IMG/VR virus record: IMGVR_UViG_3300011337_000014 | Span: 1-37,168 of that record | Direction: 5' to 3' (one strand) | DNA: 37,168 nt | Source of the DNA: a virus | Taxonomy: Duplodnaviria > Caudoviricetes | Shown here: one piece after another, positions 1 to 37,168 of the stretch | How positions within the stretch are numbered: the stretch's first letter is position 1 | Layout: the number at the start of each line of letters is the position of its first letter | Notes under the pieces: model-generated | The model's database searches: none | Seen by the model: the letters and a program-made list of their open reading frames with translations, nothing else | What the model was told of the DNA's origin: nothing | Translations under genes and position numbers: made by a program

Positions 1-2
1 AG

Positions 3-326
3 ATGGATCAGATGCACCAAATGATTACCAATGTCGGCAAGTCGATTGAGATGCAAGACATGAAGCGCAAAGACTACGAGGCCGAGATCAAGGCGTACCA
101 AGCCGAGACACAGCGCATTAGCACAGTCCAAGCCAGTATGTCACCAGAGCAGATTCAGGACATCGTGATGGGTACAATCCACGCAGCAATGGATTCTGGC
201 GATATTGTGAACGGATCACCAGAAGTGCGTGAACCCGCAGAAATGCCTGAGATGCCTAAGATGCCAATGGAACAACAAGGTATGGAGCAAATGCAACCAC
301 AAGGAATGCCAAATGAAATGCAATGA
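3..326 (+). CDS. Portal protein, C-terminal part (duplicate of the 3' end of 33074-35299)
   Basis: Near-identical to last 107 aa of the 741-aa portal ORF. Confidence 0.95.
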   Translation: MDQMHQMITNVGKSIEMQDMKRKDYEAEIKAYQAETQRISTVQASMSPEQIQDIVMGTIHAAMDSGDIVNGSPEVREPAEMPEMPKMPMEQQGMEQMQPQGMPNEMQ

Positions 327-675
327 TTTTATGGGAATGCTATTCCTAGCCCGTGATGTGACTCACAGTGTTCATCTGAACACCCGCAGTTACTCCAAGC
401 ACGTTGCGCTTAATATCTTCTATGACCGCATTGTTGGCGCTGCCGATGACTTTGCCGAGGCTTACCAAGGCAGACACGGTATGATTGGGCCAATTAGCCT
501 GATGTCTGCCAAGAAAACGACCAATGTGATCGAATTCTTGCAAGACCAGCTTGACGAGATCGAGAAGTGCAGATATGAGGTGGTTGACAAATCAGACTCA
601 TCGCTGCAACAATTGATTGACAACATTATTGAGATTTATCTTCGCACTTTGTACAAACTGCGCTTTTTGGCGTAA
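313..675 (+). CDS. Ferritin/Dps-like four-helix protein (DUF5856-like)
   Basis: Likely start MKCNDF at 313 overlapping portal stop; motif HSVHLNTRSYSKHVALNIFYD..DDFAEAYQG resembles Dps/ferritin-like metal-site helices. Confidence 0.7.
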   Translation: MKCNDFMGMLFLARDVTHSVHLNTRSYSKHVALNIFYDRIVGAADDFAEAYQGRHGMIGPISLMSAKKTTNVIEFLQDQLDEIEKCRYEVVDKSDSSLQQLIDNIIEIYLRTLYKLRFLA

Positions 676-684
676 AGGATCATC

Positions 685-987
685 ATGGAACTCTTAAACC
701 CTCTGGCAGACACTAATTTTCCAGCCAAGTCCATTTCTTACACTGGCACTGCTGGCGTAACTGGTGCTTGGCCTGCTGGCGCTCAAGGCGTGGTGGTTTG
801 GTCTGACCAAGCGTGCTATGTGTTGGTCGGCGAAGGTGTTACGGCTACAACAGCCAGCACACCCATCCCCCCATTTACACCGATTCCATTCAAAGTGCCT
901 ACCAGCGTTAGCGGTCAGTGGCGCGTGAGTGCGATCCAAGTGTCTACTGGCGGCACAATCTACTGCAAACCAATGAACTCACAATGA
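685..987 (+). CDS. Hypothetical virion-associated protein
   Basis: AAGGA RBS, beta-rich 100 aa, conserved mostly synonymously in second copy. Confidence 0.75.
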   Translation: MELLNPLADTNFPAKSISYTGTAGVTGAWPAGAQGVVVWSDQACYVLVGEGVTATTASTPIPPFTPIPFKVPTSVSGQWRVSAIQVSTGGTIYCKPMNSQ

Positions 988-1148
988 GTTACTTTGGCAT
1001 CCCTATTCGGAACGGTGTTGCCATCGGTATTGGCAACATTATTTCCCTTTTGTCGGGGTATGCCAGTGCAACGGTGCAGGGCAATCTTTTAACTGAGATC
1101 GGCGACAACCTCGTGCAAGAGGATGGCGGTCTAATTTTGTTGGAGTGA
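984..1148 (+). CDS. Small hypothetical protein (54 aa)
   Basis: ATGA overlap with upstream stop; C-terminal LLTExGDNLVQEDGGLILLE motif typical of fibre-associated phage proteins. Confidence 0.7.
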   Translation: MSYFGIPIRNGVAIGIGNIISLLSGYASATVQGNLLTEIGDNLVQEDGGLILLE

Positions 1149-1151
1149 TAA

Positions 1152-1613
1152 ATGGCTGATACAAAAATCTCTGCTCTACCGAGCGCAACCGTCCCACTAG
1201 CGGGTACTGAGGTACTGCCAATTGTGCAGGGCGGTGCAACCACCAAGGTAAGCGCCAACGGCCTGTTCAACAATCCAACAGTGACCAATTACACCGAGGC
1301 GGTTGTTGTCATTGGCACAGTGACCACTACAAACACTATTGCTTTGACCACTGGCACGGTGCAGACTGCAACCCTGACAGCATCCACAGCTTGCACATTT
1401 ACGATGCCTACCGCTACGGCTGGTAAGTCCTTTGTACTGCTACTTAAACAGGCAGCAACCACAGGTAACGGCACAGCAACATTTACGGGTGTAAAGTTTA
1501 ATTCTGCTGGCGCACCAACAATTACTGCAACCGCTGGCAAGATGGACATTTTGACCTTTATTGCTGACGGCACAAACTGGTACGGTTCTGCCTCTCAAGG
1601 GTACACACCATAA
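1152..1613 (+). CDS. Putative fibre/structural protein
   Basis: GGAG RBS; MADTKISALPSAT N-terminus; Thr-rich beta domain. Confidence 0.7.
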   Translation: MADTKISALPSATVPLAGTEVLPIVQGGATTKVSANGLFNNPTVTNYTEAVVVIGTVTTTNTIALTTGTVQTATLTASTACTFTMPTATAGKSFVLLLKQAATTGNGTATFTGVKFNSAGAPTITATAGKMDILTFIADGTNWYGSASQGYTP

Positions 1614-2473
1614 TGTTTGCCGCTAAAAACTTCTTGTTGGCGGGCGGCGGGCCTCTGCCAACTCCGACAGTTGAATACCTTGTTGTCGCTGGTGGCGGCG
1701 GTGGTGGTTCTGGACAAAGTGCAATTGCTGGTGGTGGTGGTGGCGCAGGTGGTTTTTTAACTGCAACTGCCTTTGCAGTTGCATCTGGTTCAGCCATAAC
1801 AGTAACGGTTGGCGCAGGAGGCACAGGCGCAACCGATACAACTCCCAATTCCAACACAAACGGCTCAAATTCTGTATTTAGCACAATCACTTCAACAGGT
1901 GGTGGTTTTGGTGGAACAACTGGAACAGTTACTGGACAAAATGGTGGCTCTGGTGGCGGTGGCTCGGCTAGTTTTTCCGGTGGAACTGGCGTAAGTGGTC
2001 AAGGAAATGCGGGAGGCGTTGGTCAACCATCAGCAGTTTCTTATGGTGGAGGTGGTGGCGGTGCAAGTGCGGCTGGTACAAATGGTTCAAACGCAGTAGG
2101 TGGAACTGGCGGCGCTGGAACAGCATCCTCTATTACAGGCTCAAGCGTAACTTATGCTGGTGGTGGTGGTGGTGGACTAGAAGCCCCCGGAACTCAAGGT
2201 GCTGGAGGTGCTGGAGGTGGTGGTACTGGCAATAATGGCGCGGGTACAAACGGTACAAGTGGAACTGCTAACCTTGGTGGTGGCGGCGGCGGTGCTGGCA
2301 AGTCAACTGGCGGTGCGGCAGTTAATGGTGGCAACGGCGGTTCGGGTGTCGTAATCATTCGCTATGTTGATTCCTACCCTGCTGCAACAGCAACCACAGG
2401 ATCACCCACAATCACGGTTGCTGGTGGCTACCGTGTCTATCAATGGACTGGCTCAGGGAGTATCACATTCTGA
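1613..2473 (+). CDS. Glycine-rich fibre-like protein
   Basis: VEYLVVAGGGGGG ... GGNGGSGVVIIRY glycine-rich domain. Confidence 0.8.
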   Translation: MFAAKNFLLAGGGPLPTPTVEYLVVAGGGGGGSGQSAIAGGGGGAGGFLTATAFAVASGSAITVTVGAGGTGATDTTPNSNTNGSNSVFSTITSTGGGFGGTTGTVTGQNGGSGGGGSASFSGGTGVSGQGNAGGVGQPSAVSYGGGGGGASAAGTNGSNAVGGTGGAGTASSITGSSVTYAGGGGGGLEAPGTQGAGGAGGGGTGNNGAGTNGTSGTANLGGGGGGAGKSTGGAAVNGGNGGSGVVIIRYVDSYPAATATTGSPTITVAGGYRVYQWTGSGSITF

Positions 2474-2817
2474 TGGCACACTTTGCACAACTTAATTCTG
2501 AAAATGTTGTAGACCAAGTTGTCGTTGTTAACAACGATGACGCGCCCGATGAGGCATCTGGTATTGCATTTTTGAATAGCTTATTTGGTAACGGCACTTG
2601 GGTGCAGACCAGCTATAACGGCAACATCCGTAAAAATTACGCTGGTGTTGGTTACACTTATGATTTAGGCCGTGATGCGTTTATTGCACCACAGCCATAC
2701 CCAAGTTGGGTATTGAACGAAAACACTTGTCTTTGGGATTCCCCAGTACCAATGCCCACGGATGGGGATTATTCTTGGGATGAATCAACAACATCTTGGG
2801 TTAGGGCTAGTGCATAA
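2473..2817 (+). CDS. Companion of glycine-rich protein (MAHFA-type)
   Basis: TGATG overlap; MAHFAQL, WVQTSYN, RKNYAGVGYTYD, FIAPQPYPSW motifs usually found next to Gly-rich phage genes. Confidence 0.75.
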   Translation: MAHFAQLNSENVVDQVVVVNNDDAPDEASGIAFLNSLFGNGTWVQTSYNGNIRKNYAGVGYTYDLGRDAFIAPQPYPSWVLNENTCLWDSPVPMPTDGDYSWDESTTSWVRASA

Positions 2818-2849
2818 CCCGAATATCTGATATATTTGTAAAAACCGTA

Positions 2850-2881
2850 CCAGCGAGGTTCACTGGGGAATCGAAGGATTC
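2850..2881 (+). promoter_or_regulatory. Tandem hairpins in scaffold leader, second one occluding the SD
   Basis: CCAGCGA-ggt-TCACTGG and GAATC-gaag-GATTC immediately before ATG 2888. Confidence 0.45.
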
Positions 2882-2887
2882 ATTGAA

Positions 2888-3664
2888 ATGACTGAAGAAG
2901 TCCAAAACCTAGCGGAAGTTGACTCCGTGCCAACACCAAGTGAGACGGCCTCACCGGAAGTTGTAGAAGTTACGCCGGAGACACCAGAGGTAGTCAGCAA
3001 GACATTCTCGCAAGAGGAACTTGATGCTGCAATTGGTAAGCGCCTCGCAAGAGAGCAACGTAAATGGGAACGAGAGCAAGCAAATCGCCAAGCGGAAACG
3101 CAGGTGATGAAAGCTGCACCAACGGCAACCGTTGACCAGTTTGAAAGCCCCGAAGCCTATGCGGAAGCATTGGCCTACTCAAAGGCTGAAGAATTGATCG
3201 CTAGACGAGAAGCCGCCAAGCAGCAATCGCAGGTTCTTGAAAGTTATCACGAGCGTGAGGAAGAAGCGCGGAGCAAATACGAGGACTTTGAACAAGTTGC
3301 GTATAACCCCAAGCTGACAATCACAAATGTGATGGCAGAGACGATCCAATCTTCGGATGTTGGCCCCGACTTAGCCTATTGGCTTGGGACTAACCCCAAA
3401 GAAGCAGACCGTATTTCCAGAATGTCGCCACTCAGTCAGGCAAAGGAAATCGGAAAGATTGAGGCTAAATTAGCTTCTGACCCTCCGGTGAAAAGATCAA
3501 CGTCTGCGCCAGCACCTATTTCGCCAGTTAATGCCCGATCCTCTGGATCACCAGCACTTGACACTACCGACCCACGCTCTATCAAGAGCATGACAACCTC
3601 GGAGTGGATTGCGGCTGACAGGGCAAGACAGATGAAAAAGTGGCAGTCACAGGCTAACCGCTAA
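2888..3664 (+). CDS. Capsid scaffolding protein
   Basis: Acidic N-terminus, TFSQEELDAAIGKRLAREQRK coiled coil, directly upstream of coat gene. Confidence 0.85.
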   Translation: MTEEVQNLAEVDSVPTPSETASPEVVEVTPETPEVVSKTFSQEELDAAIGKRLAREQRKWEREQANRQAETQVMKAAPTATVDQFESPEAYAEALAYSKAEELIARREAAKQQSQVLESYHEREEEARSKYEDFEQVAYNPKLTITNVMAETIQSSDVGPDLAYWLGTNPKEADRISRMSPLSQAKEIGKIEAKLASDPPVKRSTSAPAPISPVNARSSGSPALDTTDPRSIKSMTTSEWIAADRARQMKKWQSQANR

Positions 3665-3684
3665 CTTTTTTAAGGACTTTTAAA

Positions 3685-4896
3685 ATGTCAAACAGTATCC
3701 TAACGATCGACATGATCACCCGCAAGGCTCTCGAAATTCTTGAGAACAACCTTGTTTTGACCCGCAATGTAAACCGCCAGTACGATGACAGCTTTGCTGT
3801 TGAAGGTGCAAAGATCGGTTCAACCCTGCGTATCCGTTTACCCGACCGTGCTTTGGTCACTGACGGTGCTGCCTTGCAAGTGCAAGACGACAACGAACAG
3901 TTCACCACATTGTCTGTAAACAACCAAAAGCACATTGGTGTTAACTTCACATCTGCTGAATTGACCATGCAATTGGATGACTTCGCAGAGCGTGTTCTCA
4001 AGCCTCGTATCAGCCAATTGGCATCTTCTATTGATGCTGACGTTGCTAATGCGTACAAAACCATTGGTAACACCGTTGGAACACCCGGCACTACTCCTTC
4101 GACTTCTTTGGTCTTGTTGCAAGCCCAACAGAAATTGAACGAGAACGCTGCTGTGATGTCCCCACGTTACGCAACCGTAAACCCTGCTGCTAACGCTGGC
4201 TTGGTTGAAGGCATGAAGGGTCTGTTTAATCCAACAGATACCGTTAGCCGTCAATTCAAGAACGGCATGATGGGCGCTGGCGTATTGGGCTTTGATGAAG
4301 TCAATATGTCTCAGTCTATCAAGCAACACACTACTGGTTCACGCAGCGCAACTGCTTCTACATTGGTTAAGACCCCCGGCGTTACTTCCGAAGGTTCTTC
4401 AACCATTCTGTTGGAGCAAGGTTCTGTGTCAACAACAATCAATGCTGGTGACGTGTTCACTATCAGTGGTTGCAATGCTGTTAACCCACAGACCCGTGAA
4501 ACCACTGGTTCATTGTTCCAGTTCGTAGCTTTGACTACCGTTGCTGCCTCATCTGGCACTTGGACTGTGACCGTTGCTCCTATGTACTCTGCAAATACTG
4601 CTTTGGCTACTATGGATGTCTTGCCTGCAACTGGCGGCACTGTAACCTTTGTTGGTACTGCTTCTACTGCATACGCACAGAACTTGGTCTATCACAAAGA
4701 TGCGATCACTTTTGCTACTGCTGACTTGTTGCTGCCTCAAGGCGTTGACATGGCTTCTCGTGCGGTTCATAACGGTATCAGCTTGCGTGTTGTGCGCCAG
4801 TACGATATTAACAATGACCGTATGCCTTGCCGTATTGACGTACTGTATGGCTTTAGCACCATCCGTCCACAGATGGCTTGCCGTATCTGGGGCTAA
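3685..4896 (+). CDS. Major capsid protein, P22 gp5-like
   Basis: 403 aa; MSNSILTIDMITRKAL..RQYDDSF..CRIDVLYG P22-coat-family motifs. Confidence 0.92.
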   Translation: MSNSILTIDMITRKALEILENNLVLTRNVNRQYDDSFAVEGAKIGSTLRIRLPDRALVTDGAALQVQDDNEQFTTLSVNNQKHIGVNFTSAELTMQLDDFAERVLKPRISQLASSIDADVANAYKTIGNTVGTPGTTPSTSLVLLQAQQKLNENAAVMSPRYATVNPAANAGLVEGMKGLFNPTDTVSRQFKNGMMGAGVLGFDEVNMSQSIKQHTTGSRSATASTLVKTPGVTSEGSSTILLEQGSVSTTINAGDVFTISGCNAVNPQTRETTGSLFQFVALTTVAASSGTWTVTVAPMYSANTALATMDVLPATGGTVTFVGTASTAYAQNLVYHKDAITFATADLLLPQGVDMASRAVHNGISLRVVRQYDINNDRMPCRIDVLYGFSTIRPQMACRIWG

Positions 4897-4898
4897 AC

Positions 4899-4922
4899 AA
4901 ATGGGGCTTCGGCCCCGTTTTT
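4899..4922 (+). terminator. Rho-independent terminator after coat gene
   Basis: ATGGGGC-TTCG-GCCCCGT followed by T run. Confidence 0.85.
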
Positions 4923-4951
4923 CGTATTAACATTTTTAAGGATTAAATATC

Positions 4952-5347
4952 ATGGCTCTCCCTAATGGCGCAGGCGGTTACCAACTCGGTGACGGCAATC
5001 TAACAGAGATTATTCTTGGCACTCAACCAGCACCCACAGCTAAAACAGCGGCAGCTACTTTGACTGCTGCTGAATTGGCTACCGGTATCATTACTTACAC
5101 AGGCGCAGCCGTTGCTTTGACTGTACCTGCTGGTGCTGATTTGGATGCTGCTTTCTCTAGCATGAAAGTAAACAGCTCGTTTGACTTTGTGATTATTAAC
5201 ACAGACGCAAGTGATGCTGCTACTGTTACTGCTAACACTGGTTGCACCTTGGTTGGTGTTGCTGCTGTAAACGCTGTGACATCCGCAATGTGGCGTGTTC
5301 GTAAGACCGCTGATGCCACATACGTTTTCTACCGTATTGCTGGTTAA
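4952..5347 (+). CDS. Putative capsid decoration/minor head protein
   Basis: AAGGA RBS, Ala/Thr-rich, downstream of coat gene. Confidence 0.65.
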   Translation: MALPNGAGGYQLGDGNLTEIILGTQPAPTAKTAAATLTAAELATGIITYTGAAVALTVPAGADLDAAFSSMKVNSSFDFVIINTDASDAATVTANTGCTLVGVAAVNAVTSAMWRVRKTADATYVFYRIAG

Positions 5348-5353
5348 TCCCAA

Positions 5354-5373
5354 GCCCCCACTTCGGTGGGGGC
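5354..5373 (+). promoter_or_regulatory. C(UUCG)G hairpin without U tract
   Basis: GCCCCCAC-TTCG-GTGGGGGC perfect 8-bp stem. Confidence 0.7.
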
Positions 5374-5392
5374 ATCATTAAAGGACTAAATC

Positions 5393-5866
5393 ATGGCAAA
5401 TTCAAAACCCGTTGGCGTTGCGTATTCTGATCCAGAACTTGTTGCTGGGACTACGATTACTGGCGCTACCATCAGTGGTTCTACTATCAGTGGTGCTACC
5501 ATCAGTGGTTCTACTTCGACAACTGCCACAGTTAGCGGCACGTTTACTGGCCCTATTCGCCTTCCTGTTGCCGCTGTTGCGGCGGCTGGCAGTAATCAAG
5601 GCGATGCTGCTGCACTAGCCGAAGGTATCAATGTCGTTTCGGCGGCAGATGGCACTAAAGGCGTGATTTTGCCCACAGCGGTAGCTGGTATGGTAATTAT
5701 TGTTAAAAACACCGCTGCTGGTGCGCTGAAGATTTATCCCGCCACTGGTGGGGCAATCAATGCAGTCGCGGCTAATGGTGCGTATAGCATTACAAACGTT
5801 ACCAGTTCGTTGTTGGTGGCATCTTCCACCACCCAGTGGTATTCTGTTCCATTGGTAGCATCCTAA
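5393..5866 (+). CDS. Putative decoration/structural protein with pentapeptide repeats
   Basis: KPVGVAYSD N-terminus; G[AS]TI[ST] repeats encoded by 15-bp period DNA repeat (~5450-5515). Confidence 0.65.
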   Translation: MANSKPVGVAYSDPELVAGTTITGATISGSTISGATISGSTSTTATVSGTFTGPIRLPVAAVAAAGSNQGDAAALAEGINVVSAADGTKGVILPTAVAGMVIIVKNTAAGALKIYPATGGAINAVAANGAYSITNVTSSLLVASSTTQWYSVPLVAS

Positions 5867-5868
5867 AT

Positions 5869-5894
5869 AAAAGGGGGCTAATCACCCCCTTTTT
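5869..5894. terminator. Probable (bidirectional-type) intrinsic terminator
   Basis: AAAAGGGGG-ctaatca-CCCCCTTTTT. Confidence 0.7.
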
Positions 5895-5897
5895 ACT

Positions 5898-6104
5898 ATG
5901 AACATTTATCTTTCTCATCCCGTCCACGGACGCAAAGTTGCCACTATGGAACTTGAAGCTGTTTACGATGAAACAAACGGCTGGACACGGTATACTCTGG
6001 ATACGCCCTCGGAATCCGAAGATGCGGCCCCTGTGAATGCACTGGGAACAAAGCGCAAATATGTTCGCAAAGTAGAAACTGAGACTGCAACCGAAGGGGT
6101 TTAA
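5898..6104 (+). CDS. Hypothetical protein
   Basis: 68-aa ORF filling gap between head genes. Confidence 0.7.
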   Translation: MNIYLSHPVHGRKVATMELEAVYDETNGWTRYTLDTPSESEDAAPVNALGTKRKYVRKVETETATEGV

Positions 6105-6106
6105 TT

Positions 6107-6820
6107 ATGGCTACCACCGCTGGCGATCAAATCAATCGGGCGCTTCGGCTGCTCGGCGTGCTTGCCGAAGGTGAAACGCCATCCGCAGCAACATCGCAAG
6201 ATGGACTGACTGCGCTAAACCAAATGATTGACTCGTGGAATACAGAACGTCTGTCTGTATTCAGCACGCAAGATCAAATCTTCACATGGCCTGCGGGTCA
6301 GATTACTCGCACACTTGGCCCAAGTGGTGACTTCATTGGCAACCGCCCAGTCTTGTTTGACGATGCCACTTACTACCGTGACCCCGGCACAAATGTGTCT
6401 TTTGGCATCAAGTTTATCAATCAGCAGCAGTACGATGGCATTGCTGTTAAGACTGTAACTTCCACGTACCCGCAGGTCATTTTTGTCAACATGACCTACC
6501 CTGACGCTACGATGACGGTGTACCCCAAGCCCACACGGGACTTGGAGTGGCACTTCATTTCGGTTAATGAACTGAGCAACCCTGCCGTACTGACAACCAA
6601 TCTGACATTCCCACCGGGCTACCTGCGTGCGTTTGTCTACAACTTGGCAATGGAGATCGCACCTGAGTTTGGTGTTGAACCCAGCCCCCAAGTGACCCGT
6701 ATTGCCATGACTAGCAAGCGCAACTTGAAACGCATCAACAATCCTGATGACATCATGTCTATGCCTTACTCTCTCATAGCAACTCGTCAACGCTTCAACG
6801 TCTATGCGGGTAACTACTAA
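6107..6820 (+). CDS. Head-to-tail adaptor, P22 gp4-like
   Basis: TAGDQINRALRLLGVLAEGETP..DGLTALNQMIDSW resembles gp4 N-terminus; synteny. Confidence 0.8.
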   Translation: MATTAGDQINRALRLLGVLAEGETPSAATSQDGLTALNQMIDSWNTERLSVFSTQDQIFTWPAGQITRTLGPSGDFIGNRPVLFDDATYYRDPGTNVSFGIKFINQQQYDGIAVKTVTSTYPQVIFVNMTYPDATMTVYPKPTRDLEWHFISVNELSNPAVLTTNLTFPPGYLRAFVYNLAMEIAPEFGVEPSPQVTRIAMTSKRNLKRINNPDDIMSMPYSLIATRQRFNVYAGNY

Positions 6821-8268
6821 TGCAAACACCGATTCTGGGCGCGTCTTATGTCGCACGCAGTGTCAATGCTGCGGATAACCGACTTGTCAATCTTTTTCCA
6901 GAGGCTACCGCCGATGGGGGCAAGACTGCGGGATTCTTTAACCGTGCGCCGGGACTCAAGTTCCAGCAAACCATAGGTACTGGCCCAATTCGGGCGCTGT
7001 GGGCGCACCAGACCAACGGCAGCGACTTCTATGTCGTATCGGGTACTCAGTTCTACAAAGTCACTGGATTGACCGCTACACCCACTTTGTTGGGTACGGT
7101 GACTGGAACTGGCCCAGTGTCCATTGCTGACAATGGCACACAAATCTTTTTGGCTTGCAATCCTGACGGGTTTATCTACAACGAAGTTACCAACGTATTT
7201 GCCAAGATTACCGACCCTGACTTTCCGGGTGCTGTGACCGTGGGTTATTTGGATGGGTACTTTGTGTTTAATGAACCCAACAGCCAAAAGGTGTGGGTAA
7301 CTGAATTGCTTGACGGCAGTTCGGTTGACCCTCTCGACTTTGCGTCTGCTGAAGGCTCACCCGATGGATTGGTTGCCATTAACGTAGACCACCGCGAGGC
7401 TTGGCTGTTTGGTACTGATTCAATTGAAGTCTGGTATGACGCTGGACTGGCTGACTTCCCTTTAACGCGCATCCAAGGGGCTTTTAACGAAATTGGATGT
7501 GTAGCTGCATTCTCCATCGCAAAGCTGGACAATGCCCTATTCTGGCTCGGCACGGATGCCCGTGGGCAGGGAATCGTTTATCGCGCCAACGGCTATACAG
7601 GTGTTAGGGTTTCTACCCATGCCATTGAGTACGCTATCGCACAGTACGGCAACCTTTCGGATGCTGTGGCCTACACCTACCAGCAAGAAGGCCATGCCTT
7701 TTATGTGCTGACATTCCCCACTGGTAATGCCACTTGGGTCTACGATGTGTCTACTCAGGCTTGGCATGAACGTGCTGGCTGGAACACTAGCCTTGGTCAA
7801 TTCACTCGCCACCGTAGCAACTGCCAATGTAATTTTGGCGGCAACACGGTAGTTGGCGATTTTGAGAACGGCAACATCTACACCCTTGATCTTGAAGTTT
7901 ACGCTGACAATGGTGGCATCCAAAAGTGGCTGCGGTCATGGAGAGCATTGCCAACAGGCACAAATAACCTCAAGCGCACAGCGCAGCACAGCTTGCAACT
8001 CGATTGTGAATCAGGTACTGGCTTGGTCACAGGCCAAGGCAGCGACCCTGAGATCATGCTGCGCTTTTCTGACGATGGTGGTCACACATGGTCTAACGAG
8101 CATCTGAGCAAAATGGGCAAGATCGGCGAGTATTACCGCCGTGTCTTTTGGCGCAGGCTGGGCATGACCCTTAAGCTGCGTGACCGTGTTTACGAAATAT
8201 CGCAGACTGACCCAGTTAAGGCGGTCATCATGGGTGCTGAAGTAATCATTAGTCCCACCAACGCATAA
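6820..8268 (+). CDS. Tail hub / DNA stabilization protein, P22 gp10-like
   Basis: 482 aa beta-propeller-like; FASAEGSPDGL and LRFSDDGGHTWSNE motifs; synteny. Confidence 0.88.
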   Translation: MQTPILGASYVARSVNAADNRLVNLFPEATADGGKTAGFFNRAPGLKFQQTIGTGPIRALWAHQTNGSDFYVVSGTQFYKVTGLTATPTLLGTVTGTGPVSIADNGTQIFLACNPDGFIYNEVTNVFAKITDPDFPGAVTVGYLDGYFVFNEPNSQKVWVTELLDGSSVDPLDFASAEGSPDGLVAINVDHREAWLFGTDSIEVWYDAGLADFPLTRIQGAFNEIGCVAAFSIAKLDNALFWLGTDARGQGIVYRANGYTGVRVSTHAIEYAIAQYGNLSDAVAYTYQQEGHAFYVLTFPTGNATWVYDVSTQAWHERAGWNTSLGQFTRHRSNCQCNFGGNTVVGDFENGNIYTLDLEVYADNGGIQKWLRSWRALPTGTNNLKRTAQHSLQLDCESGTGLVTGQGSDPEIMLRFSDDGGHTWSNEHLSKMGKIGEYYRRVFWRRLGMTLKLRDRVYEISQTDPVKAVIMGAEVIISPTNA

Positions 8269-8885
8269 TGGCTACAACGCCCAATATTACCCAGATCACG
8301 GCCCCCCGTGTTCCGCTGATTGATCAAAGGTCAGGGTTGATGTCGCGGGAGTGGTATCGGTTTTTTTATAACCAATATGTGATTACTGGTGATGGGACTG
8401 GCGTTACCGCAGCTATCAATGGTGGCACTGGCATCTCGTCCTATTTGGTGGGCGACTTGCTGTATGCCAACACCACAACGACATTGGCAAAACTTCATCC
8501 GGGTTCTGCTGGTCAGGTGCTTGTCACCAATGGCCCCAGTGCTGCACCATCTTGGGCAACCTCAACAGGGACAGCCCCAGTCACCAAGACTGCGGACTTT
8601 ACCCTAGCGGACACTGATTCTTGGGTAATCAACAACAAGTCAGGCTCGACCTGCACCGTCACCTTACCAGCGCCATCTGCCTACATTGGGAGACAGGTTG
8701 TGTTTAAGAATATGCAACCACAGCTTTTGGTGTCAGCTTCAAGTAATGTTGTGCCAATTGACAGCACATCGGCTGGAACGGCGATTCTTTTGGATGTTGT
8801 GGGAAACTCGGCGACAATGGTGTCTGATGGCTCAAACTGGGTCATCATGCAAGCCTCGTCTAACAACAACCTGCTTTTGGAATAA
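8268..8885 (+). CDS. Putative tail needle (gp26 position)
   Basis: Synteny after gp10-like gene; SREWYRFF N-terminal motif plus beta-rich tip. Confidence 0.55.
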   Translation: MATTPNITQITAPRVPLIDQRSGLMSREWYRFFYNQYVITGDGTGVTAAINGGTGISSYLVGDLLYANTTTTLAKLHPGSAGQVLVTNGPSAAPSWATSTGTAPVTKTADFTLADTDSWVINNKSGSTCTVTLPAPSAYIGRQVVFKNMQPQLLVSASSNVVPIDSTSAGTAILLDVVGNSATMVSDGSNWVIMQASSNNNLLLE

Positions 8886-8889
8886 TCTG

Positions 8890-9405
8890 ATGCAAGTCAC
8901 TTACGGTAAAGGTTTTGAAGTTGCGCCAAACGCCCCAGTAAAAGTGCGTTTTCGTGAGGCTATTCTTACCGTGCAGGATGGAATGCAGAAACTGATTGAC
9001 GAGGGTGCTATTGAGTCAAACCTTGACGATTGTGTGCTAAGGCACTACTTTACGCCAAAGGATGAGAAGTACGGCTGCTGTACCTATGCCCGTGAAATGA
9101 TGATCCCAAAAGGAACATTAATCATTGGAAAGATTCATCGTCACCAGCATTTGAATTTTATTTCCAAGGGCAAGGTCAAAGTTTTTACTGAATTTGGGGA
9201 AAAACACCTTGAAGCCCCATGCACTTTTATCTCTGAAGTTGGGCTAAAGCGTGCGGTCTATGCTGAAGAAGATACCATCTGGACTACTGTTCATTTGACA
9301 GAATTCGACAAAGAAGCCGAATTGGATAAAATAGAGACAGAAGTCATTGCCCCGTCTTATGACGATATGGGTTTAATCGCATCAACTGCTGCATTGCAGT
9401 TATAA
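8890..9405 (+). CDS. Cupin-like hypothetical protein
   Basis: YAREMMIPKGTLIIGKIHRHQHLNFISKG..TTVH cupin-type His motif. Confidence 0.65.
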   Translation: MQVTYGKGFEVAPNAPVKVRFREAILTVQDGMQKLIDEGAIESNLDDCVLRHYFTPKDEKYGCCTYAREMMIPKGTLIIGKIHRHQHLNFISKGKVKVFTEFGEKHLEAPCTFISEVGLKRAVYAEEDTIWTTVHLTEFDKEAELDKIETEVIAPSYDDMGLIASTAALQL

Positions 9406-9416
9406 GGAGAAATATT

Positions 9417-10136
9417 ATGGCATGGGGCGTTGTAGCAACAATAGGTGGAAATTTATATAGCGCATCTCAAAACCGTGAGGCAGCATCACGCGCCTCTGAC
9501 GCGGCGACTCAAGCTAATGAACGCTCGATGGCTTTTCAGCGTGAGATGTTTGACAAGCAGCTAGGATTGACCGCCCCTTACCGTGAAGGTGGCGCTACTG
9601 CTCAAAACCGATTGATGGAACTCTTGGGTATTGGCACTAACACTGGGGGTGCTGACTACGGTAAATACGGGCGCGACTTTAGTATGTCCGATTTTGTTAC
9701 TGATCCCGGATACAACTTTCGTTTAACCGAAGGACAGCAGGCCATTGACCGCAGTGCTGCTGCCCGTGGTGGTACGCAATCTGGAGCAGCACTCAAAGCG
9801 GCTGCTCGGTATGGTCAGGACATGGGATCGCAAGAGTACGGTAGAGCATATGACCGCTACAACACTAACCGGAGCAATCAACTCGCACCTCTTGGCAGCA
9901 TAGCCACTATGGGTGCAAATGCTGCCACCAATAGTGCAACCGCAGCGGGTGACTATGGTTCAAGAGGTGGCAGGCTACTGTCTGACACGGGTGTAACTCA
10001 AGGCAATGCTCTTTTGGCAGCACAACGATCTAACAATTCGGCTTATGGTGATATTGCAAAAAGTTTTGGCAGCATGGATTTAGATAAATTTAATCTTAAT
10101 ACTGCGCCTTGGATTGGCGGCGGCAGCATCTGGTAA
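9417..10136 (+). CDS. DNA ejection protein, gp7-like
   Basis: TAAGGAG RBS; Gly/Ala-rich; DPGYNFRLTEGQQAIDRSAAARGG motif; synteny. Confidence 0.75.
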   Translation: MAWGVVATIGGNLYSASQNREAASRASDAATQANERSMAFQREMFDKQLGLTAPYREGGATAQNRLMELLGIGTNTGGADYGKYGRDFSMSDFVTDPGYNFRLTEGQQAIDRSAAARGGTQSGAALKAAARYGQDMGSQEYGRAYDRYNTNRSNQLAPLGSIATMGANAATNSATAAGDYGSRGGRLLSDTGVTQGNALLAAQRSNNSAYGDIAKSFGSMDLDKFNLNTAPWIGGGSIW

Positions 10137-10155
10137 TCCCAGCTAAAGGAATATC

Positions 10156-11850
10156 ATGGCACTTAATTTTGACCTTCTTCAGCCTGCAAACATTGGGGCA
10201 AATTTTATGGCTGGGCGAAAAGAAGCACAGGACATGGAAACAGGTAGATTGCAACAGCAAGAAGCCAGACTTAAATTGGATGACTTTCAACGGAAACAGG
10301 CTGGGTTAGATCAGTTTTTGTCTGAAGCAGAAAAGCGTGGGCAAACTGGCGATCCAGTAGATGTGGCAAGTAGTTATTACAAATACGCAATGACCCAGCG
10401 TAGCCCCGAACTGATAACTCAGGCTACAACTTTGTTGCAAACAGCACAGCAACGCAAGAAATTTAACGAATTGCAGAACCCCAACCAATTGGCTGGGGTT
10501 GCACGGCCTGCTGCACCTATTGCTGGCGAACTCGGTAGTGGCACATTTGACCCCTATGCTGCTGCTGCACCTACCAATGCCCTTGCTCCTTCGGCAGCAC
10601 CATCGGCAATGACACCTACCAACGCTCTTGCTCCTAGAGCAGCAGCACCCGCTGCACCCACACAGGCAGACAGAATTTCTGAAATTAGAAACAGGCTGTT
10701 AAAGTTAAGTGAGTTTCCAGATGTTCCACAAGCAAAAGCTGAAGCAACAATGCTTTTGGAAGAATACAAACAGCTTAATACGTCTCATGTTGTTGGTGGG
10801 TCATTGGTAACTGGCGCAGGAAAATCATTGTTTACCGCACCTGCTGCACTAACCGACATTGCAAAATTAATAAAAGAGCGTGATGCATTGCCACCAGGCG
10901 ATCCAAGTCGCGCAATATACGACAAAGAGATTGCAGACCGTGGCGCTGCAAACCTTAATGCACAACAGCGTTTAGCTTTTGATAAACAAAAATTTGCTTG
11001 GGAAAAAGCCAACCCAGGCTACGAACTCAAAGAAGATGCCAATGGTGGTTATGTTGCAATTAACAAACGCACTTTGGAAGCAGTACCCGTCATGGTCGGC
11101 GGCGCGGCGGCTCCTGTTGCGGGTGCTGCTGCACCCGCTGTTAATATTCCACAACTAACTGATCCTAAACAACCCAATGGAAAACCATTAACTTCAACCC
11201 AACTTAAAGAATATGCAGATAAATATTTCAAAGGAGATGTTAACGCTGGAATTCAATATTTAAGAAAAGAGGGTTGGGTAGAAAAACCTGCTGATGTTGC
11301 TGCTCCTGCGATTGTGAGACCGCGTACTCAATTGATGGGTAAAGCCCAAGCACTGACAGAATCACAAGGCAATGCAACTGCATTTGGTATGAGAATGAAC
11401 GAGGCTCATTCTGCACTTAAAAAACTTGAAAGCAAAGGCGAAACAGGAACTGGAGTTATTGGGGGTACAGTTGGTGGCGTAGTTGGACTTGTCCCATTAA
11501 TTGGTGATAAGTTAACCGCTGGTGTAGACAATATTTTTAATGTTTTGCCAAGTGTTTTAGGTGGGTATAGCTCAGAACAACAACAAGTATTAAATGGACG
11601 CATTAACTTTATTACAGCAGTTTTAAGAAAAGAATCTGGCGCAACAATTCAACCAAGTGAATTTGCAACGGCTGAAAGATTGTATTTTCCCAAGCCAGGT
11701 GATTCTGATGTTGTAATTAAACAAAAACAAAAAGCTAGAGAGTTGGCTATTCAAGCCATGAAAATTCAAGCAGGGCCAGGCGCAAAGAACATTGGCGCAA
11801 ACGCACCTGTTGGCGGCAATGCAAACGATCCGTTAAATCTAGGAATTTAA
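10156..11850 (+). CDS. DNA ejection protein, gp20-like
   Basis: 564 aa Ala/Pro/Gln-rich, second of three internal virion protein genes. Confidence 0.65.
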   Translation: MALNFDLLQPANIGANFMAGRKEAQDMETGRLQQQEARLKLDDFQRKQAGLDQFLSEAEKRGQTGDPVDVASSYYKYAMTQRSPELITQATTLLQTAQQRKKFNELQNPNQLAGVARPAAPIAGELGSGTFDPYAAAAPTNALAPSAAPSAMTPTNALAPRAAAPAAPTQADRISEIRNRLLKLSEFPDVPQAKAEATMLLEEYKQLNTSHVVGGSLVTGAGKSLFTAPAALTDIAKLIKERDALPPGDPSRAIYDKEIADRGAANLNAQQRLAFDKQKFAWEKANPGYELKEDANGGYVAINKRTLEAVPVMVGGAAAPVAGAAAPAVNIPQLTDPKQPNGKPLTSTQLKEYADKYFKGDVNAGIQYLRKEGWVEKPADVAAPAIVRPRTQLMGKAQALTESQGNATAFGMRMNEAHSALKKLESKGETGTGVIGGTVGGVVGLVPLIGDKLTAGVDNIFNVLPSVLGGYSSEQQQVLNGRINFITAVLRKESGATIQPSEFATAERLYFPKPGDSDVVIKQKQKARELAIQAMKIQAGPGAKNIGANAPVGGNANDPLNLGI

Positions 11851-11852
11851 TT

Positions 11853-13694
11853 ATGGCAACACTTCTTGAATTTCGGGAGCAATACCCGCAATACAACAAC
11901 ACGCCAGACCTTGCATTGGCTACTTCATTGCACCAAAAATTTTATTCAAAAATACCACAAAATGAATTTTTTAAGGCGCTAGACATCAGCCCTGCGTTGC
12001 TTATCCCTGGCTCTGAAAACACAATTACATTGCCTCAGCCCAAGATTAGCCTGCAAGACAGGATCATGGGCGTAGTTGAAACCCCTGCAATCATTGCAGG
12101 CGGCTTGGGACGCGCTATTACTACGCCATTGGCAAAAATCTTTGGCGAGGCATACGGTGGGCAAGGTACGCCACAGGGCAAGGCCGCAGGCGAAGAAGCC
12201 GCGCAAGCTGTTAGCCGACAGTTCTACCAGCCCCGCACACAGACTGGGCCTGAAATTGTTGGTGGAATTGGCAAGGTATTAGAAGCATTGCCACCAACCT
12301 TGGGCGCAACAGGTTCTACCTTAACTGCGCTGACTGGCCCTGCATTGCAACAAACAAACGCATTGATTCGCCCTGCTGTTGCTCCAGTCAAAAACGCCTT
12401 GGTAAGTGCTGTAACCAAACAACCAGCAACAGTAATGCAAGGTGGCGGTGCTGCGTCTACCGCTGAAGACTTGATGCGAAATGAGCGCCTTAACCGTTTT
12501 GACATTCGTGCAACAAAGGGTGAGCGTTCAGGGTCATTGGCTCAACAACAATTTGAGTCAGATGTCCAACGCGGCGTAATTTCTAATGTGTCCGAAGACA
12601 CTAAAACGGCTTTGACTGAGGAAATGAAGCGTTTTAGGGCGGGGCAAAAGAAAGATATTGTTGGCAATTTTGACAACATGACAGCTCAAACGGGTGCTGA
12701 AGTAGCAGACCCAACTATGACTCGTCAAATTGGCAAAATAGTTGACAAAGCCTTGAATGACGAATACACCAAGAAATTTGACAATTACAAAGCACTGTAT
12801 GCCAAGGCAGACAATGCGGGTGAAACCTTGCAACAAGTTCCATATCAGGGGTTGCTAGATTACATCAATACCAAGACACCAACAGCGAGAAAAACGCTTG
12901 ATCCCATCTTGGATTCTGTTGCTGAGTCATTGGCAATGAACGACCCAAACAAGACAGGAACAATCACGGTTCGTGCCTTGGAAGACATTTACCAGCAAAT
13001 TGGCAAAGTTAAAAATTCAGCAAGTGCTGGGGAAATGAAGCAGATCGTTACCCAGTTGGGTGAAGGTGCTGGCGGTGAGTTGTATCAGGCCGCACGGTCA
13101 GCAAGAAAACAACTAGCCAAAGAGTTTGAAGATGTGTCTAGAGTTGACAAGCTGCTTGGAACAAAAGCAGGTTATCAAGACCGTAGGGTTGCGCTTGACG
13201 ATGTGTTTAAGCACACCATCCTTGACGGCTCATTGGAAGAAATGCGTACTGTGACTTCATTGCTTAAAAAAGCTGGTCCAGAAGGCCGTCAGGCTTACGC
13301 AGAATTGCAAGGGCAAACCTTGCAACACATGAAAGATATGCTTACCAAGGGTGACGATTTATCTTTTAAGAACTTGAACACTCTGATTAAGCAGTTGGAT
13401 TCAGAAGATAAATTGGCCTATATGTTTGGAAAAACTGGCAGAGATCAGATTTTAGAATTGCGAGATGCAATTAAAGATGTGGTTGTCAAACAGCCTGGCG
13501 CAGTAAATTACCCAAACACGGCTAGTGCAGTCCTAAGAGGTTTAGAATCCTTGCAATCTTTGAGAATTCCAGGTGTCAAGTCTGTGGCTGAAATGGCTAG
13601 AACCAGTCAGTTGAAAGGAAAGGTTAAGCAGGCATTAGAACAGCCCAATAAACTGATTCCCGAAGTTCCAAGTACAAACGCATTAAAGCCTTAA
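11853..13694 (+). CDS. DNA ejection protein, gp16-like
   Basis: 613 aa helical, third internal virion gene before tail spike. Confidence 0.65.
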   Translation: MATLLEFREQYPQYNNTPDLALATSLHQKFYSKIPQNEFFKALDISPALLIPGSENTITLPQPKISLQDRIMGVVETPAIIAGGLGRAITTPLAKIFGEAYGGQGTPQGKAAGEEAAQAVSRQFYQPRTQTGPEIVGGIGKVLEALPPTLGATGSTLTALTGPALQQTNALIRPAVAPVKNALVSAVTKQPATVMQGGGAASTAEDLMRNERLNRFDIRATKGERSGSLAQQQFESDVQRGVISNVSEDTKTALTEEMKRFRAGQKKDIVGNFDNMTAQTGAEVADPTMTRQIGKIVDKALNDEYTKKFDNYKALYAKADNAGETLQQVPYQGLLDYINTKTPTARKTLDPILDSVAESLAMNDPNKTGTITVRALEDIYQQIGKVKNSASAGEMKQIVTQLGEGAGGELYQAARSARKQLAKEFEDVSRVDKLLGTKAGYQDRRVALDDVFKHTILDGSLEEMRTVTSLLKKAGPEGRQAYAELQGQTLQHMKDMLTKGDDLSFKNLNTLIKQLDSEDKLAYMFGKTGRDQILELRDAIKDVVVKQPGAVNYPNTASAVLRGLESLQSLRIPGVKSVAEMARTSQLKGKVKQALEQPNKLIPEVPSTNALKP

Positions 13695-13709
13695 TCGAGG
13701 ACTAATCTC

Positions 13710-14981
13710 ATGGCATCACTTACCCCTACACCAAAGCAGCAGATTTACGGCAGCGATGGCAACCCGTTAGTCGGTGGCAAGATTTACACCTACGCCGCTG
13801 GTACAACGACTCCATTGGCAACCTACACGGATTATGGTGCTGGTACACCCAACACTAATCCGATTATTTTGAATTCGCTGGGTCAAGCTAACATCTGGCT
13901 GGCTACATCATCCTCGTACAAGTTCAGCGTGTTTACATCTGCCGATGTGCTGCTCTATACCGTGGACAACATTGCCACACCGATTGACTATATCTCCCTA
14001 GTCACCTCGCTTGCCTCGCCCCCACCTATCGGTAGCACTGCGCCTAACACTGGCGCATTTACTACGTTGGCTGCAACCACTGGCACTATCACTACTGTCA
14101 ACTCCACCACGGTCAGTGCGACTACGGTCAACGCTACCACTATCACTGCAACTGGCACGATCACCGCTGAAACTTTGACTTTTGAGGGCGGTGGGTCAAT
14201 GACCAAGCCGCCAGAGTCAGGCATCCAGCCAATCACCGCAAGTGTGGCTGCTAATGCACTTACGGTCACACTGAACCCAACAACCTTGGACTTCCGGTCT
14301 GCTAATTTGACCAGTGGCGCTGTGGTGTCCCGATTGATTTCCTCAGCTATATCTGTTGTCGTATCGTCAGGGTCAACCCTTGGTACTGTCTCTGGAAATC
14401 AAAGTCGAATTGTTGTATTGGCACTTGACAATGCTGGCACAGTGGAACTGGCGGTTGTCAACATTGCTGGTGGTAATGATTTGACAGAAACAGGTGTCAT
14501 CAGTACCACTGCCGAAGGTGGGGTTGGTGCTGCCGATAGTGCATCAACCATCTACTCCACCACCGCACGATCTGGTGTGGCCTACCGTGTTGTTGGCTAT
14601 ATTGAATCTACACAGGCCACTGCTGGTACTTGGGCTACTGCCCCATCCACCATCCAAGGTTATGGTGGTCAGGCTTTGGCATCCATGAGTGGCTTGGGGT
14701 ATGGGCAGACTTGGCAACTGCCCACACGTGCTTTGGGGACAACCTATTACAACACCACAGGCAAGCCAATTTTTGTAAGTGTTTTTATTGCTAGTACGGC
14801 ATCATACGGTTTTATTTTTTGTTCTTTTAATGGGTCTGCTAATAAAACAATCGGTGGACTTGAGTGGATTGGCGCGGCAACTAATTATCAAGGTGTTGGA
14901 ACTGCAATTATTCCTCCCGGTCAGTCATATAACATTACAGCAACATCAGGCACATTGTCTGAGTGGAACGAACTTCGTTAA
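13710..14981 (+). CDS. Tail spike/fibre with P22-type head-binding domain
   Basis: GNPLVGGKIYTYAAGTTTP..NTNPIILNSLG N-terminus; Thr-rich repeats; GYGQTWQ..TTYYNTTGKPIFV tip motif. Confidence 0.82.
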   Translation: MASLTPTPKQQIYGSDGNPLVGGKIYTYAAGTTTPLATYTDYGAGTPNTNPIILNSLGQANIWLATSSSYKFSVFTSADVLLYTVDNIATPIDYISLVTSLASPPPIGSTAPNTGAFTTLAATTGTITTVNSTTVSATTVNATTITATGTITAETLTFEGGGSMTKPPESGIQPITASVAANALTVTLNPTTLDFRSANLTSGAVVSRLISSAISVVVSSGSTLGTVSGNQSRIVVLALDNAGTVELAVVNIAGGNDLTETGVISTTAEGGVGAADSASTIYSTTARSGVAYRVVGYIESTQATAGTWATAPSTIQGYGGQALASMSGLGYGQTWQLPTRALGTTYYNTTGKPIFVSVFIASTASYGFIFCSFNGSANKTIGGLEWIGAATNYQGVGTAIIPPGQSYNITATSGTLSEWNELR

Positions 14982-14990
14982 GGATTAGAA

Positions 14991-15260
14991 ATGCCACATT
15001 ACAAAGCCCCCGACAACTCCCTGCACTTTATTGAGCCTGAGTACGCTCACCTACTCCCTCAAGGCAGTGTTCAAATTACTGATGCACAGGCCGAAGCCTT
15101 GCGTCCAGTAGCACCAGCACCGACTTATGCCCAGTTGCGTGCGCCTAAGTACCCACCGATTGCTGACTACCTTGATGGCGTGGTTAAGGGCGACCAAGCG
15201 CAGATTGACACTTACATTGCTGCGTGCCTAGCAGTCAAAGCACTGCACCCTAAGGCATGA
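14991..15260 (+). CDS. Tail fibre assembly/chaperone-like protein
   Basis: YAQLRAPKYPPIADYLDG..CLAVKALHPK motif; directly after fibre. Confidence 0.65.
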   Translation: MPHYKAPDNSLHFIEPEYAHLLPQGSVQITDAQAEALRPVAPAPTYAQLRAPKYPPIADYLDGVVKGDQAQIDTYIAACLAVKALHPKA

Positions 15261-15261
15261 C

Positions 15262-15483
15262 ATGGACTACCAAGTATTTTTTAATGCAGCCCTTGGGTTA
15301 GCGGCGTTTCTTGGCGGGTGGACACTGAACAGTATCACCAAAGCCATTGAGCGCCTTGATACCGATGTGCGGAATATGCCTCATGCCTATGTGTCCAAGG
15401 ACGACTACAAGGATGAGTTGCGTAGCGTTAAAGAAATGCTTGGTAAGATTTTTGACCAACTTAATGCTAAAGCGGATAAGTGA
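15262..15483 (+). CDS. Small membrane protein, holin-like
   Basis: N-terminal TMD plus coiled coil ending KIFDQLNAKADK; start of lysis block. Confidence 0.55.
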   Translation: MDYQVFFNAALGLAAFLGGWTLNSITKAIERLDTDVRNMPHAYVSKDDYKDELRSVKEMLGKIFDQLNAKADK

Positions 15484-15653
15484 TTGATGCAATTGCCTCC
15501 GCACAGATTCAATGGCCCAACACCGAGACAAGAATCGTGTTGGTTTGCCGTGTCGTGCTGCCAAGCGAGAAGTATGGGGCTAATGAGTTCCTAGATAAAG
15601 ACGGGAGGGTGTGCCGTTGGGTTGTGGAGGTCAAAAATGATCGACCCAATTAG
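15480..15653 (+). CDS. Small 57-aa protein absent from ORF track
   Basis: GTGA overlap with upstream stop; MIDAIASAQIQWPNTETRIVLVCRVVLPSEKYGANEFLDKDGRVCRWVVEVKNDRPN. Confidence 0.6.
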   Translation: MIDAIASAQIQWPNTETRIVLVCRVVLPSEKYGANEFLDKDGRVCRWVVEVKNDRPN

Positions 15654-16110
15654 CGCGTTCGCCATAGCACAGGGTGCTATCAAGGGTATCCAAGCTGCAA
15701 TCAAAATGGGCAAGGATGTCCAAGGCATCACTGGCGATGTGATGAAGTTCTTTGATGCCAAGGACAAGGTAGCCAAGGAAGCGGTTAAAGACCCAAAGAA
15801 AAAGTACAGTTCAGATACCAGCCAAGCGATGAGCACCGTCATGCAGTTGCATGAGTTGAACAAGGCCGAGGAAGAACTCAAGTGGCATTTTATCAATCAA
15901 GGCCACAGTCAGTTGTGGAGTCAGATTCTTCTTGAGCGCAACAGCATAGTGCAGCGTAGACGGACACAGGAGATACTGGATGCTAGGGCGGCTAAGAACC
16001 GCAAGCAAGAGATTGATGAAGCCATCACAATGGCGCTTTGCATACTGGTAGCCGCTGCCATATTTTTCTTGGTGGCTTGGGGTGTAATTGCAATGAAAGG
16101 AAAGTTGTGA
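15637..16110 (+). CDS. Coiled-coil protein with C-terminal TMD (lysis region)
   Basis: GGAGG RBS before ATG 15637; MIDPISAFAIAQG; hydrophobic C-terminus. Confidence 0.7.
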   Translation: MIDPISAFAIAQGAIKGIQAAIKMGKDVQGITGDVMKFFDAKDKVAKEAVKDPKKKYSSDTSQAMSTVMQLHELNKAEEELKWHFINQGHSQLWSQILLERNSIVQRRRTQEILDARAAKNRKQEIDEAITMALCILVAAAIFFLVAWGVIAMKGKL

Positions 16111-16724
16111 GCGATGAAACGTTAAACGCCAATTCAACCCTTGATAAAGTTCTTGGGTATGTAGATTCGCCATTTAAACTTGCCGCAATCCTTATCATGG
16201 GCGTGGTTGCTTTTGCTGGCTACTTTGTGTACACAAACCAAGACTTGCTTATTGGTGCTTACAAAGAATCCAAGAAGATACCCAGCATTGCCGAGGACAG
16301 GGTTGAGGATGCCTCTGCCCACCTGTTCAAAACCACCAACGCCACTATCGTTGCGGTGTTCAAAGTCAATCCAATGTTTGGCACTAGGGTGCTGTATCGA
16401 GCCTACGCCAAGGACGGCAGAGACAAAACCAATGACGGGTTAGATGTTGGACTGTTTACAAACAACGCAGCCAATAACGCCGATGTAGTTAAATTGATGG
16501 CAAACGAAATCCCTTGCGGTGAATACCGAACGGCGCAGTCTGAAATGGGAATTTGGTACATTAACAAGGGCGTTACTTATACTTGCCGTATCAGTGTTCC
16601 ACCTGAACCGGGGCGGTTCGTGGGGCAGATAACCGTGGGTTGGGAAACCGAACCCGAAAACTTAGATTCAGCACGAACCATGCTGAGTATTGCAGCAACC
16701 ATGCTTTCAAGGAGTAAACAATAA
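16107..16724 (+). CDS. Putative T4 T-like holin (single TMD plus GAF-like soluble domain)
   Basis: GTGA overlap start; 205 aa; TMD then YKESK, ATIVAVFKVNP, FVGQITVGW, SIAATMLSRSK mirror the T4 T layout as I recall it. Confidence 0.55.
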   Translation: MSDETLNANSTLDKVLGYVDSPFKLAAILIMGVVAFAGYFVYTNQDLLIGAYKESKKIPSIAEDRVEDASAHLFKTTNATIVAVFKVNPMFGTRVLYRAYAKDGRDKTNDGLDVGLFTNNAANNADVVKLMANEIPCGEYRTAQSEMGIWYINKGVTYTCRISVPPEPGRFVGQITVGWETEPENLDSARTMLSIAATMLSRSKQ

Positions 16725-17215
16725 TGGATTGGTTAAAACAAATTGCACCTACTATTGCAACCGCAATGGGTGGCCCGTTGGCTGGCATGGCTGTAACTGC
16801 TATCTCCAAAGCCATCGGCGTTGACCCTGACAAGGTTGGCGACTTAATTTCAAACAACAAACTTTCAGCCGAGCAAATTGCCCAAGTCAAGATTGCGGAG
16901 ATTGAACTTCAAAAGCAAGCCAATGAACTTGGCCTTAACTTTGAAAAATTGGAAGTTGAAGACCGCAAATCAGCACGGGATATGCAATCCTCAACCAAAT
17001 CAATAGTGCCGCCTTTACTGGCTGGTGCTGTGACCATTGGTTTTTTTAGCATCATGGTGCTGATGTTTTTTAACAAGATTGACAGCAGCAACCCTGCCAT
17101 CTTGATGATGCTTGGCTCGTTAGGTACGGCTTGGACTGGTATCATTTCTTACTATTTTGGCTCATCGGCAAGTTCTCAAGCCAAAACAGATTTATTGTCA
17201 AAGGCAGCAAAATGA
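16724..17215 (+). CDS. Holin-like protein (3TM/GTA-type)
   Basis: IAPTIATAMGGPLAG, DRKSAR, two C-terminal TMDs, YYFGSS; adjacent to endolysin. Confidence 0.7.
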   Translation: MDWLKQIAPTIATAMGGPLAGMAVTAISKAIGVDPDKVGDLISNNKLSAEQIAQVKIAEIELQKQANELGLNFEKLEVEDRKSARDMQSSTKSIVPPLLAGAVTIGFFSIMVLMFFNKIDSSNPAILMMLGSLGTAWTGIISYYFGSSASSQAKTDLLSKAAK

Positions 17216-17640
17216 ACCTCTCACCCCACTTCACCCTTGCGGAACTTACCGTAACCGACCACAGGGAGTTTGATAATTCCCCAACGCAGGAAGAAATTAG
17301 CAACCTGCAACGCTTGGCGCAACTGCTGGAACAGGTCAAAGAGGCCATTGGTGGCAAGCCTGTAATGATTAACTCTGCGTTCCGATGCAAGCAGGTCAAT
17401 GACGCAGTGGGCAGCAAAGACTCTAGCCAGCACCGTCATGGCTGCGCGGCTGACCTCCGAGTGCCAGGTATGACCCCCGACGAGGTAGTCCGTGCTGTGA
17501 TTGCTGCGGGTTTGCCGTTCGATCAGATCATCCGTGAGTTTGACCGCTGGACACATATCAGCATCCCTAACGTGGATGGCGCAGAACCCCGTGGGTCAGC
17601 GTTGATTATTGACAAGGCTGGCACTCGTCAGTTTGCGTAA
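17212..17640 (+). CDS. Endolysin, peptidase M15A family
   Basis: LSPHFTLAELT, SAFRC..N.AVG..SSQH..G.AAD, WTHIS zinc ligands. Confidence 0.88.
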   Translation: MNLSPHFTLAELTVTDHREFDNSPTQEEISNLQRLAQLLEQVKEAIGGKPVMINSAFRCKQVNDAVGSKDSSQHRHGCAADLRVPGMTPDEVVRAVIAAGLPFDQIIREFDRWTHISIPNVDGAEPRGSALIIDKAGTRQFA

Positions 17641-17778
17641 CTCGCACATTGCGTCCTTAAAGTCGCCCTGCAACTGCTCAATGGTTTCCTGCTGCTGCTG
17701 CATTTTGCGGTAAGCCTCGGCTGAAAACTGGGCAAGGTTTTCATGTGACCATGCTGCAAATTTTGGTAAGTCACTCAC
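17596..17778 (-). CDS. Hypothetical coiled-coil protein
   Basis: GGAGG RBS then GTG at 17778; overlaps endolysin 3' end. Confidence 0.6.
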   Translation of the reverse strand: MSDLPKFAAWSHENLAQFSAEAYRKMQQQQETIEQLQGDFKDAMCELRKLTSASLVNNQR

Positions 17779-17779
17779 A

Positions 17780-18016
17780 TTACCTCCAAGCATTTTGCAG
17801 TGCCAACAGGCCATCATTGTTGCTCTGCTGCTTGCCATTTGATTCGGTAGCCACAAACAGACCGCATTCGGTGTAGCCCTTGCGACCTGGTCGCAGGTTT
17901 ACCAGTTGGTTTTTACGCACGGCGTTGTAGATGGCATGGCGTGAGATGCCAGCTTCTTCAATCTCATGGGTGGTCTTAGGCGTTTCGCAAAAGTTAACTA
18001 CTAATTTGATGGTCAT
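17780..18016 (-). CDS. Hypothetical, possible HTH protein
   Basis: TTHEIEEAGISRHAIYNAVR HTH-like; ATGA coupling. Confidence 0.6.
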   Translation of the reverse strand: MTIKLVVNFCETPKTTHEIEEAGISRHAIYNAVRKNQLVNLRPGRKGYTECGLFVATESNGKQQSNNDGLLALQNAWR

Positions 18017-18645
18017 GTGTTTTTCTCCTCAATTGTATAAAACCAGTCATCCCCTGCGCTCCACTTGCGTGTACCGTCCACCGTCCAGAACCTTTGTGCG
18101 GCTTGGAAGTCGGGGAATTTTGTCTCAGCAGGGATCAGGCTTTGGTCGTACCACAGGCAGCGATTATTAGGCTGACAGGCAAATTGCCCATTGTCCAAGG
18201 CAATCCAGTTAAAGGATTTATGTTCTTCAGCCTGCTCGGTAAACCCTGTATCCAGTGCCATCTCATCGGCGCAAAAGTCCACTGTAAACAGGTAACGCCC
18301 AAAGTGCCACTGCTTATCTTTGCCCAAAAACTTCACGCCTAAGTTGCGTAGGCCGATTTTCTCCACAATAGTAAATCGGTAGCCCATGCAGTCCCAAAGC
18401 TGCAAAGTGTCGATGGGGAGGTCACCATGCTCTGTTTGCCACACATAAGCATGAATGGGTAGCTTGTCATACAGCGCACCATAGGCAGGCAGTAGCGACT
18501 CAATGCGGAACACTTGACCACGCAGGGCTTTGAGGCTAACCCATACGGCGGGTTCTAGTTCGCCATGCCCCTTTGTGAAATTGTATAAAAACTCCCGTCT
18601 AACAAAGCATTTAAGAGGGGGTAATGATGCGATGATGTAACTCAT
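18013..18645 (-). CDS. Hypothetical phage protein
   Basis: 210 aa, ATGA-coupled; YGALYDKLPIHA, LQLWDC, QPNNRC motifs. Confidence 0.75.
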   Translation of the reverse strand: MSYIIASLPPLKCFVRREFLYNFTKGHGELEPAVWVSLKALRGQVFRIESLLPAYGALYDKLPIHAYVWQTEHGDLPIDTLQLWDCMGYRFTIVEKIGLRNLGVKFLGKDKQWHFGRYLFTVDFCADEMALDTGFTEQAEEHKSFNWIALDNGQFACQPNNRCLWYDQSLIPAETKFPDFQAAQRFWTVDGTRKWSAGDDWFYTIEEKNT

Positions 18646-18854
18646 TCCACCACCTCCTGCTTGGCGGTCAATGCCTCAAGGCGTTTAATCCTTGCCACGT
18701 TGTAGGCAACAATGGCGGTGTGGTACTCCATGCTCGACTGGTGGCGTAGCTTGGTGCGCTGTGCTTGTATCAGTTCCTCGGCGATTAACTCGGCGGGGGT
18801 CGGCATGACCCAATGGTTCGTAAGCCACTCCCATACGTTTTTTAGATGGTTCAT
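18642..18854 (-). CDS. Hypothetical protein
   Basis: ATGA-coupled on both sides. Confidence 0.7.
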   Translation of the reverse strand: MNHLKNVWEWLTNHWVMPTPAELIAEELIQAQRTKLRHQSSMEYHTAIVAYNVARIKRLEALTAKQEVVE

Positions 18855-19039
18855 ACTTCCCTCGCTTTCATCATTGCGTCTGCCATGCGGTAAGAGACTT
18901 CAGCAATGTAATTGCAATCAGGGTCTTGAACTTCAACCATCATCCCTTGCATGGCCTCGGCTGCAAAGTAGTCGCGCATGGTCATGCCCTTTTCAGCGCA
19001 CGTGTAACTTTGTATTGGAAATGCTGTTCTGTGGTTCAT
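18851..19039 (-). CDS. Small RDYFAA-motif phage protein
   Basis: GMTMRDYFAAEAMQG..YRMADAMMKAR. Confidence 0.75.
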   Translation of the reverse strand: MNHRTAFPIQSYTCAEKGMTMRDYFAAEAMQGMMVEVQDPDCNYIAEVSYRMADAMMKAREV

Positions 19040-19245
19040 TTGAAAATACTCCTCGCTAAAACTACCTTCGTGGGTTCGCACTGCTTGGTCTGCGCTTTGG
19101 TATCACTGAAGTACCCAATGGCAAAACAAATAAACGCGAACACGCCCACGCACTTAAAAAACGTCATGGCACTGTCCCACATCATCTCAAATATGGTAGG
19201 TGTCTCCTCGTCGGCTAATATCTCATCCTTAAACTCGGTTGTCAT
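19036..19245 (-). CDS. Small single-TMD membrane protein
   Basis: AAGGAG RBS; acidic N-terminus, hydrophobic FFKCVGVFAFICFAIGYF. Confidence 0.65.
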   Translation of the reverse strand: MTTEFKDEILADEETPTIFEMMWDSAMTFFKCVGVFAFICFAIGYFSDTKAQTKQCEPTKVVLARSIFK

Positions 19246-19274
19246 GGTTATGCTCCTTCGTTGATTAAGTATAA

Positions 19275-19292
19275 ATTCTAGCATACCGCTAG
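19275..19292 (-). promoter_or_regulatory. CTAGC-N5-GCTAG palindrome overlapping extended -10 (TGcTAGAAT)
   Basis: CTAGCataccGCTAG at 19278-19292; same motif at 24862 and 24958. Confidence 0.7.
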
Positions 19293-19489
19293 AAAGGAAT
19301 GGAGTCCCACTCCCACACATTGCAGTCAACCATGCCTGTTAGCCACTCTTTTGGTGGCTTGGCTGTAAATTCTTGGCATACTCCTGACTGTAATTTTGTA
19401 CAGGTTTGGCAGTTGACTTGTATCTTGTCAAGCTGCGTTAGCTGCTGCTTCAAGTGTGACTTGATGGCGTTCAATTCGATCAAATTCAT
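19289..19489 (-). CDS. Small Cys-rich protein with DSIPF tail
   Basis: CQTC..C..C; ends WEWDSIPF. Confidence 0.7.
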   Translation of the reverse strand: MNLIELNAIKSHLKQQLTQLDKIQVNCQTCTKLQSGVCQEFTAKPPKEWLTGMVDCNVWEWDSIPF

Positions 19490-21077
19490 ATTCTTTTACC
19501 TCTGTAAATTTTCCGTTTCGGCGTGTTGCAATCTTGGCTGGCTGTCTGATTGTGTTGGTTTCTAACCATTCCAGCACTTCATCCACGCCCCGTGGGTGGT
19601 AGCCTCTCTCGCGTGCAAACCACCAGTTCTCAGCCTTTTGCCTGGCATAACCCATGTGGTTAAAGCACACCCACTCGCTGGCGCAGCGCAACAGGCCATC
19701 GTAGTAGTCCACCCGCATACTGTCAGGCTTGCCTTCTTTGCGGTGCAACTTGTAATCCACCCAACTGACATCGTGCCAAATCAATTCTGCTGATTGGGCA
19801 GACAGCAGCGCAGCGTAGGACACCTTCACATCTTTAACTTCAGCCACTGGCTCTCTAATGATTGCGCCACAGGCGGCGCAGACCAGTGCCGATGCTAGGT
19901 TGCGCTCTCCACAGTCAGGGCAGACGCTAAATGGGGCTTCTTGCAGTCCACCCGTGCGCTTGGCTCGCCCTTTGATTGTGTCTACTGGCCCCAAGCGTTC
20001 AACGGTGTCGGTGAAGTCAAGCACCAAGCAGTCATTTTTGCCATCAGCAATGCGAGTGCCTCGACCCATTCCTTGGACATACAACACTGGCGACTTGGTT
20101 GGCCTACACCACAAGATGCAATCCACATCAGGCACATCAAAACCCACCGACAAAGCCAAGACCGTCACAAGGCAGCGGATGTCGCCAGTCTTAAAGTCTT
20201 GGATTAAGTCGGCGCGTTCTTTGGGCGGCGTTTCACCGCACACCACCTCACTCAAAACACCCAAAGAATTTAGGCGATCTGAGAGGCTTTCGGCGTTTTT
20301 GACACTAGGTGTAAAGGCGATCCATTTGAGGCGGTCAGATGCCAGTTTGGTGGCTTCCACGGCTACCTGTGACAAGTATTTTTCAACCACATCGGACAAC
20401 TCGCCAACCTTGTAGTCACCGTTGGAGATGCCGACTGAACTGGCATCAATGCGGATGTGCATCAAGGCGGCTGGCGGTACGAGGGGGGCGATAAATTTAG
20501 CATCAAGCAACTCACGCATTGACACTCGGCTGGCAATCCCAGTGAACAGCGGATCGTCACCGTCAGTCAGCCAAACCTGATTACCCCTAAACGGCGTGGC
20601 GGTCATGCCCACGGTCCGAAAGTGGCAAATTTCGCCTAGCTTGGACAGGAAGCTGCGGTACATCCCCTGTGCCTTGGTGTCCACCAAGTGCGCCTCGTCA
20701 ATGATGACGCACTTGATGTCACCCAACAGGTGGGCGCTTTTGTGGATGCTGCCAATGGTGGCGACAATCACATCGGCGTTGTGCTGCTTCTTGCCCAGGC
20801 TTGCGCTGACAAACCCCACATGGATGCGGTCAGGCAGCAAGGCTTGCAACTTGGCAGCGTTTTGCTCTGCCAACTCCTTAGACGGCACAAGCACCACTGT
20901 GCGGGGGTGGTAGTCAGGCCACTGATCCCACATCTGGCGCACAATCTCGGCGCAGATCACCGACTTACCTGCGGCGGTCGGAAACACTAGCAGCGGGATG
21001 TCGGCGCTGCTTTGGTGCTTTGTCCACCAGTCAAATAGGTCGGTGACTGCGCGGGACTGGTAGTCACGCAGGATCAC
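19428..21077 (-). CDS. SF2 DNA helicase (RadD/YejH-like) with Zn finger
   Basis: LRDYQ, PTAAGKS, IDEAH, TATP, QGMGRGTR, CPDC..CAAC. Confidence 0.92.
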   Translation of the reverse strand: MILRDYQSRAVTDLFDWWTKHQSSADIPLLVFPTAAGKSVICAEIVRQMWDQWPDYHPRTVVLVPSKELAEQNAAKLQALLPDRIHVGFVSASLGKKQHNADVIVATIGSIHKSAHLLGDIKCVIIDEAHLVDTKAQGMYRSFLSKLGEICHFRTVGMTATPFRGNQVWLTDGDDPLFTGIASRVSMRELLDAKFIAPLVPPAALMHIRIDASSVGISNGDYKVGELSDVVEKYLSQVAVEATKLASDRLKWIAFTPSVKNAESLSDRLNSLGVLSEVVCGETPPKERADLIQDFKTGDIRCLVTVLALSVGFDVPDVDCILWCRPTKSPVLYVQGMGRGTRIADGKNDCLVLDFTDTVERLGPVDTIKGRAKRTGGLQEAPFSVCPDCGERNLASALVCAACGAIIREPVAEVKDVKVSYAALLSAQSAELIWHDVSWVDYKLHRKEGKPDSMRVDYYDGLLRCASEWVCFNHMGYARQKAENWWFARERGYHPRGVDEVLEWLETNTIRQPAKIATRRNGKFTEVKEYEFDRIERHQVTLEAAANAA

Positions 21078-21231
21078 GGCTGCGCTCCTCCAACATCAGG
21101 TCAGCAAACTGATAGGCCAACCTTACGGCTGTCTTTTCGTGGGTAGCGCCAGCAGCCAACTTACCCTGCAAGGCGGCGGCTGCAAAATAGTCGCGCAGCG
21201 TAATCTCTTGTATTGGTATTGGCGTGGTCAT
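21064..21231 (-). CDS. Second small RDYFAA-motif protein
   Basis: ITLRDYFAAAALQG..YQFADLMLEER. Confidence 0.7.
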   Translation of the reverse strand: MTTPIPIQEITLRDYFAAAALQGKLAAGATHEKTAVRLAYQFADLMLEERSRDPA

Positions 21232-22310
21232 ACAAATTTCCCTTTCCATTCCTTGCGTAAGTCAGTCACAAACTCATTCACCAGCGCGGCCTTGTCCTTA
21301 CAGGCGTGTATCTCGGCGCTAGCAAGGTGTGCGACATCAACCGCAGGGTCACCGTTGACAAACTGCTTGTCGCCCAGTTGGTACACCACCGCGTCACCGA
21401 CCATGTCAACGGGGTGCGCTGTCTTGGCAAGCAAGATTGGGATGTAGCGGTGGGAACTACACCCAGTGCGCTGCTTGGTCATTGGCAAGTAATTGTCATA
21501 GGCTGCACAACTCCAAAGAGCTTTGCCCGTCATCTCAGGTGTGGCGTGGGCGCAGGATCGGCAGGTTGGGGCTGGGACATCAGTGCCGTGGCAGATGCTG
21601 TGGTAGTCGCAGAACTTGCACTCGTACCAGCTTGGGTCGGCGCTGATCCCCACAGGTGGCTCGGATGCCGTGATGATTGCTAATGCCTTGTTAACGATGT
21701 CTTTGGCCTCGGCTGCGTCATAGTCGATGCGCTCGGTGTAGATGTCATCGTTGTCTTTGTTGACCACAATGTAAATCGCTCGGCGGCATCCATCGTCACC
21801 AAACTCTGCGATAGACCAATGCATATATGATTGCATCTGCGCGTAGTGTTCGGGCTTGGACTGCTTTACGCCGGATTTCTGCATTTCCTTGTAATACTTG
21901 TCAGACGAGGTTTTGATCTCCAAAATGTGCGGCGACTTCGGTGCTTGGGGTAAACCAGTCACGATGCCATCACAGTTGCCTTGGAAGTGGTGTCCAGTCT
22001 CAGGCTCGGACCAACCAAACTGCTTGCCAGTATTTGGGTTGATGTCAAACACCGTACAACCGATGGCACGCAGGTCGGCATAGACCCGTGGCTCTTGCAA
22101 GTGTCCAGTCTGAAAAACTCGGTACAAGCGGCCTGGGAACTCCGCAGGCTTAGACCAGCGGAATGAGTACCAGTGCTGGCGCAGACAGGGCTTGCCAATG
22201 GCAGATGCCCCAAGGTATGGACGCTGTGACTCAACACCGTACTTTGCCTTGTAATGGGCAAAGATGGCATCGGTCACAGGGTCTACCACCGCAGCGGGTA
22301 GTGTTGCCAT
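21228..22310 (-). CDS. Cas4-like PD-(D/E)xK exonuclease
   Basis: GASAIGKPC, GH.QE, GNCDG, LEIKT, HYAQMQSYM, CKFCDYHSIC. Confidence 0.85.
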   Translation of the reverse strand: MATLPAAVVDPVTDAIFAHYKAKYGVESQRPYLGASAIGKPCLRQHWYSFRWSKPAEFPGRLYRVFQTGHLQEPRVYADLRAIGCTVFDINPNTGKQFGWSEPETGHHFQGNCDGIVTGLPQAPKSPHILEIKTSSDKYYKEMQKSGVKQSKPEHYAQMQSYMHWSIAEFGDDGCRRAIYIVVNKDNDDIYTERIDYDAAEAKDIVNKALAIITASEPPVGISADPSWYECKFCDYHSICHGTDVPAPTCRSCAHATPEMTGKALWSCAAYDNYLPMTKQRTGCSSHRYIPILLAKTAHPVDMVGDAVVYQLGDKQFVNGDPAVDVAHLASAEIHACKDKAALVNEFVTDLRKEWKGKFV

Positions 22311-22311
22311 A

Positions 22312-22791
22312 TTACTTCTTAGCCCAAGCTGGTGCTTTGGACACGGGCGCAGCGGGAGCAACGTCTGCCACAGGCGCTAAGAATGCGGGTACAGAACCGC
22401 CAGCAGACTCGTAGCCCTTGATGTTGTTGCTGGCTTGGTACTCGCCCTTGGCCTCACGCACCACCACCTTGATGGTGACTGGCTTGTGGTGCAAAGCGGC
22501 GGTGTCTTGCAGCTTGATGACATTCACGGCATGGCACAGAGCGCTAAGTTGCGACTGGGCAATGCGTTGGGTGTCTTCGTTGCTGTGCTGGATGTTGAGG
22601 TTCTCCCAGATGCGGCGACCCTTGTACTGACCATCAATAATCTCAAAGGTCAGCTTGAGGCCAGTGCCATTGCCTGATTTCAAAGGCTGCACATCAGAGT
22701 CAATGCACTGTGCAAGGTAAGTGCCAGCGGGAACTGGGCCAGATGATGCTTGGGGGGCAACGGTCGATGCGTCAAAAGTAAAAGAAGCCAT
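22312..22791 (-). CDS. DUF669-like putative ssDNA-binding protein
   Basis: PVPAGTY, LKLTFEIIDGQYKGRRIWENLN; between Sak4-like and exonuclease genes. Confidence 0.78.
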   Translation of the reverse strand: MASFTFDASTVAPQASSGPVPAGTYLAQCIDSDVQPLKSGNGTGLKLTFEIIDGQYKGRRIWENLNIQHSNEDTQRIAQSQLSALCHAVNVIKLQDTAALHHKPVTIKVVVREAKGEYQASNNIKGYESAGGSVPAFLAPVADVAPAAPVSKAPAWAKK

Positions 22792-22826
22792 TTTGTTTTC
22801 CTAAAAGTTAAGGTTGGACTGAAAGA

Positions 22827-23573
22827 TCAAGATTGCGCTGCGGTCAGCGCGTCTTGGAATGCCGCCCAGTCAAGCGGCATATTGGTAAGGCCAAAACGGT
22901 TTCCACCGCAATGTGCTGGATGAGGTTCAACATGAAGGATGCGCTCGCCTGTGGTTGTGGCCTTGGTTTCCTTGTTGCCAAAGCCAGCATCTGTCTTGCT
23001 GGTGAAAATGCGGTAGCCTGCGTAGCCAACCACATCAGCCCACTCAAGCACCAGTCCTGCGGCGCGGTCGTGCAGCTTTAGGACATGGGAGTCGTAGCCT
23101 TCGGTCAGGGGGTCTTCAATGCGCTTGATCTTGTCGTGGGCAATCAAGATGATGCCCATGCTTTTCTGAGCGCGTAAGACTTCCAAGCCAGAGAGTAAGT
23201 TGCGCCATTCTTCGGCGGCTGCGACATAGCCCTTACCAAAGCCTGGTGCTTCGATATTCTTCCAATTGTTGGCCTTGCAGACATAGTCCTGCACCAACGG
23301 CTCAAGCCAGTCGAGCGAGTCCAAGAACAGGGTTTGGAACTCATGGTCCTGATTGATAAGGGTGTCGATGGCAGCGTAGACATCCTGCAAGCTAGATGCC
23401 AGCGGGAAGGCGTTGGCGTTGACAGCGTCAGCACCGTCTTCGGTCAGGATACCAATGGCGTTTGGCGCCATAGCAGCAAAGGTGGTCTTACCGATCTTGC
23501 CTTGGCCTACCAAGACAATCTTGGGGGCGCGTACTCGTTTGGTTTTGGAAATGCTTTTGAGGTCGAATGCCAT
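22827..23573 (-). CDS. Sak4-like (AAA_24) recombination ATPase
   Basis: GQGKIGKTT, TLFLDSLDWLE, IILIAH. Confidence 0.85.
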   Translation of the reverse strand: MAFDLKSISKTKRVRAPKIVLVGQGKIGKTTFAAMAPNAIGILTEDGADAVNANAFPLASSLQDVYAAIDTLINQDHEFQTLFLDSLDWLEPLVQDYVCKANNWKNIEAPGFGKGYVAAAEEWRNLLSGLEVLRAQKSMGIILIAHDKIKRIEDPLTEGYDSHVLKLHDRAAGLVLEWADVVGYAGYRIFTSKTDAGFGNKETKATTTGERILHVEPHPAHCGGNRFGLTNMPLDWAAFQDALTAAQS

Positions 23574-23575
23574 GA

Positions 23576-23944
23576 TTAGTCTTTCAGTTCAATGGATGGT
23601 TTTGCGGGTTTGGTGGTGATGTACTCGGCAGCTTCCGCATAGGCGGCTGCGTCAAGGTCTTGCAGGGCGCGGAGGTGAGCAAGGTCAACCTCTGCCTTCC
23701 AACGGAATGCCTTTTGAGCGTTCTTGCTAATGGCATCCCATGCGGTCTGCACAGCAGCGGTGTCCACTGCGCGAGTGAGCTTCCAGCTAATTTTGAATTC
23801 CTCATCGTTGTGTGTGCCTTCGCCATTGGCTGGCTTGGCAAACTGGGCTTCGATCAGCCCTTCAATTTTGAGGCGGTCGGTCTTGGCTGCTGTTTCAGCG
23901 GCTTTGGCAGCGCGTAAGGCTGCAATGAGTTCAGCTATTGACAT
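23576..23944 (-). CDS. Hypothetical protein
   Basis: 122 aa upstream of Sak4-like gene. Confidence 0.75.
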   Translation of the reverse strand: MSIAELIAALRAAKAAETAAKTDRLKIEGLIEAQFAKPANGEGTHNDEEFKISWKLTRAVDTAAVQTAWDAISKNAQKAFRWKAEVDLAHLRALQDLDAAAYAEAAEYITTKPAKPSIELKD

Positions 23945-24197
23945 GGTAGTTCTCCAGTTGGGTTAGTGCGGCTTCTTCGATTTCGTTGACAAGGTATTGC
24001 AACAAAATATGGGCAATGTCTTCGCCTTGGTGGTAGGCAGAGACAAGGGTTAGGTTTCCTTGAAAGGTGGGGGAGTACAGCAAGCTGATTGATCCACTAG
24101 TTTCAGAGGGTGTGTGTTCCAAGTGGCAGGTCAGAGTCACACCTTTGCAGTCGGTGGTGAACTCAACCATGCCTGCGGGACAGGCAAGTGTCTTCAT
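23931..24197 (-). CDS. Hypothetical protein
   Basis: ATGA-coupled start at 24197. Confidence 0.65.
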   Translation of the reverse strand: MKTLACPAGMVEFTTDCKGVTLTCHLEHTPSETSGSISLLYSPTFQGNLTLVSAYHQGEDIAHILLQYLVNEIEEAALTQLENYHVNS

Positions 24198-24337
24198 GCT
24201 GCCCACCAAACAACCAAGGCGGCTGCAAGAGCGATGCCGATGGCGGTAGCCAGAGCAACATCTTTGAAAGTGGTGGAGGTGGATGCGTCTAACGAGCGTG
24301 GGCGCATATCAATGTAGTGTAGGCGGTGCTTGTTCAT
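24194..24337 (-). CDS. 47-aa membrane peptide absent from ORF track
   Basis: AAGGAG RBS; ATGA overlaps at both ends; C-terminal TMD VALATAIGIALAAALVVWWAA. Confidence 0.7.
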   Translation of the reverse strand: MNKHRLHYIDMRPRSLDASTSTTFKDVALATAIGIALAAALVVWWAA

Positions 24338-24489
24338 GCTGTTACTCCTTGAAAGATTTGGCAATGGCAACCTTGCTTAACCATCAAAGAAATAAAGCCA
24401 AGGGCTTTGGTGATGGAAGTGAATTCCATGCGTGACCAATCACCTTGTGTGTGTGTTGGATTGAATTCGACTATGTAGATTTGTTTCAT
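24334..24489 (-). CDS. Small hypothetical early protein (51 aa)
   Basis: MKQIYIVEF start; coupled to downstream gene. Confidence 0.6.
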   Translation of the reverse strand: MKQIYIVEFNPTHTQGDWSRMEFTSITKALGFISLMVKQGCHCQIFQGVTA

Positions 24490-24527
24490 GGTTTGCTTTC
24501 GTTGTGGGGGCTTGCGCCCCTGTGGGT

Positions 24528-24794
24528 TTAGATAGAGCGAACTTTGTGGCGGCGAACTGATGCGGTGGCGTAAGCCCATGCTGTTGCCAATGCTTGTGAT
24601 GGAAAAGACCGGCTGCGTTGTTGCACTCCAAACTCTTTCCACTCTCCATTTACTAAGCGTGTGTTTTGAACATATGCACGGAAGTCTTCGCCATTGTCAC
24701 GAAACACAACTGCGAATCCAATTTCACGACCTTTTTTGTCCAGCACATTAGTGCCTAGGAAGTTCATAAAAATCTCACCATATTCGTTTGTCAT
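24528..24794 (-). CDS. First early-operon hypothetical protein
   Basis: AAAGGA RBS, downstream of leftward promoter. Confidence 0.7.
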   Translation of the reverse strand: MTNEYGEIFMNFLGTNVLDKKGREIGFAVVFRDNGEDFRAYVQNTRLVNGEWKEFGVQQRSRSFPSQALATAWAYATASVRRHKVRSI

Positions 24795-24984
24795 TTTGTT
24801 TTCCTTTAGTGTTGGCCTTTCGGCGTGGGGCCAACAAGAAATTTGCTGGCTTGGCTAGATTCTAGCGGTTTGCTAGTGCCTTTTTGGGAAATGTGCAAAA
24901 AAAACCAAACTAAAAACCCTTAAGGGTTTGTACTAGGTATTTATTGCCAGCAGTAGACTAGCGTCATGCTAGACTTCGCGTCCT
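24795..24984. promoter_or_regulatory. Divergent promoter/operator region
   Basis: CTAGC-N5-GCTAG at 24862-24876 and 24958-24972, each overlapping a -10 (TAGAAT leftward, TAGACT rightward); 16-bp palindrome at 24914-24929. Confidence 0.75.
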
Positions 24985-25209
24985 ATGACCACACAAATAA
25001 CCCCATTTGAGCGCCAACGGCTCGCTAAAAAAGTTGGTATCAGCGAGCAGTATCTCTACCAGTGCCTTACAGGGCGCAGGGAGATGTCTGCTTATGAGGC
25101 TGTCAGGGTAGAGCAGGCTAGCGAGGGGATTCTTTCTCGCAAAATGCTGTGCCAGGAGAGTTGGAAAGACATTTGGCCAGAATTAAGCATGGCCCACACC
25201 AAAGCATAA
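24985..25209 (+). CDS. Cro/YdaS-like HTH regulator
   Basis: RQRLAKKVGISEQYLYQCLTGRR HTH and IWPEL C-terminal motif. Confidence 0.85.
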   Translation: MTTQITPFERQRLAKKVGISEQYLYQCLTGRREMSAYEAVRVEQASEGILSRKMLCQESWKDIWPELSMAHTKA

Positions 25210-25241
25210 ACATTCACATCCAACCAGGACAAAGAACAACA

Positions 25242-27299
25242 ATGACATCCCTAACAACAATCTTCCCAAATGGTTTTGCGGCTGCTACTGAGAGCCAAGA
25301 CCTTGTAAACCCCATTGATGGGTTTCGGCGGCACTGTGAGGCATCAGGCTTGCTGGTCAAGGAGATCATCCCTGACGGTGAGATACACCGCGTGGCTCAT
25401 GTGTCAAGTAAGAAGGGTGCATTGGATGGTTGGTACATCCTTCACACCAGTGGCAAGATTCCTGTGGGTATAGCAGGGTGCTGGAAAGAGCCAACCTTTG
25501 AGGCCAAGTGGGTGGCTGACATTGGGCGGTCCATGTCGTTCACTGAGCGCTTTGAGCATGACAAGTGGGTCAATGAGATCAAGGCCAAGAAAGAGGCTGA
25601 TCGGTTGGTGTCACAGGCTGTGGCTGCTGAGAAGGCAGAGGATGAGGTGGGGACATATGCTGATGCGTCTGCTGACCATCCGTACCTTGTGCGAAAGCAC
25701 ATTGAGCCACATGGGATAAAGATTGATCGCGCTGGTCGGTTGGTTGTGCCAGTCATTGACCAGCACGGTGAGATATTGAGTTACCAAACCATTGATGCAG
25801 AGGGGAATAAGCGGTTCTTGAAGGGTGGCAAGATTGAGGGTGGGTTCTATGAGTTGCGCGGTAATCGCAAGATCGTGTTCGTGGGTGAGGGGTTTGCCAC
25901 CTGTGCATCGATCCATGAGGCAACGGGGTACACGGTGATGGTGGCGTTTGACTGTGGCAATCTTGCTAAGGTAGCCAAGAGCGCAAAAGAGATGTTCCCT
26001 AACGCTAGGATTGTGATTGGCGCTGACAATGACCAGTGGACGGATGGCAATCCTGGTGTTACCAAAGGTCGTGCTGCTGCGGGGCTGGTGTTTGGTGAGA
26101 TCGTGTACCCCATATTTAGCGAGTCTGACATGACGGACAACAAGCCAACAGACTTCAATGACCTGCACTGCTTGCAGGGGCTGGATGCCGTAAAAGACCA
26201 AATTGAGCGCGTGGCTGGGCCAGTCAAAGACAAGCTGGCGTTTGAATTCAGCAGGGTGGACAGCCTAAAGCTGACAGAAATCAAGTGGATCGTGGATGAT
26301 TACATCGAAAGTGACAGTTTGGCGCAGGTGTTCGGTGACCCAGGCGGCGGTAAGTCGTTTGTGGCTATCGACATTGCCTGCTGCGTAGCAACGGGGTCGG
26401 CGTGGCACGGTCACCAAGTCAAGCAAGGGGCAGTGTTCTACATTGCGGGGGAAGGGCATAACGGCCTTGCACGGCGGTTCAAGGCGTGGGAACTGGGCAA
26501 CGGCATATCGCTGTCTGGCGCACCAATATTTAAAAGCCACAGGGCAGCGCAACTGTATGACGCAACAGAGGCTGCGCTGGTGGCGGTGTCGATCAAGCAA
26601 CTCAGCGAGGAGGCAGGCTGCGTTCCATCGATGATTGTGATTGACACATTAGCAAGAAATATGGGGGGTGACGAAAATAGCACCCAAGACATGAATGCCT
26701 TTATCCAGCACATTGATAACTACCTGCGCCAAGTCTGGAATTGCTCGGTCATCATCGTTCACCACAGCGGGACGATGGACAAGGACAGGGGTCGGGGGTC
26801 TAGCGCTTTGAAGGGTGCGCTAGATGCTGAGTACCGCGTGGCGTTGGACTCAGGCACTAAGACCATCCAGTTTGAGAATAAGAAGATGAAGGATGCTGAG
26901 ATGCCCATCCCTAAGAACTTTCAGATCACTCAGGTGGACTTACCGATCCTCGATAAGCATAACCTGCCAGTTAAGGGGGCGTACCTGACCACTGTGGACA
27001 TCAGCGGGTTGGTGAGCCAAGTACAGAAAAAGACCTACCTTTCACCAAACCAGATACAGGTGATGAAGTGCTTGGTGATGCTAGAAACCAAGCGATTCCA
27101 AGACCAACAAGCTCACCCAGTGAGCTATGACGAATGGCGTGAAAGTGCCAAAGAACACAATGTAAAGAACAATAGGTTCTGGGAAGTGGTCAAGAATTTG
27201 GTGTCCAAGGCGATGGTTGTGGAGGTCAATGGTGGGTATAAGAGCCATCCGAAAGCATCCGAAAGTGAGCCAAATAGTATAGTTTCGGATGACAAATAA
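25242..27299 (+). CDS. Primase-helicase (TOPRIM plus RepA/AAA_25 helicase, probable C-terminal winged helix)
   Basis: VGEGFAT, GADND, DFND TOPRIM motifs; GDPGGGKS, VIDT, IVHH, RGSSAL helicase motifs. Confidence 0.9.
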   Translation: MTSLTTIFPNGFAAATESQDLVNPIDGFRRHCEASGLLVKEIIPDGEIHRVAHVSSKKGALDGWYILHTSGKIPVGIAGCWKEPTFEAKWVADIGRSMSFTERFEHDKWVNEIKAKKEADRLVSQAVAAEKAEDEVGTYADASADHPYLVRKHIEPHGIKIDRAGRLVVPVIDQHGEILSYQTIDAEGNKRFLKGGKIEGGFYELRGNRKIVFVGEGFATCASIHEATGYTVMVAFDCGNLAKVAKSAKEMFPNARIVIGADNDQWTDGNPGVTKGRAAAGLVFGEIVYPIFSESDMTDNKPTDFNDLHCLQGLDAVKDQIERVAGPVKDKLAFEFSRVDSLKLTEIKWIVDDYIESDSLAQVFGDPGGGKSFVAIDIACCVATGSAWHGHQVKQGAVFYIAGEGHNGLARRFKAWELGNGISLSGAPIFKSHRAAQLYDATEAALVAVSIKQLSEEAGCVPSMIVIDTLARNMGGDENSTQDMNAFIQHIDNYLRQVWNCSVIIVHHSGTMDKDRGRGSSALKGALDAEYRVALDSGTKTIQFENKKMKDAEMPIPKNFQITQVDLPILDKHNLPVKGAYLTTVDISGLVSQVQKKTYLSPNQIQVMKCLVMLETKRFQDQQAHPVSYDEWRESAKEHNVKNNRFWEVVKNLVSKAMVVEVNGGYKSHPKASESEPNSIVSDDK

Positions 27300-27430
27300 T
27301 CATCCGAATTAGCATCCGAATCATCCGAAAGCATCCGAATTCATCCGCGTGACTGCCACTCCAATCATCCGAAACTATCCTCCTAGGTATACATACCTAG
27401 GATGGATTCGGATGGAAAGCAGTTCGGATG
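27246..27430. repeat. Putative replication origin: CATCCGAA iterons plus palindrome
   Basis: 7 direct copies (27246, 27256, 27301, 27313, 27322, 27332, 27366), 3 inverted (27284, 27407, 27423), TCCTAGGTAT-ac-ATACCTAGGA at 27381-27402. Confidence 0.8.
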
Positions 27431-27482
27431 ATGTAGGAAGGATGGCGGTGGGTTTTTGGGGAATTGAGAAAAAGGGGAAAAT

Positions 27483-27818
27483 GTGATCGAACTGGATGTG
27501 GACATGAAGGTGGTTAGTGTGGCTAACATGAGGATGCATTGGGCGGTGAAAGCAAGGTTGACGAAGGATCATCGCAAAAAGGCGTATAACGCACTTTGTG
27601 CGGTGGCTGCACCTCCTGCCCCACCTTGCACGGTTGTGTTGACTAGGGTAGCGCCAAGGGCGTTGGATGGGGATAATCTGCAATCAGCGTTCAAAGCGGT
27701 GAGGGATGGTGTCGCTGATTGGCTTGGGGTTGATGACGGGGATCAGCGCTTGGATTGGCAGTATCGCCAGCGCTCGGCTGGGGTGAAGGTGTACAGGGTT
27801 GAGATTGAGGTGATCTGA
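27483..27818 (+). CDS. rusA: RusA-like Holliday junction resolvase
   Basis: LDGDNLQSAFKAVRDGVADWLGVDD catalytic pattern. Confidence 0.75.
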   Translation: MIELDVDMKVVSVANMRMHWAVKARLTKDHRKKAYNALCAVAAPPAPPCTVVLTRVAPRALDGDNLQSAFKAVRDGVADWLGVDDGDQRLDWQYRQRSAGVKVYRVEIEVI

Positions 27819-27946
27819 TTGTCGCCAGAATGGCGTTTGGATTACTTTGTTGGGTTGGGGTTTGTTTGGTTTGTTTGGGGTTGTCGAATGTCGCTGGGGG
27901 CGACTCGCGATGACATTTCTATTGATTACGCGTACGCGCAGGGGTA

Positions 27947-28471
27947 ATGATGAAGACTTTGGCTGAAAAGACTACAAAAAACGGTGCAATCATGGGGCGA
28001 CCAGTGAAATGGCCTCAAGACCATCCAGTTTGGGGTGAGATCGTTTACAGGGTCAGCGCAGGCAAAAGCCTATCTACCGTGCTGCGCGATCCCGATCTCC
28101 CGTCTTGGCCTATGTTCTACGCCATGATGGAGCAAGACCCAAAGCTGCGCCAGGCTTACGATAAGGCAGTCCAAGACCGTGCTGACCGCATGGCTGATGA
28201 AATACTGGAGTTGTCAGACATGGAGATGCCCGAAGGACTAGAAGGCGCTATGGCCTCGGCATGGGTACAGCAAAAGCGTATGCAGGTGGACGCACGCAAG
28301 TGGATCGCCAGCAAGCTAAAGCCCCGCACGTATGGCGACCGCATCGATGTCGCTGTGACCGACACACGCATCTCAGTGATCGATGCATTGGAGGCAGCGC
28401 AGGCTAGAGTGGTAAAGCAACTGACTGTTCAAGATGTGACAGACATAGTTCCAAAAGAGACATCTACTTAA
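27947..28471 (+). CDS. terS: Terminase small subunit (Sf6-like)
   Basis: GRP, GKSL..V..D..LPS, ADEILELSD, QVDARKWIASKLKPRTYGDR. Confidence 0.85.
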   Translation: MMKTLAEKTTKNGAIMGRPVKWPQDHPVWGEIVYRVSAGKSLSTVLRDPDLPSWPMFYAMMEQDPKLRQAYDKAVQDRADRMADEILELSDMEMPEGLEGAMASAWVQQKRMQVDARKWIASKLKPRTYGDRIDVAVTDTRISVIDALEAAQARVVKQLTVQDVTDIVPKETST

Positions 28472-28493
28472 TACGATGACCATTATGTTAATA
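28466..28493 (+). other. XerCD dif-like site
   Basis: ACTTAATACGA-tgacca-TTATGTTAATA; 11-6-11 layout, right arm 9/11 to E. coli XerD arm TTATGTTAAAT. Confidence 0.7.
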
Positions 28494-28503
28494 GCCAAGT
28501 CGG

Positions 28504-28591
28504 TTATCAACAGGATATACAGACCGAAAGGGTCATGTCATGGGTTATGCACAGGGTAATGTGGACATCATGTCATTCGCCCTGTGGATAA
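28504..28591. promoter_or_regulatory. DnaA-box cluster
   Basis: TTATCAACA 28504, TTATGCACA 28545, TGTGGACAT 28560, TGTGGATAA 28583 (perfect). Confidence 0.7.
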
Positions 28592-28710
28592 GTCGGTGGC
28601 TGCGGATGCGGAATGCAAATCATTCGCATCTGGCACGGCATCGGGCGGCATGGCCTGCGGTGGGTGGCCCGACCGACTGGCCCAAAGGGGGGGGGTGGGT
28701 CCGGCGCGAA

Positions 28711-28760
28711 AGGGCCGCGGTAACGGTGGCCCTGCACACAATTTTATTTTTATTTTTTTA
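28711..28760 (+). terminator. GC hairpin followed by T-rich tract
   Basis: AGGGCCGC-ggtaacg-GTGGCCCT, then after ~8 nt TTTTATTTTTATTTTTTT. Confidence 0.4.
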
Positions 28761-28783
28761 TAAATTGATTTATCATCCCCCCC

Positions 28784-30307
28784 ATGCCAACCTACAACAA
28801 CGCCCTGACTAACCAGCCAGCCAACCGTTTGGCTTACCCTGGTGGACTCGCCAAGCGTGGCGGATCATTAGATTCGTTTGTGCCTTTGGATTACAGCAGA
28901 CTGGCAGCAGGTCAGTTTAGGCAAGACACACCACAGATGCGTGAGTATGCGGCGAATGTCCCAGTTGATGTGATGCGCGGAAGGTTGGCAGGGATGCTAG
29001 GTTTCCCAAGTGATGTTTTGAATATGTTTAGAACACCATCGCCAATGGAGATGTTTGGGCAGACGGATTACGAGCAACCAACACAAGTGCCGTATGGATC
29101 GGAACAGTTTCTTAAAACGCTGCCACTAGCACCAGCAGAAAACAATCCACTAGGTCGTGTTGCTAATCGAGCTGGTTCGCTTGTACCGTTTACACCAATG
29201 GAAGCATTGCAAGCAGCACGAATGGCGAGACAGGCTGCAATGGCAACAGGCAGAGCTGGTGAGCGTTACGCAGAGAGAGTAGTCCCACAGATCATGGAGC
29301 GCGGTGGGCTTGGTGCTGAGATGCTGCAAGGTTTGTCGCAAGGGGCAAGAAGCAATGCTGTACCACCATCTGGCAGAAGTGGCTTTGGTGCTTTTGATCC
29401 TCGCTATGACCCACGGGTTTTAGAGCAGCCTAGATTGCAGTCAATGACCCGCGACATTCAATTGAATCCGAATGTGCAAACAGCGCCAACAGTTTCTTTG
29501 GCTGATTTTGAGGGTAGGCCGTTTATTACGAGCATGGCTGACCGCACAGCCGCAGGTGGTAAGTTGCTTGGCATCGACAATGTGCCGTTTAACAGACCAG
29601 TAGATTTGTTGGGTGGTCAAGACTTTATGTTCAACAACCCAGGCTTGGTTTGGTCATCTGGCAATGCGCCATCAAAGGCGTTGATGAAATATGCCGATGA
29701 GATCAAAAATATTACTGGGCAAAATCCGTTGTATGTGCCTTATCGCATGGCCCCGACTGGCGGTGATTTTGCTCAAATGACTGGTGAGACTATGTTGTCT
29801 TACGCTGATGCGGCTATGAACAAAACGCAAAAAAATAAGTTTGACAAGTCAATTAAGAAATTTATTCCTGACTGGGCTGGTGTGTCTGATCCAACAAGTG
29901 TTGCTCAGTTTAGGGCTGCGCCAGACAGCAAGCGCAAGGCCATCAAAAAAATGATGGACAGAGATTTCCGAGATGAAGGTGGTTTGAATATTGGCGGCGC
30001 AAGATTGGCTGTGTCTGACCCAGCGCAATTGGCAGCGCAAGAGGGTGGCATCCAAAATGTGGGTGAGATATTTGCAGGCAGTCCCATACTTAAATCAAGC
30101 CACCCAGCTTACCCAAGCGGCGTGCAAGGCCAAGGCATTGGCACATTGGCTGAAGACCGCAATATTTTTGAATTGTTGCCAGGCGTTGTCAAGGCGCGAA
30201 ATATGCCTGACCCAAAAAATCCAAGGGCTTCAGATTTAAGGGCAATGCAGATGCACCCTTACGCTGGCATCATCACCAACGAGTTGCTCAAGAATCTTGG
30301 CTATTGA
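28784..30307 (+). CDS. 507-aa hypothetical protein, possibly packaged/ejected
   Basis: Long ORF between terS and terL; composition like internal virion proteins; no SD. Confidence 0.8.
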   Translation: MPTYNNALTNQPANRLAYPGGLAKRGGSLDSFVPLDYSRLAAGQFRQDTPQMREYAANVPVDVMRGRLAGMLGFPSDVLNMFRTPSPMEMFGQTDYEQPTQVPYGSEQFLKTLPLAPAENNPLGRVANRAGSLVPFTPMEALQAARMARQAAMATGRAGERYAERVVPQIMERGGLGAEMLQGLSQGARSNAVPPSGRSGFGAFDPRYDPRVLEQPRLQSMTRDIQLNPNVQTAPTVSLADFEGRPFITSMADRTAAGGKLLGIDNVPFNRPVDLLGGQDFMFNNPGLVWSSGNAPSKALMKYADEIKNITGQNPLYVPYRMAPTGGDFAQMTGETMLSYADAAMNKTQKNKFDKSIKKFIPDWAGVSDPTSVAQFRAAPDSKRKAIKKMMDRDFRDEGGLNIGGARLAVSDPAQLAAQEGGIQNVGEIFAGSPILKSSHPAYPSGVQGQGIGTLAEDRNIFELLPGVVKARNMPDPKNPRASDLRAMQMHPYAGIITNELLKNLGY

Positions 30308-30494
30308 ACAAGAATTTTGGATTAAAAGTGGCAGCAAACTTTTCACCATACCGATCAGCCAAAAATGATTTGACCGATTCTTCGGTGACAGATTGCACGC
30401 CAGTAACCACGCAGCGCGTTTCGTGCAGACCAAGTGCCTCCAACATCTTGGATGGCATCTTGACTTCGGTGTTAACTATTGGAGATAGAATCAT
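30288..30494 (-). CDS. Small antisense protein with own promoter
   Basis: 68 aa from ATG 30494 preceded by TTGCAT-N16-TAGAAT. Confidence 0.65.
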   Translation of the reverse strand: MILSPIVNTEVKMPSKMLEALGLHETRCVVTGVQSVTEESVKSFLADRYGEKFAATFNPKFLFNSQDS

Positions 30495-30500
30495 GCCCAT

Positions 30501-30528
30501 ATTCTATCAAATGGCTAGATAAATGCAA
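30501..30528 (-). promoter_or_regulatory. Sigma70-like leaderless promoter
   Basis: TTGCAT (30528-30523), 16 nt, extended -10 TGaTAGAAT, then 6 nt to ATG. Confidence 0.55.
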
Positions 30529-32049
30529 CTCCCAATCTACAAAGGCGAAGACGAACAAAAGTTGATGATTGAGCTGTGGTCGCCAGCAATCGCTGATGAC
30601 CTAGAGGCTTTTGTCTTGTACGCCTTCCCTTGGGGTCAGAAGAACACCCCACTGGCTAAGTTCAGTGGCCCACGCAAGTGGCAAAGAGAGGTGCTGCGAA
30701 ATGTGACTACGCACATCAGGGCGCAAAAGGGCAAGGTTAACTTTGATACGATTAGGGAGGCAGTATCCAGCGGTCGAGGCATCGGCAAGTCTGCGCTTGT
30801 CAGTTGGCTGGTCCTTTGGATGCTGACAACCCGCATTGGTGGCTCGGTGGTTGTCTCTGCCAACAGCGAGAATCAGTTGAGATCAGTCACATGGGCAGAG
30901 TTGACCAAGTGGTCGGCAATGTTGATTAACGCCCACTGGTGGGAAATCAGCGCGACCAAGCTAGTGCCGGCGAAGTGGTTGACTGATCTGGTTGAGAAAG
31001 ACCTCAAAAAAGGTACGCGCTACTGGGCCTGTGAGGGCAAGCTGTGGTCAGAAGAAAACCCTGACTCCTACGCAGGTGTCCACAATCAGGACGGCATGAT
31101 GCTGATCTTTGATGAGTCCAGCGGTATCCCCGACCCTATCTGGGAGGTTGGCGCAGGCTTCTTTACCGAGAACACCCCTGATCGGTACTGGTTTGCATTC
31201 TCCAACCCACGGCGCAACAACGGCTATTTCTTTGAGTGCTTTCACTCCAAGCGCAACTTTTGGACAAGTCGGTCGGTAGACGCACGCACGGTGGAAGATA
31301 CTGACAAGGCGATCTACGAGCAGATCATTGCCGAGTACGGCGAAGACTCCAGCCAGGCCAGAGTCGAGGTCTATGGTGAGTTCCCTGCCAGTGGCGAGGA
31401 TCAGTTCATTGGTTCTTTGTCAGTTGACGATGCAATGAAGCGCCCCAAGTACAAGGACATGACCGCCCCCATCGTGGTCGGTGTTGATCCTGCCCGCGGT
31501 GGCATGGACAGCACGGTGATTGTGGTGCGACAAGGCAGAGACATCATTGCCATCAAGCGCTTCAAGGGTGATGACACCATGACCACGGTGGGAAATGTAA
31601 TTGATGCCATCGAGGAGTACAAGCCAGCCCTAACGGTCATTGATGAGGGTGGCCTTGGCTACGGAATACTTGACAGACTAGCAGAACAACGGTACAAAGT
31701 GCGTGGGGTCAACTTTGGCTCGAAGGCAAAGCAGTCTATTGCGTTTGGAAACAAACGCGCTGAGATGTGGAATGACATGAAGAACTGGCTGAAGACCGCC
31801 AGCATTCCAAGTGACCGACAACTGAAGGCCGACCTGGTTGGGCCTATGAAGAAGCCCAACTCATCGGGTACAATTTTCTTGGAAGGCAAGAAGGAAATGA
31901 AGTCAAGAGGCTTGGCAAGTCCCGATGCAGCGGATGCGCTGGCGGTGACATTTGCGTTTCCTGTTGCACATCGAGAGTACAATGGCAGAATGGAGCGCCG
32001 AGTCGTTCAAGAACGCGGCGCTGTATCAACGGGTTGGATGGGGTCTTAA
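30523..32049 (+). CDS. terL: Terminase large subunit
   Basis: SGRGIGKS Walker A, LIFDES Walker B, FSNP, GVDPARGGMD nuclease, SPDAADALA. Confidence 0.95.
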   Translation: MQLPIYKGEDEQKLMIELWSPAIADDLEAFVLYAFPWGQKNTPLAKFSGPRKWQREVLRNVTTHIRAQKGKVNFDTIREAVSSGRGIGKSALVSWLVLWMLTTRIGGSVVVSANSENQLRSVTWAELTKWSAMLINAHWWEISATKLVPAKWLTDLVEKDLKKGTRYWACEGKLWSEENPDSYAGVHNQDGMMLIFDESSGIPDPIWEVGAGFFTENTPDRYWFAFSNPRRNNGYFFECFHSKRNFWTSRSVDARTVEDTDKAIYEQIIAEYGEDSSQARVEVYGEFPASGEDQFIGSLSVDDAMKRPKYKDMTAPIVVGVDPARGGMDSTVIVVRQGRDIIAIKRFKGDDTMTTVGNVIDAIEEYKPALTVIDEGGLGYGILDRLAEQRYKVRGVNFGSKAKQSIAFGNKRAEMWNDMKNWLKTASIPSDRQLKADLVGPMKKPNSSGTIFLEGKKEMKSRGLASPDAADALAVTFAFPVAHREYNGRMERRVVQERGAVSTGWMGS

Positions 32050-32304
32050 ATGAAGAAGACGGTTTCATTATCTGTTGGGCGTGGCGAGAAGCTGCCTACA
32101 TCCAAGGGCGCGGGTTTGACTGCCAAAGGCAGAGAGAAGTACAATGCCGCAACTGGCTCAAACCTTAAAGCGCCAGCCCCTAGTCCTAAGACCAAGGCAG
32201 ACCAAGGTCGCAAGGATTCATTTTGTGCAAGAATGGGCGCAGTGGCAGCTAATGCCAAAGATGGCGAACGTGCCAAAGCAGCCCTTAAACGATGGAAGTG
32301 TTAA
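32050..32304 (+). CDS. Small basic protein (DUF6321-like)
   Basis: GLTAKGREKYN..RKDSFCARM..ALKRWKC. Confidence 0.8.
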   Translation: MKKTVSLSVGRGEKLPTSKGAGLTAKGREKYNAATGSNLKAPAPSPKTKADQGRKDSFCARMGAVAANAKDGERAKAALKRWKC

Positions 32305-32306
32305 TC

Positions 32307-32459
32307 ATGGCTACTAAACCCGGTTTGTACAGTAACATTCATGCTAAACAAGCACGCATCGCCGCTGGCTCAAAAGAGAAAATGAACAAGGTTGGCAGCA
32401 AGGCAGCGCCTAGCGCAGCCGACTTCAAGCAAGCAGCTAAAACAGCGAAGAAGAAGTAA
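32307..32459 (+). CDS. 50-aa Lys/Ala-rich protein absent from ORF track
   Basis: MATKPGLYSNIHAKQARIAAGSKEKMNKVGSKAAPSAADFKQAAKTAKKK; exactly fills the gap. Confidence 0.8.
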   Translation: MATKPGLYSNIHAKQARIAAGSKEKMNKVGSKAAPSAADFKQAAKTAKKK

Positions 32460-32915
32460 ATGAGCTTTACCAAACCAATTGGTGTTGCGTACCTTGATCA
32501 AGATATTGATGGTGGCATCATTGGTGCAACTAATCCTCAATCTATTACTGGCACAACAGTTTTTGCGACTGACCAGATTGGTTATACCAATGGTGCTTAC
32601 GGCACAGTCACCCAGCAAAACAATAAAGCCACTGGTGTTACGATAAACAAAACGGCTGGAACTATTACGACAGCCAACGCGCAGATGGCCCCCAATGCAG
32701 ATGTTGCGTTTATTGTCACCAACAGCCAAGTGTCTGCTTTGGACACGGTAATCGTGAACATTGCGTCTGGCGCTACTGCCACTTTTGCGTATTCAATTGC
32801 GGTAGTGACCGTGACCGATGGTGCGTTTACAATCAATTTGAGCAATGTGTCAAGCAACGCATACACGGATACGCTTAAAATTAATTTTGCGGTTCTTCAT
32901 GTTTTGCCTGCGTAA
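32460..32915 (+). CDS. Putative structural/decoration protein
   Basis: KPIGVAYLD N-terminus shared with 5393-5866; beta-rich. Confidence 0.7.
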   Translation: MSFTKPIGVAYLDQDIDGGIIGATNPQSITGTTVFATDQIGYTNGAYGTVTQQNNKATGVTINKTAGTITTANAQMAPNADVAFIVTNSQVSALDTVIVNIASGATATFAYSIAVVTVTDGAFTINLSNVSSNAYTDTLKINFAVLHVLPA

Positions 32916-32924
32916 AGGATAACC

Positions 32925-33074
32925 ATGCCACTTGTCAAATCAAAGACACCCGAAGCATTCCGCAAGAATGTCAAGGCTGAAGTTGCCGCTGGCAAACCGA
33001 TCAAGCAAGCCGTGGCAATTGCGTATTCAGTAAAACGTGAGGCTGCTAAACCAGCCCCAAAAGGTAAGAAATAA
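32925..33074 (+). CDS. 49-aa basic protein absent from ORF track
   Basis: AAGGA RBS; MPLVKSKTPEAFRKNVKAEVAAGKPIKQAVAIAYSVKREAAKPAPKGKK; TAATG overlap with portal. Confidence 0.8.
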   Translation: MPLVKSKTPEAFRKNVKAEVAAGKPIKQAVAIAYSVKREAAKPAPKGKK

Positions 33075-35299
33075 TGGCTGATTACACAGGAATTGCCGCT
33101 GCTGGCGCTGTATCAAACGGTGGTTCTGCAAAGGACAAGAGCAGTTCCGACATTCTCGCTACCGCACGCAGTCGCCTTGACATGGCGATCTCTGCGTTGT
33201 CAGAGTCGCGTGAAGACGAGATTGATGACCTGCGTTTCTACGCTGGCTCACCGGACAATCATTGGCAATGGCCTGCTGACGTACTTGCTACCCGTGGTGC
33301 AGTACAAGGCCAAACGATCAACGCACGCCCGTGCCTGACTATCAACAAACTACCCCAACACGTTAAACAAGTTACGAATGACCAAAGACAAAATAGACCA
33401 AGTGGTAAGGTCATTCCTGCTGACGACAATGCAGACGTGGAAATTGCCGAAATCTTTAATGGATTGGTACGCCACATCGAATACATCTCTGATGCCGATG
33501 TCGCCTATGACACAGCGTGCGAGAACCAAGTCTCCTATGGAGAGGGATACATCCGGCTGCTGACTGAGTATTGTGACGAAAACACATTTGACCAAGACAT
33601 CAAGATTGGGCGAATCCGCAATTCTTTCAGCGTCTATATGGACCCGACCATCCAAGACCCTTGCGGCGCGGATGCAAAGTATTGTTTTATTACCGAAGAC
33701 ATCCCCAAAGCAGAATACGAGCGCCTGTATCCCAATTCAGCGCCCATTACAACTTTGCAATCTTTGGGTGTGGGCGACCAATCCATCTCCAACTGGCTCA
33801 ATGAAAACACAGTCCGCATTGCTGACTACTACTACATTGACTATGACCGTGCTACATTGAATTTGTACCCCGGCAACTTAACAGCGTTTGAGGGTACGCC
33901 CGAAGACAAACAATTTAAGGCAATTTATGGAAAACCTAAAAAATCTCGTGAATCTGATCGTGTCAAAGTTAAATACTGCAAGATCAACGGTTATGAAATT
34001 CTTGAAGAACGTGATTGGGCGGGGAAATACATCCCAGTAGTTCGCGTTGTTGGCAATGAATTTGAGGTTGATGGGCGTTTGTACCTGTCTGGCCTAGTCC
34101 GAAATGCAAAAGATGCACAGCGGATGTACAACTACTGGGTATCTCAAGAGGCTGAGATGCTGGCACTTGCACCAAAAGCCCCATTTATCGGCTACGGTGG
34201 TCAGTTTGAAGGTTACGAAGACAAGTGGAAGACCGCAAACACGACAAATTGGCCTTACCTAGAGGTAAACCCTGATGTGACTGACGGTTCTGGCGCTGTT
34301 TTGCCATTACCACAACGCGCCCAGCCCCCAATGGCATCTAGCGGCCTGTTGCAAGCCAAAGCTGGCGCTTCCGAAGACATTAAATCGACAACGGGTCAAT
34401 ACAACGCTAGTTTGGGCATGGGAAGCAACGAACGCTCAGGAAAAGCAATTCTTGCGCGTCAACGTGAAGGTGATGTGGGTACTTACCACTACGGCGACAA
34501 CCTCGCCCGTGCGGTACGCCACATCACTCGCCAGATCGTTGACCTTGCGCCTAAGATTTACGACACACAACGCGTGGCGCGGATCATCGGCGAAGACGGT
34601 GAAACCGACATGGTCAAGATTGACCCCATGCAGCAAGAACCAGTCAAGAAAATTTTTGATCCTATGAACCCATCGGTAGTGATAGACAAAATCTATAACC
34701 CTGCCGTGGGTAAGTACGATGTGGTGGTAACCACAGGCCCCGGCTACGCAACCAAGCGCCAAGAGGCACTTGAGGCAATGGCGCAGTTGCTGCAAGGCAA
34801 CCCACAATTGTGGCAAGTGGCTGGTGATCTGTTTGTCAAAAACATGGATTGGCCTGGCGCACAGGAAATGTCAAAACGCTTTGCCAAAACCATCGACCCC
34901 AAACTCATGGAAGACGGCGACAAGTCGCCAGAGTTGCAGGCTGCTGAACAACAAATGCAGGCAATGGGCGCTGAGATGGATCAGATGCACCAAATGATTA
35001 CCAATGTCGGCAAGTCGATTGAGATGCAAGACATGAAGCGCAAAGACTACGAGGCCGAGATCAAGGCGTACCAAGCCGAGACACAGCGCATTAGCACAGT
35101 TCAAGCCAGTATGTCACCAGAGCAGATTCAAGACATCGTGATGGGTACAATCCACGCAGCAATGGATTCTGGCGATATTGTGAACGGATCACCAGAAATG
35201 CGTGAACCCGCAGAAATGCCTGAGATGCCTGAGATGCCAATGGAACAACAAGGTATGGAGCAAATGCCACCACAAGGAATGCCAAATGAAATGCAATGA
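33074..35299 (+). CDS. Portal protein, P22 gp1-like
   Basis: 741 aa; RPCLTINKL, GLVRNAKDAQRMYNYW, SGKAILARQREGD, YDVVVTTGPGYATKRQE; Gln/Met-rich barrel. Confidence 0.95.
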   Translation: MADYTGIAAAGAVSNGGSAKDKSSSDILATARSRLDMAISALSESREDEIDDLRFYAGSPDNHWQWPADVLATRGAVQGQTINARPCLTINKLPQHVKQVTNDQRQNRPSGKVIPADDNADVEIAEIFNGLVRHIEYISDADVAYDTACENQVSYGEGYIRLLTEYCDENTFDQDIKIGRIRNSFSVYMDPTIQDPCGADAKYCFITEDIPKAEYERLYPNSAPITTLQSLGVGDQSISNWLNENTVRIADYYYIDYDRATLNLYPGNLTAFEGTPEDKQFKAIYGKPKKSRESDRVKVKYCKINGYEILEERDWAGKYIPVVRVVGNEFEVDGRLYLSGLVRNAKDAQRMYNYWVSQEAEMLALAPKAPFIGYGGQFEGYEDKWKTANTTNWPYLEVNPDVTDGSGAVLPLPQRAQPPMASSGLLQAKAGASEDIKSTTGQYNASLGMGSNERSGKAILARQREGDVGTYHYGDNLARAVRHITRQIVDLAPKIYDTQRVARIIGEDGETDMVKIDPMQQEPVKKIFDPMNPSVVIDKIYNPAVGKYDVVVTTGPGYATKRQEALEAMAQLLQGNPQLWQVAGDLFVKNMDWPGAQEMSKRFAKTIDPKLMEDGDKSPELQAAEQQMQAMGAEMDQMHQMITNVGKSIEMQDMKRKDYEAEIKAYQAETQRISTVQASMSPEQIQDIVMGTIHAAMDSGDIVNGSPEMREPAEMPEMPEMPMEQQGMEQMPPQGMPNEMQ

Positions 35300-35648
35300 T
35301 TTTATGGGAATGTTATTTTTAGCCCGTGATGTAACTCACAGTGTTCATTTGAACACCCGCAGTTACTCTAAGCACGTTGCTCTCAACATTTTCTATGACC
35401 GCATTATTGGTGCTGCCGATGACTTTGCCGAGGCTTACCAAGGCAGACACGGTATGATTGGGCCAATTAGCCTGATGTCTGCCAAAAAAACGACCAATGT
35501 AATTGAGTTCTTGCAAGACCAGCTTGACGAGATCGAAAAGTGCAGATATGAAGTAGTTGACAAATCAGACTCATCGCTGCAACAATTGATTGACAACATT
35601 ATTGAAATTTATTTACGCACGATTTATAAATTGAAGTACCTTGCATGA
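35286..35648 (+). CDS. Ferritin/Dps-like protein, allele 2
   Basis: Allele of 313-675 with altered C-terminus (IYKLKYLA vs LYKLRFLA). Confidence 0.7.
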   Translation: MKCNDFMGMLFLARDVTHSVHLNTRSYSKHVALNIFYDRIIGAADDFAEAYQGRHGMIGPISLMSAKKTTNVIEFLQDQLDEIEKCRYEVVDKSDSSLQQLIDNIIEIYLRTIYKLKYLA

Positions 35649-36244
35649 AAAAACGAGAAGCAAAAGCCTTTAGCTTAAAGTTTTATAACACGGGAAAACC
35701 GTGTAAGCATGGGCATTTGTCAGACAGATATACAAGCACCGCTGTTTGTGTTGAATGCATAAAAATTGCAAGTGTTGATAAGTATAAAAATAACCGTGAT
35801 TCTCAACTTGCTTCTTGGCGTAAATGGCACGAGTCAAACAAAGATATTCACGGAATTCGTGTTAAGCGTTGGCAATCAGCTAACAAAGACAAAGTAAAAG
35901 CAGACGCAAAAGCATGGGCAGCAGCAAACCCTGACAAAGTTAAAGCCAAAGCACTTCGGCACATTAAAAAACATCCTGACGCATATACTGCGCGTGCTGT
36001 GGCAAGTGTTGCCAAAAGGGCTAAACGTGTGCCACAATGGCTTACTTCAGAGGATAGGTGGTTAATGCGTGAAGCCTATTCACTTGCTAAACTAAGAACA
36101 GAATTGTTCGGGTTTAAGTGGGAAGTTGACCACATAATTCCTTTGCGTGGTAATCTAGTTTCTGGGCTTCATGTGCCAACAAATTTGCAGGTATTGCCCA
36201 AGACAGAAAACCGTAGCAAAAGAAATTATTATTTGTTGAAATAA
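35645..36244 (+). CDS. Free-standing HNH homing endonuclease
   Basis: YNTGKPCKHGH..CVEC Zn motif; WEVDHIIPLRG..GLHVPTNLQVLPKTENRSK HNH; absent from copy 1. Confidence 0.9.
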   Translation: MKKREAKAFSLKFYNTGKPCKHGHLSDRYTSTAVCVECIKIASVDKYKNNRDSQLASWRKWHESNKDIHGIRVKRWQSANKDKVKADAKAWAAANPDKVKAKALRHIKKHPDAYTARAVASVAKRAKRVPQWLTSEDRWLMREAYSLAKLRTELFGFKWEVDHIIPLRGNLVSGLHVPTNLQVLPKTENRSKRNYYLLK

Positions 36245-36254
36245 GGAGAATATT

Positions 36255-36557
36255 TTGGAACTCTTAAACCCTCTGGCAGACACCAATTTTCCAGCTAAGT
36301 CCATTACTTACACCGGCACTGCTGGTGTAACTGGTGCTTGGCCTGCTGGCGCTCAAGGCGTGGTGGTTTGGTCTGACCAAGCGTGCTATGTTTTGGTTGG
36401 CGAAGGTGTTACGGCTACAACAGCCAGCACACCCATCCCCCCATTTACACCGATTCCATTCAAAGTGCCAAGCAGCGTTAGCGGTCAGTGGCGCGTGAGT
36501 GCGATCCAAGTGTCTACTGGCGGCACGATCTACTGCAAACCAATGAACTCACAATGA
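36255..36557 (+). CDS. Allele 2 of 685-987
   Basis: Near-identical protein; TTG start after TAAGGAG. Confidence 0.75.
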   Translation: MELLNPLADTNFPAKSITYTGTAGVTGAWPAGAQGVVVWSDQACYVLVGEGVTATTASTPIPPFTPIPFKVPSSVSGQWRVSAIQVSTGGTIYCKPMNSQ

Positions 36558-36718
36558 GTTACTTTGGCATCCCTATTCGGAACGGTGTTTCCATTGGTCT
36601 TGGAAGCATTATTTCCCTTTTGTCGGGGTATGCCAGTGCAACGGTGCAAGGCAATCTTTTAACTGAGATCGGCGACAACCTCGTGCAAGAGGACGGCGGT
36701 CTAATTTTGTTGGAGTGA
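36554..36718 (+). CDS. Allele 2 of 984-1148
   Basis: Near-identical protein. Confidence 0.7.
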   Translation: MSYFGIPIRNGVSIGLGSIISLLSGYASATVQGNLLTEIGDNLVQEDGGLILLE

Positions 36719-36721
36719 TAA

Positions 36722-37168
36722 ATGGCTGATACAAAAATCTCTGCTCTACCGAGCGCAACCGTCCCCCTAGCGGGTACTGAGGTACTGCCAATTGTGCAGG
36801 GCGGCGCGACTACCAAGGTAAGCGCAAACGGCCTGTTTAACAATCCAACAGTAACCAACTATACCGAGGCAGTCGTTGCCATTGGCACAGTGACCACTAC
36901 AAACACTATTGCTTTGACCACTGGCACGGTGCAGACTGCAACTTTGACCGCATCTACGGCTTGCACGTTCACAATGCCTACCGCTACGGCTGGTAAGTCT
37001 TTTGTGCTGCTGCTTAAACAGGCAGCGGCTACGGGTAACGGTACAGCAACATTTACGGGTGTAAAGTTTAATTCTGCTGGCGCACCAACAATTACTGCAA
37101 CCGCTGGCAAGATGGACATTTTGACCTTTATTGCTGACGGCACAAACTGGTACGGTTCTGCCTCTCAA
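36722..37168 (+). CDS. Allele 2 of 1152-1613, truncated by window end
   Basis: MADTKISALPS.. near-identical. Confidence 0.75.
   Translation, partial: MADTKISALPSATVPLAGTEVLPIVQGGATTKVSANGLFNNPTVTNYTEAVVAIGTVTTTNTIALTTGTVQTATLTASTACTFTMPTATAGKSFVLLLKQAAATGNGTATFTGVKFNSAGAPTITATAGKMDILTFIADGTNWYGSASQ

Follow-up and report, generated by a model that had tools for sequence, protein, structure and literature searches.

A dif-like XerC/XerD site with fixed DnaA-like boxes behind the small terminase gene of a freshwater podophage: a possible means of joining the genome ends

The window (the whole stretch of DNA analysed here, 37,168 nucleotides) is the complete virus record of a podophage, carrying P22-like portal and coat genes, an Sf6-like terminase small subunit gene (terS), a primase-helicase, Sak4, an exonuclease, SSB and a small repressor-like gene. 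Its two ends overlap (1-1598 against 34974-37168, 95-96% identical), which puts the unit genome at about 35.0-35.6 kb; the overlap was considered as the phage termini and rejected, being an assembly overlap. One copy of it holds an HNH/endonuclease VII gene (35645-36244 versus 648-685), a sign of two co-occurring strain variants. A candidate replication origin is provided by ATCCGAA / TTCGGAT repeats that cluster at 27240-27430, where the primase-helicase gene ends. The features that concern us are the following.

21228..23573, minus strand: Cas4-like exonuclease, SSB and Sak4-like annealing protein (phrog_1990, phrog_6015, phrog_124)
27483..27818, plus strand: likely RusA-like Holliday junction resolvase, just upstream of terS (phrog_9203, E 0.12)
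27947..28471, plus strand: terminase small subunit, Sf6-like (phrog_1482, E 3e-30; PF20901, E 4e-27)
27967..28580, no strand: inferred terminal repeat of 0.6-0.8 kb, over which mean contig depth about doubles in runs X11, X7 and X9; borders +/- about 100 nt
28466..28476, plus strand: XerC-type arm ACTTAATACGA, 10/11 to the left arm of Rhodoferax ferrireducens dif, kept in relatives
28477..28482, plus strand: central spacer TGACCA, 6 bp, 3 positions unlike the host TGTATA
28483..28493, plus strand: XerD-type arm TTATGTTAATA, matching the host dif arm, kept in relatives
28504..28512, plus strand: DnaA-like box TTATCAACA, offset +38 (same offset in 71/120 viral pattern loci)
28545..28553, plus strand: DnaA box TTATGCACA, offset +79 (same offset in 76/120 viral pattern loci)
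28560..28568, minus strand: degenerate DnaA-like box, 2 mismatches to TTATCCACA, offset +94 (box with at most 1 mismatch there in 58/120)
28583..28591, minus strand: DnaA box TTATCCACA, offset +117 (+117 and +118 in 38 and 29 of 120)
28687..28765, plus strand: G-run, GC-rich motif and T-rich tract on the terL side, seen by eye in 16 relatives
30523..32049, plus strand: terminase large subunit, terL (phrog_2, E 1.6e-42)

The first-pass annotation had described the phage as integrase-less, and as far as our searches reach this holds: no integrase family matched among the 58 window ORFs scanned, tyrosine recombinases (PF00589) were found in 0 of 30 near-complete related or site-bearing genomes and nowhere in the window, and serine resolvases (PF00239) in 0 of 18 genomes and again nowhere in the window. 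The product of the ORF just upstream of terS is likely, on weak evidence, a RusA-like Holliday junction resolvase, with an Atlas feature score of 0.93 (208 shared), RusA on 25% of the cluster members and no PDB sequence match. Between terS and terL, the ORF at 28784-30307 (507 aa) found no family in PHROGs, Pfam, NCBIfam or Atlas; it is variably present in relatives, which have its N-terminus in common, and since it stands beside the site in some of them only, we did not take it for an Xer activator.

The element itself, ACTTAATACGA-TGACCA-TTATGTTAATA (28466-28493, plus strand), has an 11-6-11 layout and contains the terS stop codon TAA (28469-28471) within its left arm, just as first annotated; TTATGTTAA occurs exactly once in the window. 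When the dif arms of R. ferrireducens (sequence from the table in PMC2731167, with an identical sequence in locus L081) were used as a pattern allowing up to 3 mismatches, the site was the sole match in the window, and none of 100 dinucleotide-shuffled windows gave any match. Against this dif, the left arm agrees at 10/11 positions, the right arm at 9/11 and the spacer at 3/6. About 390 stretches of GTDB genomes match the arm pattern, and among the 120 of them analysed the exact right arm recurs in 36 and the exact left arm in 2, while the spacer is of the host type in 116 (TGTATA in 99); the named matches are mostly Comamonadaceae. In 3 of 5 complete chromosomes the bacterial match lies at 0.50-0.53 of chromosome length, the other 2 being MAG chromosomes whose start is unknown. 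The phage element shows what is looked for in xrs sites, namely 11-bp arms around a 6-8 bp centre, an XerD arm that is best conserved, a centre that is not, and arms that match the dif of a plausible host. Judged by its arms and layout, it is an XerC/XerD-type site, and its arms, compared letter by letter, are those of Comamonadaceae dif. The earlier description of a conserved XerD arm and a Comamonadaceae-type left arm is thereby upheld in a comparison with bacterial dif sites, and its suggestion that the site may identify the host stands at the level of the family and not of the genus, with Rhodoferax, Limnohabitans, Polaromonas, Ottowia and their kin as candidates by arm match. One viral contig (L314:299) has arms identical to those of the window around a host-type spacer, TGTGTA; this may be either a true IMEX or a piece of a host chromosome.

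Conservation in relatives, a check that the first-pass annotation had named, was found throughout: the site stands just after terS in 80 of 80 IMG/VR relatives, the best 80 of 339 matches (terS identity 53-100%). Its start falls from -5 to +238 nt relative to the end of the terS stop, and overlap with the stop codon is specific to the window's lineage. Wherever a metagenome locus extends 320 nt or more beyond terS, the site is present (64 of 64), and the other 16 either show it (10) or end before reaching it (6); many of these contigs are duplicates of the IMG/VR set. A pattern scan of IMG/VR independent of terS yielded about 510 matching viral stretches. Among the first 80 pattern loci, 57 have a site-adjacent ORF in one of three clusters, of which all 6 members tested were terS; the rest comprise 4 loci after an O-like replication gene, 13 with no ORF and 6 with other ORFs. 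In the O-like group (L209, L220, L263 and L268, near 5001), the site sits 20 nt past the replication initiator gene instead of terS. Identity of terL to that of the window goes down to about 30% in site-bearing loci. Exact-quality sites occur once per genome, the sole exception (G021) being an assembly overlap, so that this second copy was rejected as a terminus.

What varies among the phages is the spacer. Across 193 distinct phage contexts it takes 29 forms with a mean of 3.7 G+C in 6 (host spacer, 1), TGTATA occurring in none and TGTGTA in one, whereas site positions 18-23, 25 and 26 are invariant in all 193; the searches themselves account for part of this invariance of the arms, and the terS-selected set gives the same pattern. 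At the spacer edges, position 12 is a pyrimidine in 191 and position 17 a purine in 190 of the 193. Fixed arms around a free spacer that is never TGTATA bear the signature of a site that recombines with itself.

The cassette to which the site belongs extends beyond its 28 bp. DnaA-like boxes (consensus as given also in bioRxiv 10.1101/866236) lie at fixed offsets from the site: +38, +79, +94, +104 and +117/118 in one cassette type, and -28, +37 and +48 in the other. At least two boxes are present in 61 of 63 unique terS loci, where their density is 6.4 per kb near the site versus 0.46 per kb elsewhere, and for viral pattern sites it is 6.7 per kb nearby, versus 0.07 per kb for host dif (116 sites, 4 of them with one box within 250 nt). 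The boxes fall mostly on the XerD side, the XerC side in the window being terS coding sequence. In 7 of the 80 relatives the site is inverted, and the boxes flip together with it as one cassette, whereas the G-run/GC-rich/T-rich tract keeps its place; the tract is possibly a packaging or end signal. In two of the inverted loci (L043, L046, L049, L057, L062, L064 and L070), AAGTAAG...ACTAAC repeats flank the cassette, and none were seen in non-inverted loci. A quick terS tree places the window among phages with CGGG-type spacers, yet it bears the other cassette type, which suggests that the cassette has been swapped as a module. Other motifs stayed at background: IHF sites are not enriched, with 1 in 32.9 kb near the site versus 27 in 306.7 kb far from it; KOPS GGGNAGGG, an E. 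coli motif, occurs 2 times in the window versus 3.5 expected; and a promoter/terminator scan returned no more matches than chance. Like the phage site, chromosomal dif of Comamonadaceae has the 11-6-11 layout, arms agreeing as given above and a single copy per unit genome; the phage site differs in being phage-borne, in its GC-rich, non-host spacer, in the adjoining DnaA boxes and in the lack of KOPS enrichment.

The site is absent from nine phage records (DSL-LC05, P26218, MW202483, VvAW1, BA3, 1.211.A, DU_RP_II, MW202898 and C72C1), eight of them more distant phages and one with an unrelated terL. DSL-LC05 and MW202483 (terL 72% and 67%) are the closest structural relatives, and the head module can therefore do without the site. 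In MW202483 (L204), a palindromic TGTTTACGTAAACA-like repeat array is found at 28205-28450, upstream of the terminase region. Searches by blastn gave weak or unrelated matches only, for the site or Comamonadaceae dif against INPHARED, and weak matches only, for the cassette against plasmids.

Contig depth provides a view of where the site lies in the packaged genome. Phages with direct terminal repeats give one read-start peak per strand with twofold coverage between the peaks, and pac phages give steps of 1/(C+1), as described in PMC5557969. Our values are mean depths of contigs and not copy numbers (20 runs, all contigs), and those that bear on the question come from 6 runs of 2 studies, all possibly the source of the window DNA. 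In X11 the depth is 95.4 on the left, 187.5 over 27967-28577 and 83+6 / 87.3 on the right; in X7 it goes from 50.8 to 85.8 over 27967-28783 and back to 47.9 (581 doubled words); in X9, from 48.7 to 70 over 26988-28655 and back to 47.2 (764 doubled words). The excess over terS and the cassette in these three runs thus amounts to 581-764 doubled words, and that in X1, X3 and X5 (763-3110 words) is at least as large as, or noisier than, a doubling of 0.6-0.8 kb predicts. Run X13, a mix of relatives, was left out. Contigs of X1, X3, X5 and X9 run unbroken through both putative borders, yet with excess depth, which makes it unlikely that a second phage joins and leaves there. From the roughly twofold depth over 27967-28580 we infer a terminal repeat of 0.6-0.8 kb, either exact or derived from mostly single headfuls, and terS with the dif-like site likely lies within it, as far as mean contig depths can tell. 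A P22-like portal with an Sf6-like terS usually means headful packaging, in which case two copies of the site would occur in first headfuls only. The class of its terminase does not point to one particular mode of packaging. Contig ends in relatives showed no sharp pile-up: 28 of 120 fell within 500 nt versus 13.4 expected, and this marker of the terminus became weak once duplicates were removed and the remainder oriented (107 of 127). Within 600 nt there were then 15 ends on the terS side, where about 8-9 would be expected, and 7 on the terL side, where the expectation is about 10. The first-pass annotation, whose account of the site itself is borne out, had missed both the fixed DnaA-box array and this likely position in a terminal repeat.

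The fixed DnaA array and the likely terminal-repeat position favour a reaction that joins the ends of the phage's own DNA. Our proposal, to which we give a little better than an even chance, is that host XerC/XerD recombines the two end copies of the site and so circularises the injected linear genome. The terminase would cut near the start of terS, whereby each virion would carry the site twice in direct repeat; host XerC and XerD would bind both end copies, and their recombination would yield a circle with one copy. Identical spacers would allow exchange between phage sites, and the mismatch to TGTATA would keep the phage off the chromosome, much as different spacers keep chromosomes apart in multi-chromosome bacteria (PMC2731167). 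Two direct end copies would also tolerate inversion, in keeping with the cassette flipping as a unit, and the same site could join or resolve concatemers later in infection.

The weakest step of this proposal is how the Xer reaction would be activated and licensed. According to PMC9226527 and bioRxiv 10.1101/2024.04.05.588136, the Xer reaction normally depends at dif on FtsK and at plasmid sites on PepA, with ArgR or ArcA bound at the XerC side. In the phage, the reaction would be licensed without cell division, and DnaA on the XerD side may act as an architectural helper, a role for which we found no precedent; alternatively, XerC alone might perform the exchange and leave the Holliday junction to be completed by replication or the RusA-like protein. 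Xer-free annealing of a 0.6 kb repeat would be within reach of the phage's own Sak4, exonuclease and SSB. Given this route and the nine records without the site, Xer may be a speed-up or a back-up.

Among the other readings, the one that fares best, and that we still consider unlikely, is that the phage has a circular form, theta-replicating or plasmid-like, whose dimers or multimers the site resolves in the manner of psi and cer; the first-pass annotation had offered multimer resolution alongside integration. The DnaA boxes would then be an origin or accessory sequence, and the nearness to terS incidental. A self-type spacer ending in CCA like that of psi, the lack of a resolvase of the phage's own in our searches, the DnaA array, the primase-helicase, the small repressor-like gene, the lineage with the site after an O-like replication gene and the similar sites borne by integrase-primase islands of host chromosomes are all consistent with it. 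It leaves unexplained, however, the doubled depth and the fact that the site comes after terS in clusters of this gene as distant as the three found, and ParA family proteins (PF13614) were found in 0 of 31 genomes.

Somewhat less probable again is a purely binding role, with no recombination, in which XerC/XerD and DnaA would occupy the terminal cassette as a protein cap or roadblock that might shield the end from host exonucleases, tether it to the membrane, bound packaging or titrate DnaA. The cassette is situated about 90-150 nt away from the putative right end, nothing that would act as an Xer activator is apparent, and DnaA arrays in the T5 terminal repeat have been proposed to act by binding alone (10.1101/866236). 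Yet the spacer keeps 6 bp and biased edges (12 pyrimidine, 17 purine), as at cleavage positions, an argument weakened by the fact that the search itself imposes 6 bp and that cooperative binding, too, requires this length. A polar roadblock also agrees poorly with a cassette that is inverted in 7 of 80 relatives.

We consider integration at host dif, where the site would serve as attP for XerCD in the manner of VGJphi, TLCphi and CTXphi (IMEX), unlikely, indeed improbable enough to rank well below both readings above. The arms match host dif, no integrase was found, and 34 of the 193 phage spacers begin with TGT as in the host, which could permit a XerC-only exchange of the VGJphi type; this mechanism, and the need of an IMEX for a spacer homologous to that of dif at least in its XerC half, are described in PMC5357621, and an inovirus at dif in 10.1101/633727. 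The spacer of the window, however, is unlike TGTATA on both halves (TGA versus TGT, CCA versus ATA), the host spacers are missing or nearly so from the phage sites, and a spacer ending in CCA occurs in 0 of 120 bacterial matches. Nor did host genomes, mostly incomplete MAGs, offer a prophage of this family joined to dif, the check proposed at first pass, or an integrated copy with hybrid sites. There, terL matched in 3 of 127 genomes (genus of Limnohabitans sp. Rim11) and 5 of 159 (genus of R. saidenbachensis), all distant prophages or small contigs, the two closest (65% and 57%) on contigs of 4.0 and 14.5 kb; the site was in 0 of 10 terL match loci and 0 of 5 extended stretches around them, and no loose contig end at the site appeared among those listed. 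A pattern for spacers with A, C or G at the third position detected phage-type spacers in 3 of 401 family genomes, each time within an integrase-primase island. The phage resembles IMEX in that no integrase was found, and departs from them in spacer homology and in that the genomes searched held no integrated copy.

These Burkholderiaceae islands deserve mention in their own right. Satellite-like, with a P4-type integrase and a DUF927 primase (AlpA in one), they carry an Xer site with a phage-type spacer (CGGGCG, GTGGCG or GAGGCG) a few hundred nt past the integrase, some with 1-2 DnaA-like boxes (L553:10005, L554:10116, L555:10178 and L556:2191 in G423, G532, G668 and G005; also L128:3001), and are possibly satellites with an Xer self-site of their own.

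Finally, a functionless relic is scarcely credible despite the absence of the site from the eight more distant phages and the record with unrelated terL, given its fixed arms and free spacer and a cassette that moved, inverted and was swapped as a unit, and a chance look-alike is ruled out by the shuffles and by the conservation in 80 of 80 relatives.

Among known systems, plasmid sites share several features with the phage site. The psi spacer of pSC101, GATCCA, ends as TGACCA does (plasmid records), and the common left-arm end in the phages, TACAA, is that of cer (ColE1). Both plasmid sites have, as the phage site does, a non-dif centre and fixed-offset protein boxes beside the core, and are of the self-recombining type proposed for it. 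They differ in that psi and cer have about 200 bp of PepA/ArgR/ArcA accessory sequence on the XerC side, whereas the phage site has DnaA-like boxes, chiefly on its XerD side, and in that the carrier here is a tailed phage, with linear terminal repeats as the likely substrate. Phage P1 circularises through loxP in its terminal redundancy. Its Cre-loxP system resembles the use proposed here, being site-specific recombination on the phage's own DNA, except that P1 encodes Cre, whereas the recombinase here would be host XerC/XerD and no plasmid partition gene was found. Multimer resolution by Cre-loxP is covered in PMC10999674. The phage site, as we read it, works like psi/cer and P1 loxP and is a member of neither. 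The IMEX (CTXphi, VGJphi, TLCphi, GGI) likewise combine the lack of an integrase with a dif-like site for host XerCD, but the known phage IMEX are filamentous, satellite or tailless, with an attP that has XerC-side homology. The terminal repeat of T5, like the window, has conserved, precisely spaced DnaA boxes in its non-coding part; it is, however, a 10-kb repeat with two-step injection, and the available part of 10.1101/866236 mentions no Xer site.

Cultured phages provide a further parallel. E. coli dif matches 388 INPHARED records, many of them rV5-like. Hena1 has GGTGCGCATAA-GGTGTA-TTATGTTAAAT inside an annotated 519-bp terminal repeat, and EdH4 a dif copy with a TGGGTA spacer at 170-198, each at two places in its record; these copies are not annotated there, and we found no paper on them. 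Such Vequintavirinae share with the window dif arms and an altered spacer in or at a terminal repeat, and differ from the window phage in being large enterobacterial myoviruses with E. coli-type arms. Near-perfect E. coli dif, mostly unannotated, was also seen in rV5-like phages, in the 54-kb Escherichia phages 18-1-2/19-1-2/24-2-1 and in some microviruses (H167-H225). In the literature searched, in which few subscription papers were covered, we found no mention of XerCD sites within the terminal repeats of tailed phages. We put forward, as a tentative generalisation with clearly less than an even chance, that many tailed phages, from freshwater podophages to rV5-like coliphages, may hijack XerC/XerD in their terminal repeats to circularise their genomes and that DnaA, as a novel accessory factor, may free XerCD here from FtsK/PepA control.

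The hijacking of XerCD is already known from integration by filamentous, satellite and tailless phages and from plasmid dimer resolution. If our proposal is true, tailed phages that look lytic would add a third use, the joining of their own ends; this would supply a mechanism for how short-terminal-repeat phages circularise, and, with a DnaA-dependent Xer reaction, would reveal a new mode of control. The cultured rV5-like coliphages together with E. coli K-12 lay the end-joining idea open to direct test. For the abundant uncultured freshwater phages represented by the matching IMG/VR stretches, the arms give a family-level tag of the host.
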